Below, in pieces: positions 1 to 64,000 of a stretch of 64,000 nt of DNA; the first letter of the stretch is position 1; each line of letters opens with the position of its first letter. Source of the DNA: Dehalococcoidia bacterium. GTDB taxonomy: Bacteria > Chloroflexota > Dehalococcoidia > Bin125. The notes below the pieces were generated by a model. That model was not told the origin of the DNA. It saw only the letters and a list, made by a program, of their open reading frames with translations, and did no database searches. Where the stretch lies: assembly GCA_963663235.2 (NCBI GenBank), contig CAXXNO010000008.1, positions 30,107-94,106 on the forward strand, in the 5' to 3' direction. The position numbers were made by a program, and so were the translations under genes.

Positions 1-131
1 GCCACGCAGTCCAGGTACTCCTTGCCGCTGTCGTCCCACACCCGCGATCCCTGCCCGCGCACCAGCGTGACCGGCTGGCGCTTGGCGGTGTGGAAAAAGA
101 CGGCGGCCTCGCGCTCGGCGATGGTGGCCAT
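1..131 (-). CDS. argD: acetylornithine aminotransferase, N-terminal 43 codons (gene runs off the left edge)
   Basis: Reverse complement from the ATG at 129-131 reads MATIAEREAAVFFHTAKRQPVTLVRGQGSRVWDDSGKEYLDCV, which has the class-III aminotransferase N-terminal pattern (G.G..VWD..G..YLD). Same strand as, and downstream of, argC-argJ-argB. Confidence 0.7.
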   Translation of the reverse strand, partial: MATIAEREAAVFFHTAKRQPVTLVRGQGSRVWDDSGKEYLDCV

Positions 132-185
132 GAAAGGTGCTCCCTCTCTCGACGGCGCCGTCGCCGCTGCCAAACATATCCAGCC

Positions 186-600
186 GCTCATCCGGCAGCA
201 AGGCGCCACTCCGTTCGCCCTCAGCCTACCCTGAACCTGTCCCGAACCATGTCCTGAGCTCGCCGAAGGGCCAGTCGAACGGCCGAACGGCGTCTGATCC
301 ACCCCCGCTCCATCGCTTGCGATGGAGCGGGCCTGTCCTGAGCCTGTCGAAGGAGGGCCAGGGGGCGCTTGCGCCCTTCGCACAGCGGAAGGGTGAGGTT
401 CCCGCTGCTGCCCCGTTCGTCCTGAGCGAAGTCGAAGGAGAACGGGGCAGCTCCACCGTTCGTCCTCGCCCCGTCGAACGCCAAACGGCGTCTGATCCAC
501 CCCCCTCTCCATCGCTTGCGATGGAGAGGGGGCCAGGGGGCGCTTGCGCCCTTCGCACAGCGGAAGGGTGAGGTTCCTCCCCCCCGCCCGTCGACGATCC
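186..600. repeat. cluster of REP/MITE-like intergenic palindromic modules between argB and argD
   Basis: Hairpin module gctccatcgcttgcgatggagc occurs at 307-328 and about 505-528. A 45-nt module ggccagggggcgcttgcgcccttcgcacagcggaagggtgaggtt occurs at 356-400 and 531-575, with a third copy at 7173-7217. Hairpin ccccgttcgtcctgagcgaagtcgaaggagaacgggg lies at about 411-447. The prefix aacggcgtctgatccaccccc is repeated at about 286 and 484. Confidence 0.85.
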
Positions 601-605
601 GCGCC

Positions 606-1391
606 CTACCTCACCAGCGTCCCCGCCTCACCTGCCAGCGCCGATCGCAGCGCTCCCGCCGCCCGCCCGTCGACGATCCGCGCCATCGCCCCCGCCGCCG
701 CCGCGCTCTGGCAGGCCGCGATCTTCGGCAACATGCCCCCCTCGATGGTCCCGGCCTTTCGCAGGACGCTGCTCTGCTCCGCGTCCAGCTCCTCCAGCGG
801 TCGGCCCGAGCCGTCCAGGACGCCGGGCACGTCCGACAGCACGATCAGCGCCGCCGCCTCAGCCGCGACGGCGATCGCCCCCGCCACGGCATCGGCGTTG
901 ATGTTGATCAACTCGCGCCCCTCCGGCGTCAGCCCGATCGGCGCGATGACCGGGAGCAGCCCCGCTCCCAGCAGTGCCCGCAGCGGCTCGGGGTCGCAGG
1001 TGGGCGCTTCCCCCACCAGGCCCAGCCCGCGATCGTTCATCGGCGACCGCACCAGCCCCGCGTCGGCTCCCGCCACCCCGATGGCCTGCACCCCCAGGGC
1101 GGCGAAATCCCGCACCAGCCGCTTGTTCACCAGCCCCGCCAGCACGGCGACCACAATGTCCAGCGACTCCGCCGGCGTCTTCCGCAGCCCCTCGATGAAC
1201 TCGCTCGGCGCGCCCAGCCGCTCCAGCCATTCGCTGGTCACCGCCCTGCCTCCGTGCACCACCACCACCGCCGACCCCTCCCGGTGCAGCGCCGCGCAGT
1301 CGCCGATCGACGTGTCGTGCCCGCCCAGCGTGCTGCCCCCGATCTTCACCACGAACGGGCGCGTCCGCTCCTGCGCCGTTGCGCGGTTCAT
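606..1391 (-). CDS. argB: acetylglutamate kinase
   Basis: MNRATAQERTRPFVVKIGGSTLGG...GMLPKIAACQSAAAAG shows amino-acid kinase family motifs. ATG at 1389-1391. The supplied ORF 606..2315 is over-extended upstream. Confidence 0.9.
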   Translation of the reverse strand: MNRATAQERTRPFVVKIGGSTLGGHDTSIGDCAALHREGSAVVVVHGGRAVTSEWLERLGAPSEFIEGLRKTPAESLDIVVAVLAGLVNKRLVRDFAALGVQAIGVAGADAGLVRSPMNDRGLGLVGEAPTCDPEPLRALLGAGLLPVIAPIGLTPEGRELININADAVAGAIAVAAEAAALIVLSDVPGVLDGSGRPLEELDAEQSSVLRKAGTIEGGMLPKIAACQSAAAAGAMARIVDGRAAGALRSALAGEAGTLVR

Positions 1392-1420
1392 GTCGCGCCG
1401 ATCACTGTTCGAGGCACCCC

Positions 1421-2626
1421 TCAAGTCACATAGTCCGCGTTGAACCGCACGTACTCCTCTGTCAGGTCGCAGCCCCAGGCCACGGCCGATTCCCCGCCCC
1501 GCCCCAGGTCCAGCCGGATGCGCACCGTGTCCCCGGAGATCGCCTTGGCTGCCTCCGACTCCGGCACGCCCGTGGTCGTGTCCTTCGCGAAGAGCAGCGT
1601 CTCCCCGATCCACAGCCGCAGCCCCCCGGGATCGAACGGCACCCCGGCGTTGCCCGCCGCCATCAGCACCCGCCCCCAGTTCGGGTCTCCTTTGCTGAGC
1701 GCGGCCTTGAGCAGCGGCGACCGCACCACGCTGCGCGCGACCCGCCGCGCTTCGTCCCAACTCGCTCCGCCCGTCACGGTGACCTCGATGAGCCGGGTGG
1801 CCCCCTCGCCGTCCCGCGCAATCGCCGTGGCCAGCTCCGTGCACACGCCCCGCAGCGCCTCGCCCAGCGCGCCCGCTGCCCTCGTGTCGCCCGCGTCGAT
1901 CGCCCGCCCGCCCGCGGCGCCGTTCGCCAGCAGCACGACGGTGTCGTTGGTGGAGGTGTCCCCGTCCACTGTCACCATGTTCAGGCTGCGGTCGACGGCG
2001 TACCGCAGTTGCTGGTCCAGCGCTTCGGCTGTCACTGGCGCGTCGGTGGTGAGGAACGCCAGCATGGTGGCCATGTCGGGGTGGATCATCCCCGCCCCTT
2101 TGGCGCAGCCCCCCACGACGTACGACACGCCGTTCGCTTCGAACCGCTCGATGGCCTCCTTGACGAAGGTGTCGGTCGTCATGATCGCCCGTGCGAAGTC
2201 GCCGCCGCCGCCGCGGCTCGGCTCGACCTTCCCGATGCCGGCCGCCACCTGCTCCATTGGCATGTAGTGCCCGATGATCCCCGTGCTGAGCACGAACACG
2301 TCCGTTTCCCCGCACCCGACCCGCGCGGCCGTCATCGCGGCCATCTGCCGGGCGTCGGCCAGCCCGCGCGCCCCGGTGGCCGCGTTGGCGTTGCCGGAGT
2401 TCACCACCACTGCTCGCAGGCGGTGGTCCGTCATGTGCTCTCGGTCCAGCACGAGCGGCGGGGCCTTGACCACATTGCTGGTGAACAGCGCGGCGGCGCT
2501 GGCCGTCTCGTCGGAGACGAGCAGCGCTAGGTCGGGCCGCCCCGATTCCTTGATCCCGGCGGTCGTGGCCCCGGCCCGATAGCCCTGCGGGGCGGTGATC
2601 GCCCCCCCGTCGGGAACGCTGCTCAC
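1421..2626 (-). CDS. argJ: bifunctional ornithine acetyltransferase / N-acetylglutamate synthase
   Basis: APQGYRAGATTAGIK...NSGNANAATG...GGCAKGAGMIHPDMATMLAFLTTD contains the ArgJ autoprocessing T-M-L site region. The GTG start at 2624-2626 overlaps the argC stop as GTGA. Confidence 0.9.
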   Translation of the reverse strand: MSSVPDGGAITAPQGYRAGATTAGIKESGRPDLALLVSDETASAAALFTSNVVKAPPLVLDREHMTDHRLRAVVVNSGNANAATGARGLADARQMAAMTAARVGCGETDVFVLSTGIIGHYMPMEQVAAGIGKVEPSRGGGGDFARAIMTTDTFVKEAIERFEANGVSYVVGGCAKGAGMIHPDMATMLAFLTTDAPVTAEALDQQLRYAVDRSLNMVTVDGDTSTNDTVVLLANGAAGGRAIDAGDTRAAGALGEALRGVCTELATAIARDGEGATRLIEVTVTGGASWDEARRVARSVVRSPLLKAALSKGDPNWGRVLMAAGNAGVPFDPGGLRLWIGETLLFAKDTTTGVPESEAAKAISGDTVRIRLDLGRGGESAVAWGCDLTEEYVRFNADYVT

Positions 2627-3660
2627 GGGTACAGGCCGATCGATGGCAGCCCCGCCGTCTCTTCGATGCCGAACATCAGGTTGAGGCACTGCACCGCTGC
2701 GCCGGCGGCCCCTTTGACCAGGTTGTCCAGACAGCCGATCGCCACGCACCGCCCTGTGATGGCGTCGATGCTCGGGTAGACAAGGCAGGCGTTGCTGCCC
2801 ACGGTTTCCTTGGTGCTGGGCGCTGCGGCGGCTACGTGCACAAACGGATGGGCCGCGTAGAACTCCTGGTACCGATCCGCCAGCGCCGCCTGTGCCGCTT
2901 CCCGCCCCTCGGGCAGCGCACCCGCACGGAACCGCGCGTGTGCGGTGGCGAGCAGTCCGCGGGTCATGGGGATCAGGTGCGGCACGAAGGTCACGCTGGG
3001 CGCTTCGCCCTCCGCCGCCAGCGCGCTCAGCTCCTGCACGATCTCCGGCTGGTGGCGGTGCCCCTCCAGGCCGTACGCGCTCAGGTTGCCGTCCACTTCC
3101 GAGAAGTGGCTGCTCAGTTTCACCGTCCGGCCCGCGCCGGACACGCCCGACTTCGCGTCCACCACGATATCTGGCTCGATCAGCCCGCCTGCCACCAGCG
3201 GCGCAAGCGTCAGGATTGCGGCCGTTGGGTAGCACCCCGGCACGGCCACCAGCCGCGATTCCCGGATCGCCTCTCGATGCAGCTCCGGCAGCCCGTACGT
3301 CGCGCGATCCAGGTACTGCGGCTGGGGATGCTGGCCGTACCACTGCGCGTAGGTATCCGCGTCGTGCAGGCGGAAGTCGGCGCTGCAGTCGATCACCGGC
3401 AGGCCGCTCGCGATATACGGGGCCAGCGTCTCCGCCGCGGCGGCGTGCGGGAGCGCCGAGACCACTACGTCCACGTCGCCGGGCTCCTCCGTGATCGGAA
3501 GGTCCAGGGGCCACAGGTGCGGGAATACCTCCGGCAGCCGCTTCCCCGCCTCCGACCGCCCGGTCACGGACGCGACCGTTACCTCCGGATGCTCGGCCAG
3601 CAGCCGCGCCAGCTCAGCCCCCACGTACCCCGTCACGTTGAGTATGCCCGTCCGGATCAC
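2623..3660 (-). CDS. argC: N-acetyl-gamma-glutamyl-phosphate reductase
   Basis: MIRTGILNVTGYVGAELARLL...VAVPGCYPTAAIL contains the active-site Cys context. GTG start at 3658-3660 with a GGAG Shine-Dalgarno 7 nt upstream. Confidence 0.92.
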   Translation of the reverse strand: MIRTGILNVTGYVGAELARLLAEHPEVTVASVTGRSEAGKRLPEVFPHLWPLDLPITEEPGDVDVVVSALPHAAAAETLAPYIASGLPVIDCSADFRLHDADTYAQWYGQHPQPQYLDRATYGLPELHREAIRESRLVAVPGCYPTAAILTLAPLVAGGLIEPDIVVDAKSGVSGAGRTVKLSSHFSEVDGNLSAYGLEGHRHQPEIVQELSALAAEGEAPSVTFVPHLIPMTRGLLATAHARFRAGALPEGREAAQAALADRYQEFYAAHPFVHVAAAAPSTKETVGSNACLVYPSIDAITGRCVAIGCLDNLVKGAAGAAVQCLNLMFGIEETAGLPSIGLYP

Positions 3661-3668
3661 GGCATGCT

Positions 3669-3701
3669 CCGTTCGTCCTGAGCCTGTCGAAGGACGAACG
3701 G
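3669..3701. repeat. single REP-type hairpin immediately 5' of the argC start
   Basis: ccgttcgtcctgagcctgtcgaaggacgaacgg forms a 9-bp perfect stem. It belongs to the same family as the hairpins at 411-447 and 17361-17420. Its promoter-distal arm abuts or overlaps the argC Shine-Dalgarno. Confidence 0.8.
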
Positions 3702-3784
3702 CCTCACGTCTTGGAGGATTTCAGCCCCTCGAAGCACGCCCGCCGATGCCCTTTCGCCTACCCTACCCGCCCGCGCCCAACTCC

Positions 3785-4580
3785 GCACTCGGACATCGGT
3801 CCGCCAGGACACACTCCCCGCCCAGCGGCCGCTCCGCGTTGCACACCCCGCGCCCGAGGCGGCAAGCGTGACCGCACCGATCAGCGCCGTCCGCTCACGA
3901 CCCCTGCCCACCACTCCCATCGAACATGAAAACACTCCGACAGCCGTCGGCCAGGACACACTCCCCGCACAGCGGCCGCCCGCCTTGCACACCCCGCGCC
4001 CGAGGCGGCAAGCGTGACCGCACCGATCAGCGCCGTCCGCTCGCGACCCTTGCCCACCACTCCCATCAAACATGAAAACACTCGGGCAGCCGTCCGCCGG
4101 GACACACTTCCCGCACAGCGGCCGCTCCGCGTTGCACACCCAGCGCCCGAGGCGGCAAGCGTGACCGCACCGATCAGCGCCGTCCGCTCACGACCCCTGC
4201 CCGCCGCTCCCATCAAACATGAAAACACTCCGACAGCCGTCGGCCAGGACACACTCCCCGCACAGCGGCCGCTCCGCGTTGCACACCCCGCGTCCGAGGC
4301 GGCAAGCGTGACCGCACCGATCAGCGCTACCCGCTCACGACCCTTGCCCGCCGCTCCCATCAAACATGAAAACACTCGGGCAGCCGTCGGCCGGGACACA
4401 CTCCCCGCACAGCGGCCGCTCCGCGTTGCACACCCCGCGCCCGAGGCGGCAAGCGTGACCGCACCGATCAGCGCCGTCCGCTTACGACCCTTGCCCGCCG
4501 CTCCCATCAAACATGAAGGCACTCGGACATTGGTCCGCCAGGACACACTCCCCGCACAGCGGCCGCCCCGCCTTGCACAC
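3785..4580. repeat. tandem array, period 147 bp, about 5.4 copies, derived from the 3' end of nth
   Basis: The landmark catgaaaaca recurs at 3924, 4071, 4218 and 4365, and as catgaaggca at 4512. In-frame stop positions on the minus strand are 4482 (TAA, real nth stop), 4335 (TGA), 4188 (TGA), 4041 (CGA, stop lost) and 3895 (TGA). One unit is 146 bp. Confidence 0.95.
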
Positions 4581-5156
4581 TCGACGCCCGTGCCGGATCA
4601 CGGACACGTGGAACCGGTAGTACTGCCGCGACGTCATCTGCGCCTCCAACGCTTCGTGCGCCGCCGCTGCTCCCGTCTTGGCGTCGATCAGCCCCAGCCG
4701 CTGCGCCACTCGATGCACGTGCGTATCCACCGGCAGCGCCGGCCGCCCCAGCGCGAACAGCAGCACGCACGCCGCCGTCTTCGGCCCCACCCCTGGCAGC
4801 GACGTCAGCCACTCCTTCGCCTTCTTCAGCCGCATCCCCTTGAGCTGCCGCGCATCCCACTCGGGCCCCAGTCGCTCCCGCAACTCGGCCAGCAGCGCCT
4901 GCATCCGCGGCGCTTTCGTCTTGGCCAGCCCCCCGATCCGGATCGTCTCTTCCACTTCGCGCGTCGGCGCCGCCAGGACCGCGTCCCACGTGGGGTAGCG
5001 AGCGATCAGCGCTTGGTACGCGCGTCCCGAGTTGGTGTCCGAAGTGTTCTGCGACAGCAGCGTCAGCACTAGCTCCGCCACCGCGTCGCCGTGCGCCCGC
5101 CACGGCGGGATCGGTGCTTCGGCGTCCAGCCGCTCGATGATCTCCGCCGGCGTCAA
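4482..5156 (-). CDS. nth: endonuclease III (HhH-GPD DNA glycosylase with 4Fe-4S loop)
   Basis: LVLTLLSQNTSDTNSGRAY...LPGVGPKTAACVLLFALGRPALPVDTHVHRV...CKAGRPLCGECVLADQC shows the C-X6-C-X2-C-X5-C motif. No ATG or GTG lies in frame after the upstream gene's stop at 5249. The TTG at 5154-5156 (MTPAEIIERL) fits the family N-terminus. A longer basic N-terminal tail from a CTG near 5246 cannot be excluded. Confidence 0.85.
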   Translation of the reverse strand: MTPAEIIERLDAEAPIPPWRAHGDAVAELVLTLLSQNTSDTNSGRAYQALIARYPTWDAVLAAPTREVEETIRIGGLAKTKAPRMQALLAELRERLGPEWDARQLKGMRLKKAKEWLTSLPGVGPKTAACVLLFALGRPALPVDTHVHRVAQRLGLIDAKTGAAAAHEALEAQMTSRQYYRFHVSVIRHGRRVCKAGRPLCGECVLADQCPSAFMFDGSGGQGS

Positions 5157-5248
5157 CCGGGCCCTGCTCGCCGCGCGACGCTTGCGGCTCCGCCTCGGCT
5201 TCGTGGCCCCTTGCTTCGCTTTGGACCGCCTCGACGATTGGACGGCGG

Positions 5249-5662
5249 TCAGGGCGTCAGCCCCGCTTCCGCGCAGCCGATCGGCGTCTCGCTCGCGTGC
5301 CAGAGGATCGTCCCGTCCATCTCCTGCCCCCCGGCTCCGTAGATCCGGCAGAAGGCGTCGCCGTTGACCACGACGCGAGCGTCGTAGACTCCCTCCTGCG
5401 GGAAGCGCCAGAATTCCCGCGCCGTGAGAGCGCCGCTCGCTCCGGACCCTTCTCGCGCCGCGGCGATCGTCGCCGCTTCCGGCGTCGCGTGGATGAACGC
5501 GGGCGGCTCTTCGGCGGCCGTTGCCGTCGCGCTCCTCGACACCACCACTTCGCTGATACGGGGTTCCGCGGCGGCGTCGCCGGTTCCGCCGCACGCGGCA
5601 ATCAACGGGACAACGAAGGGCAACAGGCCGCCGGCCACTGCAAGAACGGCGCCGCGTCTCAC
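5249..5662 (-). CDS. small lipoprotein of unknown function
   Basis: A GTG start at 5660-5662 overlaps the upstream stop as GTGA. The N-terminus VRRGAVLAVAGGLLPFVVPLIAACGG is a signal peptide with a lipobox Cys. Confidence 0.6.
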   Translation of the reverse strand: MRRGAVLAVAGGLLPFVVPLIAACGGTGDAAAEPRISEVVVSRSATATAAEEPPAFIHATPEAATIAAAREGSGASGALTAREFWRFPQEGVYDARVVVNGDAFCRIYGAGGQEMDGTILWHASETPIGCAEAGLTP

Positions 5663-6819
5663 AACAATCTCGTCGCCTGCGCCAGGCCGGGCCACCGGCG
5701 CAACTCCTCCGCGTACGTCGACCGGCCCTGCATCACCCGGAAGAACGCCCGCCAGAAATAGTCGATGCGGCGGCTGGCCGCCAGCGCCAGCGCTGGCCAC
5801 GTGCCGACGCACCAGTAGTACATCCGGGAGATCGCGCGCGCCGCGTCCAGCTCCGGCTGGATCTCGCGGTTCACGGCCGCTTCGTAGCGTCCCGCGGCGT
5901 CCCCGTCGCTGCCCAGCGCCGTCACCACCGCCGACGCCGCCAGCCGCCCCGACTGCACGGCGTACGCGATCCCTTCGGCGGTGAATTCGTCAGCCAGCCC
6001 GGCGGCGTCGCCTAGCAGCAGCGTCGGCCCGGCGGCGATCCGTTCCCGGCCCCGGCGGTAGCGGATCGGGTGCCCCCGCGCCTCCGTGATGGTGGCATCG
6101 GCCAGCCCCAGCCGCTGGAGGTAGTCGCGGCCCCGCGCGCGGATCCCCCGGCCGTCGCCCGGTGCCAGCACCAGCCCCACCGACAGCCGACCGGCCTTGG
6201 GAAAGACCCACCCGTAGCCCCACGGCCGGTACCCCACGTCCACGTTGGCCTGCCCCTGCCAGCGCCGCAGCGCCGCCGCGGGCGCGGCGACCTCCAGCTC
6301 CCAGGCCGCGCTCGTGGCCAGCTCTTGGCCCACGCCGGCCGCCCGCGCCACCCGGCCCGTGGCGCCGTCGGCGCCCAGCACCATCGACGCGTGGTACGAC
6401 CCGCCATCGCTGATCACCCGCGCGCCGCCGTCGCACGGCTCCACGGTCTGGACCGTCTCGCCCTGGTGCACCTCCGCGCCGGCTTCCCCGGCCCAATCCA
6501 GCAGCAGGTTGTCGAACCGGTCCCGCATCACCATGTAGGCCAGCGGCTGCTTCGATCGCTTGCGGAAGCCGCGACGGCCGAGGTGGCTCACCTCGATCCC
6601 CTCCACGACGTCTTCCACCACCGTCTCCACCGGCCGTTCCAGCAAGGCGGCGGCGCGTAGGGGGATGCCGCCGCCGCAGACCTTGTACCGCGGGTGCGTC
6701 GCCTTCTCGATCACCAGGGTGCGCACGCCGGCGCTCGCCAGGCGCCGCGCGGCGGTGCTGCCCGCCGGCCCGCCGCCCACGACGATCGCCTCCCACTGCT
6801 CCGACTCGGGTGCCTTCAC
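5659..6819 (-). CDS. geranylgeranyl reductase family FAD-dependent oxidoreductase
   Basis: WEAIVVGGGPAGSTAARRLASAGVRTLVIEK is a GxGxxG FAD fold, followed by YKVCGGGIP and a C-terminal LLLGDAAGLADEFTAEGIAYAVQSG. Confidence 0.8.
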   Translation of the reverse strand: MKAPESEQWEAIVVGGGPAGSTAARRLASAGVRTLVIEKATHPRYKVCGGGIPLRAAALLERPVETVVEDVVEGIEVSHLGRRGFRKRSKQPLAYMVMRDRFDNLLLDWAGEAGAEVHQGETVQTVEPCDGGARVISDGGSYHASMVLGADGATGRVARAAGVGQELATSAAWELEVAAPAAALRRWQGQANVDVGYRPWGYGWVFPKAGRLSVGLVLAPGDGRGIRARGRDYLQRLGLADATITEARGHPIRYRRGRERIAAGPTLLLGDAAGLADEFTAEGIAYAVQSGRLAASAVVTALGSDGDAAGRYEAAVNREIQPELDAARAISRMYYWCVGTWPALALAASRRIDYFWRAFFRVMQGRSTYAEELRRWPGLAQATRLL

Positions 6820-6867
6820 GCCCCAAGCCTAGCGAACGCGACACGATCCCGTCCCTGGCGTGGTCGG

Positions 6868-6990
6868 CTAGGCGGAGAAGCGCCGCTCACGCGCGACGAA
6901 CAACTGGTGCTCCGCTTCGAGCCGCAGCCACATCAACGCCGGCAGTGCCAGGGCCTCTTCCAGTTGCAGCGCCGTTTCGGCGGTGATCGC
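6868..6990 (-). pseudogene. C-terminal remnant of a HigA/XRE-type HTH antitoxin
   Basis: ITAETALQLEEALALPALMWLRLEAEHQLFVARER resembles the HigA-family tail (IT.ETALRL...FWLNLQ..Y.L). The N-terminal HTH half is missing and is replaced by REP sequence. Confidence 0.4.
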
Positions 6991-7220
6991 CTTCCTCCCC
7001 CTCTCCATCGCTTGCCGATGGAGAGAGGGCCAGGGGGTGAGGTTCCCCCCCATCCCTCGCGACGGCGGGAGCTGGGGTGTGGCCCGTTCCCCGCCCCTTC
7101 CCCCTCTCCATCGCTTGCCGATGGAGAGGGGGCCAGGGGGTGAGGTTTCCCCTCTCGTTCGTGTCCAAGGAGGGCCAGGGGGCGCTTGCGCCCTTCGCAC
7201 AGCGGAAGGGTGAGGCTCCC
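6990..7220. repeat. second REP/MITE-like cluster
   Basis: ctctccatcgcttgccgatggagag occurs at 7001-7025 and 7104-7128, each followed by ggccagggggtgaggtt. The third copy of the 45-nt module lies at 7173-7217. Confidence 0.85.
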
Positions 7221-7253
7221 CCGCCCTTGTCCCCCGACCCTCCCCGTGCCACG

Positions 7254-8180
7254 ATGCCTACCGTTATGCTCCACTCAGCATATCGCCGCCCCGCTTGGGT
7301 GCCTCTCTGCGCCGCTCTGCTGGCGCTCGCCCTCGCCACTGCCGCCTGCGGCGACGACGATGACTCCCCGCTCGGCGGCGACCTCATCCTCGCCACGACC
7401 ACCAGCGTCCGCGACAGCGGCCTCCTCGATGACCTCGTGCCCCTCTTCGAGCGCCGCAGCGGCGTCAACGTCAAGGTGATCGCCGTCGGCACCGGCGCCG
7501 CCCTGCGCTTGGCGGAGGACGGCAACGCCGATGCCCTCTTCGTCCACGCCCCTGACGCGGAGCGCGCCCTCGTCGATGCCGGACACGCCGTCAACCGCCG
7601 GCTCGTGATGTACAACGACTTCCTCCTCCTCGGCCCCGACGACGACCCCGCCGTCGTCGCGGGCAGCCACGACGCGGCGGCGGCCTTGGCCCGGATCGCG
7701 GCGGCCGAGTCCCGCTTCGTCTCCCGCGGCGACGGCAGCGGCACGCATCAGAAGGAGCTCGCGCTGTGGGCGGCGGCCGGCGTCGAGCCCCGCGGCTCCT
7801 GGTACCAGGAGGCTGGACAGGGCATGGGCGCCACTCTCACCATCGCCGATCAAAAACGCGCCTACGTCCTCACGGACCGCGCCACCTTCTTGGCCCTGAG
7901 CGATGACCTGGAGCTCCGCTCCGCCGTCGAGGGCGATCCCGCCCTGCTCAACCTCTACAGCGTCATGCAGGTTGCTCCTGGCAAAGGCGGCGTCAACGCC
8001 CCTGCCGCCGCGGCCTGGGTCGACTTCACCCAGTCGCGCGAGGTGCAGGACCTGATCCGCGATTTCCGCCGCGACGAATTCGGCCGGCCGCTCTTTGTCC
8101 CCGCGGCCGGCAAGAGCGAACAACAGGCGGCCGAGGACTTCTCGCGCTCCGCGGTGCTTCCCGCGTTCGTGGTCGGCTGA
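7254..8180 (+). CDS. tupA: tungstate ABC transporter substrate-binding lipoprotein
   Basis: The lipobox LALATAAC is followed by ILATTTSVRDSGLLDDL...AVGTGAAL...FVSRGDGSGTHQKELALW...GMGATL...AYVLTDRATF, matching TupA family signature blocks. The supplied ORF start at 7077 lies in REP sequence. Confidence 0.85.
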   Translation: MPTVMLHSAYRRPAWVPLCAALLALALATAACGDDDDSPLGGDLILATTTSVRDSGLLDDLVPLFERRSGVNVKVIAVGTGAALRLAEDGNADALFVHAPDAERALVDAGHAVNRRLVMYNDFLLLGPDDDPAVVAGSHDAAAALARIAAAESRFVSRGDGSGTHQKELALWAAAGVEPRGSWYQEAGQGMGATLTIADQKRAYVLTDRATFLALSDDLELRSAVEGDPALLNLYSVMQVAPGKGGVNAPAAAAWVDFTQSREVQDLIRDFRRDEFGRPLFVPAAGKSEQQAAEDFSRSAVLPAFVVG

Positions 8181-8239
8181 GCCGCCCGCGCGCCTTCGCG
8201 CCGTGGAAGGCTGTCGCAGGCGGTGGAAGGGAACGATCA

Positions 8240-8938
8240 GTGGATTTCTTGTGGGACGGTATCCGTGAAGCCGTAAAGCTCTGGGCCCGCGGCGATAGCG
8301 AGATCATCGAGATCACGCTGCGCACGCTGGTCATCGCCGGCATCTCGACGCTGATCGCCCTCGCCATCGGCGTCCCCCTCGGTGCGGCGCTGGCGTTGAA
8401 GCGCTTCCGCGGCCGCAGCCCCATCGTGGCGCTAGTGCACACGGGCATGGGTGTGCCCCCGGTGGTGGTCGGGCTGGTGGTGGCGGTGCTGCTCTGGCGC
8501 AGCGGCCCTTTGGGCGGGCTGAACCTGATCTATTCCCCCAGCGCCATGGTCGTGGCCCAGTTCATCATCGCCGTGCCGCTCGTGACCGGGGTCTCCTTGG
8601 TCGCTGTCCAGTCGCTGAACCCCCGCCTGCTCGATCAGGTGGTTGCTCTCGGCGCCAACCGCGCACAACTCCTCTGGGTCATCGTCCGCGAGGCGCGACT
8701 CGGGTTGCTGGCCGCGCTGATGGCGGGCTTCGGCGCCGTGATCTCGGAGGTCGGCGCGTCGATGATGGTCGGCGGCAATATCGCCGGCGAGACCCGCGTC
8801 CTCACGACCGCTACGGTGCTTGAGACTAGTCGCGGCAACATCGAGGTGGCGCTGGCGCTCGGTTTGATGTTGTTGATCATGGCCTACGTCGTGAACTTGA
8901 TCTTCACCTCGGTCCAGCAGGAGCGTCGCTTCGCCTGA
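8240..8938 (+). CDS. tupB: tungstate ABC transporter permease
   Basis: Polytopic membrane protein with an ABC permease EAA-like loop (LGANRAQLLWVIVREARLGLL), located directly after tupA. GTG start with a GGAAGGGAA Shine-Dalgarno. Confidence 0.8.
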   Translation: MDFLWDGIREAVKLWARGDSEIIEITLRTLVIAGISTLIALAIGVPLGAALALKRFRGRSPIVALVHTGMGVPPVVVGLVVAVLLWRSGPLGGLNLIYSPSAMVVAQFIIAVPLVTGVSLVAVQSLNPRLLDQVVALGANRAQLLWVIVREARLGLLAALMAGFGAVISEVGASMMVGGNIAGETRVLTTATVLETSRGNIEVALALGLMLLIMAYVVNLIFTSVQQERRFA

Positions 8939-8957
8939 CACGACGACCCCCGCCAAG

Positions 8958-10112
8958 ATCGCCATCCGCGACTGCACGGTCGCGCGCGACGGCCGCACCG
9001 TCCTCCACGTCGATGCGCTGGATCTCCCCGCCGGCCGCGTCACCGCCCTCATCGGCCCCAACGGCGCGGGCAAGAGCACGCTCCTCGGCGTCTTGCAGCT
9101 CCTCGTCGAGCCCCTGCGCGGCGAGCTCCTCCTCGACGGCGCCCCCATGCGCCGCGATGTCCTGGCCACCCGCCGCCGCTTGGCCGCCGCCTTTCAGGAC
9201 CCCTTGCTGCTCACGGGCAGCGTGCTTCACAACGTGGAGGTCGGGCAGGGGTTCCGCCGCGTTCCCCGCGGCCTGCGACGCGAACGCGCCCTCCGCTGGC
9301 TCAATCGCTTCGGCGTCGGGCATCTGGCCCAGCGACACGCCCGCGGGCTGTCCGGCGGCGAGGCGCGCCGCGTCAGCCTGGCCCGCGCATTCGCTCTGGA
9401 GCCGGAGGTGCTCTTGCTGGATGAGCCCTTCTCGGCGCTCGATGCTCCCACCCGGACCGCCCTCATCGATGATTTCGCCGCCATCGTCCGCGGCCTTGGC
9501 GTGACCACCGTCCTTGTCACTCACGACCGCGATGAGGCGCTGCGCCTTGGCGACCAGATCGTCGTCCTGATCGACGGCACCGTCCGCCAGGTCGCCCCCC
9601 CCGCCGAGGTCTTCGGCGCCCCCGTGGACGAGGCCGTCGCCGCCGTTGTGGGCGTCGAGAACGTCTGGCCGGCTCGCCTCGCCGCTGTCCACGCCGCTGT
9701 CCACGACGCTGCCCACGACGACGGTGTCGCCGTCTACGACGTCGCCGGCCACCACGTCCAGGTGGCGGCGGAGCGCCCCCCGCCCGCCGCGCTCCTCTGC
9801 CTCCGCCCCGAGGAGATCACCCTCCTGGCCCCGGATGACCATCCGGCTGGCAGCGCCCGCAACCGTCTCCCGGTCACGGTCCGGGAGATCACACCCGCGG
9901 GAGGCGTCGTGCGCTTGCGTCTGGCTCTGGAGCGCGCTCCCGGCGCCCCCCAGGCTGCCGGCGCCACTGGCGCAACCGCCCCCACCATGGTCGCCACCAT
10001 CACCCGGCCCTCGCTGGAGGCCCTGGGCATCGACGTCGGCAGCCCCGTCGTGGCGATGTTCAAGGCCACCGCCGCCCATCTGATCCCGCAGGCGGCGGGG
10101 AGCGACGCCTGA
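8958..10112 (+). CDS. tupC: tungstate/molybdate ABC transporter ATP-binding protein with C-terminal TOBE-like domain
   Basis: Walker A GPNGAGKST, signature LSGGEARRVSLARA and Walker B LLLDEPFSALD are present, with a C-terminal beta-rich TOBE-like region. The 5' end is uncertain: there is no ATG, GTG or TTG between the in-frame stop at 8898 and the Walker A motif. 8958 is an ATC codon chosen as a placeholder. Confidence 0.8.
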   Translation: MAIRDCTVARDGRTVLHVDALDLPAGRVTALIGPNGAGKSTLLGVLQLLVEPLRGELLLDGAPMRRDVLATRRRLAAAFQDPLLLTGSVLHNVEVGQGFRRVPRGLRRERALRWLNRFGVGHLAQRHARGLSGGEARRVSLARAFALEPEVLLLDEPFSALDAPTRTALIDDFAAIVRGLGVTTVLVTHDRDEALRLGDQIVVLIDGTVRQVAPPAEVFGAPVDEAVAAVVGVENVWPARLAAVHAAVHDAAHDDGVAVYDVAGHHVQVAAERPPPAALLCLRPEEITLLAPDDHPAGSARNRLPVTVREITPAGGVVRLRLALERAPGAPQAAGATGATAPTMVATITRPSLEALGIDVGSPVVAMFKATAAHLIPQAAGSDA

Positions 10113-10180
10113 CTCAGCCGCCGAATACTTCCGGCAACGGCCATCCCCGCCGCACCGCCCCGCCGCTGTAGCCTGGTGCC

Positions 10181-10702
10181 GTGGCCACCTTGCAGCGGCT
10201 GCCCGTGCGCGAGTTCCTCTTCCGCGTCCGCGACCAGGCGCAGGCGTCGCTCGATGGCCGCGCCGACCGCGCCTCCGCCCGCGTCGTCTTCTCCAGCCTC
10301 CAGTTCCACTTCGGCGACCCGCGCCTCCACTACGAGGTCTGGCCCGTGCGCAAGACCGGCCGCATCGAGGTCGGACTCCACATCGAAGGCCCTCGCGATT
10401 GGAGCCGCGCCGTCGCTACGCGCTTGGCCGCCCGCGCTGACGATATCCGCCGCGCCCTGGGGCCTGCCTACGAGCTGGAAGAGTGGACCGCGGCTTGGTG
10501 CCGCCTGCACGAGACCGTGCCCTACGACAGATTGACCGACGATCTCGTCTCCGATGTCGCCGCCCGCTTGGTCGCGCTCGTCGATGCCGTCCAGCCCATC
10601 CTCGGCTCGCTCTCCCTCACCGATCTGGACGGCCTCGGCGCTCCCGCCTCGGGACCGCGAAAGCGCGGCGGCCGCCGCTGGCGCCGCCGCCGCTCTGCCT
10701 GA
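10181..10702 (+). CDS. hypothetical protein with an Arg-rich C-terminal tail
   Basis: Open frame with plausible codon usage. I recognise no family. It ends RKRGGRRWRRRRSA. Confidence 0.45.
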   Translation: MATLQRLPVREFLFRVRDQAQASLDGRADRASARVVFSSLQFHFGDPRLHYEVWPVRKTGRIEVGLHIEGPRDWSRAVATRLAARADDIRRALGPAYELEEWTAAWCRLHETVPYDRLTDDLVSDVAARLVALVDAVQPILGSLSLTDLDGLGAPASGPRKRGGRRWRRRRSA

Positions 10703-10754
10703 CGTCCTGCCAGCAAACGAACAAAGCAAACGAACGAAGCAAACCAACAAAGTG

Positions 10755-10783
10755 AACGGGCCTCCCTGGGGGGAGGCCCGTTT
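10755..10783. terminator. bidirectional intrinsic terminator between the convergent hypothetical gene and groEL
   Basis: aacgggcctccc-tggg-gggaggcccgtt forms a 12-bp perfect stem. On the minus strand it is followed by a T-rich tract (ttcactttgttggtttgcttcgttcgttt). Confidence 0.65.
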
Positions 10784-10851
10784 CGTGCATCTCGGCTCGC
10801 GCTCGGCCGCTGATCGGCCCGCTTAGGATATCCCGTCTAGGACATCCCCCC

Positions 10852-12699
<1,848 letters not shown>

Positions 12700-13692
12700 C
12701 TATCGGGCCGGCTCGGACGCCGCTTCCCTTTCCTCCGCCGCGGTCGGCGGCTCCTCCTCCTGCGCGGGCGCGCTGTACCAGCGGGGATCTTGCTCCCGCG
12801 CGCTGCGCAGGAAGGTGCCGACCCGCTCCCGGATGCCGGCCGGGCCGCCAATCTGGCTCCGCACCACCTGATAGAGCTCTTCACGGTCCGGCGGCAGCGA
12901 GATGCCCGTGCCGCGGTGGATCCGGGCGCCGTCGTCGGTGTCCAGCCCGCACCACAGTCCCAACTGGTGGCAGAAGGCGTTCGCCAGAGCGACAACGAAA
13001 CTGAGTCCGTTCTGCTCATCCAGCCGGTCGAGGTCTTCGTGCTCGCCGATGGCCAGGCACAACTCCTCTGGGAAGTTCCAGCGCTCAGCCAGGAGCGCGC
13101 CCACCTCCGCGTGGTCGTAGCCCAACCGCTCTTGCTCGGCCTGCCGCAGCGGGATCCGCTCGCCCAGGGCGTGCCAGACCGCCTCGCCGAAAAGATCGGT
13201 CCGGTACTGCGTCAACACCAACCGTCCGATGTCGTGCAGGACCCCGGCGGTGAACGCCTCTTCGGGTTTGGCGTACCCCGTCTCTTTGGCCAGCACCTCG
13301 GCCATGACCCCGGCGGCCACGCTGTGCCCCCAGAACAGGTCGACGCTGAACGGGCCTGTCTCCACGCCGGGAAAGAGGTCCATGATCGAGGTGGCGATCG
13401 CAGTGGCCCGCACCTCGCGAAAGCCGAGCAGGATCACCGCGTCCCGCACCGTGGTGATCCTGCGGGCGTAGCCGTAGAACGCCGAGTTCCCCAGCCGCCG
13501 CAGCTTGGCCGTCAGGGCGGCGTCGGTCGCCAGCACGCCGGCGAGGTCGTTGGCCGAGAAGCGGTCGCCGTCGGTGACCTGGATCACCCGCCGGGCGACG
13601 CCGGGCAGCGGTGCCAGGGCGTCCACTTCCTCGATGAGCTCGTGATCGCCTCCTGCGTTGGCGGGGCCATGGGGTCGCGTGCCTCCTTGCAC
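12700..13692 (-). CDS. HDOD domain signalling protein
   Basis: LPGVARRVIQVTDGDRFSANDLAGVLATDAALTAKLRRLGNSAFYG...VLHDIGRLVL...GYDHAEVGALLAERWNFPEEL matches the HDOD pattern. GTG start. Confidence 0.8.
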   Translation of the reverse strand: MQGGTRPHGPANAGGDHELIEEVDALAPLPGVARRVIQVTDGDRFSANDLAGVLATDAALTAKLRRLGNSAFYGYARRITTVRDAVILLGFREVRATAIATSIMDLFPGVETGPFSVDLFWGHSVAAGVMAEVLAKETGYAKPEEAFTAGVLHDIGRLVLTQYRTDLFGEAVWHALGERIPLRQAEQERLGYDHAEVGALLAERWNFPEELCLAIGEHEDLDRLDEQNGLSFVVALANAFCHQLGLWCGLDTDDGARIHRGTGISLPPDREELYQVVRSQIGGPAGIRERVGTFLRSAREQDPRWYSAPAQEEEPPTAAEEREAASEPAR

Positions 13693-13760
13693 AGGACGGT
13701 GCCGCCGGCGGGCGCGATATCGCTAGTCCTGTCAGATCATCGACACCCCGGCCTGGCCCC

Positions 13761-14222
13761 TCACCCCGTCCCCCCCATCCCGCTGCCTCGCTGCGCCCTT
13801 CCCAGGAGCAGCCCGGCCCGCCATGGCGGCCAGTAGCGCAGCCAGGCCACCCCCAGCAGGTGCCGCCGCGCCAGCGACCCAAATTCCCGGCTATCGCTGC
13901 TCCCCTCCGGGTTGTCGCCCAGCAGGATCAGCCCCCCGCCACCGTGATCGACGGCGGCCACCCGCTTGATCACCGTTAGCCCGGGCCGGTCCGGCCGTCG
14001 CGCTACCACGATCCAGCCCGGTCGCGGGCGGCAGAGGCGCTGGGGGAGGGCGGTCGCCAGCACGTAGTCACCGGGCTCCAGCGTCGGCGTCATGCTCTGC
14101 CCCTGGACCTCGAACCGGGTGGATCGACGCAGGATCAGCACCGCCACCACCCCCAGGCCCGCGACGGCCGCCCAGCGCGGCGCCGTCAAGCAGTTTGCGG
14201 ACATGTTCTGGGAATCCAACAA
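13761..14222 (-). CDS. short S26-family signal-peptidase-like serine protease
   Basis: One TM segment is followed by VQGQSMTPTLEPGDYV (catalytic Ser box), VIKRV and GDNPEGSSDSREFG. The size of about 150 aa resembles SodX-type or short S26 proteases. Confidence 0.7.
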   Translation of the reverse strand: MLDSQNMSANCLTAPRWAAVAGLGVVAVLILRRSTRFEVQGQSMTPTLEPGDYVLATALPQRLCRPRPGWIVVARRPDRPGLTVIKRVAAVDHGGGGLILLGDNPEGSSDSREFGSLARRHLLGVAWLRYWPPWRAGLLLGRAQRGSGMGGTG

Positions 14223-14285
14223 GTAGCCGACGCGGTGCCATGCGCCCGCCGACTGGCCACCGGCGGCGGGCGCATGGCCTCGACG

Positions 14286-14594
14286 CTAGTGCGGGTGGTC
14301 GTGACCGTGTTCGCCGCCGCCCCAGCCGCCCCCCATGTCGTCCTCGCCCATGCCGCCGCCGTCCCAGCCGCCCCCCATGTCGTCCTCGCCCATGCCGCCG
14401 CCCATGTCGCCGAACGAAAAATCGTCCCCGCTGCTGCCTCCGCCGCCCGGCGCTCGGATCGCGCTGGCGGAGAACAGCCGCTTCGCGGGCGCGCTGTCTT
14501 TGGGGCAGGTGGCGGGCTCGCCGGCCCCATCGCGGCTTCGGATGAGGTCAAAGACCTCTTTACACTGCGTGCAGCGAAACTCGTATACGGGCAT
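14286..14594 (-). CDS. FmdB/CxxC zinc-ribbon-like small protein with Gly/Asp/Met repeat tail and His-rich C-terminus
   Basis: MPVYEFRCTQCKEVFDL is an FmdB-type N-terminus. The second CxxC is degenerate (ATCPKD). The tail has GGMGEDDMGGGW twice and ends EHGHDHPH. Confidence 0.6.
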   Translation of the reverse strand: MPVYEFRCTQCKEVFDLIRSRDGAGEPATCPKDSAPAKRLFSASAIRAPGGGGSSGDDFSFGDMGGGMGEDDMGGGWDGGGMGEDDMGGGWGGGEHGHDHPH

Positions 14595-14661
14595 TCGTCC
14601 CTCTCCGGCATTCCCGCTGTCTCGAGCCCCCGATGTCTCGAGTCGTCCTCGCGGTCGTTGC

Positions 14662-15327
14662 CTAGGATAGCCGCTCTTGTCGGAAGTGGTGCATGGCGTA
14701 CGCCACCCCCGCCGCGATGTCGAAGCCGCCCTCCTCCTGCTCCAGCTCGTTGGACACGCCCTGGCTCTCGCCCAGCCGCAGCGTGTGGCCGCGCAGCCGG
14801 TAGCGCAGGCCGTGCGTGGTGACCCCCGTTACCGTCTCGCTGATCGGGATCAGCGAGACGTAGTCCCCCACGGCCCCGCGAAACCGCACCGAGCGCAACC
14901 CCTCGCTCTGCAGCGCTACGGCCTCGCTCCAGTCGCTGATCGCGGTGACGCGCAGGTCTCGGAACGCCGGCGCCAGCGGATACAGCAAGTTCGCCAGTCC
15001 GTGGTCCAGGCGGCCGCTTCCGCGCACCCCGGCCAGGATCACCTCGCGGGCGCCCCGCTGCTGCGCCAGCAGCAGCGCGACGTGCCCGTCGGTCTTTTGC
15101 TCCCGCTCGGGGTGCGCTTCCACCTCGACGCCTGCCGCCCGCAGCCGCTCCACCGTTTCGACGCCCAGCGAGTCGAAGTCCCCGATCACCACCTGCGGGC
15201 TCACGCCCAGCGCCGCGAGCCGCTCCGCCCCCCCGTCCGCCGCGATGACCAGATCTGCCTCGCGCAGGTGCCGGCGCAACAGCGCCGTGTCCTCTACCTC
15301 ACCCGCCAGCACCACGACGGCCTTCAT
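14662..15327 (-). CDS. thiamine pyrophosphokinase
   Basis: ADLVIAADGGAERL...VVIGDFDSL...EQKTDGHVAL...SGRLDHGLANL, with a C-terminal thiamine-binding beta domain. Confidence 0.8.
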   Translation of the reverse strand: MKAVVVLAGEVEDTALLRRHLREADLVIAADGGAERLAALGVSPQVVIGDFDSLGVETVERLRAAGVEVEAHPEREQKTDGHVALLLAQQRGAREVILAGVRGSGRLDHGLANLLYPLAPAFRDLRVTAISDWSEAVALQSEGLRSVRFRGAVGDYVSLIPISETVTGVTTHGLRYRLRGHTLRLGESQGVSNELEQEEGGFDIAAGVAYAMHHFRQERLS

Positions 15328-15382
15328 CGCTCCTGCTGTCCCGCGCTGACCTCCCAGCCCCTTAGCGCCGCCCTTAACGCCA

Positions 15383-15412
15383 AACGGGGCGCCTCGGCCG
15401 AGACGCCCCGTT
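15383..15412 (-). terminator. terminator-like hairpin after the thiolase gene
   Basis: aacggggcg-N12-cgccccgtt forms a 9-bp perfect stem 22 nt past the stop at 15434. The U-tract is weak. Confidence 0.4.
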
Positions 15413-15433
15413 CGTTGGCTCTGTTCTCAAACC

Positions 15434-16585
15434 CTACTTGGTCAGGATGTGGACCGCGCAGGCGCTGCCCAGTCCGATGGTGTGCGCCATCCCCACCTTG
15501 TGGTTTGGCACCTGCCGCCCACCCGCCTGCCCGCGCAGCTGCCAGGTGATCTCGCAGATGTTGGCCACCCCGGTCGCGCCGATCGGGTGCCCCTTGGAGA
15601 GCAGGCCGCCGCTGGTGTTCACGGGCGTCCAGCGCGGGTCGCCCTGGGGGCCGTTGAGGTCGGTCAGCTTCTCGTCCACCCAGCGGCCGGCTTCCCCTTC
15701 GGGCGCCAGCTGCAGGTTCTCGTAGTGCAGGACCTCCGCTGTGGCGAAGCAGTCGTGCAGCTCCACGCTGCTCACGTCCTCCGGCCCCAGCCCCGCCTGC
15801 TCGTAGGCCTCTTTGGCCGCGTTCACTGTCATCGTGTTCACGTCCGGGAAGGTCAGCACGCGGTCCGTGTACGGGTCCGTCGTCAGCGCCGACGCCGCGA
15901 TCCGGATCGGCATCGTTGTGTACTTCGCCGCCTTCTCCTTCGACATGATGATCGCCGCTGCGGCCCCGTCGCCTGTCGGGCAGCACATGTAGAGCGTGTT
16001 CGGGTAGGCCACCATGCGGCCGTTGAGCACGTCCTCCAGGCTCACTTGCACTTGATACTGGCTCAACGGGTTCGCCATCGCGTGCTCGTGGTTCTTCACC
16101 GACACCTGCGCGAACTGCTCGATCGTTGTGCCGTACTTGCGCGAGTGCTCCAGCCCCGCCATGCCGAACACCCCCGGCATCGTCCCTGTGCCCATCACCC
16201 CCTCGGGCGAGTAGGCCGGGTCGCCGGCGATCCCGCCCAGCAGCCCCTGCTTCCCCATCTGCTCCACTCCCACCGCCAGCGCGATGTCGTACGCGCCGGA
16301 CCCCACCGCAAAGTACGCTTCGCGGAACGCCGTCGATCCCGTGGCGCAGGCGTTCGCGACGTTGTAGACCGGGATCCCGGTCATCCCCACTTCTTTGAGG
16401 ATCTTCTGCCCGATCATGTTCGTCTGGTACAGGCTGCCGGCCGCCATCATCTGGATGTCCGGCATCTGCACGCTGGCGTCTTGCAGCGCGAGCTGCACCG
16501 CCTGCGCCCCCAGCGTGGCCACGTTCTCCTCTGGGTAGCGCCCGAACTTGATCATGCCTACGCCCACTACGTATGCGTCTTGCAT
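15434..16585 (-). CDS. thiolase-like (SCP-x / archaeal-type acetyl-CoA C-acyltransferase) protein
   Basis: VVGVGMIKFGRY...NVANACATGSTAFREA contains the active-site Cys, followed by CFATAEV...GGLLSKGHPIGATG. Confidence 0.85.
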   Translation of the reverse strand: MQDAYVVGVGMIKFGRYPEENVATLGAQAVQLALQDASVQMPDIQMMAAGSLYQTNMIGQKILKEVGMTGIPVYNVANACATGSTAFREAYFAVGSGAYDIALAVGVEQMGKQGLLGGIAGDPAYSPEGVMGTGTMPGVFGMAGLEHSRKYGTTIEQFAQVSVKNHEHAMANPLSQYQVQVSLEDVLNGRMVAYPNTLYMCCPTGDGAAAAIIMSKEKAAKYTTMPIRIAASALTTDPYTDRVLTFPDVNTMTVNAAKEAYEQAGLGPEDVSSVELHDCFATAEVLHYENLQLAPEGEAGRWVDEKLTDLNGPQGDPRWTPVNTSGGLLSKGHPIGATGVANICEITWQLRGQAGGRQVPNHKVGMAHTIGLGSACAVHILTK

Positions 16586-16686
16586 CTCGCCTGCTCCTTT
16601 GCTCTCCGCGGGCCAACTGCCGCCGGCCCGGCTCTCCGGTGGCCGGACGCGCCCGGTCTCCCGGACCCGCCCAGTCTAGCACCCGC

Positions 16687-17163
16687 CTACGCGGGCTCGT
16701 ACTCGAAGACCACCACCTCGTTGCCCTCGCCGTCTTTATGCGCGATGGCCGCCTTGGCCCGCACTTTCATCCCCATCTTGACGTGCTTCGGGTCCGGCTC
16801 CACCCCCACCACGTTGGCCCGAACCGCCACCTTGCGATCCGCCTGCCCTTCCACGGGCACGTCGATGATCGCGCCCACGAACGGCGTCGTGATCCCCGGC
16901 CACGACTGGTGCACGATCGTGTAGATCCAGATCTCGCCCTCGGGGCTCAGCCGCACCGGCGTGAACTGCTCTGCGTCGTGCCCCTGGCACGCCGGACACG
17001 CCCGGCGCGTGCGCACGTAGAGCTGCACGATCTTGCAACTCTTGCACTGCATCCCCTCCAGGTACGCCCCCTCTAGGCTGTCCGCGTTCGGCAGCTTGAT
17101 GTACTCCGTCATGGGCCGCAGCCCCGGCTTCGTTTCCGCCGCCTCTTTGGTCTTGGTCGCCAT
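16687..17163 (-). CDS. DUF35 Zn-ribbon/OB-fold protein (thiolase partner)
   Basis: CKSCKIV...CPACQG zinc ribbon followed by an OB-fold. This is the canonical gene pairing with SCP-x-type thiolases. Confidence 0.8.
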   Translation of the reverse strand: MATKTKEAAETKPGLRPMTEYIKLPNADSLEGAYLEGMQCKSCKIVQLYVRTRRACPACQGHDAEQFTPVRLSPEGEIWIYTIVHQSWPGITTPFVGAIIDVPVEGQADRKVAVRANVVGVEPDPKHVKMGMKVRAKAAIAHKDGEGNEVVVFEYEPA

Positions 17164-17310
17164 AATCCCCCTCCACGGCCGGGTGGCCCCAGCGCCCGCC
17201 CATTATCGTGACCCAGCGATCCCCGTCAAGCGCCTGCCTCGACCGCGCTGCCGTCGATCCCAGTGTATCGGCCCCAGTGTATCGATCTTGGCCCGGCCGC
17301 TGTGGCGGCA

Positions 17311-17535
17311 CGCCGTTCGGCCCCGCCTTCCCCCCCTACCCCGACCGGTACTTCGCGCTGCCCCGTTCGTCCTGACCTGTGGTGAGCCTGTCGAACCAGC
17401 CTGTCGAAGGATGAACGGGGCGCCGTTCCGCCCGCCTTCCCCTGACCTGTGGTGAGCCTGTCGAACCAGCCTGTCGAAGGATGAACGGGGCGCCGTTCCG
17501 CCCGCCTTCCCCTACCCCGACCGATACCGCGCCTT
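17311..17535. repeat. REP array with two identical 70-nt units, flanked by two copies of the DinB-family gene's stop-codon region
   Basis: Units 17371-17440 and 17441-17510 are identical (cctgacctgtggtgagcctgtcgaaccagcctgtcgaaggatgaacggggcgccgttccgcccgccttcc). The gene end ctaccccgaccgataccgcgcc (17511-17532) is repeated as ctaccccgaccggtacttcgcgc (17336-17358). Confidence 0.9.
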
Positions 17536-18039
17536 CTGCGACGGCTGCAGCGCCTCCACGTCCTCGAACGCCCGATCGTAGATCTGCGGCGGCTCCCACC
17601 TGTTCAGCCCCGCGTACGTGTCGATCTGGCTGCGGTGGTGTACGTCGTGCTCCACCATCATCATCAGCAGCCGCCAGGCCGTGACCGTGCCCTCCGTGTC
17701 GATCAAGTCGATCTTGCGACGCAGCCATTCATCGGGGCTGCCCTCCAGCGCCGCCACCACCAGGTCCCCGCTCTCCTCCAGCGCCGGCAGCCACCGCTCC
17801 TGGCTGCTCACGTCCGGCGCCTCCGGGAAGATCCACCCCTCACCCCGGTACGCGCTCACGAAGTACCCCCGCGACTGCGCCATGTGCGCCACGATGCGGT
17901 TCACGCTCCACCCCTGCTCCCCCTCCCCCACCGCCGGCGCCCACCCCTCCGCCTCCGGCGGCAGCGCCCCCACGTCCCGCATCGCCCGACGGTTGATCGA
18001 CCCGAAGTACCGCAGAAAATCCCCCATGCTCGTCAGCAT
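17512..18039 (-). CDS. DinB-family (DinB_2 / YfiT-like) metal-dependent protein
   Basis: Four-helix-bundle pattern with His residues: RIVAHMAQSRGYF ... MMMVEHDVHHRSQIDTY. Confidence 0.75.
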   Translation of the reverse strand: MLTSMGDFLRYFGSINRRAMRDVGALPPEAEGWAPAVGEGEQGWSVNRIVAHMAQSRGYFVSAYRGEGWIFPEAPDVSSQERWLPALEESGDLVVAALEGSPDEWLRRKIDLIDTEGTVTAWRLLMMMVEHDVHHRSQIDTYAGLNRWEPPQIYDRAFEDVEALQPSQKARYRSG

Positions 18040-18141
18040 CTCCGGCTCCCTCCCGCGCCGCAGCGCTGCGGGCAGTCTACCCGCTCCCGTCCGGCCGCTG
18101 GCCTGGGCAGCATCCCTCGTTCCACCGCCCGCACCCGCCCC

Positions 18142-19996
18142 CTAAGCTTCCTCCCCGTCGTCGCTGCCTTCCTCGTCGATCCACCGGATCGCGTCGTATC
18201 CATCGACACCCCGCAGCGCCTCCTCCCACTTGCGCTCTACCCGCGCACCACCAAATCTCGTCGACGCATTCGACTGCACGTCGAAGAGGTTCGCGCCGCG
18301 CAGGTCCGCGCCCGACAAGTTCGCGCCGCGCAGGTCCGCGCCCGACAAGTTCGCGCCGCGCAGGTCTGCGCCCGACAAGTTCGCGCCGCGCAGGTCCGCG
18401 CCCGACAAGTCCGCGCCCACCAGGTCCGCGCTCGACAGGTCCGCGACCACCGGGCCCGCGCTCGACAGGTCCGCGCCCGCCAGGCCCGCGCTTGACAGGT
18501 CCGTGCCCCCCAGGGCCGCGCCCGACAAGTCCGCTCCCCCCAGAAGCGCGGCCGACAAGTTCGCGTGCTCCAGGTGCGCGTGCGACAAGTCCGCGCCCTC
18601 TAGGTGCGAGTGCGACAAGTTCGCGCGCTCCAGACCCGCGTCCGACAAGTCCGCGTTCTCCAGGCGCGCGCCTGACAAGTCCGCCTCTCCCAGGGCCGCG
18701 CCCGACAAGTCCACCTCCCCCCGCGCCCGACAAGTCCACCTCCCCCAGGTGCGCGCCCGACAAGTTCGCGCCCTCCAGGTTCGCGCCCGACAAGTCCGCG
18801 GCCCCCAGGCGCGCGCCCGACAAGTCCGCGCCCCCCAGGTGCGCGCCCGACAAGTCCGCGCCCCCCAGGTGCGCGCCCGACAAGTTCGCGTCCACCAGGC
18901 GCGCGCGCGACAAGTTCGCGTCGGCCAGATCCGCGTCCGACAAGTCCGCGCCCATCAGGCGCGCATCCGACAAGTCCGCGCCCATCAGGCGCGCGCCCGA
19001 CAAGTCCGCGTTCCACAGGCGCGCGCCCGACAAGTTCGCGTCGGCCAGATCCGCGTCCGACAAGTCCGCGCCCCGCAGGAACGCGCCCGACAAGTCCGCC
19101 TCCGTCAGGTCGACACCGCGCAGGTTCGTGCCGTGGAGATCGAGCGCACCAGCGTCGGCAACCTCCTTCTTCGGCCGGTTCCGCTTCAATACGCCCACTA
19201 CTGCCAGAAGATCGTGGCGCGTAACAGGCTCGTCTTCTTTCTCCTCCTCGGGCTCGGCCGCCTCCTCCTCGGAAGTGACTCTGTCCTCTTCGCCCTCTTC
19301 CTGCTCGGGATCAGTCTCCCTTTCTCGCTTCTCGCGCACGCGCGGCGAGTGCAGCCGCAGGTACGCCGCCAGGATGTCCATCACCGGCCGGTAGTCCTCG
19401 TCCGACTCCTGCGCGATCCGCTCCAGCGTCCGGATCGCCCCCAGCCGGATCTCGATGCGCGGCTTCCCCTCGCCGTCTTCTGCCCCCAGCTGCTCCATCG
19501 CTCGGATGAAACGGTCGGTGATCTGCCCCTGCTGCTCCACCATGATCCGGCGCCACGCGAAATACGCCCCCGCGATGCCCACTGAGAACACCAGCCCACC
19601 GGCGATGACCGCGACCAGCGTCCGCCGCGCCGAGTCCTCCCGCTCCAGACGCTCCCGCACGCTTAGGCTCGGCGTGTCGCCCACCTGCCGCTCCGGCACC
19701 TTCCACAGAACCACGAAGACAATGGCGATCAGCGCGATCGCCAGCGCAATCCGTATTTCTCCCCTACGCAGCGCCCTCTCCACCAGACCCCGCCCCGCGG
19801 TGTAGCGCCTGCTCAGCCACAGACCCAGCCGCAGCAACCTGCGGACGGCGCGGGTCTTGCGGCGGCCGATCCTGCGTCGCAGGCGGGCGAGCCTGGATCG
19901 CGTTTCCCACGCCCCCCGCCGCGCGCGGCGCCACGCCCACCCCGCCGGGCCCAAGAACTTCGCCATGGCCCGGATGTTAGTCGCTTCCCCAGCCAC
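18142..19996 (-). pseudogene. membrane-anchored pentapeptide-repeat protein, split by a +1 frameshift at a C6/G6 run (18717-18722)
   Basis: The N-terminal frame (19996 down to about 18723) has a basic N-terminus, two TM segments, an acidic linker and then A(D/N)LSG pentapeptide repeats. The repeats continue without a break in the frame of ORF 18142..18714, which ends ...[14 protein letters not shown]. The shift lies between two perfect copies of GGGGAGGTGGACTTGTCGGGCGCG, the second of which carries one extra G. Confidence 0.7.
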
Positions 19997-20515
19997 GCAA
20001 TGCCTGCGCGACTCGCGCTTGTCGGGAAGCAGTCTCGCCTTCGGACGGCCTCAGCTACCCCGCGCCCACGCCGCCGCTCAGACCGTTCCGCCCATTGATA
20101 CCTCTAACCCTGGTCTCGTCCACACACCATCGGGTCGGCACCCGAAAACGCGTTCCATTCTCCAAGTCTGTCTCGCTCTATGCAGTCATCGTTTGAGACC
20201 CCGCCACCCCCGTGCCATAATGCACAAGTGAACTACTCGCGCCCCTCCCCTCGATGTGATCGCTGTCCGGCTCCCGTCCGCCCCCTGTCCCCGCCCGTCC
20301 CTCGCCTGTCCAACCCCCGTCCGACGCTGACTGCCGCCCGTCCCTTTCTGTCGCCCCGGACGGCCCTCGGCCCCGCTCCCTATCTGGAGCGCCCCGCCCG
20401 GCGGGTGACAGAAAACCCCCATCACGACGCGCGCACGCCCAGCCGCCGCCCGCCTCGCGGCCCTCGCATCGACCCATTCCGCCTTCGTAGATCAGCGTTG
20501 AATTAAAGCGCCCGC

Positions 20516-21526
20516 CTAGGCCCGGACAAGTCCCTCAGACGTGAAGTAGTCCACGGCGTCCTGGAACGCCTCGTCTACGTCCGTCTGCGGCAGCCTCAGT
20601 TCGCGCACCGCTTTGTCACAGTTAAACCACATCTTGTGCCGCGCCAGCCGCACCCCCGCGATCGGCGCCCGCGGCGGCCGCCCCCGCACCCGGCTCACGA
20701 TCCGCTCGTCCACCTGCGCGTACCCCAGCGCGACGAAGTACGGCAGCGCCCGCCGCGGCGCCTCCCGGCCCGCCACCGCCGCCGCCCGCTGCAACACCTC
20801 GTGCAACGTCAGGTTCCCCTGCTTCTGCCCCAGGATGTACCGTTCCCCCACCTGCCCCCGCTGCCAGGCCAGCACGTGCCCCCGCGCTACGTCCCGCACG
20901 TGCACGATGTTCAGCCCTGCGCTTCGCACGTAAGCCGGCAGCGACCCGTTCGCCGCATCGACGATCAGCCGTCCGGTCGGCGTCGGTTTGACGTCCAGCG
21001 GCCCGATCGGCGCGGTCGGGTTCACCACCACGGCCGGCAGCCCCTCGCGACGTACCAGCTCCTGCACCAGCCGCTCGCTGAGGTACTTGCTCTCTTCGTA
21101 GGGGCCGGCCAGCTTGCGCGAGTCCGCCCACTGCTTTTCGTCGGCCGGCTTGCCGCGCCACCCCGCGTGCCCGATCGCCGCCACCGACGACGTATGCACT
21201 ACCCGTTGCACGCCCGCCTGTAGCGCCGCCAGCATCAGATCGCGTGTCCCCTGCACGTTGATCGTGTGCAACTCTCGTCGCGCGCGGGCGACGAGTTCGT
21301 ACAGCCCCGCGACGTGGAACAGCACCTCCACCCCCTCCAGCGCCCGATCCAGCGACGCCCGATCGCGCAGGTCGCCCTCGGCCCGTTGCACCGCCAGGCC
21401 GCCCAGGTTCCGCGCGGCGCTTTCCGGCCGCACCAGCGCGCGCACCTCTACACCCTCCTCCAGCAGCGCCCGCACCACGTGCGCGCCGATGAAGCCGCTG
21501 CCCCCCGTCACCAGTGCCAGCGTCAT
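20516..21526 (-). CDS. hpnA: hopanoid-associated NAD-dependent sugar epimerase/reductase
   Basis: LVTGGSGFIGAHVVRAL Rossmann fold, YEESKYLSE (YxxxK), C-terminal dihydroflavonol-reductase-like region. ATGA overlap with hpnG. Confidence 0.7.
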   Translation of the reverse strand: MTLALVTGGSGFIGAHVVRALLEEGVEVRALVRPESAARNLGGLAVQRAEGDLRDRASLDRALEGVEVLFHVAGLYELVARARRELHTINVQGTRDLMLAALQAGVQRVVHTSSVAAIGHAGWRGKPADEKQWADSRKLAGPYEESKYLSERLVQELVRREGLPAVVVNPTAPIGPLDVKPTPTGRLIVDAANGSLPAYVRSAGLNIVHVRDVARGHVLAWQRGQVGERYILGQKQGNLTLHEVLQRAAAVAGREAPRRALPYFVALGYAQVDERIVSRVRGRPPRAPIAGVRLARHKMWFNCDKAVRELRLPQTDVDEAFQDAVDYFTSEGLVRA

Positions 21527-22317
21527 CCGCGATCACTCCCCTTCCCTGCGACGACCAACGCCTCCAGCGCTCGGTCGATCGCCGCCACCGCCGCGCGCCG
21601 TTGCCACGCTAGGCGCGCCAGCGCGACCGGCAGCGACGGTTGTCGCATCACGGCCCTCGCGATCGCGTCGGCCCGCGGCCCGCGCCAGTCCCACGCCGCT
21701 ACGGCCGCGGGGAGGTTCGACCCAACCGGGTCCAGCACCACCCGCAGCGGCACGCTAGGGATGGAGAGGCGCGCCGCTCCCTCTGCCCAGTGATAGTCCT
21801 CCATCTGCACGACCGCGGCCCCGCTGGAGCGGCCGTGGTCGGCCTTGGCCTGCGTGCTGAGCAGCGGCGCGTCCACTGTCAGGCTGTCGCCGACCTGCCG
21901 CGCGACGCGCGACTGCTCCAGGGCCTGCTCCACGAATCGCAGGAACCCGCCGTCGGCGCGGATCGGGTGCCGCTCGCGGCGGCCCGCGCTGTTCCAGTAG
22001 TGGAGCCGCGGCGAAATGACCACCGCGCCGGGCCGCAGGCTCTGCTCCAGCCCGCCCGCGACGCCCACTGTGAGCAGTCCGGTCGCCGGGGGGTCCAGCG
22101 CGCCGAGGTCGTCCAGGGCTCTCTCCACGCGCTTGCGGCCGGGTCCGGAGACGGCCACGCGCAGACTCACGCCCTCGCGCTCTCCCCACACCGCCCACCC
22201 TTCGCCGAAGTCGACGCGCCGCGCGCCGCGCAGCCGCGCGGCGAAGCGGGCGGCCTCCCACGGCAGCGCGGTGACGATCGTCAACACGCCGTCAGTCTCC
22301 CACGCCGGCGCGCCCAA
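21523..22317 (-). CDS. hpnG: hopanoid-associated phosphorylase (PNP/UDP-1 nucleosidase family)
   Basis: LTIVTALPWEA...LLTVGVAGGL...AAVVQMEDYHWAE matches the nucleoside phosphorylase fold. The gene lies between hpnH and hpnA. Confidence 0.65.
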   Translation of the reverse strand: MGAPAWETDGVLTIVTALPWEAARFAARLRGARRVDFGEGWAVWGEREGVSLRVAVSGPGRKRVERALDDLGALDPPATGLLTVGVAGGLEQSLRPGAVVISPRLHYWNSAGRRERHPIRADGGFLRFVEQALEQSRVARQVGDSLTVDAPLLSTQAKADHGRSSGAAVVQMEDYHWAEGAARLSIPSVPLRVVLDPVGSNLPAAVAAWDWRGPRADAIARAVMRQPSLPVALARLAWQRRAAVAAIDRALEALVVAGKGSDRG

Positions 22318-22384
22318 TGCAGAACCCGCCCCCCGGCCTCAGTGTCGGAGGCTGGGCTTCGAAGAAGGACCGCGTGGGGTGTGG

Positions 22385-23392
22385 CTAGCTCAGCGCGCCT
22401 TTGAGCGCGCGCAGGCCGCGCAGCGGGTTGGTGCTCGCGTCGACCACGGCCGTCGCCTCAAAGCCCGAGTGCACCATGCAGTTCTGGCATTTCGGGTTGC
22501 CGCTGGCGTGACCGTACTGGCTCCAGTCGGTTTCGTTGATCAACTCGTCGAACGTGTCCACGTAGCCTTCGTCCATGAGGTAGCACGGACGCTGCCACCC
22601 CAGGACCGAGCGCGTGGGCATGCCCCACGGCGTGCAGTCGTATTCGATCTCGCCCTTGAGGAACGCCAGGAACAGCTCGCTCTGGTTGAACGACCACGTC
22701 GACGGCGGCTCCTTCAGGATCTCCCGGAACAGCGACCGCGTCTGGTCGCGCGTGAGGAAGTGCTCCTGGTCCGGCGCTTTCTCGTAGGCGTAGCCCGGCG
22801 AGATCATCATCCCGTCCACGCCGATCTCCATCAGGTGGTCGAACATTGCGCGTACCCGCTCGGGGTCGGCGCCCAAGAAGATCGTGCTGTTGGTGGTGAC
22901 CCGGAACCCTTTCGCCTTGGCTGCCTTGATCGCCGAGATGGCGACGTCGAACACTCCATCGCGGCAGACCGACGCGTCGTGCTCCTCGCGCATCCCGTCC
23001 ATGTGCACCGAGAACGTGAGGTACGGGCTCGGGCTGAACCGGTCCAGCTTCTTCTCCAGCAGGATGGCGTTGGTGCAGAGGTAGACGAACCGCTTCCGCT
23101 CGATCAGCCCCTCCACGATCCGGCCGATCTCCGGATGCATCATCGGCTCACCGCCCGGGATCGAGACCACCGGTGCGCCGCACTCGTCCGCTGCTGCCCA
23201 GCACTCTTCGGGGCTCAGGTGCTGGCGCAGGATCTCCATCGGATGTTGGATCTTGCCGCACCCGGCGCACGCCAGGTTGCAGGCGTAGAGCGGCTCCAGC
23301 ATGAGCACTAGCGGGTAGCGCTTCACCTGCTGCAGGCGCTGCGACGCCAGGTACTTCCCGACCTGGACGGCCTCGCGAAGGGGAACGGCCAT
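22385..23392 (-). CDS. hpnH: adenosyl-hopene transferase (radical SAM)
   Basis: [18 protein letters not shown] is a CxxxCxxC radical-SAM motif. It is followed by [13 protein letters not shown]...LCTNAILL and a C-terminal [17 protein letters not shown] at 23390-23392 ([15 protein letters not shown]). Confidence 0.85.
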
Positions 23393-23516
23393 GGCGCTTT
23401 CCGCCCTCACCAGAGTTTCAGTGCCGACGACTTTGCAAACGATTCCGCTCACAAAATCCCTGGAAATATAACACGATCGGCCCGGCGCTACATCAGGCCC
23501 CCCCAATGCAAGGCCC

Positions 23517-24107
23517 CTATGCGAGACCCCGCGCGCGGGCGTAATCCTCTGGCCGGTTCAGGTCCAGCCCAACCAAGGGGTCCTCGACGTCCAGAAAGAG
23601 CGTCTCCGCCGCGTGCGCCGCCCGCACCGCCTTGAGACCCTGGTGGCGCTCCTCCACTCCGCGCATCTCGGCCAGCAGCGACCCCGCGAACACGGCCGGA
23701 TGGCCGTTCCGCCCGCGATGCCGCGGCACAACGATGAGCGCTCCCCGCTCTCGGCGCGCCGCCATCAGCCGCCGCACCGTTTCGACCGTGCACGGCTGGT
23801 CGACGTTCGCGACCACCACCGCCTCAATCTTCGCTGGCGCCGCCCCTGCGCCCGCCCGCACCGACGAGGCGCGGCCGCTCGCGTAGTCCGCGTTGATGAC
23901 GATTCGGCACGGCTCGTCGCAGCGCACTCGGGCGCGCACCTCTGCTGCGCCGTGTCCCAGCACCACGATCACCGGGCGGCAGCCCGCGGCGAGCAACGTG
24001 TCGATCTGATGTTGCAGCAGCGGCCGCTCGCCCCAGGCCAGCAGCGCTTTCGCTTCGCCCATTCGGGTCGAGGCCCCCGCCGCGAGGATGAGCCCCGCCG
24101 TTTCCAT
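23517..24107 (-). CDS. MobA-like nucleotidyltransferase (MocA-type molybdenum cofactor cytidylyltransferase)
   Basis: [19 protein letters not shown] is the N-terminal NTP-transferase loop, followed by VANVDQP. Confidence 0.7.
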
Positions 24108-24118
24108 GCCGTCGCCGT

Positions 24119-24973
24119 CTACTCCTGGGTGGCGGCGAACGCCGCGGCGACGGCCTCGCGCGTCAGCCGCTCGACCGCGTCCAGCCGCTCGTCTCGCGAC
24201 GCGACGTTGTCGTCCGCAGGATCAATCTCCTCCCGCGCCGTCTGCCCCGCCAGCGCGAACACCGCCTCGTCCCCGGCCCGGCCCACAAGCGTGCTCTCCA
24301 CTTGCCGCGCTCGCACGGCGCCTGGGTGGTTGCCGCCCACGGCTACGTTCGCCGTGCGGATTCGATCCCCCTCCACGGTCAGCACTGCCACGGCGGCTCC
24401 CTTGGGGGCCCCGTCCGTGATCTCTTCACGATAGTCTGCCCCGAGCCGCTGCCCCGCCTCGGCGCGCGGCGCGCGGATCTGGACGCCCAACAGGATGCAG
24501 TGGCGCGGGAGCGCGGGCTTGCGTGGCCAGCCCAGGATCTTCTCCAGCGGTACCCGCTCGCGTCCCTCGGGCGTGATCAGCTCCGCTTCGCCGTCCAGGG
24601 CCACCAGAACCGCTGCCAGCGACGACGATCCCCCGTCCGCTAGCAATCGTCCTCCAATGGTCGCGCGACGCACCACGGGGGTCCCGCCTCGCACGCGGTG
24701 AAGGTCCACCGCCACGCGCAAGAGGTCTGGCCAGTCCTCGGCCTGGCGCGCCGCGTCCAGGCGCACCCCCGCCCCAATCCAGCCGCTCGCGGCGTCCAGC
24801 CGGGTGATCTCCTCGATCCGATCGACCCCCACGAGCAACGCTGGAGGCCGCAGCTTGCCCAAGAATTGGTCGTAGATAACGGACGTTCCCCCGCCGACGA
24901 CTTGGACGTCGTTCGTTTGCGTCAGCAGCGCCACCGCCTCTTCCGCCGTCTTGGGATTGACCTTGCGTGTCAT
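24119..24973 (-). CDS. FAD-binding subunit of the molybdopterin dehydrogenase family (CoxM/XdhB-like)
   Basis: VVGGGTSV..., ATIGGRLL and a CO-dehydrogenase flavoprotein C-terminal-like region. ATG at 24971-24973. No large (Mo) or small (2Fe-2S) subunit gene is adjacent. Confidence 0.65.
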   Translation of the reverse strand: MTRKVNPKTAEEAVALLTQTNDVQVVGGGTSVIYDQFLGKLRPPALLVGVDRIEEITRLDAASGWIGAGVRLDAARQAEDWPDLLRVAVDLHRVRGGTPVVRRATIGGRLLADGGSSSLAAVLVALDGEAELITPEGRERVPLEKILGWPRKPALPRHCILLGVQIRAPRAEAGQRLGADYREEITDGAPKGAAVAVLTVEGDRIRTANVAVGGNHPGAVRARQVESTLVGRAGDEAVFALAGQTAREEIDPADDNVASRDERLDAVERLTREAVAAAFAATQE

Positions 24974-24995
24974 CGCGCTACCACTATCGTCACGC

Positions 24996-25379
24996 TCAGC
25001 CGCCTTCGGTGAACGCCGTGAGCGCTTTCGCCAGCGCCCCGGCGGCCAGCACCGAACAGTGGATCTTGCTGGCGGGCAGGCCGCCCACCGCATCGACGAA
25101 ATCTTGCCTCGTCAACTGTCGCGCCTCCTCCACGGACCGGCCCTTGAGCAGCTCCGTGGCCGCGGAGCTTGTCGCGATCGCGGCCCCGCACCCTTTGGTG
25201 AGAAAGCGCGCCTCTTCGATCACGCCCTCGCGGATGCGCAGCATCAGCCGCATGTGGTCGCCGCATACGGGGTTTCGCTCCTCGCCCACCGCGTTGGCGT
25301 CCGCCAGCTCGCCGGCGTTGCGCGGATGGCGGAAATGGTCCAACACCGTCGCGTTGTAGGATGCGCCGTCCTGCGTCAC
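24996..25379 (-). CDS. IscU/NifU-type Fe-S cluster scaffold
   Basis: VLDHFRHPRNAG...NPVCGDHM...KGCGAAIATSS...KIHCSVLA contains three scaffold Cys residues. GTG at 25377-25379. An alternative upstream start at 25400 is possible. Confidence 0.8.
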   Translation of the reverse strand: MTQDGASYNATVLDHFRHPRNAGELADANAVGEERNPVCGDHMRLMLRIREGVIEEARFLTKGCGAAIATSSAATELLKGRSVEEARQLTRQDFVDAVGGLPASKIHCSVLAAGALAKALTAFTEGG

Positions 25380-25405
25380 GCTCACAGTGTACCGGCGCAC
25401 GTGGA

Positions 25406-26656
25406 CTATGCGCGGGTGGCTGGCCCGGAGAGCTCCAGCAGCAGCCGCAGCAGTGCTGCCAGCGTCCGCTCGCGCCCCGCCGGAGCGAAGTATTCGCGCC
25501 GGCTGTGCAGTTCGCCGCTGCGACCGCCCCAGCCCAGCGCGATCGCCGGGATCCCGGCGGCCATCGCCGCGTTGGCGTCCGTCGACGACGCTGTGAACCG
25601 GGGCGCGAATCCCTCCGCTTTGAGCGCCTGGGCGGCCGCGAGCACCAGGGGGTGGTTGGCCGCCGTGGCGCCGCCGGGCCGCTTCCCCATGCTCTCGATG
25701 CTGACGGCGATGCCGTGCGCCTGATCCGTGTCGATGCCGCGGCGCGCCAGCTCTTCCGCCTGCGCTTCTTCCACGGCCCGGCGTAGCGACGCCTCCAGCC
25801 GCTCGAGGTGTTCGTCCGATTCGCTACGCACCTCGACCTCCATGCGCGCCTCTTCCGGGATCGCGTTAACCGAGCGCCCTGCTTCAATCACCCCCACGTT
25901 CGTCGTGGCGCGCGGTCGACGCGGCAGCCGCGTGTCGGCGAAGCGCTGGACGGCCCCGGCCATCGCCTGCGCCGGGTTGTAGCGTCCAAAGTCGGCCCAG
26001 GCGTGCCCGCCCGGCCCCTGCATCTCCACGACGAAGCGTCGACTGCCCACCCCGCGATGCACGATCGCCTCCGGCTCCGGATGGTCGATGGTGATGAACG
26101 CGTCGATCGGCCCGCTGGCGGCGTCGGCGAAGAAGTGCCGCGCGCCCCGCAAATTGCCGCGCCCCTCCTCGCCTACCGTCGCCAGGAAGATCAGGTCGCC
26201 CGCGGTGCCGGTCTCGGCCGCAGCCAGCGCCTGCGCCAGGCCGATGAGCCCCGCCAGACCCGCGGCGTCGTCCGCAATGCCCGGGCCGTGCAGTTCACCC
26301 GCCGGCACGGCTGCCGCGCCGCAGTACGGGCAGGCCTCGCCCGGACGGGCCACGGACAGCGCCTGCTCGACGGGGAACACGGTGTCGAGATGCGCGGACA
26401 GCGCTACGCGCGGCCCCCCGCCCCGCCCCGGCCGCTCGGCGATCACGTTGCCGGCCTCGTCGCGCCGCACGAGGCATCCGGCGGCGTGCAGCCAGCGCGA
26501 TACCACCTCCGCGCGGTCCGGTTCCGCCCCGGTCGGGGCCGCGATCTCGCTCAACTCGATTTGAACCGCGGTGATCCCTTCGCGGTTCGCGCGCAGGTGC
26601 GCGAACGCTGCGGCGGCGGGCCCACCCGCGTCGATCGGCCCCTGTGCGTCCGTCAT
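25406..26656 (-). CDS. M20 family metallopeptidase (tripeptidase/deacylase-like)
   Basis: ALSAHLDTVFP, GIADDAAGLAGL and TVGEEGRGNLRG are M20 metal-ligand blocks. ATG at 26654-26656. Confidence 0.75.
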   Translation of the reverse strand: MTDAQGPIDAGGPAAAAFAHLRANREGITAVQIELSEIAAPTGAEPDRAEVVSRWLHAAGCLVRRDEAGNVIAERPGRGGGPRVALSAHLDTVFPVEQALSVARPGEACPYCGAAAVPAGELHGPGIADDAAGLAGLIGLAQALAAAETGTAGDLIFLATVGEEGRGNLRGARHFFADAASGPIDAFITIDHPEPEAIVHRGVGSRRFVVEMQGPGGHAWADFGRYNPAQAMAGAVQRFADTRLPRRPRATTNVGVIEAGRSVNAIPEEARMEVEVRSESDEHLERLEASLRRAVEEAQAEELARRGIDTDQAHGIAVSIESMGKRPGGATAANHPLVLAAAQALKAEGFAPRFTASSTDANAAMAAGIPAIALGWGGRSGELHSRREYFAPAGRERTLAALLRLLLELSGPATRA

Positions 26657-26675
26657 GCGCACGAGGGTAGCGCGA

Positions 26676-27134
26676 CTAAGGGATCTCCATCCCCAGCGCG
26701 GCGAAGATCGCTTGGTATTGGCTGAGGCTCGCTGGGTTGTAGTGCGGCATCGCCTCGACGATCGTGCCCGCGCCATCGCTGACGAAGACCGCCCGTCGGC
26801 TGCGCTTGCCCGTATCGTCTTGCACGCCAAAGGTGCGTGTGGCCTCCAGCTTCCAGTCCGAGAGCAAGGGAAACGGGAACCCGGTGCTCGCGCTGAACGC
26901 GCGCTGACTCTCCACGCTGTCGACGCTGATGGCCACCAGCGCGCCGCCCAGCTCTTCGATCAGCGGAAAGTCCGCGCCTAGGGCGCTCAGCTGTGCCGAG
27001 CAGCTGGGGGTCCCGTCCTCCACGTAAAACGCCACGACCAGCGGCCGCCCGCCGCGCAGCCGCTCCAGCGACACGGGCCCCTCGGGTCCGTCCAGCGTTA
27101 CCTTCGGCAGCGGCTCGCCCTTGCCGACCGCCAT
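26676..27134 (-). CDS. peroxiredoxin (Bcp/AhpC-TSA family)
   Basis: PLVVAFYVEDGTPSCSAQL contains the peroxidatic Cys context, followed by VAISVDSVESQRAF...FPLLSD. The ATGA start overlaps the upstream stop. Confidence 0.8.
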   Translation of the reverse strand: MAVGKGEPLPKVTLDGPEGPVSLERLRGGRPLVVAFYVEDGTPSCSAQLSALGADFPLIEELGGALVAISVDSVESQRAFSASTGFPFPLLSDWKLEATRTFGVQDDTGKRSRRAVFVSDGAGTIVEAMPHYNPASLSQYQAIFAALGMEIP

Positions 27135-28294
27135 CAGCTGAGCCCGCGCAGCGTCCCGGCGAACCCCCGCGCAAACGCAAGCGCCCGGATCCGCCCCAGC
27201 CCCCCGGGATCGCTCAGGACCTCCACTGCCCGCCGTCGCGCGAGATAGCCGTCCAATTCCGCCCCCCGCCCTCCGCTCGCGGCGGCCGGCATCTGCGTCG
27301 CGCCGATCTCCGCCAGCAGCGCTGCCTGCGATCGCGCTGGCAGCGCGCGCATCCCTGTCGCGACCGCCGTCGCCTGGACTGCGTCGATGTCCACGTGGCA
27401 GGTCAGGTCCTGCTCCCCCACGCGGACGTACGGGTCCTCGCCGGGCGCGTGGCGGTGATACGTCATCAGCGTCCCGCTTCGTCGCCACGGCGCGTACAAC
27501 TGTGCGCGCGGGTACCCGTAATCGAACAGCAGCAGCAGCCCGGCCTCCACCGCCCGCCCTAGCCGGTCCACGAGCTCCGGCACGGCCGGGCTGACCTCAA
27601 CTACTTGCCCCTCCGCGGGCGTGAGCCCCCCCAGCGGCTCCAGCAGCCCCGCCTCGCTCGGCTCCCCGGCGACGTCCTCGAAGCGACCCGCCCCGTCGAC
27701 GCCGACGTACAGCTCCTGCCACCGCGCGCCGTCGTACCGCAAACGATGCACCGGCTGCGCGTCCAGCAGTTCGTTCGCGAACAGGAGACCCCGCATCGGC
27801 GTCGTCCCCTCGGCGCTCCAGGAGGCTCGTTCGCCCAGCGCGCCCAGCTGTCGTCGCTGCCGCTCTTCCTGTAGCGGTGCCGGCTCGATCAGCTCGCAGC
27901 GCAGCGCTTCCCAGACATCGGGCCGTTGCGAGCGGATCCAGACGCACAGGCTCTCCATGCAGGCCCCGCTCCCGGGTCCCACCTCGCGCACGATCCAGGG
28001 TGTGGGACGCCCGAGCTGATCCCATAGCTCGGCGGCCAACGCTCCGATGACGTAGCCGAAGAGCGGGTGCACTTCGGGGCTGGTGAGGTAGTCGCCCTCC
28101 CGGCCCACCGTCGCCCCCCCGCGACGGTAGTAGCCCTGTGTCTCGTCATAGAGCGCCGCGTCCATGAAGGCGGCGAAGGTGATCGGCCCCTCTGCACGGA
28201 TGCGCTCCGCCATCGCGGCGGCGAGAGGTGTGGCGCCCGCGGGCGGGAGCGTGAATCGATCCGGCGTCGGCTGTTGCCCTGCCGCGGCGGCCAC
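27134..28294 (-). CDS. SAM-dependent methyltransferase, MidA/NDUFAF7 (DUF185) family
   Basis: GPITFAAFMDAALYDETQGYY...DYLTSPEVHPLFG...VREVGPGSG...ANELLDAQPVH. The start is either the GTG at 28292-28294 or the ATG at 28213. Confidence 0.75.
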   Translation of the reverse strand: MAAAAGQQPTPDRFTLPPAGATPLAAAMAERIRAEGPITFAAFMDAALYDETQGYYRRGGATVGREGDYLTSPEVHPLFGYVIGALAAELWDQLGRPTPWIVREVGPGSGACMESLCVWIRSQRPDVWEALRCELIEPAPLQEERQRRQLGALGERASWSAEGTTPMRGLLFANELLDAQPVHRLRYDGARWQELYVGVDGAGRFEDVAGEPSEAGLLEPLGGLTPAEGQVVEVSPAVPELVDRLGRAVEAGLLLLFDYGYPRAQLYAPWRRSGTLMTYHRHAPGEDPYVRVGEQDLTCHVDIDAVQATAVATGMRALPARSQAALLAEIGATQMPAAASGGRGAELDGYLARRRAVEVLSDPGGLGRIRALAFARGFAGTLRGLS

Positions 28295-28457
28295 CAGCCG
28301 ATTATACGGACCCCCATGGACGGATTTCCCCCGTGCGTGGCCCCCTGTGCACGCCCCCTGGATACGGCCCTCGTGCGGCGCCGCTGCTACCATGGCGCCG
28401 ATCCGGCTGGCTGCCGTCGCCGGCTCGATCCTCTGACGAAGCCATGGAGACCAAGCC

Positions 28458-28823
28458 ATGGAGCCGCGCTGCAAACTCTGGTTGGAACGCGACGGCGTAC
28501 TGGCGCTGAGCGACTACCGGCTCCGGCTCCTCCTCTTGATCGAGGAAACCGGATCGCTGGCCGCCGCCGCCGAGCGGATGAACCTGAGCTATCGGCGCGC
28601 CTGGGGGAAGATCCGCGAGATCGAAGATCACCTCGGCTTCCGCTTAGTGGAGAGCGAGAGCGGCGGCTCCAGCGGGGGACGCTCGCGGCTGACGCCGCAG
28701 GGCCGGGACATGGTCCGTCGCTACCAGCGCTTCGCGGACGCCGCGCACGACGCCGTCGCCGCTGCCTACGAGAACGCCTTTAATCCCGAGCCGGCTCCAG
28801 GCACTCCCGCCACGCCGCGATGA
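28458..28823 (+). CDS. ModE-N-terminal-like winged-helix regulator
   Basis: RLRLLLLIEETGSLAAAAERMNLSYRRAWGKIREIE is the LysR/ModE-type HTH. There are no Mop/TOBE domains. Confidence 0.65.
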   Translation: MEPRCKLWLERDGVLALSDYRLRLLLLIEETGSLAAAAERMNLSYRRAWGKIREIEDHLGFRLVESESGGSSGGRSRLTPQGRDMVRRYQRFADAAHDAVAAAYENAFNPEPAPGTPATPR

Positions 28824-29481
28824 GCGCGCCGCGGTCGCTGACCAGGCCTCCTGCCCCATCGTCGAGCAGGCGCAGCCCGCGGTCGAACCCGTTGACCCCG
28901 TAGACGACGCCGCGCAGCCCGCTCTCCCGCAGCCGCTGCAGCCGTTCACGGGTCGCCACGCTCCGATGCAGCGAGGCGCCTTGACCGGCTCGGCCCTCGG
29001 CGATCCGCCGCTCGTACGCTCCCCAGACGTCGTGCCGCCCCCGCCCCACGGAATAGAATCGGCCGATTCGGAGGGCGCGCTCGGCCAGCCGGTCCAGGTG
29101 CGCCCAGTGCGGCGTGCTGATCACCGTGCGCCCCACCAAGCCGCTCGATTCCAAGGCGCTGAGCGTCTGATCCAGGATCGCGGGATCGCGGTCCTTCAAG
29201 TCCAGGAAAAGCGCGGCGGACACACGCAGACTTTCTGCTCCCAGATCCGCCAGCCACAGCCGCCGCAGGCGCAGCCGCGGAAGGTAATGGCGCTGCGTCA
29301 GAAAGGGCAGGCCCAGGAGCAGCGCGTCATGGCGGCACTCGGCCCGTGCTCCCCGCCGCACATCGATCTCTAGATAATCGGCGGCCGTGCACCGCAGCGC
29401 GGTGGCCAGCCGGCGCCGAGGTTCCGCCGCCCGATGCAAGACCAGCCACGGATCGGGCCACGGCTCGTCGGCTCGGCTCAT
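28780..29481 (-). CDS. hypothetical protein, weak glycerophosphodiester-phosphodiesterase-like C-terminus
   Basis: Long open frame. GVVYGVNGFDRGLRLLDDGAGGLVSDR resembles the GDPD family C-terminal strand. The 3' end overlaps the convergent regulator gene by 44 nt. Confidence 0.4.
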   Translation of the reverse strand: MSRADEPWPDPWLVLHRAAEPRRRLATALRCTAADYLEIDVRRGARAECRHDALLLGLPFLTQRHYLPRLRLRRLWLADLGAESLRVSAALFLDLKDRDPAILDQTLSALESSGLVGRTVISTPHWAHLDRLAERALRIGRFYSVGRGRHDVWGAYERRIAEGRAGQGASLHRSVATRERLQRLRESGLRGVVYGVNGFDRGLRLLDDGAGGLVSDRGALIAAWRECLEPARD

Positions 29482-29571
29482 CCGCTCGCCCCCATCCCGG
29501 ATCGCGCCCGGACGCCGACAAGCCGCCCCGGACGAGGCGGCCTGTGCCTTCTCCAGTCGCTTGCCCTCGGG

Positions 29572-30102
29572 CTAGTGAGGGTGGGGGATCCCCAGGATGT
29601 TCAAGGTCACCCGCCGGTCGCGGGGCTGGTCCAGCTCCACCAGGAAAATGCTCTGCCATTCCCCCAGCTGCAGCCGACCGTCCACGAGTGGCACGGTCTC
29701 GCTGCTGCTCAGCATCAAGTGCTGGCAGTGACTGTGGCCGTTCGGCGTCTCGTCCGGGTGCATGTTGACGGTGCGGATCGCGAAGTTGTTGTGGTGGTAG
29801 CGGGCCTCTTGCGGCGCCAGCCGCTTGAGCATCTCGCACATGTCCTCCAGCAGAAGCGGTTCGTGCTCCTGGAGGCGGATGGCCGCGGTCGTGTGGTTGG
29901 AGAAGATGGTGACCTGCCCCCAGTGGACGCCCGAATCCTCCACCGCCCGGCTCACGTCGTCGGTGATGTCCAGGAAGCACGGCCCCTCGCGGGTGTGGTA
30001 CTCCAGGTCCTGCTGCCAGAAGGTGAAAGGCTGGCCGTTGGGAATTTGGCGCACGATTGGCCGGATCGCCGCCGCCGCGCTGGACGCCGGGGTTGCTGCC
30101 AT
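29572..30102 (-). CDS. YjbQ/UPF0047 family (secondary thiamine-phosphate synthase) protein
   Basis: FLDITDDV...GQVTIFSNHTTAAIRLQEHE...HCQHLMLSSSETVPLVDGRLQLGEWQSIFLVELD. Confidence 0.75.
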   Translation of the reverse strand: MAATPASSAAAAIRPIVRQIPNGQPFTFWQQDLEYHTREGPCFLDITDDVSRAVEDSGVHWGQVTIFSNHTTAAIRLQEHEPLLLEDMCEMLKRLAPQEARYHHNNFAIRTVNMHPDETPNGHSHCQHLMLSSSETVPLVDGRLQLGEWQSIFLVELDQPRDRRVTLNILGIPHPH

Positions 30103-30522
30103 GGCTGCCTCGACAAACGACTGACGCGATACCGCGTCGGATAATTTTGATCCCGAGAATAATTCCCCGAAATCTCGCGAAACATACCACATTGACGGCC
30201 ATGGCGCGCCACCGACATAACGGTTACCATCGATGCTGGCCCTCGGCGGCCCGGGTTGCCGACTCGTTGGCCTCGTAGGCTCAGTCGTGACGCCCCGGCC
30301 TATGTAGCGCTGATAATCGTGGTGTGCACGGCCCGCGTGTATCCTGGAAGTGGAGCAGGCCACCGCGCTCGATGTCTCTCGTCGGCGTGCGCTCGATTGC
30401 GGGGGCTCCCCCTATCGAGGGCCACCGCGGGCGGGTCGATGATCGACGCGACAGTGCGCTGCGGCGACCGGCGCGCCGATGTGAGGATCTCCTTGGCCAA
30501 CGAGGAAAGAACTCGGCGTCTC

Positions 30523-31950
30523 ATGGCCACCGACCGCAAGGCGCGCCTGCGGATTCCTCCACACCACGTCACCAAGCAGACCCCGTACGAGCGCGTGCAC
30601 AATTGGGACGAGGTCTTCAACGGCTATACGCCCGAGCCCGCCATGTTCGAGGCGCAGCGCTGCATCCAGTGCCCGGCCGCCCCCTGCGTCAAGGCCTGTC
30701 CCGTAGACAACGACATCCCCGGCGCCCTCTGGCTCCTTGAAAGCGGCAAGATCGCGGAGGCGGCGGCCACCTTCCGCCTGACCAGCAACCTCCCGGAGCT
30801 CTGCGGCCGGCTCTGCCCGCAGGAAAGCCTCTGTGAAGGGTCCTGCGTGGTCGCCAAGCACAACAAGCCCGTCGCCATCGGCAAGATTGAGGCGTTCGTG
30901 TCCGATTGGGACCGCGCCCGCCGGGGCGGTTTCCCCGTGCGCCGTCCGGAGCGGGAGAGCGGCGCCCGCGTGGCCATCGTGGGCAGCGGCCCGGCGGGGC
31001 TGGCCGTGGCCGAGGAGCTGCGCGCGTCCAGCCACGCCGTCACGGTGTTCGAAGCCTGGCCCGTGCCCGGGGGGCTGCTCCGCTACGGCATCCCCAGCTT
31101 CAAGACGGAATACTCCATCGTCGATGACAAGATCGACGCCCTAGTGCAGGCTGGCGTGGAGTTCCGCTGCAACACCCACGTCGGTCGGGACGTCACCTGG
31201 GACGACCTGGCCCGCTACGATGCCGTCTTCTTGGCCCAGGGCGCGGGACTGGGCAAGCGACTGCGCCTGCAAGGCGCCCGTCTGAAGCATGTCTACACCG
31301 CGACCGACTTTCTCGTCCGCGCGAACCTCCCGGACGATATGCTCCCGCCGCGCTTGAGCGGCCAGCCCCATGTGGGACGCAGCGCCGTCGTGGTGGGCGG
31401 GGGAGATACCTCGATGGATTGCGTGCGCTCGGCCATTCGCATGGGCGTGGAGCAGGTGACGCTGCTCTACCGCCGCACGGAGGCCGAGATGCTCGGGCGT
31501 GAGGAGGAACGCCGCCACGCCAAGGAAGAGGGCGTGAAGTTCGAGTACCTGGCCACGCCGGTCGCGTTCCTCGCCGAAGATGGGGCCGTTTCCGGCGTCG
31601 AGTGTGTCCGCATGAAACTGGGCGAGCCCGATGAGAGCGGCCGTCGCCGTCCCCAGCCCATTCCGGGATCGGAGTTCGTGCTCACGGCGGACACGGTCGT
31701 CGTCGCGGTGGGCTACGACGTCGCCCAGGACTTCCTCACGCCGGATGCAGGCGTTGACGTCGATGACTGGGGCCGCATAGTCACCGACGAACATGGGCAA
31801 ACCTCCCGGCCGGGCGTCTTCGCCGCGGGCGACAACGTCCGTGGTGCCGACTTGGTCGTCACGGCCCTGGCCGACGCCCGCCGGACGCTGCCAGCCATCG
31901 AGGCCCATCTCGCCGGCGCCCTCTCAAAACGGGCGGCCCTGGCCGGCTAG
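30523..31950 (+). CDS. glutamate synthase small-subunit-like NADPH-dependent FAD/FeS oxidoreductase
   Basis: EAQRCIQCPAAPCVKACP...LCGRLCPQESLCEGSC, VAIVGSGPAGLAVA, VVVGGGDTSMDC and VFAAGDNVRGADLV. No large subunit gene is nearby. Confidence 0.85.
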   Translation: MATDRKARLRIPPHHVTKQTPYERVHNWDEVFNGYTPEPAMFEAQRCIQCPAAPCVKACPVDNDIPGALWLLESGKIAEAAATFRLTSNLPELCGRLCPQESLCEGSCVVAKHNKPVAIGKIEAFVSDWDRARRGGFPVRRPERESGARVAIVGSGPAGLAVAEELRASSHAVTVFEAWPVPGGLLRYGIPSFKTEYSIVDDKIDALVQAGVEFRCNTHVGRDVTWDDLARYDAVFLAQGAGLGKRLRLQGARLKHVYTATDFLVRANLPDDMLPPRLSGQPHVGRSAVVVGGGDTSMDCVRSAIRMGVEQVTLLYRRTEAEMLGREEERRHAKEEGVKFEYLATPVAFLAEDGAVSGVECVRMKLGEPDESGRRRPQPIPGSEFVLTADTVVVAVGYDVAQDFLTPDAGVDVDDWGRIVTDEHGQTSRPGVFAAGDNVRGADLVVTALADARRTLPAIEAHLAGALSKRAALAG

Positions 31951-31986
31951 TCACAGTGGGTAGTCACAGTCGGCTGCTCAGGGCGG

Positions 31987-32760
31987 TCATTGCCCCACCG
32001 CCGGGATGAGGATCGCGGAGAGCTGCTCTACCAGCGCGAACAGCGCGCCCGAGAGCCCGACGTCATCCGACTCCAACACCACCACGCCGCCGCTGCGATC
32101 GCTGATGGTGATGGAGTAACGGAAGCAGTTCCCGCAGCCGCTGACGCTATTCGCCGGCTCCTCGCGAAAGAAATCGTTGTCGGTGAGCATCTGGTCGATC
32201 GCGGCCACGGCCGCGCGGCTCACGCTGATCGGCTGCGGCGAGCCGCCGTTCCGGCTGCCCGTGCCCTGTCCGCTCTCGTCGAACTGGATCGTCTGCACCA
32301 ATCCGAATACCGCCGTCGAGCGGGTGAACGTCACGGCCCACGGGACCGGATCCGGTTCAGGCTCGGGCTCGGCGGGAGGCGGCAGCGCCTCCGGGGGGCT
32401 CAGCGGCTGCGTCCAGACGCGCGCGCTGCGGGAGAAAACGAAATAGACCCCGGCAGGTTCGAGTCCATCCAGCGACGCCACGCTGGCCGGCAGCCCGTCT
32501 TGCCAGACTTGCCACGCCTGCGTCTGGGCCACAAAGCGCCAGACCGTGGTGATCTCGCTGCGGGCGTCGTTGAGCGCGTCCGGCAGCGTCAAGGCGATGC
32601 CCTGGTAGAGCACATTGTTCCAGCCTGCGTAAAGCTGGACCTGCGGCTCCGGAGGCTCCTGCGCCGCGACGGGATCGCTAACGCCGCCGGCGATGCTCAA
32701 CGCGATCGTCGCGGCCGCAAGACTGAGGAACGCTGCGAGAAGGTACCGGATGGGCGGCAT
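31987..32760 (-). CDS. secreted hypothetical protein
   Basis: MPPIRYLLAAFLSLAAATIALSIAGG is a signal peptide. There is a Pro/Glu-rich linker (PPAEPEPEPDPVP). I recognise no family. Confidence 0.55.
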   Translation of the reverse strand: MPPIRYLLAAFLSLAAATIALSIAGGVSDPVAAQEPPEPQVQLYAGWNNVLYQGIALTLPDALNDARSEITTVWRFVAQTQAWQVWQDGLPASVASLDGLEPAGVYFVFSRSARVWTQPLSPPEALPPPAEPEPEPDPVPWAVTFTRSTAVFGLVQTIQFDESGQGTGSRNGGSPQPISVSRAAVAAIDQMLTDNDFFREEPANSVSGCGNCFRYSITISDRSGGVVVLESDDVGLSGALFALVEQLSAILIPAVGQ

Positions 32761-32827
32761 GGGCCGAACCAATCGGCCCCGCTCCAAATCCTTCGCTGGC
32801 AGCGTAGCGGCTCCTGCCGCTCTCGCG

Positions 32828-33634
32828 CTACGCGCGGCTTGACTCGGCCGGCTCGTGGTGGTGCCCCACGGAGAGCGGCGCCGTCCTCGCCTGGTCGGGA
32901 AACTCGCAGCATTGAATCGCTTCGTGCACGGCCGCCGTCTCCGGCTGCAGCGTGACGTGGCGGAGCCCGAAGCGCTCTTGCAGCCGTTGCGCGGCCGGGA
33001 CAATCACCCGTTCCGCATCCGACGCTTCCGCGATCTCCACGTGGCACGAGACAGCGGGGAAGCCCGAGGTGACCGTCCAGATATGCAGGTCGTGCACTCC
33101 CAGCACGCCGGGAATGCCACAGAGATCGGCGGCGATCGCGTTCACGTCGATGCCCGGTGGGGCGGCCTCCAGCAGCACATTCAAGCTCGCCCGAATCAGG
33201 CGCGCGCCGCTCAGGATCAACAGCGCCGCGACCGCCAGGCTGGCGATCAGATCGATCGTCACCCATCCCGTCGCCAGGATCACGGCGCCGGCGACCAGCG
33301 CACCCACGGACCCCAGCGCATCGCCCACCAGGTGGTAGTACGCGCCGCGGATGTTCAAGTCGTCGCGCTGGCGCGCGGACAAGAGGCGCACGCCGGCCAG
33401 GTTTCCCAGCAGACCAATGGCCGCGATCGCCAGCAGGGCGCCTCCGTTCACCTCGGGGTCGTCCCCCAGCCGTCCCGCGGCCCGCGCGCTGATCGCCCCG
33501 GCGATCAACAGCAGCGCGACGCCGTTGATCAGCGCCGCCAAGACCTCCGCCCGGTACCAGCCAAAGGTGCGGCGGCTGTCCGCCCGCCGCCCGGCCAGCC
33601 AGATCGCGCCGAGCGCCAGCAGAAGCGCGCCCGC
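32828..33634 (-). pseudogene. cation diffusion facilitator (CzcD/ZitB-type) transporter, 5'-truncated at the IS6 boundary
   Basis: Homology starts abruptly at the IS end with AGALLLALGAIWLAGRRADSRRTFGWYRAEVLAALING...YHLVGDALGSVG...VHDLHIWTV. TM1, most of TM2 and any start codon are missing, and they are not found beyond the IS. Confidence 0.7.
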
Positions 33635-33636
33635 AT

Positions 33637-34590
33637 GGTTCTGTCAGATCTCAGGGCTCGTCGGCGTAGCGTCGCCTCGTTCATGACGCAACGAGGAGAC
33701 GCCGATGCACTGTCCGCACTGCCGCTCGACTGCGACGACCAAGCGCAGGCATCGCACGACGCTAGGCTACCAGCGATTCAACTGTCGCGCGTGTGGACGG
33801 CGCTTCAACGAGCGGACCGGCACGCCCTTCAACGATCTCCAGTACCCGACGGACCTCGTGCTGCTCGCCGTGCTGTGGCGCCTGCGGTACAAGCTCAGCT
33901 TCCGGGACGTCGCCGAACTGCTCCTCGAGCGAGGCTACACGGTGACGCATGAGACGATCCGCGATTGGGAGTTCCGCTTCGCGCCACTCCTGGCGGACCG
34001 GCTTCGCGCCAAGCGGCGCGGTCGCGCGGGCGTCTCCTGGTACATCGATGAGACCTACGTGAAGGTCGCCGGGCGATGGTGCTACCTCTATCGCGCGATC
34101 GACCGGGAGGGCGCGCTGCTCGATTCGATGCTGAGCGCGCACCGCGACAAGCATGCCGCGCGACGCTTCCTGCGGGGTCTCATACAGATCGCCGAACGGA
34201 AGCCCTTACGCATCACGACCGACGCGCATCCCGCGTATCGCAAGGCGATCCGGTGGATCGTCGGGCGGAAGGTGCGACATCGCTGCAATCAATACCTCAA
34301 CAACTGGATTGAGCAGGATCACCGCGCCATCAAGCAGCGCTACTATCCGATGCGGGGCTTCGGGCGGTTCGCTTCCGCTGCCCAGTTCTGCGCGGCCTTC
34401 GATGCGCTGCGCCAGTACTTTCGCGTTCCGCCCCGGCCCGGACTACCGATCCCGTTGGCGACGCGGCGCCCGCTGTTCGTCGCCCGCTGGCGGTCCCTGA
34501 TCCAGGAGATGCAGGTCGCCTAGGACACCATCAACGCTCGCCGGATCACCACGCATCGTTGGCCCCGCTGCCCTCAGATCTGACAGAACC
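33637..34590 (+). mobile_element. IS6-family insertion sequence (954 bp)
   Basis: The terminal inverted repeats are GGTTCTGTCAGATCTCAGGGC (33637-33657) and GCCCTCAGATCTGACAGAACC (34570-34590). The GGTTCTGT tip is typical of IS6/IS26/IS257. There is a single DDE transposase gene. A 7-bp hairpin (cctcgtt/aacgagg) overlaps the transposase Shine-Dalgarno. Confidence 0.9.
33705..34523 (+). CDS. IS6 family DDE transposase
   Basis: N-terminal zinc finger CPHCRS...CRACG, then WYIDETYVKVAGRWCYLYRAIDREG...ITTDAHPAY...NNWIEQDHRAIKQR (D, D, E with the IS6 signature). Confidence 0.92.
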   Translation: MHCPHCRSTATTKRRHRTTLGYQRFNCRACGRRFNERTGTPFNDLQYPTDLVLLAVLWRLRYKLSFRDVAELLLERGYTVTHETIRDWEFRFAPLLADRLRAKRRGRAGVSWYIDETYVKVAGRWCYLYRAIDREGALLDSMLSAHRDKHAARRFLRGLIQIAERKPLRITTDAHPAYRKAIRWIVGRKVRHRCNQYLNNWIEQDHRAIKQRYYPMRGFGRFASAAQFCAAFDALRQYFRVPPRPGLPIPLATRRPLFVARWRSLIQEMQVA

Positions 34591-34817
34591 CTGCCGGCAT
34601 GCCCACGCTTGGAAGGGATCATCGGTTCGCTTTCCGGCCCCTTATATCGGCGCCGGCTGGCGCCGCGCTCTCCCCAAAGACTTTACAGGAAGCCGAGCGA
34701 CCGTCATTCACGTGAGCTGTCCTCTTCTATGCAAGAGCACACGGGCGCCCACCCCTCGCTTGCCGTGCGTGACGGGCTTCGCGTGCCCACCTCGTCACGG
34801 GACGCGGCTCGCGGCCG

Positions 34818-36350
34818 CTATGCGTACACTCCGAGCGACTCGAAAGCGTGTCCGGCGCGCAGGATGACGGCGTCCTCCCAGAGCCGGCCCACCAACATCA
34901 TGCCGACGGGGAGCCCGTCCACCTTCGCGCAGGGAACCGTCAGCGCTGGGTGGCCGGTCATATTCATCGGACAGGTGTTGAGGTGATAGCTGAACGCGCC
35001 CGCGACGTATTCTTCGGGATTGGGGTCGTCAAGGATCGGGAGCGCCTTACCTTGCGGGGCGGCGGTCGGCATGACGAGGACATCGACTTCGCCGAGGGCG
35101 GCATCGTACGCGTCCCTGAGCAGCCGCGACTGGTTCTGCGCTCTCGCATAGTAGTGCCCGTGGTACTGCTCGGTCATGTAGTGCCCCTGCAGGATGATCA
35201 GCTTGTAGAGGTGCGAGAAGCTCTGCGCCATGGTCTTGCGCGACCGGGCGAAGAAGTCGTTCGCGCGGGTGTCGTAGTAGCCCTTCCAGCCGAAGCCGAC
35301 GCCGTTGCCATAGACCACCTGGTTGAACAGCCCGTCGATCAAGATCGCCGTGAACACGTGTGTGCCGTCACGGTGCAGGGGGATGGAGATCTCTTTGACC
35401 TTGGCGCCCAGCTTCTCGAAGCTGCGGGCCGCCTCGCGCACGGCCTCGTCGGTTTCCTGGGAGTCGTCATCCCAGCCGAACCCTTCACGCACCAGCCCGA
35501 TCGTCAGGTCCTTGACGTCACCGGTGAGTGTCTGAGTGTAGGGCTGCGTCTTGACCGGGTGACGCTGCCGCGGGTCGAGTGGGTCGTCGCCCGCGACGAC
35601 CTCCAGCAAGAGCGCCGTATCCTCGACGGTCCGGCAGATCGGGCCCACGTGATCCACCGTGAGTTCGAGCGGCGCGATGCCGGTGTACGGGATCAGGCCA
35701 TAGGTCGCCTTTAATCCCACGGCTCCGGAGAGAGATGCGGGAATCCGGATCGAGCCCCCCTGGTCTGCGCCCAACGTCAGGTCGCAATCACCGTTGACGA
35801 CCAGCGCGGCGCTGCCGCTGGATGATCCCCCAGCGGAGTAGGCGGGGTTATGGGGATTGCGCACCGGCCGCGGGACCGATGTAATCGAACCGCCGGAGAC
35901 ACAGAGATCCTCACAGGTTGCCTTGCCGACGATCTCGCCGCCCTCATCCAGAATGCGCGTGACGACGGTTGCGTCCACGTCGGGCATGAAGCCCTCGAGG
36001 ATCGCGGAACCGGCCATCATCGGCACACCGGCCACACAGATCGAATCCTTCACGGCCACCTTTTTCCCGGCGAGCTTGCCGCTGGGCGCCCCCTTGACGG
36101 AGCAGCGCCAATACCAGGCGTTGAGCGGGTTTTCCTCCGGGAGCGGTTGGACGCCCGGGGTGCGCGGGTATGTGACTGCGGGCTTGGGCTCGGGAAGCTC
36201 TCCGATCCGGCGGTACGACGGCATGAGACCCTCGATCATGTCGTAGAAGAAATCGACCTCCTCTTCGTCCAACTCAAAGTGGTACTGAAGAGCAATGTCC
36301 CGGAGTTCATCCCGCGTGGGCGGAATGATGCCGCCGATCTGCCTGCGCAT
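34818..36350 (-). CDS. amidase (amidase-signature family)
   Basis: KVAVKDSICVAGVPMMAGS...GGSSSGSAALV...GADQGGSIRIPAS matches the GGSS(G/S)GS signature with the Ser-cisSer-Lys triad context. Confidence 0.88.
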   Translation of the reverse strand: MRRQIGGIIPPTRDELRDIALQYHFELDEEEVDFFYDMIEGLMPSYRRIGELPEPKPAVTYPRTPGVQPLPEENPLNAWYWRCSVKGAPSGKLAGKKVAVKDSICVAGVPMMAGSAILEGFMPDVDATVVTRILDEGGEIVGKATCEDLCVSGGSITSVPRPVRNPHNPAYSAGGSSSGSAALVVNGDCDLTLGADQGGSIRIPASLSGAVGLKATYGLIPYTGIAPLELTVDHVGPICRTVEDTALLLEVVAGDDPLDPRQRHPVKTQPYTQTLTGDVKDLTIGLVREGFGWDDDSQETDEAVREAARSFEKLGAKVKEISIPLHRDGTHVFTAILIDGLFNQVVYGNGVGFGWKGYYDTRANDFFARSRKTMAQSFSHLYKLIILQGHYMTEQYHGHYYARAQNQSRLLRDAYDAALGEVDVLVMPTAAPQGKALPILDDPNPEEYVAGAFSYHLNTCPMNMTGHPALTVPCAKVDGLPVGMMLVGRLWEDAVILRAGHAFESLGVYA

Positions 36351-36463
36351 GTGACCCCCTTCTCAGTCGCTGAACTAGCTGCCGACAGTTGCTCGAAGCA
36401 AAAAGTCTAACACCTACCGGCGGACGGCCCAGGGGGCGAGCTGTTCGATCGGGTCGCCGCCGG

Positions 36464-36997
36464 CTACTGGTCCGTTGAGAAGCGACGGCGGATCTCCCGA
36501 TCGATGGTGTCGAAGATCTCCTGGACCCGTGCCTCCATCTGTCCGGCCATCCGCTCCCGCTCTCGACCTCGGCGGCGTCGCTGCCGGTGGCCGATCCGTC
36601 CGCCCAGCGTCAGGAAGAGGGCGAGGGCGAACACCGTCCAGGCCCACGATGAGGCGCCGCCTCCTTCGTCGAGAAAGTCGATGGCGTGCGAGGTGAGCAG
36701 CCCCAGGAGGATTGCGAGCGTTGTGACCACCGGTTCCAGCGACCGGAGCCCGGTGAAACGGATCCGGACATCGCCATCGCGCACCTCCACGGGCAGGTCG
36801 CGCAGGGCGCTGCGGTTCCGTGGCACCGGGATCGTCCCGCCCAGAAACACACCGCGAGCGACCAGCGCCAGCGCGAGCGCAAAGGCCAGCCAGGCCACGG
36901 CGTGCGTGTCGCCGTCGGCATCGGCAAAATCGATTGCGCCGCTGGCGAGGAGGCCCAGCAGAACCGCGGTTACCGCGGGGATCAGGCTGAGCGTCAT
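36464..36997 (-). CDS. membrane protein with internal duplication, unknown function
   Basis: There are two homologous halves: LLGLLASGAIDFADADGDTHAVAWLAFALALALVARG and LLGLLTSHAIDFLDEGGGASSWAWTVFALALFLTLGG. The tail is basic. Confidence 0.5.
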   Translation of the reverse strand: MTLSLIPAVTAVLLGLLASGAIDFADADGDTHAVAWLAFALALALVARGVFLGGTIPVPRNRSALRDLPVEVRDGDVRIRFTGLRSLEPVVTTLAILLGLLTSHAIDFLDEGGGASSWAWTVFALALFLTLGGRIGHRQRRRRGRERERMAGQMEARVQEIFDTIDREIRRRFSTDQ

Positions 36998-37033
36998 CGT
37001 GCGGCCTCCTCTTCGGCGGGCTTCCAGACCGAC

Positions 37034-37225
37034 CTAACGTGCCTCCCCTGACGTCCGATCCACGCCCGGGCGCAGGGACACGAACCAGTAGCCCGCTTTG
37101 ACCAGGATGGCTCCACCGATCACGTTTCCGATGGTGACCGGCAGCAGATTCTGCACGAAGAAGTTGGCCCAAGTCAGGCCGGCGAGCTCCGCAGCGTTCA
37201 ACCCGCTCGCCCCGGCGCCGGTCAA
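37034..37225 (-). pseudogene. C-terminal fragment of a formate/nitrite transporter (FNT) family gene
   Basis: LTWANFFVQNLLPVTIGNVIGGAILVKAGYWFV matches the FNT C-terminal consensus (NL.PVTLGN..GG......YW). The upstream approximately 200 aa are absent. Confidence 0.6.
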
Positions 37226-37298
37226 GGCTAGGGGCGAGCGGGCTGTTGTGCCGAACCGTTGCCGGTCGGCTACACTCCGTCCGGAGAGGACCACGCCC

Positions 37299-38129
37299 AT
37301 GACCACTGCGCGCCGTTCCGGTGAATGTCGCATCACGGCATTCCTGGATGATCCCGAAAACATGAATATCCCGAACATCATGCATAGTACCCAGGGCGCG
37401 CAGCAGTTCGGCTACAAGGCGGCGCTTGTCGGCGGAACTACGGTCTACGGCTGGGCCGTTCCCGCGGTTCTCCAGGTGTTCGGTTCGGAGTGGCTGCACA
37501 ATGGCTGGCACGATGTGACGTTCCGCAAGCCGGTGTTCCCAGGGGATGAGATCACCACCAGCGTGACGGAGCGCGACGATGGCGCAGCCGACCTGGTCAT
37601 GGTCAACCAGGATGGCGGAAGCTGCGTGATGGGGACTGTGGGCGTGGACGACGCTCCCTGGCTGGACGAACTGCGGATGCCGCAGCGGCTCACGCCGGAG
37701 CCGAAGCTGGATCGTGTGCCGGACCTCACGCTCCAAGACGCGCCAGTCGGGCAGGACCTGCGGCCGCTGGCGGAAGCCATCTCGAAAGAGGAAGCTGAGC
37801 GCTTCGCTCGAGAAGAGGAGCGCGATACTGACCCACTGTGGGCCGGCGAGCGACCGCGCCTGCACCCGGGCTGGATCGCCTTCCGGGTGTGGCCGTTCAT
37901 CCGCCACAGCGTGCATATGGGCCCGATCCTTCACACGCGGAGTCAGATCCAGCATGTCGCTCCGGCGTTCGCTGGGCAGACCATCACGACGGCCGGCCAC
38001 TTCGTCGAAGCGTACGAGCGCAAGGGGCACCACTACTGCCTCGTCGATGGCGTCGCGCTATCAGAGGACGGACAGGCACTGGCCCGCTTCCGCCACACGA
38101 CGATCTTCAAGATCGCCGCGCGAGCCTGA
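37299..38129 (+). CDS. MaoC-like (double hotdog) dehydratase family protein
   Basis: GGAGAGGA Shine-Dalgarno 8 nt before the ATG at 37299. H..NGWHDVTFRKPVFPGDEITT in the first half and HFVEAYERKGHHYCLVDGVAL in the second half. Confidence 0.6.
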   Translation: MTTARRSGECRITAFLDDPENMNIPNIMHSTQGAQQFGYKAALVGGTTVYGWAVPAVLQVFGSEWLHNGWHDVTFRKPVFPGDEITTSVTERDDGAADLVMVNQDGGSCVMGTVGVDDAPWLDELRMPQRLTPEPKLDRVPDLTLQDAPVGQDLRPLAEAISKEEAERFAREEERDTDPLWAGERPRLHPGWIAFRVWPFIRHSVHMGPILHTRSQIQHVAPAFAGQTITTAGHFVEAYERKGHHYCLVDGVALSEDGQALARFRHTTIFKIAARA

Positions 38130-38156
38130 GCGACCGCGGCGCGCCGGCCCCGTCGC

Positions 38157-39257
38157 TCAGACGATCAGCGCGATCCCGCCCACAATCACCAGCGCGCCGA
38201 GCACGGCCCAGCGGGTGGCCCGCTCTCGCAAGAAGACGGTGGCGAGGACGATCCCGAAGAGCGGCGCGGTTGAGAAGAGCACGGCGAACTCCCCCGAGCT
38301 GATGCGCTGTAGGGATATTACGATCAGGAGCGTCAGCAGCCCGGTTCCGATGAGCCCCGAAACAGCGAGCACCGCGTGGCTCCGCAGAGGCAGCGCTCGC
38401 CGCCGGAGGGTCGAGTTCGGCCGGACCAGCGCCACGACGAGGACGAAGAGGATGACCGCAGGCATCCGCACCGAGGCCGCGGGAGCCGCGTCGAACCCTG
38501 CGGAGGCGCTGCGCAGCCAGACCGTCGCTCCGCCCCACATGACGCCGAGGGCGACCGCGAAGATGATCCCGACGATCAGGGAGTGAGCCATGAGGCGGCT
38601 CGGGCGCTTGACCGCACACTGTCCCAGAATTGTGAGCGCCGGAACGGCATCAGGGGCTACGGCGCTGTCTCCTGCGATCGACGGCCGCTTACGAGTCAGC
38701 AAGCGGCCCAACCACGATCGCCGCGGCGGGGCGTCGACCATCGGTTCTGGCGTCCTGCTCTCTTGCGGTCGGCCGTAGAACGTGACGATATAGACGCCGA
38801 GGATTATGACGGCCGAGCCCACGCCAACCTGCCAGGTCAAGGTGTCGCCAATAAAGATCAGGCCGAAGACGAAAGCGAAGATCACAGTGCCGCCCGTGCT
38901 GATCGCGAAGGTGCGCGTGAGCCCGAGGAGCGGGATCGTGACGGCGTAGAGGGTCTCGGCCATGCCGGTGGCGAGAAAGCCGGTGCCCACCAGTGCTGCG
39001 ATATCGACGGTGCTCATCCGTGCGTAGTCGCCTTCGGCTCCCAGCACAAACGTCGCAGGGAAGAGGAAGATTGCGCCCCAGACGAACCGCACCAAGCTCA
39101 AGGTGAACGCATCGACTCGTGACGCCTGCGAGGCGATCAACGTGCTCGCCACTGCCCACACAGCGGCGGTCGCCATCGCGGCGGCGAAGCCGATAGCCAT
39201 CCTTCGCGCCTCTGTTTCCACCGCGGCGCTCAGAGAGCGCCCAGTTGTCTCCGGCAT
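38157..39257 (-). CDS. DMT-superfamily (EamA-type) transporter with an unusually long inter-domain linker
   Basis: Two five-TM EamA-like halves are separated by about 65 hydrophilic residues (YGRPQESRTPEPMVDAPPRRSWLGRLLTRKRPS...). Confidence 0.65.
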   Translation of the reverse strand: MPETTGRSLSAAVETEARRMAIGFAAAMATAAVWAVASTLIASQASRVDAFTLSLVRFVWGAIFLFPATFVLGAEGDYARMSTVDIAALVGTGFLATGMAETLYAVTIPLLGLTRTFAISTGGTVIFAFVFGLIFIGDTLTWQVGVGSAVIILGVYIVTFYGRPQESRTPEPMVDAPPRRSWLGRLLTRKRPSIAGDSAVAPDAVPALTILGQCAVKRPSRLMAHSLIVGIIFAVALGVMWGGATVWLRSASAGFDAAPAASVRMPAVILFVLVVALVRPNSTLRRRALPLRSHAVLAVSGLIGTGLLTLLIVISLQRISSGEFAVLFSTAPLFGIVLATVFLRERATRWAVLGALVIVGGIALIV

Positions 39258-39355
39258 CCTAGAGAACGGTGGAGCCCGCGCATACGCGCGGGCTCGCTCC
39301 ATGAGGCGGGCGGCGCCCGTTTGGGCGCTTGGGGCGCGGCGGGCCTCGGGCGCCG

Positions 39356-40834
39356 CTAAGCGCGCAGGCCCATCTCGGCGAGGAGCGGGGGCCAGCGATC
39401 CTTCCAAGGAGCGGCCGCTTCGTAGGCCGCCGACGCACGCAGCACCATGGGGTCGTCCAAGTGCCGCCCGACGATCTGCAGCCCCACGGGTAGGCCGTCG
39501 TTCGTCCAGCCCGCCGGGACGGAGGCGGCCGGCTGCCCGGTCATGTTCATCGGGAAGGTGAAGGCGAGCCAGCGGAAGGGTGCGCCGATCTTGCCGTCGA
39601 TCTTTTCGGGGCCTTGCATGTGGATGGGGAAGGGCGGCACCGCCAGCGTGGGAGTGAGGAGCAGATCGTAGGTGCGCATGAACCGCCACATCTTGTTGCA
39701 CACCGCTTTGCGGCCGATCATGGCGTTGGTGAGGTCCTCGGCGCTCCACGGCGTGCGGAGGAAATCGAGTAGATGCGGCGACATCTTGTCCTGGTACTTC
39801 TCAGCCATCGCCCGCATGCCTTTGAGGTCGGTTTCCGCCGCCACGATGCCCCAGAAGGCCTCGTACGGGTCCTCCCAGCCTGGATGCGCCTCCTCCACGG
39901 TGCAGCCCAGGTCGCGTTCGAACACCCGCGCCGCCTCGCCGGCGAGCCGCCGTACCTCGGGATCGACGGCCGCGTAGCCCCAGTCGGCGCTATACGCCAC
40001 GCGTAGCCCCTTCAGGTCGCCCTGGAGGCAGCCCATCCAGTCGAAGTTCGGCTCGGGCAGGCTGTGGCGGTCGCGGTCGTCGGGACCGGTGATGACCGAG
40101 AGCATGAGCGCGCTGTCGGCCACCGTTCGGCTGAGAGGACCGATGTGCTCGATGCTTTCCCAGCTCGACATACCGGGATAGCGCTCATCGCGGCACCCGG
40201 GATAGAGCGGGACCCGTCCCATGGACGCCTTGATCCCGTACAGGCCGCAGTGCGCCGCGGGAATGCGGACCGACCCGCCTCCGTCACTGCCGATCGCGAA
40301 CGGCGACATGCCGGTGGCGACTGCGACGGCGGAGCCGGCGCTTGAGCCGCCCGGTGTGAGATCCGTGTTCCAGGGGTTGACGGTGGTTTCGAACACTGGG
40401 TTGTGCCCGGTACCGCTGTAACCGAACTCGGGCACGTTTGTCTTGCCCAACACGATCGCCCCGGCCCCTTTGAGCCGCTCGACTACAACGTCATCTTCAT
40501 CCGGGATGAAGTCCTTGTAGGCGAACGATCCCGACGCGGTGCGGACGCCCTTGGTGGCAACGAGGTCCTTGATCCCGACAGGAACCCCGGCCAACGGGCC
40601 CACGTCCTTGCCCGCCGCGATGTCGGCCTCGATCCGCTTCGCGTCGGCGCGCGCGGCATCGAGAGTTGGCGTGCAGAAGGCGTGGAGGATCGGCTCCAGC
40701 TTCTCCATCCTACCCATCACGGCATCGATCACCTCGACGGGCGACAGCCGCTTGGACCGGACGTCATCCGCGAGTGTGACGGCGTCCAGTTCACAGATTT
40801 CACTGGTTGTGGCCATCTCGGGAGCCTCCTTCAC
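39356..40834 (-). CDS. amidase (amidase-signature family), second copy
   Basis: GVPVGIKDLVATKGVRTASGS...GGSSAGSAVAVATG...GSDGGGSVRIPAA. Confidence 0.88.
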   Translation of the reverse strand: MKEAPEMATTSEICELDAVTLADDVRSKRLSPVEVIDAVMGRMEKLEPILHAFCTPTLDAARADAKRIEADIAAGKDVGPLAGVPVGIKDLVATKGVRTASGSFAYKDFIPDEDDVVVERLKGAGAIVLGKTNVPEFGYSGTGHNPVFETTVNPWNTDLTPGGSSAGSAVAVATGMSPFAIGSDGGGSVRIPAAHCGLYGIKASMGRVPLYPGCRDERYPGMSSWESIEHIGPLSRTVADSALMLSVITGPDDRDRHSLPEPNFDWMGCLQGDLKGLRVAYSADWGYAAVDPEVRRLAGEAARVFERDLGCTVEEAHPGWEDPYEAFWGIVAAETDLKGMRAMAEKYQDKMSPHLLDFLRTPWSAEDLTNAMIGRKAVCNKMWRFMRTYDLLLTPTLAVPPFPIHMQGPEKIDGKIGAPFRWLAFTFPMNMTGQPAASVPAGWTNDGLPVGLQIVGRHLDDPMVLRASAAYEAAAPWKDRWPPLLAEMGLRA

Positions 40835-41013
40835 TGGCGCCGTTGGACCTGGGACTGTCCGGAGGGGTGAGCGGCGGCGCGCGAGACTGCGTCAGCGGTC
40901 GTGTGCACTGCGCCGCGGCTGACCACGTGTTTCAACTTCTCAACTGCGCCCCACCAGGGCCGCGGGCAGCGCACGCCGCGCGACCCGCGGCCGGCCGTGG
41001 CCCCGCTCGCGCG

Positions 41014-41487
41014 CTAGATCGGGACGAACTGCTGTTCAACCCAGCCCTTGTCGTATGAGGTCACGAAGTTAATGTTGAGCTTCGTCTCGTCGAAGAGCCA
41101 CTTGCCGCCGACCTTCTGATACGTGTCGTTATAGGTCATGGCGATCCAGACCGGCTCGCCCCTGAACGTGCCGAGCTCCCACAGGTACCAGTGGCCCGTG
41201 GCCGCAGTACCGGACGGATCGACGTCAATCGTGCTGCCCGTCATGAAGTGCATGCAGAACGTGAGCTCTGAGCCCATTCCGGCGAAGAACTCGCGGATCG
41301 CGTCGCGTCCCTCGTTCCGCCCGAAGGGCCCGCCGTCCATCACGCCGTTCTCCATGAAGAGCTCCGCGAGCTCGTCCGCGCGGAAGTTGTCGTCCACCAG
41401 TTGGGCATACTGGTGCTTCAGCCGACGGATATCTTCGATATCCTCGGCGCGCTGCATCCGCTTTTCGAGGTCTTCTAGGGTCGCCAT
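41014..41487 (-). CDS. SnoaL-like / NTF2-superfamily protein
   Basis: AEDIEDIRRLKHQYAQLVDD...HFMTGSTIDVD...GHWYLWE...YNDTYQKVGGKWLF matches the SnoaL_4 pattern. ATG at 41485-41487. Confidence 0.7.
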   Translation of the reverse strand: MATLEDLEKRMQRAEDIEDIRRLKHQYAQLVDDNFRADELAELFMENGVMDGGPFGRNEGRDAIREFFAGMGSELTFCMHFMTGSTIDVDPSGTAATGHWYLWELGTFRGEPVWIAMTYNDTYQKVGGKWLFDETKLNINFVTSYDKGWVEQQFVPI

Positions 41488-42001
41488 CTGCCGCTCCTCC
41501 CAGGGTGCTTGATCCGGACTCCGTCTGTTGAGGCGCGAGGCTAACAGCCGCCCTTCGGCCCTACAAGGCGAGGGAGCCGTACCGGTGACCCGCCTACGGC
41601 TATCCAGTCTCGATGCCCAGGGCAACGGTGGCCGCGACAACGCCGATCGCGCCGCCGCTCATCCCCAACGTCCCGGCGACACCCTCTGGCGCGTCACAGA
41701 GCACAGAGCTGGTGACGCGGTCGGCGACACCCCTGGAGAGCGAGCGCGTACAATTCGTCGGGCAGTTGCACGTATCTCACCTCCGCCGAATCGATGAGGG
41801 TCCGGCCCTCGGTGAAGTGGAACTCCACGAACTCCGGAACCTCGAGTTCTGCGACGGCAGGGGCCTCGCTCTCGCTCTCCTTAGGCGGTGGGCTCGCTAC
41901 AAGGAGATGCGGCGCGCCAGGCGGTCCGTGCGGGCTTGGGACGGGACGGGGAGTTGGACGGGAAGGCGATACGGTCACGGATGTGATGCAGCTGCCGGGT
42001 G

Positions 42002-43636
42002 CTATGTCAGGCCCAGTTCCCGGGTGCATATCTCCCGCAGCTTGTACTTCTGCACCTTGCCTGTCGAGGTGACGGGGTACTCGTCCACGAAGAGGACGTG
42101 GCGTGGGATCTTGAAGCTGGCGATCCTACCGCGGCAGTGTTCGAGCAACTCGTCCGCTGTCGCCGTCTGGCCGGGCTCGGGCAGGACGCACGCGCAGGCA
42201 ACCTCCGTAAGCTGGGTGTCTGACACGCCGACCACGGCCACCTGTTGCACCGCGGGGTGCTCCAGCAGCAGCGCTTCGACTTCCGCCGCATCGACGTTCT
42301 CGCCGCCGACTTTCAACATGTCTTTGTACCGACCAAGGAATCGGATCGTTTCGTCGTCGCGCATGACGGCCATGTCGCCCGTGTGCATCCAGCCCTCGGC
42401 GTCGATCGCCTTGGCGGTCTCCTCGGGCTCCTTGTAGTAGCCCTGCATCATCCCATAGCCGCGGCAACAGAGCTCGCCGGGCGTGCCGTGGGAAACGATC
42501 TCACCGGTGTCCGGTTCCACGATCTTGAACTCCCAGCCCGGCAACGCCACACCGGACATCGTGCAGCGATCATTGTCGCTGTCGTCTGGGAATCCGAGGG
42601 ACACGGCCACGCCGAGTTCGGTCATGCCGTAGCCGCTGACCGTCGGACACAGGACGGCTTGCGTGCGCCGCACGACTGGCTCGCTACGGGCGAGCCCGGC
42701 GACCTGGAGGCCGGTTCGCAGACTGGAGGTGTCCGTCTCCCCGAATTGGGGGTGCTCCATGAGACCGAGAAAGTGGGCATCGAAGCCCTGGATGCGGGTC
42801 GCGCGCTCTGCCGCGATCAGCCTGAGCGCCTCGCTCGGGTCGTACTGCTCCATCAGGACCACGCGTGCCCCGCTGACGATCGACATCAGCGGCCCCTGGT
42901 GCAGTCCGGCCAAATGGAACAGCGGCAGATAGGTGAGGATCACGTCGTCCGCCCTCACGCCCATGCGGTTCTGGTGCGCCGAGGCGTTGTGGAGAAGGTC
43001 GTGGTTGTGCATCACCCCCTTGGGAAACCCAGTGGTGCCGGAGGTGTACATGAGGAGGACGGTCGCGTCGGGATCGATAGCCCGCTGACGGGCCGCCAGT
43101 TCCTGGTCGGGGAGCGCGTCACCGGCCGCCAGGACATCTTTCCACCGCCTCGTTCCCGGGTACGCGGACTCGCTGAGGACGATTACGCGTCGCAGCGCTG
43201 GAAAGGCTGCGCTGCGGAGGTCGTTGGGATCGCGGCAGGACCTGAGTTCCGGGATCAGGTCGCGCACGATCGCGAGGTAGTCAATGGGGCCAGAGCGATC
43301 AGGCAAGATCAGGGTCGTGCTGTCCGACTGACGGAGCACGTACTCCACGTCCGTGGTGCGGAACCGGGTGTTGATCGGTAGAAAGACGGCACCGATCTTC
43401 GCCGCGCCGAAGAAGGCTTGAATCCACTCCGGGCGGTTGGTCAGCCACAGCGCCACCGTTTCACCGGGTTCTACGCCGCTCGCAATCAGCCCCCGCGCCG
43501 CCCGGTTGCTCTCCAACTGGACTTGGTCGAAGCTCCAGCGCCGCCCGCCAAAGGCCAGCGCTTCGCGCAGGCCGAAGCGCTCCGCCGCGCGGTCCAGCGT
43601 GGCGCCGATGGTTATCTTCTCGATCCAGGCGCTCAT
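42002..43636 (-). CDS. AMP-dependent acyl-CoA synthetase/ligase
   Basis: LMYTSGTTGFPKGVMHNH (AMP-binding motif I), YGMTE, and GWMHTGDMAV...RYKDMLKVGGENV. Confidence 0.88.
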   Translation of the reverse strand: MSAWIEKITIGATLDRAAERFGLREALAFGGRRWSFDQVQLESNRAARGLIASGVEPGETVALWLTNRPEWIQAFFGAAKIGAVFLPINTRFRTTDVEYVLRQSDSTTLILPDRSGPIDYLAIVRDLIPELRSCRDPNDLRSAAFPALRRVIVLSESAYPGTRRWKDVLAAGDALPDQELAARQRAIDPDATVLLMYTSGTTGFPKGVMHNHDLLHNASAHQNRMGVRADDVILTYLPLFHLAGLHQGPLMSIVSGARVVLMEQYDPSEALRLIAAERATRIQGFDAHFLGLMEHPQFGETDTSSLRTGLQVAGLARSEPVVRRTQAVLCPTVSGYGMTELGVAVSLGFPDDSDNDRCTMSGVALPGWEFKIVEPDTGEIVSHGTPGELCCRGYGMMQGYYKEPEETAKAIDAEGWMHTGDMAVMRDDETIRFLGRYKDMLKVGGENVDAAEVEALLLEHPAVQQVAVVGVSDTQLTEVACACVLPEPGQTATADELLEHCRGRIASFKIPRHVLFVDEYPVTSTGKVQKYKLREICTRELGLT

Positions 43637-43789
43637 GGCACGATCCCTGGTGCTGCATGCCGGCGATCTGCGGCCGCGGGCCGGTCAGGTCGGCGTCGAG
43701 AGCGTTAGTCTAGTTAGGGTCGCGCCGGAGAGTCGACGCCGGCACGCGGGGACGCGGGGAGGACACGCGGGATCGGGGAGACGGGTGCG

Positions 43790-45454
43790 ATGCAGGAGAT
43801 GCTTGGCAGAACGACGCCCGACGACGCGGTGGAGCTCCACGAGGGTGCGGTCCTCGAGTCCGCTGTGAACCCGTCCGACGCGGAATTCATCGCCAACCGC
43901 GAGCAGATGGTCACGCGCGTTGCGGAGCTGCGCGAGCGCGAGGCGGTCGTGCACGCGGGCGGCGGCCCGGCCCAGACGGAGCGACATCGCTCACGGGGCA
44001 AACTGCTGGCCCGGGAGCGGGTGGAGCGGCTGCTGGATTCCGGCACCCCGTTCCTGGAACTCAGCCCTCTCGCGGCCTGGGGCCTCTATGACGGTGACGC
44101 GCCCAGCGCGGGGATCGTGACGGGCATCGGCAGAGTTCGCGGGCGGGAAGTCGTGATCGTGGCGAATGACGCGACCGTCAAAGGCGGCACCTACTACCCC
44201 ATGACGGTGAAGAAACATCTCCGGGCTCAGGATGTGGCTGAGCAGAACCGATTGCCGTGCATCTACCTTGTCGATTCGGGCGGCGCGTTCCTGCCGCTGC
44301 AAGCGGACGTTTTCCCCGACCGCGACCACTTTGGTCGTATCTTCTACAACCAAGCGCGCATGTCCGCGCTCGGCATCCCTCAGATCGCGGCGGTGATGGG
44401 CGCCTGCACTGCGGGAGGCGCCTATGTGCCCGCCATGAGCGACGAAACGATCATCGTCGGCGGGACAGGCACCATCTTTCTCGGCGGCCCTCCGCTCGTG
44501 AAAGCCGCCACCGGCGAGGAGATCTCCGCGGAAGAACTTGGCGGCGCTGCGGTTCACACACAAGTATCCGGCGTTGCCGACCACTTTGCGGCCAACGACG
44601 AGCAGGCCTTAGCGCTGGTGCGTAGCGTCGTGGCCAATCTCGGCCGACATGGAAAGTCGGTGCCCTGGCCCCTGACCACCCCCGATCCGCCCCTCTACGA
44701 CGCGGAGGAGTTGTACGGCGTCATTCCGGCGTCGCCACGGAAGTCGTATGACGTGCGAGAGGTCATCGCGCGGATCGTCGATGGCAGCCGCTTCCACGAG
44801 TTCAAGTCGGCGTACGGCGCCACGCTTGTTTGCGGCTTCGCCCGCCTCCTGGGCTATCCGGTCGGCATCGTCGCAAACAACGGCATCCTCTTTTCCGAGA
44901 GCGCTCTCAAAGGGGCGCACTTCATCCAACTCTGTGCTCAGCGCAAGCTCCCGCTAGTCTTCCTTCAGAACATCACCGGCTTCATGGTGGGCAAGCGATA
45001 CGAGCACGAGGGGATCGCGAAGCATGGCGCCAAGATGGTGACCGCAGTGGCGACGGCACAGGTGCCCAAGTTCACGGTGATCATCGGTGGTTCGTTTGGG
45101 GCGGGGAACTATGCGATGTGCGGCCGGGCCTACGCGCCGCGGATGCTGTGGATGTGGCCCAACGCGCGGATCTCGGTGATGGGCGGCGAGCAGGCGGCGC
45201 AGGTGCTGCTGACGGTTCGACTGGACAATCTCCGTGCCCGAGGGCAAGACATGACGGCTGAAAGCCAAGAGGAGTTCCTGACGCCGGTTCGTCAGAAGTA
45301 CGAGGATGAAGGAAGCAGCTATTACAGCACTGCGCGGCTCTGGGATGACGGTATTCTGGATCCCGTGGATACGCGGACGGCGCTCGGGCTGGGACTGAGC
45401 GCGGCGCTCAACGTGCCCATCCCCGATACGGGGTTCGGCATCTTCCGCATGTAA
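43790..45454 (+). CDS. methylcrotonyl-CoA carboxylase carboxyltransferase (beta) subunit
   Basis: [26 protein letters not shown]...[14 protein letters not shown]...DSGGAFLP...[16 protein letters not shown]. Context is with the biotin carboxylase, hydratase, HMG-CoA lyase and acyl-CoA dehydrogenase genes. Confidence 0.88.
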
Positions 45455-45456
45455 CG

Positions 45457-46254
45457 ATGGCCGACTCTGACTACCTCAGCGTGACACGCCGCGGCGCGAG
45501 CACGATCATCACGCTCACCCGCCCCGAGGTCCACAACGCTTTCGACGCCCGGCTCATCGCCGAGCTCAAGGCAGCGTTCGATGCGCTGCGCGACGATTCC
45601 GAGACACGAGTCGTGGTGCTGGCGGCGGAAGGACCGTCATTCAGTGCCGGCGCCGACCTCAACTGGATGCGGCGCGCCGCCTCGTTCACGGAGGATGAGA
45701 ACCTGCGCGACGCCGGTGCGCTCGCCGCAATGCTGCGATCGATGGCGGAGTGCCCACACCCCGTAGTCGCACGAGTGCAGGGACCGGCGCTGGGCGGGGG
45801 CGTCGGGCTGGTGGCCGCGGCCGACATCGCGATCGCCGCGGAGACTGCGCGCTTCGCATTTACCGAAGTCCGCCTGGGGCTGATCCCGGCGACAATTGCT
45901 CCGCATGTGGTTGAGAAGATCGGGCCGGGTCGAGCCCGCGCCCTGTTCCTCAGCGCCGAGCGCTTCGATGCGCGGCAGGCGGAGGCCATCGGCTTGGTAC
46001 AGCGAGTGGTCCCTGTCGACGAGTTGGACGCGGCGGTCGATTCCGTGGTCGACACGCTGCTGGCCGGGGGACCGTCGGCCCACAGGATGGCGAAAGAGTT
46101 GGTCCGCCTCGTCCAGACGGAGACGGGCGCGGAGCTGGACCGGGCCACATCCGCGTTGGTCGCCCGCGCGCGCGTGACTGAGGAGGGCAGGGAAGGCATC
46201 CGCGCGTTCCTGGAGAAGCGCCTGCCGTCTTGGCGGCCCCCTGGCGCGGAGTAG
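45457..46254 (+). CDS. enoyl-CoA hydratase family (methylglutaconyl-CoA hydratase by context)
   Basis: Crotonase fold: FSAGADLNWM...GPALGGGVGLVAAADIAIA. Confidence 0.8.
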   Translation: MADSDYLSVTRRGASTIITLTRPEVHNAFDARLIAELKAAFDALRDDSETRVVVLAAEGPSFSAGADLNWMRRAASFTEDENLRDAGALAAMLRSMAECPHPVVARVQGPALGGGVGLVAAADIAIAAETARFAFTEVRLGLIPATIAPHVVEKIGPGRARALFLSAERFDARQAEAIGLVQRVVPVDELDAAVDSVVDTLLAGGPSAHRMAKELVRLVQTETGAELDRATSALVARARVTEEGREGIRAFLEKRLPSWRPPGAE

Positions 46255-46256
46255 CC

Positions 46257-48239
46257 GTGTTCACCAAGGTGCTGATCGCGAATCGTGGCGAGATTGCTGT
46301 TCGGATCGCGCGGACCTGTCGGGAGCTGGGGATCGCGACCGTCGCCGTCTACTCGGATGTCGACCGCGATGCTTGTCACGTGCGAGCGGCGGACGAGGCG
46401 GTACACATCGGTCCGGCCTCGGCGGCGGCGAGCTATCTCTCGATCGCGAAGATCGTCGACGCGGCGCGCCGCAGCGCTGCGGACGCCGTGCACCCCGGCT
46501 ACGGCTTCCTCGCGGAGAGCCCGGCGCTGGCGAGTGCCTGCGCCGACGCCGACTTGGCCTTTGTCGGCCCCCCGGCCGCCGCGATGCGGCTGATGGGCGA
46601 CAAGACCACGGCGAGGCGGGTCGCAATCGAAAACGAGGTACCCGTGCTGCCTGGTGCGGACGAGGCCTCCGGGGACGGCGCTGGCCTGCTGGGCCGCGCG
46701 CGGGAGATCGGGTTTCCCCTGATGGTGAAAGCCGCGGTGGGTGGTGGCGGCCGAGGGATGCGCCGGGTCGAGACGGCGGATGCGCTGCCGGAGGCGCTGG
46801 CCGCTGCGGGCCGCGAGGCGCAGGCGGCCTTCGGCGATGCCCGCATCTTCCTGGAGCGCGCCTTGGTCGGCGGACGTCACATCGAGGTGCAGATCCTCGC
46901 GGATTGTCGGGGGAACTCGCTGCATTTAGGTGAGCGCGATTGCTCGATCCAGCGACGCCACCAGAAGGTCATCGAGGAGAGCCCTGCGCCGGCGGTGACT
47001 CCAGCGATCCGCGAGCAGATGCGCGCCGCCGCTCTGCGGATCGCCCGCGCGGCCGGCTACGTGAACGCCGGCACGGTCGAGTTCCTCGTGGATCGCGAGG
47101 GCCGGTTCTTCTTCCTGGAGATGAACACCCGGCTGCAGGTAGAGCACGGCGTGACTGAGCTTGTGGTCGGGCGCGACCTCGTGGCCGACCAGTTGCGCAT
47201 TGCGGCCGGGGAGCCGTTGGGGTTCTCCCAGAGCGACGTGCAGATCCGAGGACACGCCATCGAGTGCCGTATCTACGCGGAGGATCCCAGTCAGGGCTTC
47301 CTGCCTTCACCGGGCCGTCTCGGGCGCTTCGCACCGCCAGGGGGCGATGGGATCCGCAACGATGCCGGAGTCGAGTCCGGATCGTTGGTACCCGCTGAAT
47401 ACGATCCGCTGCTCGCGAAACTCCTCGTCCACGGCGCGACCAGAGACATCGCGCTGGAGCGGTGTCGCAAGGCGCTGGCCGCGTACGTTGTTGAGGGCGT
47501 GCGGAGCAACTTGGACCTCCTGGAGGCGGTGATCGCGCTTCCGGATTTCCAGTCGGGGCGCGCGGACCTCTCGACTGTGGAGTCGATCCGGCCGGCCGAG
47601 TTGGCTCCCTGTGTGCCCGATGATGTCCTGCTCGCCGCCGCCGTCGCCGACCTGTTGCCGGGCTCTGCCCAGGCTGGCGCGGACCCATGGATGGCCCTCG
47701 GCGCTTGGCGGCTGGGCGGTGTGAGCGACCTGACCTATGTGTACCGCGGCCGGTCGAAGTGCGTCAGTGCAGCGCGGCTCATCGGCCGGCGAGCAGCCTG
47801 GCGGCTGCGCATCGACGATCGGGTCCATGAGGTCGAGGCGTTGCTCGCCGCGAGCGGAGAGATCGTCGTCTTGGAGGACGGCGCACGGCAGACGTGGTCC
47901 GTCCTCCGAGATGCTACGCACCTTTCCCTTGCCGCCGCCGACGGTCGACGCTACACGATGGCCTATCCACTTCGCTCCCTACGCGACGTTGCGCACTCGG
48001 CGCTCACGGCGGCCTCGAATGTGTTGCGCGCCCCCATGCATGGCGAAGTCATCGCCGTCTTGGTGCGGGAGGGCGACCAGGTGCGTGCCGGCCAGCCGCT
48101 CGTGATCCTGGAGGCGATGAAAATGGAGCACACCATTGCCGCGACCGCCGAAGGCGTCGTCATAGCAGTACGCTGTGCTGCGGGACAGAAGGTCGCGGAG
48201 GCCGAGCTGTTGCTTGAGTTGGAGATCGGAGGCGAATGA
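46257..48239 (+). CDS. methylcrotonyl-CoA carboxylase biotin carboxylase/BCCP (alpha) subunit
   Basis: VLIANRGEIAVRIARTCRELGI...the ATP-grasp block MVKAAVGGGGRGMR...EMNTRLQVEH, and a C-terminal EAMKME biotinylation motif. GTG at 46257. Confidence 0.9.
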   Translation: MFTKVLIANRGEIAVRIARTCRELGIATVAVYSDVDRDACHVRAADEAVHIGPASAAASYLSIAKIVDAARRSAADAVHPGYGFLAESPALASACADADLAFVGPPAAAMRLMGDKTTARRVAIENEVPVLPGADEASGDGAGLLGRAREIGFPLMVKAAVGGGGRGMRRVETADALPEALAAAGREAQAAFGDARIFLERALVGGRHIEVQILADCRGNSLHLGERDCSIQRRHQKVIEESPAPAVTPAIREQMRAAALRIARAAGYVNAGTVEFLVDREGRFFFLEMNTRLQVEHGVTELVVGRDLVADQLRIAAGEPLGFSQSDVQIRGHAIECRIYAEDPSQGFLPSPGRLGRFAPPGGDGIRNDAGVESGSLVPAEYDPLLAKLLVHGATRDIALERCRKALAAYVVEGVRSNLDLLEAVIALPDFQSGRADLSTVESIRPAELAPCVPDDVLLAAAVADLLPGSAQAGADPWMALGAWRLGGVSDLTYVYRGRSKCVSAARLIGRRAAWRLRIDDRVHEVEALLAASGEIVVLEDGARQTWSVLRDATHLSLAAADGRRYTMAYPLRSLRDVAHSALTAASNVLRAPMHGEVIAVLVREGDQVRAGQPLVILEAMKMEHTIAATAEGVVIAVRCAAGQKVAEAELLLELEIGGE

Positions 48240-48242
48240 CCG

Positions 48243-49157
48243 ATGCGCGTGCCGGAGCAAGTGACGATCAACGAGGTCGGTCCGCGTGACGGACTGCAGA
48301 ACGAAGACACATTCTTCGACGCCGCGAAGAAGGTCGAATTCATCGACCGCTTGGCGCAGACCGGGTTGCGGCGCATTGAGGCCGTCTCGTTCGTGCATCC
48401 CAAAGCCATTCCGCAGATGCGGGACGCCACGGATGTGATGGCCGCGGTACCACGGCGCGAAGGCGTGACATACCTCGCCCTCGTTCCCAACGAGGTCGGC
48501 GCGCGCAACGCGTTGGCCGCCAACGTCGACGAGATCGGTGTGGTGGTCTCGGCCAGCGAGGGGCATAACCAAGCGAACGTGAAGCGCAGCATCGCTGAGT
48601 CACTCGATGGGATCGCCGGCGTGGCGGAGATCGCCGCGACGGCAGGGAAGCCCTGGGCCGGATACGTCTCCACGGCGTTCGGCTGCCCCTACGACGGTGA
48701 CGTGTTGCCGGCGAGCGTGATCCGGATCGCCGTCCGTCTGCGCGAACTCGGCGCTGGGACGATCTCGCTGGGCGACACCATCGGCGCGGCGAATCCCCAG
48801 CAAGTCACCACGCTGGTTCGGGCCGTGCGCGACGCCCTCCCCGACACGCCGCTGCGCCTGCACTTCCATGACACACGTGGCACCGGCCTGGCCAACGTGT
48901 TGGCCGCCCTGGAGGAAGGCGTCGACAACTTCGATGGCTCGGTCGGCGGGTTGGGTGGCTGTCCCTACGCACCCGGCGCGGCTGGAAACGTGGCCACGGA
49001 GGACCTGGTCTACATGCTGCACGAGATGGGTATCGGAACCGGCATCGATCTCCGGGCTCTCGTCGACGTTGCGCTGTGGGCAGAGCAACTCGTGGGCCGG
49101 CCCTTGCCCGGGCGCGTCAAACAGGCGGGCGAGCTGGTGTTCCGAGGGGCGGCGTAG
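48243..49157 (+). CDS. hydroxymethylglutaryl-CoA lyase
   Basis: EVGPRDGLQNE...HFHDTRGTGLANVLAALEEGV..FDGSVGGLGGCPYAPGAAGN. Confidence 0.9.
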   Translation: MRVPEQVTINEVGPRDGLQNEDTFFDAAKKVEFIDRLAQTGLRRIEAVSFVHPKAIPQMRDATDVMAAVPRREGVTYLALVPNEVGARNALAANVDEIGVVVSASEGHNQANVKRSIAESLDGIAGVAEIAATAGKPWAGYVSTAFGCPYDGDVLPASVIRIAVRLRELGAGTISLGDTIGAANPQQVTTLVRAVRDALPDTPLRLHFHDTRGTGLANVLAALEEGVDNFDGSVGGLGGCPYAPGAAGNVATEDLVYMLHEMGIGTGIDLRALVDVALWAEQLVGRPLPGRVKQAGELVFRGAA

Positions 49158-49207
49158 GTGACCGGCGGCCATGGGACCGCGGCTGTGACGGGGGAGTGAG
49201 GCGGGAA

Positions 49208-50398
49208 ATGCTGAACGTGGAGTTCGCGCTCTCCGATCAGGCCACGCAGATGCAGCTCCTCGCCCGGAGATTGGCGCAGGAGCAGTTCCGCCTGCAAGCC
49301 GCCGAAATCGACCGCACCGAGCAATACCCGTGGGACAATATCAACGCCCTGGCGGCCAACGGCATCATGGGGCACACGGTGAGCACGCAGTACGGCGGCG
49401 GCGGCGGCGCGCTGATCGAGGCGATCGTCGCGGTAGAGGAGGTCGCGAAGGTTTGCGGCACGACGGCCCGGGTGGTGGTCGAGGGAAACATGGGCGCGGT
49501 GGGGGCCATCGGCGCCTACGGATCCGAGGAACAGAAGCAGCGCTATCTTCCGCTGATCGTTGCGGGTGACAAACCGGCGATCTGCATCACTGAGCCGGAC
49601 GCCGGTTCGGCTGCGACGGACATGCGCACCACTGCGGTGCGTGACGGCGATGACTACGTGGTGGATGGACACAAGCGCTGGATCACAGGCGCTGGCATCT
49701 CCAAGATCTACCTGATCTTCGCGCGGATCAAGGAAAACGCGCACGATTTCGGCATCGGCGGCATCATCGCGGAAGCCGGTTCTCCAGGTCTGGAGGTCGG
49801 CAAGCGCTGGCCCATGATGGGCCTGCGAGGCCTGCCGGAGTGCGATGTCCACCTTCGCGGTTGCCGCCTCGGAGCGGGGAACCTCCTGGTGCGAGACGGA
49901 GGCTTCAGAAAGCTGATGACCGCCTACAACAGCCAGCGGTTGGGCGCTGCCACGGTCGCGATGGGCATCGCCGAAGGCGCCTTCGACGAGGCGGTGGCTT
50001 ATTCCCAGGAGCGACACCAGTTCGACCGGCCGATCTCGGATTTCCAAGGCCTGCAGTGGATGCTCGCCGACATGGCGATCGCCACCACGACCTGTCGCGC
50101 CATGATTTACCGGGCGGCCGAGAACGCCGGGACCGGCTTCCCGGACTCGACGGAGGCGGCCATCTCCAAGGTTTACGCCTCGGAGATGGCGATCCAGGTG
50201 ACCAACTCCGCCTTGCAAGTCTTCGGCGCCTACGGCTACTCGCGCGAATACCCCGTTGAGCGGATGGTGCGGGACGCCCGCATGTTTACGATTGGCGGCG
50301 GAACGGCGCAGTTGCAGCGCAATCTGATCGCCTCCGCACTGCTGGGCCGCAAGCTGGATCAGCGTCGCGAGCCGGAACCGGCGATCGAGCGGAACTGA
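49208..50398 (+). CDS. acyl-CoA dehydrogenase (isovaleryl-CoA dehydrogenase by context)
   Basis: CITEPDAGSAATDM...KRWITGAG...QFDRPISDFQGLQWMLADM...YSREYPVERMVRDARMFTIGGGT. ATG at 49208. Confidence 0.85.
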   Translation: MLNVEFALSDQATQMQLLARRLAQEQFRLQAAEIDRTEQYPWDNINALAANGIMGHTVSTQYGGGGGALIEAIVAVEEVAKVCGTTARVVVEGNMGAVGAIGAYGSEEQKQRYLPLIVAGDKPAICITEPDAGSAATDMRTTAVRDGDDYVVDGHKRWITGAGISKIYLIFARIKENAHDFGIGGIIAEAGSPGLEVGKRWPMMGLRGLPECDVHLRGCRLGAGNLLVRDGGFRKLMTAYNSQRLGAATVAMGIAEGAFDEAVAYSQERHQFDRPISDFQGLQWMLADMAIATTTCRAMIYRAAENAGTGFPDSTEAAISKVYASEMAIQVTNSALQVFGAYGYSREYPVERMVRDARMFTIGGGTAQLQRNLIASALLGRKLDQRREPEPAIERN

Positions 50399-50454
50399 GC
50401 GTTTCAGCGTACTGTTCGCCCGATCCGTCGAATGGCGCTCAGCGGTCCACGATC

Positions 50455-51090
50455 CTAGTCGGGAGTGCGCGTTTCCGCGACGCGCCACATGTACCATGAC
50501 CCGACCGACCGGTATGGCGCCCAGCGGGCGCCGATCTTCTGCGCCCGCTGCGGCGTCGGCGTCTTGCGGAGCCCGTAGGCGACCTGCATTCCCTTGCAGA
50601 CACCGAGGTCTCCCACCGGGAGAACGTTCGGACGGCCCAACTGGAACATGAGGAACATATGCGCCGTCCACTCACCAATGCCCTTCACCACGGTCAGCCG
50701 CTGGATCACCTCGTCATCGCTGAGCGTGTCGACGCCGCTGAGGTCGAGGCTCCCGTCCGCCACCCGCTGCGCCAAATCCCGGAGGTAGGCTGTCTTCTGC
50801 CGCGATACTCCGGCGTTGCGGAGCGCTTGATCGCTCGTGGCCAGCATCTCGTCCGGCGTGGGCATCCGCCCGTCCTCGCCGTAGATCGCCAGCATCCGGC
50901 CCAGGATGGCCGCCGCAGCCGCGCCCGCGAGTTGCTGGTACATGATGCTGCGCACCAACGCCCCGTACGGGTCGCCGCTGGGGCGTGGCCGGTAGGGGCC
51001 GAAGCGCGTGATGAGCTCGCCGACGACGGGGTCGGCGTCGCGTAGATGCCGGTAGGCCGCTGCGGCGGAGAAGCGTAGGCGCGGAGTCAT
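50455..51090 (-). CDS. DNA-3-methyladenine glycosylase II (HhH-GPD, AlkA-type)
   Basis: LVRSIMYQQLAGAAAAAI...LRNAGVSRQKTAYLRDLA...VKGIGEWTAHMFLMF...VLPVGDLGV contains the catalytic Asp context. Confidence 0.8.
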   Translation of the reverse strand: MTPRLRFSAAAAYRHLRDADPVVGELITRFGPYRPRPSGDPYGALVRSIMYQQLAGAAAAAILGRMLAIYGEDGRMPTPDEMLATSDQALRNAGVSRQKTAYLRDLAQRVADGSLDLSGVDTLSDDEVIQRLTVVKGIGEWTAHMFLMFQLGRPNVLPVGDLGVCKGMQVAYGLRKTPTPQRAQKIGARWAPYRSVGSWYMWRVAETRTPD

Positions 51091-51233
51091 GCCGCATCGA
51101 TTCTATCCCGCCTCCGGCGGCCACCTCCGCCCCGATCTTTGACCCTATATCCGGCGTGCGGGAGCATGGGCTCCGATCGACGAAGCGCCGCCGCCGACCC
51201 GCCTCGCAAGCTCGCCTGTCGAGCAGGAGCGCC

Positions 51234-52754
51234 GTGGCAGGAACCGCCGTTCGAGAGACACCGCCCTCCTGGGTCAAGATCATCGACCAGCACCGCTGTA
51301 TCGGCTGCCACGCCTGTACCGTGGCCTGCAAGGCCGAAAACGACGTGCCGCTGGGAGTGAACCGGACCTTCGTCAAAGAGGTGGAGTCCGGCCGCTACCC
51401 GGAAACAACGCGCGTCTTCCAGGTGACCCGCTGCAACCAGTGCGACGATGCTCCCTGCACCACCGTCTGCCCCACGCGCGCTATGTACCGCCGTGCCGAC
51501 GGTATCGTGGACTTCGACCGTCAGATCTGCATCGGATGCAAGGCCTGCCTGAACGCCTGCCCATACGACGCGATCTACATCGATCCCGTTTCGAACAGCG
51601 CCGAGAAGTGCAACTTCTGCGCCCATCGCATCGACCGTCAGCTGGAGCCCGCCTGCGTTTCCGTCTGCCCGACGGAAGCGATCATCGTCGGCGATCGGCG
51701 CAATCCAACGGGGGTCCTGGCGTCTCTGCTCGCCGACGGCGCGCTGCAGGTTCGCAAACCGCATCGCGGGACGCAGCCGAAACTGTTCTATCATGAGGGC
51801 AGCCCCTTGGCGCTGGATCCGCTCGCTGGCGGCGCCGTGCGACCGCGGTCGGCAACAGAGCGCCCCGCGGGCGCATCGACCAGCCAGGCGGCCGCCCTTT
51901 ACGGCGCTGGCGCAGGCCGGTCGATTCCCTGGGACTGGCGGGTCTCCGCCTACACATGGACGAAAGCCGTCGCGAGCGGGCCGTTTCTCCTCTGGGCGTT
52001 CTTCTCCCTGGGCTCCCCTGTCGAGCGCCAAGCCTGGACCATCTCCTTGGCAGTGGTCAGCGCCGCGCTGCTGCTCCTGACCGCCACTCTGTTGATCGCC
52101 GACCTGACGCACCCCGCGCGCTTTTATCTCATTCTGATCCGACCGCAATGGCGCTCCTGGTTGGTGCGAGGTGGCTTCCTGCTGGCCGTGATGGGGGGAG
52201 GCGTCCTGCTCTTCTTCATCGCAGCGCTTACCGACGTCGAAGCGTTTCAGGCGGCGGTCGGTTGGATACTGGTCCCGCTCGGCTTCGGGGTAGTGGTGTA
52301 CACGGCGTTCCTCTTCCGCGACAGCAAGGGCTGCCAGCTGTGGCAGAGCCCGCTGCTGGCGCCTCACCTGGTCGTCCAGGCCGTGGTAGCCGGAGCCGCT
52401 GTTCTCATCCTCGTGGAGAGCGCCACCAATCTCCCCTGGGCCGATCTGCGGGCGCTGGTCGCCGTCCTGCTCGCCGCGACGGTCCTGCATCTCGCGCTTG
52501 GCGCGCTTGAACTCCTGCAATCACAGGGAGACAGCGAAGTCCGCTATGCGGTCCGCGAGCTGCGGTCCGGGAGGCTGGCGATGTGGTTGCGGGCCGGCGC
52601 AGGGCTGGCCGTCGCGACGGTCGTCCTGACGGCCGTCGCGCTGGGCGCGGGGGAGCCGGCAGTGGCCTACGTCGCGGCCGGCATTGGCCTGGCCGGCCTT
52701 CCGCTGTATGAGCACGCGTACGTGCAAGCTGGCCAATCGGTGCCACTCGCGTAA
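51234..52754 (+). CDS. fusion of a 4x[4Fe-4S] ferredoxin subunit (DmsB/PsrB/SoeB-like) with an NrfD/PsrC/SoeC-like polytopic membrane subunit
   Basis: The N-terminal half has CIGCHACTVACK, CNQCDDAPCTTVCP, CIGCKACLNACP and CNFCAHR...CVSVCP. The C-terminal approximately 300 aa form about 8 hydrophobic segments. GTG at 51234 with an AGGAG Shine-Dalgarno. The supplied ORF start at 51156 is also possible. Confidence 0.8.
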   Translation: MAGTAVRETPPSWVKIIDQHRCIGCHACTVACKAENDVPLGVNRTFVKEVESGRYPETTRVFQVTRCNQCDDAPCTTVCPTRAMYRRADGIVDFDRQICIGCKACLNACPYDAIYIDPVSNSAEKCNFCAHRIDRQLEPACVSVCPTEAIIVGDRRNPTGVLASLLADGALQVRKPHRGTQPKLFYHEGSPLALDPLAGGAVRPRSATERPAGASTSQAAALYGAGAGRSIPWDWRVSAYTWTKAVASGPFLLWAFFSLGSPVERQAWTISLAVVSAALLLLTATLLIADLTHPARFYLILIRPQWRSWLVRGGFLLAVMGGGVLLFFIAALTDVEAFQAAVGWILVPLGFGVVVYTAFLFRDSKGCQLWQSPLLAPHLVVQAVVAGAAVLILVESATNLPWADLRALVAVLLAATVLHLALGALELLQSQGDSEVRYAVRELRSGRLAMWLRAGAGLAVATVVLTAVALGAGEPAVAYVAAGIGLAGLPLYEHAYVQAGQSVPLA

Positions 52755-52783
52755 TGAAGGGACGATGACACGGTGCGCGCTCG

Positions 52784-53641
52784 ATGAGCGTGGAGGAAGG
52801 CTTCCTGCTGGCCGCGATCGGCGCCACGGCCGGCGTCTACGGCACCATCATTGGGGCGGGCGGCGGCTTTCTGCTCGCGCCACTTCTCGTCCTGCTCTTC
52901 GACATCGAACCGGCGGAAGTGGTTGGCACGAGCCTTGGCGTTGTGCTGGTCAACGGGTTCTCCGGCACGATCATCCACGCCCGGCAGCGGCGCATCGAGT
53001 GGGCGGTGGGCCTGTGGATCGCAATCCTTGCGATTCCCGCCTCGCTGGCCGCCGCCTACCTGATCGCGGAGCACGTTTCAGGGGCGGTCTTCTCAATCCT
53101 TTTGGGGTTGCTGCTCCTTGGACTAGCGCTGTTCATCGCCCAGCGGCTAGTCCGACAACGGTCTTGGTCGAAGGCGTCGGAGATGTCGCCGCCGCCTGCC
53201 GAAGGTGGGTCACAGGTTGCAGTGGACCACGTTCTTGGCCGCTCGGAGGTGCCGCTCCCCATTCACTCGCTCAGCCATCGGCGGACGACGGAACTGGTCA
53301 CGGCAGGCGGCGGGCTCGGGTTTATCTCGGGGATGTTTGGCATCGGCGCCGGGTTCCTGGTGGTCCCGTTGCTCGTGACGTGGTTACGGATGGCGCCGCG
53401 CCACGCGACGGCGACCGCCATCTTCACCCTCATTCCGTACAGCGCCGCCGCGTTCCTGCTCCAGGTGGCATTGGGCAACGTCGTCTGGGGGTTCATCGCC
53501 GCCGCCGGTCCACCTGCCGTCATCGGCGCGCAGGCGGGGGGCTACGTCTCTGCCCGGATCCATCCGTCCAGCGTCATGGCCATGCTCGCAGCGGCCACCA
53601 TGATGCTCGGCATCTTCTTACTCGTTGATGGGAGTCTGTGA
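52784..53641 (+). CDS. TauE/SafE (DUF81) family anion (sulfite/sulfonate) exporter
   Basis: Two repeats of the G-rich TM motif are present: GTIIGAGGGFLLAPLL and GMFGIGAGFLVVPLL. Confidence 0.75.
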   Translation: MSVEEGFLLAAIGATAGVYGTIIGAGGGFLLAPLLVLLFDIEPAEVVGTSLGVVLVNGFSGTIIHARQRRIEWAVGLWIAILAIPASLAAAYLIAEHVSGAVFSILLGLLLLGLALFIAQRLVRQRSWSKASEMSPPPAEGGSQVAVDHVLGRSEVPLPIHSLSHRRTTELVTAGGGLGFISGMFGIGAGFLVVPLLVTWLRMAPRHATATAIFTLIPYSAAAFLLQVALGNVVWGFIAAAGPPAVIGAQAGGYVSARIHPSSVMAMLAAATMMLGIFLLVDGSL

Positions 53642-56565
53642 TGACCGAAGAAGTCCGCCGAACTGATGGCGTTCCCAGTGGCGAGGCGCTGCGGCGTGGC
53701 CCGCCGTTTGACGAGTGGCACGACTGGACGGAGTGGGACTCGCGGGCCTGGCCGCGGCGCAAGGAGCGGCACTATCAAATCGTTCCCACAGTCTGCTTCA
53801 ATTGTGAAGCGGGCTGCGGCCTGCTGGCCTTTGTGGACAAGGAGTCCGGCGAGATCGCCAAAATGGAGGGGCATCCGTTGCACCCGGCCAGCCGCGGCCG
53901 CAACTGCGCGAAGGGGCCCGCGACGGTCGCGCAGGTTCACAACCCTGATCGCATCCTGCACCCGCTCCGGCGGGTGGGTCGGCGCGGCGACGGGCGGTGG
54001 CAACGCGTCTCGTGGGAGGAGGTGCTGGACGACCTCGCCGCGCGTATCCGGGCGGAGCTGACCGCCGGCCGCCGCGACACGGTGGTCTATCACGTGGGCC
54101 GGCCCGGCGAAGACCTCTACACCGAGCGGGTGCTGGCCGCATGGGGTGTCGACGGGCACAACTCGCACACCAACGTGTGCTCCGCCTCGGCGCGCCTGGG
54201 CTATGCCCTGTGGATGGGCATGGACCGCCCGACGCCCGATCACGAGCAGGCCCGCTTCATGCTGATGCTCAGCGCTCACCTGGAAGCCGGCCATTACTTT
54301 AATCCCCAGGCACAACGGATCATCGACTCGCAGATAACCGGGCAAGCCAAGCTCTGTGTCATCGATTTGCGGCTTTCCAATTCCGCGGCCAAGGCGGACT
54401 ACTGGCTCTCGCCCTGGCCAGGGACCGAGCCGGCGCTGCTCCTGGCCATCGCCGCCTTCTTGATCCGGGAAGACCGCTGCGACTGGGACTTTGTGCGGCG
54501 TTGGGTGAACTGGCGCGAGTTGCTCGCTGATCGGGACTACCTGTCCGTCTTGCGAGACCGCGGCCTGCTGCGCGACCTGCCCGCCGGAGACACGTTTGAA
54601 GACTTCAAGACGCTGCTGTCCGGCCTGTACGAGCCCTACACCTTCGCTTGGGCGGCCGAGGAGTGCCGCATCGATGCCGACGCGCTTGCGGCCGTGGCCG
54701 CGGAAGTCGGCGCGGCGGGTTCCCGCCTCGCCACGCACGTCTGGCGCAACGCGGCGGCGGGCAATCGCGGCGGCTGGATGGTGGCGCGCTGCCTCTTCTT
54801 GCTCAACGTGCTCACCGGCTCCGTGGGAACGACCGGCGGCACGCTTCCCAATCAGTGGACCAAATTCGTGCCCCGCCCGCCGACGGAGCCGGCGCCCGTG
54901 CAGGCCTGGAACGATCTCCACTGGCCGGCTGAGTACCCCTTGGCCCACTTCGAGCTGAGCTTTCTGCTCCCACATCTGCTCGACAGACAAGACAAGCAGT
55001 TAGCGGTTTATTTCTCCCGCGTGTACAACCCGGTCTGGACCAATCCCGACGGCTTCTCTTGGATTGACATGCTCTCCGATGAGACCCGCATCGGTGTGCA
55101 TGCGGCGTTGACGCCGGTGTGGAACGAGACTGCACAGTACGCCGACTACGTCCTGCCGATGGGCCTGGGCCCGGAACGACATGATCTGCACAGCTACGAG
55201 ACCCACGCGGCCCAGTGGATCGGCTTCCGACAGCCCGCGCTGCGTGTGGCACGAGAGACACGGGAAGCGGCCCCCGTGAGCACACTCGGATCCAATCCGG
55301 GCGAAGTCTGGGAGGAAAACGAGTTCTGGATCGAGTTGTCCTGGCGTATCGACCCCGACGGCGCGCTCGGTATTCGTCGTCACTTCGAGTCCCCTGCTCG
55401 TCCGGGCGAGAAGATCACGATCGATGAGTACTACAGTTGGATCTTCGAGAACTCCGTTCCCGGCCTGCCACAGGCTGCGGCGGCGGCAGGCGTCTCACCG
55501 ATGCAATATATGCGGTCGCGGGGAGCCTTTGAGGTCACGCGTGATGTTTACGCGCAACACCAGCGCCCTATCGACCCCGGGCTGCTCCGCGACGCGGTCC
55601 AGCACGACGATGCATTCTGGGCTGCGTCGGCTCCGACAAAGGTCAACTACGCACCCTACCCAGGGCCGTTCCGCGATGCGGAAGCACGAGTGCGCCTCGG
55701 TGTGTCCGATGACTCCGGCGCTGCGGTCCAGGGCTTTCCCACCCCGTCGGGACGGCTCGAGTTCTTCTCGCCGACGCTGAAGGAGTGGGGCTGGCCGGAG
55801 CTGGCCGTCCCCATCTACCCCCTCGGGAGCGCTCAGCGGAATGCGATGCCGCAGGTCGTGAGCCAGGTTCATCATTCACGGATCGATGTCGACCAGAACG
55901 AGTATGTGTTGCTCCCCACGTTCCGCCTGCCCACGCTCATCCACAGTCGTACCAACGGAGCCAAATGGCTGCACGAACTTGGGCACGTCAACCCCGTCTG
56001 GCTGCATCCCCAAGATGCGCGGCGGGTCGGCGTCGAGACCGGGGGCCTCGTGCGCGTGGAGACCGCCATCGGCCACTTCGTCGATCGCGTGTGGGTGACG
56101 GAGTCCGTGCGCCCCGGCGTCGTGGCTTGCTCGCATCATCTAGGTCGCTGGCGGCTTCACGAGGATCACGGCAGCGACCGCTGGAACTCGGCCTTGGTCT
56201 CGATCGACCACGAGGGCGATCAGTGGCGCTTGCGTCGTATCCACGGCGCAGGGCCCTTCGCCGGAGATCGCGACTCAGAGCGGATCTGGTGGTCGGATGG
56301 CGGCGTGCATCAGAACCTCACTTTCGCCGTCCAGCCCGACCCGATCAGCGGTCAGCACTGCTGGCACCAGAAGGTGCGGCTTTCCCCAGCCACGGAGGGG
56401 CAGTACAGCGATATCGCGGTGGACACCGAGAAATCGCGCTCTATCTTCGAGGAATGGCTGGACCTGACCCGGCCGGCCTCGGACCAGCCCCAGCGGCGGC
56501 CGTATTGGATGCTCCGCCCCCTCAAACCGCACCCGGACGCCTATCGTCGCTCCGCACAGGCGTAG
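53638..56565 (+). CDS. molybdopterin (Mo/W-bis-PGD) oxidoreductase catalytic subunit, no Tat signal (SoeA-like by context)
   Basis: N-terminal FeS motif CFNCEAGCG...GRNCAKG, MopB superfamily length (975 aa), C-terminal beta-barrel region (VWLHPQDARRVGVETGGLVRVET). The N-terminus is hydrophilic with no RRxFL plus hydrophobic core. The start overlaps the tauE stop. Confidence 0.8.
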   Translation: MMTEEVRRTDGVPSGEALRRGPPFDEWHDWTEWDSRAWPRRKERHYQIVPTVCFNCEAGCGLLAFVDKESGEIAKMEGHPLHPASRGRNCAKGPATVAQVHNPDRILHPLRRVGRRGDGRWQRVSWEEVLDDLAARIRAELTAGRRDTVVYHVGRPGEDLYTERVLAAWGVDGHNSHTNVCSASARLGYALWMGMDRPTPDHEQARFMLMLSAHLEAGHYFNPQAQRIIDSQITGQAKLCVIDLRLSNSAAKADYWLSPWPGTEPALLLAIAAFLIREDRCDWDFVRRWVNWRELLADRDYLSVLRDRGLLRDLPAGDTFEDFKTLLSGLYEPYTFAWAAEECRIDADALAAVAAEVGAAGSRLATHVWRNAAAGNRGGWMVARCLFLLNVLTGSVGTTGGTLPNQWTKFVPRPPTEPAPVQAWNDLHWPAEYPLAHFELSFLLPHLLDRQDKQLAVYFSRVYNPVWTNPDGFSWIDMLSDETRIGVHAALTPVWNETAQYADYVLPMGLGPERHDLHSYETHAAQWIGFRQPALRVARETREAAPVSTLGSNPGEVWEENEFWIELSWRIDPDGALGIRRHFESPARPGEKITIDEYYSWIFENSVPGLPQAAAAAGVSPMQYMRSRGAFEVTRDVYAQHQRPIDPGLLRDAVQHDDAFWAASAPTKVNYAPYPGPFRDAEARVRLGVSDDSGAAVQGFPTPSGRLEFFSPTLKEWGWPELAVPIYPLGSAQRNAMPQVVSQVHHSRIDVDQNEYVLLPTFRLPTLIHSRTNGAKWLHELGHVNPVWLHPQDARRVGVETGGLVRVETAIGHFVDRVWVTESVRPGVVACSHHLGRWRLHEDHGSDRWNSALVSIDHEGDQWRLRRIHGAGPFAGDRDSERIWWSDGGVHQNLTFAVQPDPISGQHCWHQKVRLSPATEGQYSDIAVDTEKSRSIFEEWLDLTRPASDQPQRRPYWMLRPLKPHPDAYRRSAQA

Positions 56566-56678
56566 CCAGTGCAACGGCTTCCGCAGATCGACCGGTCCTG
56601 TAGACTTGCGCCGAGCGCCACACGTGACTGGGCGGCGTTTGGCCGGTCGCGAGCGCTCATTCCACAAGGAGATCGCCG

Positions 56679-58073
56679 ATATTTCTCAAGCAGTTCTATC
56701 TGGGCTGTCTGGCGCATGCCTCGTACATGATCGGCGACGAAGAGAGCCGCGCCGCGGTCATCGTCGATCCCCGGCGAGACATCGATGAGTATTTGGCCGA
56801 GGCCGATGCTCGTGGACTCCGGATCGAGCGTGTGATCCTGACGCATTTCCACGCAGACTTCGTTGCCGGCCACATCGAGCTCCGGGATCGGGTGGGCGCC
56901 GAGATCTTTCTGGGCGCGAAGGCGGAAGCCGACTATGCCTTCACCCGGCTCTACGACGGCGACATCATTGAGTTCGGCAAGACAAAGCTTCAGGCCTTAG
57001 AGACGCCGGGACACACACCCGAGGGCATCTCGATCCTCGTGTTCGATCTCGAGAAGGACACCGAGGAACCCCACGCCGTGCTCACCGGCGATACCCTCTT
57101 CATCGGCGATGTGGGCCGGCCGGATCTGATGGCCTCCGTAGGCGTCAGTGCAGAGCAACTGGCGCACATGCTCTACGACTCGTTGCACCAGAAGCTCTTA
57201 CCCCTTCCTGACGAAACGATCGTCTATCCGGCCCACGGCGCCGGCTCGCTCTGCGGCAAGAGCCTGAGTACGGATACCTCCTCCACGATGGGAGTGCAGC
57301 GTCAGTACAACTACGCCCTCCAGCCCATGAGCAGGGAAGAGTTCGTACGCCTCGTGACCGTTGACCAGTCCGAGGTGCCCGCCTACTTCTCCTACGATGC
57401 GGACCTCAACCGCCGAGAGCGGCCCACGCTTGATAGCGCGCTGGAGTCCGAGCTCATCCCTCTCTCTTTGGAGGAAGTGCTCCGCATGAAGAACGCCGGC
57501 GCGCAGGTGATTGATGTGCGCGATCCCGGTGAGTTCGCGGCCGCCCACCTCGTTGACACGATGGAGCTCGGCCTCGGCGGCCAGTACGCCACTTGGGCTG
57601 GGACGCTCCTCAGTCGAGAACGTCCGATCGTCATCATCGCGGAGCCGGGCCGGGAGGAAGAGGCGGCGATCCGCCTTGGGCGCGTCGGCTTCGACAACAT
57701 GGCCGGCTATCTGGACGGCGGCATGGGCGCCGTTCAGGCGCAGCCGGACCTGATCGAACGCTTTGAGCGTCTGGCTCCCGCAACCCTGGCTGAGCGCCTC
57801 CACGACCCGGCCCCATCGTTTCTCCTGGACGTGCGGCGCGAATCCGAGTACGAGATGAGTCGTATCGAGGGAAGCCTGAATATCCCGCTGAGCCACTTGG
57901 ACGAACGAGTGAACGAATTGCCCCGCGACCGCGAGATCGTCATCTACTGTGCGGGCGGCTATCGCTCGGCCATCGCGGCGAGCCTGTTAATGCAGCACGG
58001 CTTGCGGAAGGTCTCGGACCTGGTCGGTGGCTTCAAGGCTTGGGATGCAACCGTGGTGACGCCAACGGCATGA
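56679..58073 (+). CDS. CstB-like persulfide dioxygenase (MBL fold) fused to two rhodanese domains
   Basis: FLKQFYLGCLAHASYMIGDE...THFHADFVAGH...ETPGHTPE...TGDTLFIGDVGRPD, then two rhodanese domains, the last with IVIYCAGGYRSAIAAS. The conserved N-terminus begins upstream of the first ATG (56727). An AAGGAG Shine-Dalgarno at 56666-56671 is followed 7 nt later by an ATA at 56679. Confidence 0.8.
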   Translation: MFLKQFYLGCLAHASYMIGDEESRAAVIVDPRRDIDEYLAEADARGLRIERVILTHFHADFVAGHIELRDRVGAEIFLGAKAEADYAFTRLYDGDIIEFGKTKLQALETPGHTPEGISILVFDLEKDTEEPHAVLTGDTLFIGDVGRPDLMASVGVSAEQLAHMLYDSLHQKLLPLPDETIVYPAHGAGSLCGKSLSTDTSSTMGVQRQYNYALQPMSREEFVRLVTVDQSEVPAYFSYDADLNRRERPTLDSALESELIPLSLEEVLRMKNAGAQVIDVRDPGEFAAAHLVDTMELGLGGQYATWAGTLLSRERPIVIIAEPGREEEAAIRLGRVGFDNMAGYLDGGMGAVQAQPDLIERFERLAPATLAERLHDPAPSFLLDVRRESEYEMSRIEGSLNIPLSHLDERVNELPRDREIVIYCAGGYRSAIAASLLMQHGLRKVSDLVGGFKAWDATVVTPTA

Positions 58074-58123
58074 CGGTGGCGAAGGGCGCCTCCAGGCTGC
58101 GCCCGCTACCGCACTTCCGAAAG

Positions 58124-59062
58124 TCAGTCGAACATCTTGGCGACGCGCATGATCGCGTCGGGTTGATCCGGGCTCGTGTAGAGCGTCGACACGGTGAGCG
58201 TGACTCCCGCGGCCTGCCATGCCTCGACCTTGTCGCGGATCTGCGGCACGGAGCCGAAAATGCCGATGTCGTCGGCCATCCGCTCGGAGATCGACGCGTC
58301 GATCGCAGCGGTGTCGTCCGCCTCGACGGCGGCCATGCCCCGCCGCGCCTCCTCCTCGTAGCCCGCTTCGATGAAGAACGATGTGTAGTTGGGTAGCCGC
58401 ATGTGGAGCCCTAGGAAGCGTCGCACGAACGCCAGTCCTTCGTCGCGGTCGTTGGTGATCCAGATCGGGGCGATGTTCTCTAGGCGGAAGGTGTCGCGCT
58501 TCGCGGCCGGGATCTCTTTCCGTAACTCGGGCACGTGTGAGAGCGGCCAGTTGCCCCCAAGCGCACCCTCGGCGATCTCGCCGGCGAGGTGTGTCATCTT
58601 GCGCCGGAGTGCTCCGATGAGGATAGGCGGCAGCGGCTGGCGGGGCGCGGCGGCGTGGATTCGCTCCACGTAGTCGCGCATGTGTGCCAGCGGCTTCTGC
58701 GGCTGGATCCCGAAGCGCTTGAGGATCGCGTCGTGGCTCGTGCCGAGGCCCAGCAGGTAGCGCCCATCGCTGATCTCGTGATTGAAGGACGCAGCGCCCG
58801 CCAGGTCCGCGGGATGGCGCATATAGGTAACCGTGATCCCGCTCTCGACGATGAGCGTGCTCGTCGCTTGAAGGATCGCCGTGCAGAGGCTGAGGCTGTC
58901 GTAGACCTCGGAGATGCCGGAGATCCAATCCCCTTGTGGCACGGCGTAGTCGTAGGGGCAGATGACGCGCGGGAAGCCGCGCCGTTCCAACTCCTGGGCC
59001 ACCTTGATGGCGGCCTTGCGGTCACCCGGCTCCGCGAACAGCAGCATCCCGGGCTTGGGCAT
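58124..59062 (-). CDS. luciferase-like monooxygenase (LLM) class, probably F420/flavin-dependent oxidoreductase
   Basis: TIM-barrel LLM pattern: GRYLLGLGTSH...ILIGALRRKMTHLAGEIAEGAL...IFGSVPQIRDKVEAWQAAGV. Confidence 0.7.
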   Translation of the reverse strand: MPKPGMLLFAEPGDRKAAIKVAQELERRGFPRVICPYDYAVPQGDWISGISEVYDSLSLCTAILQATSTLIVESGITVTYMRHPADLAGAASFNHEISDGRYLLGLGTSHDAILKRFGIQPQKPLAHMRDYVERIHAAAPRQPLPPILIGALRRKMTHLAGEIAEGALGGNWPLSHVPELRKEIPAAKRDTFRLENIAPIWITNDRDEGLAFVRRFLGLHMRLPNYTSFFIEAGYEEEARRGMAAVEADDTAAIDASISERMADDIGIFGSVPQIRDKVEAWQAAGVTLTVSTLYTSPDQPDAIMRVAKMFD

Positions 59063-59169
59063 CGTGCGGTCCCTTCAGGTTCGCGGCGTCCGGCAGGGTA
59101 GCACTCTTATCTCTCCGGTGGCCGGACGGCCGAGGTCTTGTCGCTTGCCTCGCACCTGTTTCCGGCGGC

Positions 59170-59490
59170 CACCCGGGTACTTCCCGATGATCCGCGAGAT
59201 TTTTGATCGGTACGGGCTGCTCATCGTTGCCGACGAGGTGATGACCGGAACGGCCGCACAGCGCGCTGGTTCGCCATGGAGCACTGGGATGTCCTCGCCG
59301 CGCACATCGCCATGCCGCGTTCGAGCGTGGACTCATCGTTTACCCTTGCATCGGCATCGCGGCCGGGTGCAGGGTGACGCCGTTCTTATCGGCCCCCCAC
59401 TCAACGTCACCTACGATGAGTTGGACGCCCTCGTGGCGAGGCTGTCCGAGGCCATCGGCTCGATCGCGGCGGAAGCCGCGCCCGCGGTGA
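59170..59490 (+). pseudogene. degraded C-terminal fragment of a class-III aminotransferase
   Basis: REIFDRYGLLIVADEVMTG in one frame, RWFAMEHWDV in a second, and AVLIGPPLNVTYDELDALVARLSEAI again in another. At least two frameshifts or deletions are present, and the whole N-terminal half is absent. Confidence 0.7.
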
Positions 59491-59533
59491 GGCTCGGAGG
59501 CCGGGCCGCCTGGGGTGGGAAGGAGGCGACGGG

Positions 59534-60913
59534 ATGACCTCTGCTGCCGACGCGCTCAGGGACGAGGTTGAGCAGGGCTACCGGCGGCGAACCCCGACTT
59601 CGGCGCGTCTCTACGAGCAGGCACGCGAGTCCTTTCCCGGCGGCGACACGCGGCAGACGGTGTTCTTCAAGCCTTACCCGCTCTTCCTGGACGGCGGCGC
59701 TGGCGCGTACGTCGAGGATGCGGACGGCAATCGCCTGCTCGACTGCTCGAACTGCTGGTCCGCCCAGATCCTCGGGTACGCAAACCCCGCCGTCGTCGAT
59801 GCCGTGACGCAGCAGCTGGGTCGTGGCACGGCGTTCAACGCGGCGAACCGGCCGGCGTTGGAACTGGCAGAGACGCTGCGCGAGCGGCTGCCCTCCCTCG
59901 AATCTATTCGCTTCACCAACACCGGCAGCGAGGCGACGATGCTTGCGGTCCGCGCGGCCCGCGCGTTCACCAGCCGGCGCGATGTCGTGAAGATGGTCGG
60001 CGCCTATCACGGCGCGCACGACGACTGGCTGGTGGCCGGCGGGCGGCCGCAGCTCGGCCTGATTCCCGGCGTCGCCGACCATGTGCTGGAAGTCCCCTTC
60101 AACGATAAAGACGAGATTGCTCGCCTGCTCGACGAGCGGGGCGACGATATCGCGGCCGTGATCGTTGAGGGGATCATGGGCGTCGCCGGAATGCTCCCGC
60201 CGCTCAACGACTACTTCTTGCACCTACGCGCCGAGACGGCGCGCCGTGGAGTCGTGCTCATCCTGGACGAAGTGATCTCGTTCCGGCTCGCCGGCGGGGG
60301 CGCGCAAGAGATCTACGGCCTGCGGCCGGACCTCACAGCGTTGGGCAAGATCATCGGGGGTGGCTTCCCGGTGGGTGCCTTCGGCGGGAGACGGGACCTG
60401 ATGGAGCAGTTCTCACCGCTCAATCCTGAACACCTCAGCCACAGCGGCACGTTCAACGCGAACCCTGTCTCGATGGTCGCCGGTCTCGCGACCTTGAGGG
60501 AACTGGATGCCGATACGATCGCCTACGTCAATCGACTCGGCGAGCGCTTCGCGGATGGAGTGCGGCGGGTCGCCGATGAGCAGAATGCTCCCTTGAAGGT
60601 GACGGGGGTAGGGTCGCTGCGCAACCTGCATTTTGCTGCCAGACCGCCGCGCGACGCGTTAGAAGCATCGCGCGTGGACAAGGCGCTGCTCCACCTCCTC
60701 CATCTGAAACTCATCACGCTCGGGATCCTCACCGTGGCCCGCGGCATGTACGCCTTCTCCACGGTCACGACTCCAGATGAGGTGGACGGGGTCGTCGAGC
60801 GGATCGGCGAGGCGCTGCGCTGGCTGCAGCCCGCCATTAAGGAGCGGGCGGCGGTTTTGTCACGGGGGAAGGGGCCGTCGCCGGATAGCCCCTCGCTCAG
60901 ATATTCGGCGTAG
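59534..60913 (+). CDS. class-III (glutamate-1-semialdehyde aminomutase-like) PLP aminotransferase
   Basis: FTNTGSEATMLAVRAARAFT...ILDEVISFRL...DLTALGKIIGGGFPVGAFGG contains the PLP Lys, followed by SGTFNANP. Confidence 0.85.
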   Translation: MTSAADALRDEVEQGYRRRTPTSARLYEQARESFPGGDTRQTVFFKPYPLFLDGGAGAYVEDADGNRLLDCSNCWSAQILGYANPAVVDAVTQQLGRGTAFNAANRPALELAETLRERLPSLESIRFTNTGSEATMLAVRAARAFTSRRDVVKMVGAYHGAHDDWLVAGGRPQLGLIPGVADHVLEVPFNDKDEIARLLDERGDDIAAVIVEGIMGVAGMLPPLNDYFLHLRAETARRGVVLILDEVISFRLAGGGAQEIYGLRPDLTALGKIIGGGFPVGAFGGRRDLMEQFSPLNPEHLSHSGTFNANPVSMVAGLATLRELDADTIAYVNRLGERFADGVRRVADEQNAPLKVTGVGSLRNLHFAARPPRDALEASRVDKALLHLLHLKLITLGILTVARGMYAFSTVTTPDEVDGVVERIGEALRWLQPAIKERAAVLSRGKGPSPDSPSLRYSA

Positions 60914-60995
60914 CGCAGCTTCGGTCGCCGGATCGCCTCAATGTCTCCAGCCGCTGGACCTGTTCTTCGAGCAGAGACATTGTGTTCATCCTGCG

Positions 60996-62429
60996 TCATA
61001 CCACCGGTCCGGAGAGCACCTCTTCATGAACCCTGCGCCGGAGCCACTGGCCGTCCGTGGGGCTGCCGAGCAGCGCCCCATCCTCCACAATCACCTTGCC
61101 CCGCAGGATGGTCATCACCGGATAACCGTGACAGCTGAAGCCCTCCCAGATGCTGTAGTCGGAGTCGGCGTGGAGGTCGCCGAGGGTGATGGTCTTCTCT
61201 AGGGCGGGATCGAGGAGCATGAGGTCCGCGTCGGCGCCCGGCAGGATCGCTCCCTTGCGTGGGTAAAGACCGAGAATCTTCGCTGCGTTCGTCGCTGTGA
61301 TCGCGGCGAAGCGATCGAGCGACATTCCCCGCTCTACCACGAACTTGGTGTAGGCCACCGGGACGCGCGTCTCGATCCCGTTGTGTCCGCCACAGACGGT
61401 CTCGATCGTCTTCCCGTAGAGCTTGACGTCCTTCGTCGTGGTGTATTCGTCCGTGGCCAGGGTCGACAGTCGACCGTCCAGCAGCGCCTCGATCAAAGTG
61501 TCCCGGTCCTCCGCCGACTTGATGGCCGGGTAAGTGTGGATCGCGGTGCCCTCGGGTTTGCGGTAGTCGTCGCTGGTAAAGTGGAGATAGTTGTGCAGCG
61601 CTTCCCCGTAGACCGGCAGGCCGTCGCTCCGCGCTTCCCCGATCGCCTGCACTCCCTCCGCGGCCGTGGTGTGCAGGAAGTTGATGGCAGCGCCCGTGTG
61701 TGTGGCTAGCTGGATCACTGTCCGGAAGGCGATGTCCTCGGAAAGGTTGTTGTGCACTAGATGCAGGTTGTACCCCTGGTCTCGACCTTGCCGCTTGAGC
61801 GTCTCCGTCATGTGTCGAACGATGTCGTCATCTTCGCCGTGCACGACCATGATGCCGCCGTGTCTCGCCACCTTCGCAAACACGACCGCCAGGTGTCCGT
61901 GCGGCACTCGTGTGCGACCAAACGTCGTGAAGACCTTGAAACTCGCGTTGCCCTCTTGAACAGCCTCTTCGATTTGCTCCACGGTCTCCGGCGCCACCTC
62001 CCCGGTCAGGATGTAGTGGAAGGCGAAGTCTGTGTAGCAATGGCCGGCGAACGTCCCTCGGCGCCGCTCGATGTCCTCAACGATCGTTGTAGTCGGCAGC
62101 CCCTCGGACCGGCGCGGCCGGCTGGCGAAATCAACGACCGTCGTCACTCCGCCGAACACGGCGGCGCGGCTGGCGGCCTCCGATGACTGGGTGTAGACAT
62201 CGCGGCGGCCGGCCCAGGCCTCCGCCACCAGTTCACCGATGTGCGCGTGTGGCTCGATCGCTCCCGGGAGAACGATCTTGCCCGTCGCCTCGATTACCCG
62301 TGCGGCGTCGCCTGTCTCGACGCCCGACTCGGAGACGGTCGCAATGCGGCCGTCTTTGATCCCCACATCGAGCTCCGCGACCGTTCCCGGTGTCACAACC
62401 CGTCCACCGCGGACGATGAGATCCAGCAT
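60996..62429 (-). CDS. dihydropyrimidinase / D-hydantoinase family cyclic amidohydrolase
   Basis: LDLIVRGGRVVTP...VLPGAIEPHAHI (HxH metal site), NASFKVF (carboxylated Lys context), VHGEDDD, and LATDEYTT. Confidence 0.85.
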   Translation of the reverse strand: MLDLIVRGGRVVTPGTVAELDVGIKDGRIATVSESGVETGDAARVIEATGKIVLPGAIEPHAHIGELVAEAWAGRRDVYTQSSEAASRAAVFGGVTTVVDFASRPRRSEGLPTTTIVEDIERRRGTFAGHCYTDFAFHYILTGEVAPETVEQIEEAVQEGNASFKVFTTFGRTRVPHGHLAVVFAKVARHGGIMVVHGEDDDIVRHMTETLKRQGRDQGYNLHLVHNNLSEDIAFRTVIQLATHTGAAINFLHTTAAEGVQAIGEARSDGLPVYGEALHNYLHFTSDDYRKPEGTAIHTYPAIKSAEDRDTLIEALLDGRLSTLATDEYTTTKDVKLYGKTIETVCGGHNGIETRVPVAYTKFVVERGMSLDRFAAITATNAAKILGLYPRKGAILPGADADLMLLDPALEKTITLGDLHADSDYSIWEGFSCHGYPVMTILRGKVIVEDGALLGSPTDGQWLRRRVHEEVLSGPVV

Positions 62430-62561
62430 GGCGCCGCCTCTCTGGGATCTGCCGGGCCTGACAGAGGATACGCTCCCCTTGCCGCCCTGTGGGCAGGACG
62501 CTATCGTCGGGAATCAACGGGCCGCGTCGCATTCATGACGCCTGAGCAAGGGAGCTGTGTC

Positions 62562-63755
62562 ATGGCTACGGCTGTCGTCGATCGTATCCGCGTGATCGAC
62601 GTGGACACTCACATCTCGGAGCCCGAGGATCTCTGGACATCCCGGCTCTCGGCGAAGAAGTGGGGCGACAAGATTCCGCGCGTCGTGCCGGATCCCCGCG
62701 GTCCGCGCCAGGATAGCGGTCAGATCGACGACATGTGGATCTGGAACGGCCACCGGGTAATGGCCACCGCGCTGCTGGCCTATGCCGGACACGATAGCCC
62801 CTTCCCCTCCCACCCGCCGACCCTGGCCGACGCCCACCCCGCTTCCTACCAGGCGTCGGCCCGCCTCAAGCTCCTGGACGAGGTGGGGCTGCACGCCCAA
62901 GTCATATACCCGAACGTCTGCGGCTTCGGCGCGGGCGGTTTCCTCACGCTCGAGGATCCCGAGCTCATGCTGGAGGCTTGCCGCGCCTATAACGACTTCC
63001 TGACCGAGTGGTGCGACGCTGATCCGCAGCGGCTGATCCCGATCTGCGCGCTGCCCTTCTGGGACGTCGATGCGGCGGTGAAGGAGATCGAACGCTGCGC
63101 CAAGATGGGGCATAAAGGAGTGCTCTTCGGCGCCCGTACCGAGACGTTCGGCCTCCCCTGGCTCGCCGACCCGCACTGGGATCCGGTCTGGGCCGCGGCG
63201 CAAGATCTGGGTCTGCCCGTCAACTTCCATATCGCGGGCGGCAATCTGGATCAGCCCGTCGTGTGGCCTGGCCATCATGCCAAGTCGCGCGTGATCTCCG
63301 GTTCGGTGCTCTTCTTCCTGGACAACGGATTCGCCATTACCGAGGTGATCGTCGGTGGTGTCGCGCATCGCTTCCCTCGACTGAACTTCGTATCGGTCGA
63401 GAGTGGAGTCGGTTGGCTGCCGTTTTTCATCGAGGCGCTGGACTGGCAGTGGAAGAACAACGGCGGCGCCCAGGACCATCCGGAATTCGGCCTCCTCCCG
63501 AGCGAGTACTTCCGTCGGCAGATTTATGGCTGCTTCTGGTTCGAGCAAGAGTCGGCGCGACTGGCGCTGGAGACGTTCCCCGACAACATCATGTACGAAA
63601 CGGACTTCCCCCACCCGACCAGCATGTCACCCGGGCCGGCTTCCGTGGCCGACTCCCCCAACGAGTACATCGAGAAATACCTGAGCGACCTCCCGGATGA
63701 TCTACTCCGTGCCGTCCTGCACGACACCGCCGCCAAGGTGTACCACCTCGACTGA
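62562..63755 (+). CDS. amidohydrolase-2 (ACMSD/decarboxylase-like) family protein
   Basis: IRVIDVDTHISEPEDLW (HxH-type metal site)...VNFHIAGG...IMYETDFPHP. GGGAG Shine-Dalgarno before the ATG at 62562. An alternative ATG at 62535 is possible. Confidence 0.8.
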   Translation: MATAVVDRIRVIDVDTHISEPEDLWTSRLSAKKWGDKIPRVVPDPRGPRQDSGQIDDMWIWNGHRVMATALLAYAGHDSPFPSHPPTLADAHPASYQASARLKLLDEVGLHAQVIYPNVCGFGAGGFLTLEDPELMLEACRAYNDFLTEWCDADPQRLIPICALPFWDVDAAVKEIERCAKMGHKGVLFGARTETFGLPWLADPHWDPVWAAAQDLGLPVNFHIAGGNLDQPVVWPGHHAKSRVISGSVLFFLDNGFAITEVIVGGVAHRFPRLNFVSVESGVGWLPFFIEALDWQWKNNGGAQDHPEFGLLPSEYFRRQIYGCFWFEQESARLALETFPDNIMYETDFPHPTSMSPGPASVADSPNEYIEKYLSDLPDDLLRAVLHDTAAKVYHLD

Positions 63756-63805
63756 CTTCGGGTCGCCGCTGCGTCTGAGCGCGCACGTCTTCAAGGAGGA
63801 TTCGC

Positions 63806-64000
63806 ATGACCGCAGCGAACGGTGACACGTACAGCGGCGTCTTCCAACTCACGAAGATGGAGCGCGTTTGCTACGGGCCCAATGCGGTTGACTCGCTGGG
63901 GGAGGAGGTCGACGCGTTCGGCGGCACCAAGGTGCTGATCATCGCCAGCAACACGCTGGCGACTAAGACCAACGTCGTGGACCGAATTCAGGGCGCTCTG
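63806..64000 (+). CDS. iron-containing alcohol dehydrogenase / maleylacetate-reductase-like protein, N-terminal part (runs off the right edge)
   Basis: AAGGAGGA Shine-Dalgarno, then MTAANGDTYSGVFQLTKMERVCYGPNAVDSLGEEVDAFGGTKVLIIASNTLAT, which matches the Fe-ADH N-terminal pattern. Confidence 0.6.
   Translation, partial: MTAANGDTYSGVFQLTKMERVCYGPNAVDSLGEEVDAFGGTKVLIIASNTLATKTNVVDRIQGAL

Follow-up and report, generated by a model that had tools for sequence, protein, structure and literature searches.

The window analysed here is the whole stretch of 64,000 nucleotides, and the features considered lie on its minus strand, at the junction of nth (endonuclease III) and argC (N-acetyl-gamma-glutamyl-phosphate reductase). 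The neighbourhood codes for an ABC transporter, an FAD oxidoreductase, a 148-aa protein of unknown function, Nth and ArgCJBD. Judged from its domains and motifs, nth ahead of the repeats is a bona fide endonuclease III: the protein matches the Pfam families HhH-GPD (1.6e-14), HHH (3.3e-6) and EndIII_4Fe-2S (7.6e-5), all above the cut-offs, and carries LPGVGPKTA…VDTH, which includes the catalytic Lys and Asp, and CKAGRPLCGECVLADQC, the C-X6-C-X2-C-X5-C cluster loop. Relatives keep the order FAD-oxidoreductase, nth, argC, argJ and argB. Since nth and argC are 33–49 nt apart in relatives, and the upstream oxidoreductase gene overlaps nth there by 4 nt, nth and argC are probably co-transcribed in one operon. 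The coordinates are collected in table 1.

Table 1. Genes, repeat units and spacers at the nth–argC junction.
Feature	Position	Strand	Remarks
nth (endonuclease III), 224 aa	4482..5156	-	ORF; TTG start, TAA stop 4482-4484; protein identical to database protein P0121
Expressed nth end, cut at stops	4628-4482	-	ends ...CPSAFMFDGSGGQGS-TAA
u0, expressed copy of the repeated 99 nt	4482..4580	-	reads VCKAGRPLCGECVLADQCPSAFMFDGSGGQGS-stop; 89.7% identical to unit 1 over 97 nt
Unit 1, 147 nt, TGA stop	4335..4481	-	spacer B 4434-4481; core A1 4372-4433; tail A2 and TGA 4335-4371
Unit 2, 147 nt, TGA end	4188..4334	-	Pro to Arg change in CPSV
Unit 3, 147 nt	4041..4187	-	CGA in place of the stop
Unit 4, 146 nt, TGA	3895..4040	-	1-nt deletion in the G run of the Fe-S loop (frameshift); 5' part of the core u0-type (AAGGCGG)
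Distal partial unit (spacer B and core A1)	3785..3894	-	second loop Cys is Gly (TGC to GGC); reads on to ...LGGECVLADRCPSAELGAGG-TAG
Relic tail ELGAGG and TAG (3763-3765)	3763..3784	-	apparent positional equivalent of the relatives' nth end (…CPSAGLGRAG-stop)
Unique spacer ahead of argC	3661..3762	-	holds palindromic REP-like hairpin 3669-3701
argC (N-acetyl-gamma-glutamyl-phosphate reductase), 345 aa	2623..3660	-	followed by argJ and argB; Semialdhyde_dhC_1 1.8e-53

Tandem Repeats Finder reports a period of 147 bp at 3786-4580, with 5.4 copies, 92 per cent matches, 0 per cent indels and a score of 1338. This agrees with an earlier description made from the letters alone (hereafter the sequence-only reading), which had proposed a 147-bp tandem array of the nth 3' end in about five copies. 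The array is a single head-to-tail block between nth and argC, made of the last 33 codons of nth with the stop and a 48-bp spacer. Unit ends were set by cutting the minus strand at stops. A unit of 147 nt thus has 99 nt of the nth 3' end (the C-X6-C-X2-C-X5-C loop, the tail and the stop) and 48 nt of other DNA, and is divided here into the core A1 (62 nt, encoding the Fe–S loop V-C-x6-C-x2-C-x5-C-PSx), the tail A2 (37 nt with the stop, encoding FMFDGSGGQGS) and the spacer B (the 48 nt). The order at the locus is nth…A1-[A2-B-A1]x5-old tail-stop, followed by 103 nt of unique DNA and by argC at 3660; the array terminates partway through a unit. Identity of the units to unit 1 is 94–96.5 per cent. 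The loop variants of the internal units are NAER and LADGCPSV. If translated, internal units would give the peptide strings ADGADRCGHACR… or MCNAERPLCGEC….

The stops that the sequence-only reading had placed at 4482, 4335, 4188 and 3895, its CGA at 4041 and its 146-nt unit are all right in coordinate and residue. It had taken every copy to be in frame with nth; this holds for units 1–3 and fails for the distal copy, which is out of the nth frame because of the 146-nt unit. Nor is the array the only region upstream of argC, as had been supposed, since the 103 nt of unique sequence, with the hairpin at 3669-3701, separate it from the argC start.

The comparison set consists of the window and six other metagenome assemblies from six samples (ERZ25766727, ERZ28669063, ERZ28763718, ERZ26167216, ERZ25071055 and ERZ25071968), with contigs of 71 kb to 1.6 Mb, which were located through the exact Nth protein and its 90 per cent cluster. 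The array is present at the same nth–argC junction in all six (6/6), which belong to the same Chloroflexota species group. There are five units in L003 and L005 (nth–argC gap of 821 nt), in L004 (823 nt, one unit being of 149 nt) and in L008 (823 nt, one unit being of 148 nt). Assembly L007 has six units and a gap of 968 nt, and L006 has a single unit, a gap of 172 nt and no hairpin before argC. Between strains with five or six units the identity of the flanking genes is 99–100 per cent; in the sister lineage L006 it is 96 per cent. All multi-unit strains share one order of unit types, marked by SNPs and indels that are specific to single units. Each of the five closely related strains has retained five units or more in this order, and no recent collapse is seen within the species. 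The additional unit of L007, its unit 2, combines the head of unit 2 with the body of unit 1; such a hybrid is what unequal crossing-over predicts. Spurious open reading frames of 234 and 257 aa are called across the array in two assemblies, the longer one in L007.

Among named relatives the closest are MAGs of Chloroflexota or Dehalococcoidia, and a scan of genome contigs for nth relatives returned only Dehalococcoidia MAGs with 70 per cent identity. The next relatives of the species group, at 74–82 per cent DNA identity, have the same gene order and an nth–argC gap of 33, 49 or 123 nt, and the array is absent at this junction in them. The nth–argC gap of L013 and L014 contains two copies of the REP-like hairpin.

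Of the 11 positions at which u0 and unit 1 differ, seven crowd into 19 nt (p about 0.017); the differences define two haplotypes, LAD(Q/R)CPSA and LADGCPSV. This clustering and the u0-type 5' segment of unit 4 indicate patches of gene conversion, as read from the aligned copies. The internal copies are in decay: indels have shifted the frame, one stop is lost, and Cys has changed to Gly and Pro to Arg. The odd unit lengths (146, 148 and 149 nt) vary between strains and break the frame differently. The density of substitutions per nucleotide is similar in B (0.23), A1 (0.15) and A2 (0.16). The part of the internal units that derives from nth has 15 distinct substitutions; 10 of them hit third codon positions, and nine, when read in the nth frame, are synonymous (p 0.005 with a naive null, 0.03–0.05 with GC- and transition-weighted nulls), while the changes in spacer B are even over the three phases (4, 3 and 4). 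With n = 15 this synonymous excess is a hint of a weak coding-like signature, which pure neutral decay would not predict. It could stem from conversion by once-expressed copies, from units that at times occupy the expressed position, from their translation, or from chance. The expressed copy u0 is identical in the window and in the five same-species assemblies. That of L006 differs at two sites, neither of which has the state found in internal units.

The Nth proteins of the relatives nearest in protein identity end in …CPSAGLGRAG-stop, …AGSGRAG-stop, …AYLGGAG-stop and …ARLGLAG-stop, all with six residues after CPSA. The distal relic tail has the same length and pattern (ELGAGG-stop in the window, EAGAGG-stop in L006), and its GGGCGGG-TAGGGTA aligns with L009 (shuffle p about 0.02–0.03). 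The distance from the relic stop to argC in the one-unit L006 is 40 nt, against 33–49 nt between nth and argC in L009 and L010. By these three resemblances, of tail, alignment and spacing, the distal end …AELGAGG-stop looks like the older nth end, the positional equivalent of the ancestral one. Two types of nth end are contrasted at the locus, …AFMFDGSGGQGS-stop and …AELGAGG-stop. The expressed tail CPSAFMFDGSGG… is of a type widespread in the Nth family (CPSAFTFD-stop, CPSAFSFGESAG…, CPSAFTFGDK…, and CPSA-x-x-F generally). By comparison with these family members it is a normal Nth tail, not junk turned coding by chance. CPSAF-x-F tails are present in many family members, which bears out the expressed tail as a legitimate type.

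The 85 nt of A2 and B, which lie between the 62-nt cores, have no significant match to any local candidate source in local alignments compared with shuffles. The p values are 0.19 against 120 nt of nth upstream sequence; 0.20 (window) and 0.24 (L006) against the distal tail with the intergenic DNA and the argC 5' end; and 0.70, 0.51 and 0.78 against L010, L013 and L015, respectively. Marginal signals were obtained with the tail of L009 (p 0.012) and with the sequence downstream of nth in L017 (p 0.06). The 17-nt string CTGGCCGACGGCTGTCC of the LADGCPSV haplotype is also found in the nth of L017. This nth ends in …AFTFD-stop and is directly followed by CGGCGACTGATCGG, where the unit carries CGGCG-CTGATCGG (p about 0.06). 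These similarities are leads for a captured second nth allele, not proof of one.

The first unit may have arisen when the 3' end of a second nth allele was captured by one-sided or Campbell-type recombination. It may also derive from a plain 147-bp tandem duplication, from nth codon approximately 190 into the first approximately 12 codons of argC, followed by decay. Spacer B has 20–21 ungapped matches to the first 38 nt of argC, a value reached by 0.1–0.3 per cent of all window positions but by 19 of the 223 TGATC-anchored positions; B as a relic of the argC start is thus a lead only, and the alignment gives the duplication route weak support, similar to that which the L017 similarities give to allele capture. 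The sequence-only reading was right that the unit copies the nth 3' end. Its proposal that a tandem duplication spanning the gene end explains the whole structure falls short: the array ends inside a unit, the distal tail differs, the relic stop lies at the position of the relatives' nth end, and 85 nt are unmatched. Two other models were considered and rejected. Under the tandem-inversion-duplication model spacer B would be an inverted copy of the core, for which p is 0.55–0.64; no inverted repeats of at least 14 nt were found at the array, and so no terminal inverted repeats of that length. The microhomology CGTGATCCGG(C)ACGGGC is present in nth (4586-4602) and at the argC start, with a unit-less spacing of about 145 nt, near the period; however, the unit junction lacks the sequence that a duplication seeded there predicts.

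The explanation that best fits these observations, with a probability of roughly 0.7, is that the locus is a copy-number-variable minisatellite (VNTR), functionless as far as can be demonstrated. Its units are arranged head to tail, their number differs between strains whose flanks are 96–100 per cent identical, and hybrid and mosaic units are present. The founding event would have occurred on the branch leading to the species group and converted nth…A1-tail-stop-argC into nth…A1-[A2-B-A1]-old tail-stop-argC, a state that would survive as the single unit of the 96 per cent identical sister lineage L006. From then on nth would stop at the new proximal tail, leaving the old end as a silent relic adjoining argC. 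The expansion to five or six 147-nt units, which the strain comparison shows, would then have come about by unequal crossing-over or replication slippage at the two 62-nt direct repeats, and gene conversion between units would give the observed mosaics. The internal copies appear to be under no detectable functional constraint. Some observations speak against this reading: the synonymous excess, the sense-strand RNA of one unit, which folds somewhat better than its shuffles, the retention of five units or more in one order by all five closely related strains, and the 85 nt of A2 and B that lack a match. Among the options offered by the sequence-only reading, neutral slippage junk is the nearest to the data.

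Several other explanations have to be weighed against a drifting VNTR. That strain variants or reads were stacked into a false tandem array is a natural concern, the source being a metagenome assembly judged from its assembled sequence. However, the array recurs in the six other assemblies with one, five or six units, and this variation of copy number among sister strains argues that it is real; the same junction, the same unit order and the differences in copy number across assemblies are therefore not those of an artefact. Seven independent sequences, on contigs of up to 1.6 Mb, share the unit order and the unit-specific SNPs and indels, and the units differ by 3.5–6 per cent in a fixed order that mis-stacking would not reproduce. 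We regard an artefact as extremely improbable. A dispersed mobile repeat, MIRU- or MITE-like, could adjoin nth by chance: the genome is rich in short dispersed repeats, the hairpin at 3669-3701 lies nearby, and MIRUs are likewise found inside operons, between the genes, in variable copy number (PMC3184786). Against this, two thirds of the unit are the adjacent nth 3' end and terminal inverted repeats of at least 14 nt are absent. The 64-kb window has the unit at this site only, and JGI metagenomes and IMG/VR gave no exact-pattern match; the spacer pattern has no match in either collection, and back-translated FMFDGSGGQG has none in JGI metagenomes. The check for a generic dispersed repeat thus went in favour of a local array, and a mobile repeat is highly unlikely. 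The units might instead be translated, by readthrough of the nth stop into proteins with extra Fe–S loops, or as four-Cys peptides of about 33 aa from the in-frame GTG of …GRG-V-CNAER…. Units 1–3 are in frame with nth, one stop is CGA, C-X6-C-X2-C-X5-C is kept in each intact unit, and the synonymous excess of the internal units would suit such a role. However, the genuine nth stop is TAA, the 146-, 148- and 149-nt units break the frame differently by strain, no Shine–Dalgarno-like sequence is seen ahead of the internal GTG, and the unit peptide alone matches no Pfam family. Readthrough products, which the sequence-only reading had offered, do not sit with a frame that is not conserved, and translation in either form is very unlikely.

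A role at the RNA level deserves somewhat more weight, though it too is unlikely. The array would be a G-rich, structured, untranslated spacer of 0.8 kb that modulates read-through from nth into argCJB by termination, processing or Rho protection. The probable co-transcription of nth and argC speaks for it, as do a strong G excess on the sense strand (plus-strand GC skew of -0.26 to -0.34 across the array), the folding of one unit at z = -2.0 in the sense direction (6 of 200 shuffles are as good) against z = -0.1 in antisense, a 14-pair hairpin spanning each B/A1 junction, and three weak terminator-like sites in the units. However, in an alignment of 13 distinct units there is no covariation beyond that of shuffles (196 of 500 do as well), the consensus fold differs from the minimum-free-energy fold of a single unit, and no Rfam family matches anywhere in the window at the gathering score. 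The terminator-like stems have just 5 bp, a scan for promoters and terminators returned these three weak sites and no promoter-like site in the array, and otherwise near-identical operons have from one to six units. The structured spacer regulating argC that had been suggested thus finds neither covariation nor an Rfam match behind it. An expression site with silent cassettes, in which alternative Nth C-termini stored in the internal units would be moved into the expressed position by recombination, we hold to be decidedly unlikely. The layout is suggestive, with an expressed end followed by in-frame partial copies bearing loop variants, u0-type and internal-type sequences are mixed (for example in the 5' part of unit 4), and the expressed tail has apparently replaced an older one. 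Selection on the expressed end would keep silent copies partly coding-like, and the internal units do have an excess of synonymous and third-position changes. But none of the internal-unit variants is present in the expressed copy, which does not vary among the six same-species sequences, so there is no sign of cassette exchange or of the recombination reservoir that had been envisaged; the two differences of L006 are likewise not internal-unit states. Moreover, every unit is credited with a stop of its own, several are frame-shifted, the distal one has lost a cluster-ligand Cys, and varying the Fe–S loop of a housekeeping glycosylase would seem to have no biological rationale. We give still less credence to a related scenario, in which a 147-nt cassette with an alternative nth 3' end (LADGCPS…F-x-F, resembling L017) was captured, displaced …CPSAELGAGG-stop and was amplified, the silent copies being under intermittent purifying selection through unequal crossing-over into the expressed position. 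If true, it would make this a system of cassettes and an expression site that serves a housekeeping enzyme, with a replaceable Fe–S-cluster end of a DNA glycosylase.

As a drifting VNTR, the locus would be a natural example of a tandem repeat that is seeded at the end of a gene and swaps the C-terminal tail of the protein, the old end being kept as a relic; the one-, five- and six-unit states are all preserved in sister lineages. The array could be used as a strain-typing marker for this uncultured Chloroflexota species, and it is an annotation trap for gene callers. Nothing in the data leads one to expect a new mechanism.

The locus can be compared with several known systems. Integration of an element between attL and attR leaves a direct repeat of a gene 3' end on either side of the insert, the proximal copy supplying the replacement end. 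The proximal copy of nth would similarly be a replacement end, with the original end displaced downstream, but here the 'insert' measures just 85 nt, no integrase is among the called genes, and tandem amplification of the unit followed. Diversity-generating retroelements have a variable repeat (VR) and a template repeat (TR), an adjacent reverse transcriptase, and differences between the copies at template adenines. As in these elements, a gene 3' segment of approximately 100–150 bp is repeated just downstream. However, neither a reverse transcriptase nor an integrase is found among the genes called near the array, the downstream base is an A at only one of the 11 columns in which u0 and unit 1 differ (column 62), and there are five tandem copies instead of one template repeat. 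The vlsE/vls system of Borrelia and the pilE/pilS system of Neisseria concern surface antigens and consist of an expressed gene and partial, variant, promoter-less silent cassettes. The nth array resembles them in having one expressed end followed by partial, variant, promoter-less copies. It differs in that none of the seven sequences has cassette-derived mosaicism in its expressed copy, the units carry stops, some of them being frame-shifted, and the gene encodes a housekeeping repair enzyme.

The MIRU-VNTR of Mycobacterium, in the summary of Supply et al. (1997) given in PMC3184786, have units of 40–100 bp, are dispersed at about 40–50 loci and are not derived from adjacent genes; the same summary describes them as transcribed within operons, variable in number and with short reading frames abutting the neighbouring genes. 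The nth array is likewise tandem, variable in number and located in an intergenic gap inside a probable operon, with which it would be transcribed; its units, too, contain short reading frames. Unlike the MIRU-VNTR, its unit is 147 bp, with 99 nt from nth, and occurs at one locus, dispersal not being met with in the window, JGI metagenomes or IMG/VR. The closest likeness is to bacterial minisatellites (VNTR) in general, which also have head-to-tail units of tens to hundreds of base pairs, a strain-variable copy number, and hybrid units and concerted evolution through unequal crossing-over or slippage. The nth array differs from them in that its unit is made of the 3' end of the flanking gene, including the stop; for this reason the first repeat supplies the end of the expressed gene, and what looks like an older gene end lies at the far side of the array.

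Small insertions recur in the gap between nth, the endonuclease III gene, and argC, which marks this gap as a hot spot. It holds a REP-like hairpin (CCGTTCGTCCT-N11-AGGACGAACGG); the hairpin is missing from the lineage with a single repeat unit (L006) and is present in two copies in the gap of the more distant relatives L013 and L014 (3733–3855 in both), which have no array. The whole 147-bp array is enclosed by a direct repeat, CGTGATCCGG(C)ACGGGC, common to nth, where it is read as part of …S-V-I-R-H-G-R…, and to the start of argC (M-I-R-T-G). If the array were removed, the two copies would be about 145 nt apart, a spacing near the 147-nt period. A simple exchange between these copies was considered and rejected, as it does not fit the junction sequence of the units.

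Coordinates of repeats and related features in the window.
Feature	Position	Strand	Remark
REP-like hairpin	3669–3701		immediately upstream of argC
Direct repeat CGTGATCCGG(C)ACGGGC	4586–4602, 3647–3662	minus	
59-nt dispersed repeat family	345–403, 520–578, 7162–7220		
54-nt dispersed repeat family	6996–7049, 7099–7152		
30-nt-period array, 27 copies	18292–19099	minus	within region 18077–19996

Two short dispersed repeat families (59 and 54 nt), with copies 88–97% identical, are located in intergenic stretches on the flanks of the arg operon and of the ABC-transporter genes. A palindrome is part of the 54-nt repeat, and the peptides beginning MERGPGGE… are the reading of both families by maximal ORFs.

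On the other side of nth, this species carries a minus-strand ORF of 148 aa (5249–5695) between the FAD oxidoreductase gene and nth, for which a Pfam search gave no match; in L006 and in two array-free relatives, L009 and L010, the oxidoreductase gene directly overlaps nth. In the automatic gene calls of the five-unit assembly L008, nth is joined to the upstream 148-aa ORF, giving a 404-aa product (3001–4215). ORFs of 257 and 234 aa were called automatically over the array in alternative frames (3650–4423 in the six-unit assembly L007 and 4338–5042 in L008, respectively); these calls are probably spurious.

Elsewhere in the window, a perfect tandem duplication of 70 nt (17371–17513; 2.0 copies, 100% identity) is found just 3′ of a minus-strand ORF (17512–18039), overlapping its stop by 2 nt. 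The 30-nt-period array encodes pentapeptide repeats, and two ORFs in different frames (18142–18714 and 18077–19996) divide this region between them; the split points to a frameshift or a sequencing error within the repeat, or to a pseudogene.

In another lineage (L017), nth ends in …CPSAFTFD*, and the sequence CTGATCGG is present twice (CGGCGACTGATCGGACAGCTGATCGGGCGAC) immediately 3′ of the stop (L017 1817–1850). This sequence is similar to the start of spacer B, the 48-nt spacer of the array unit.
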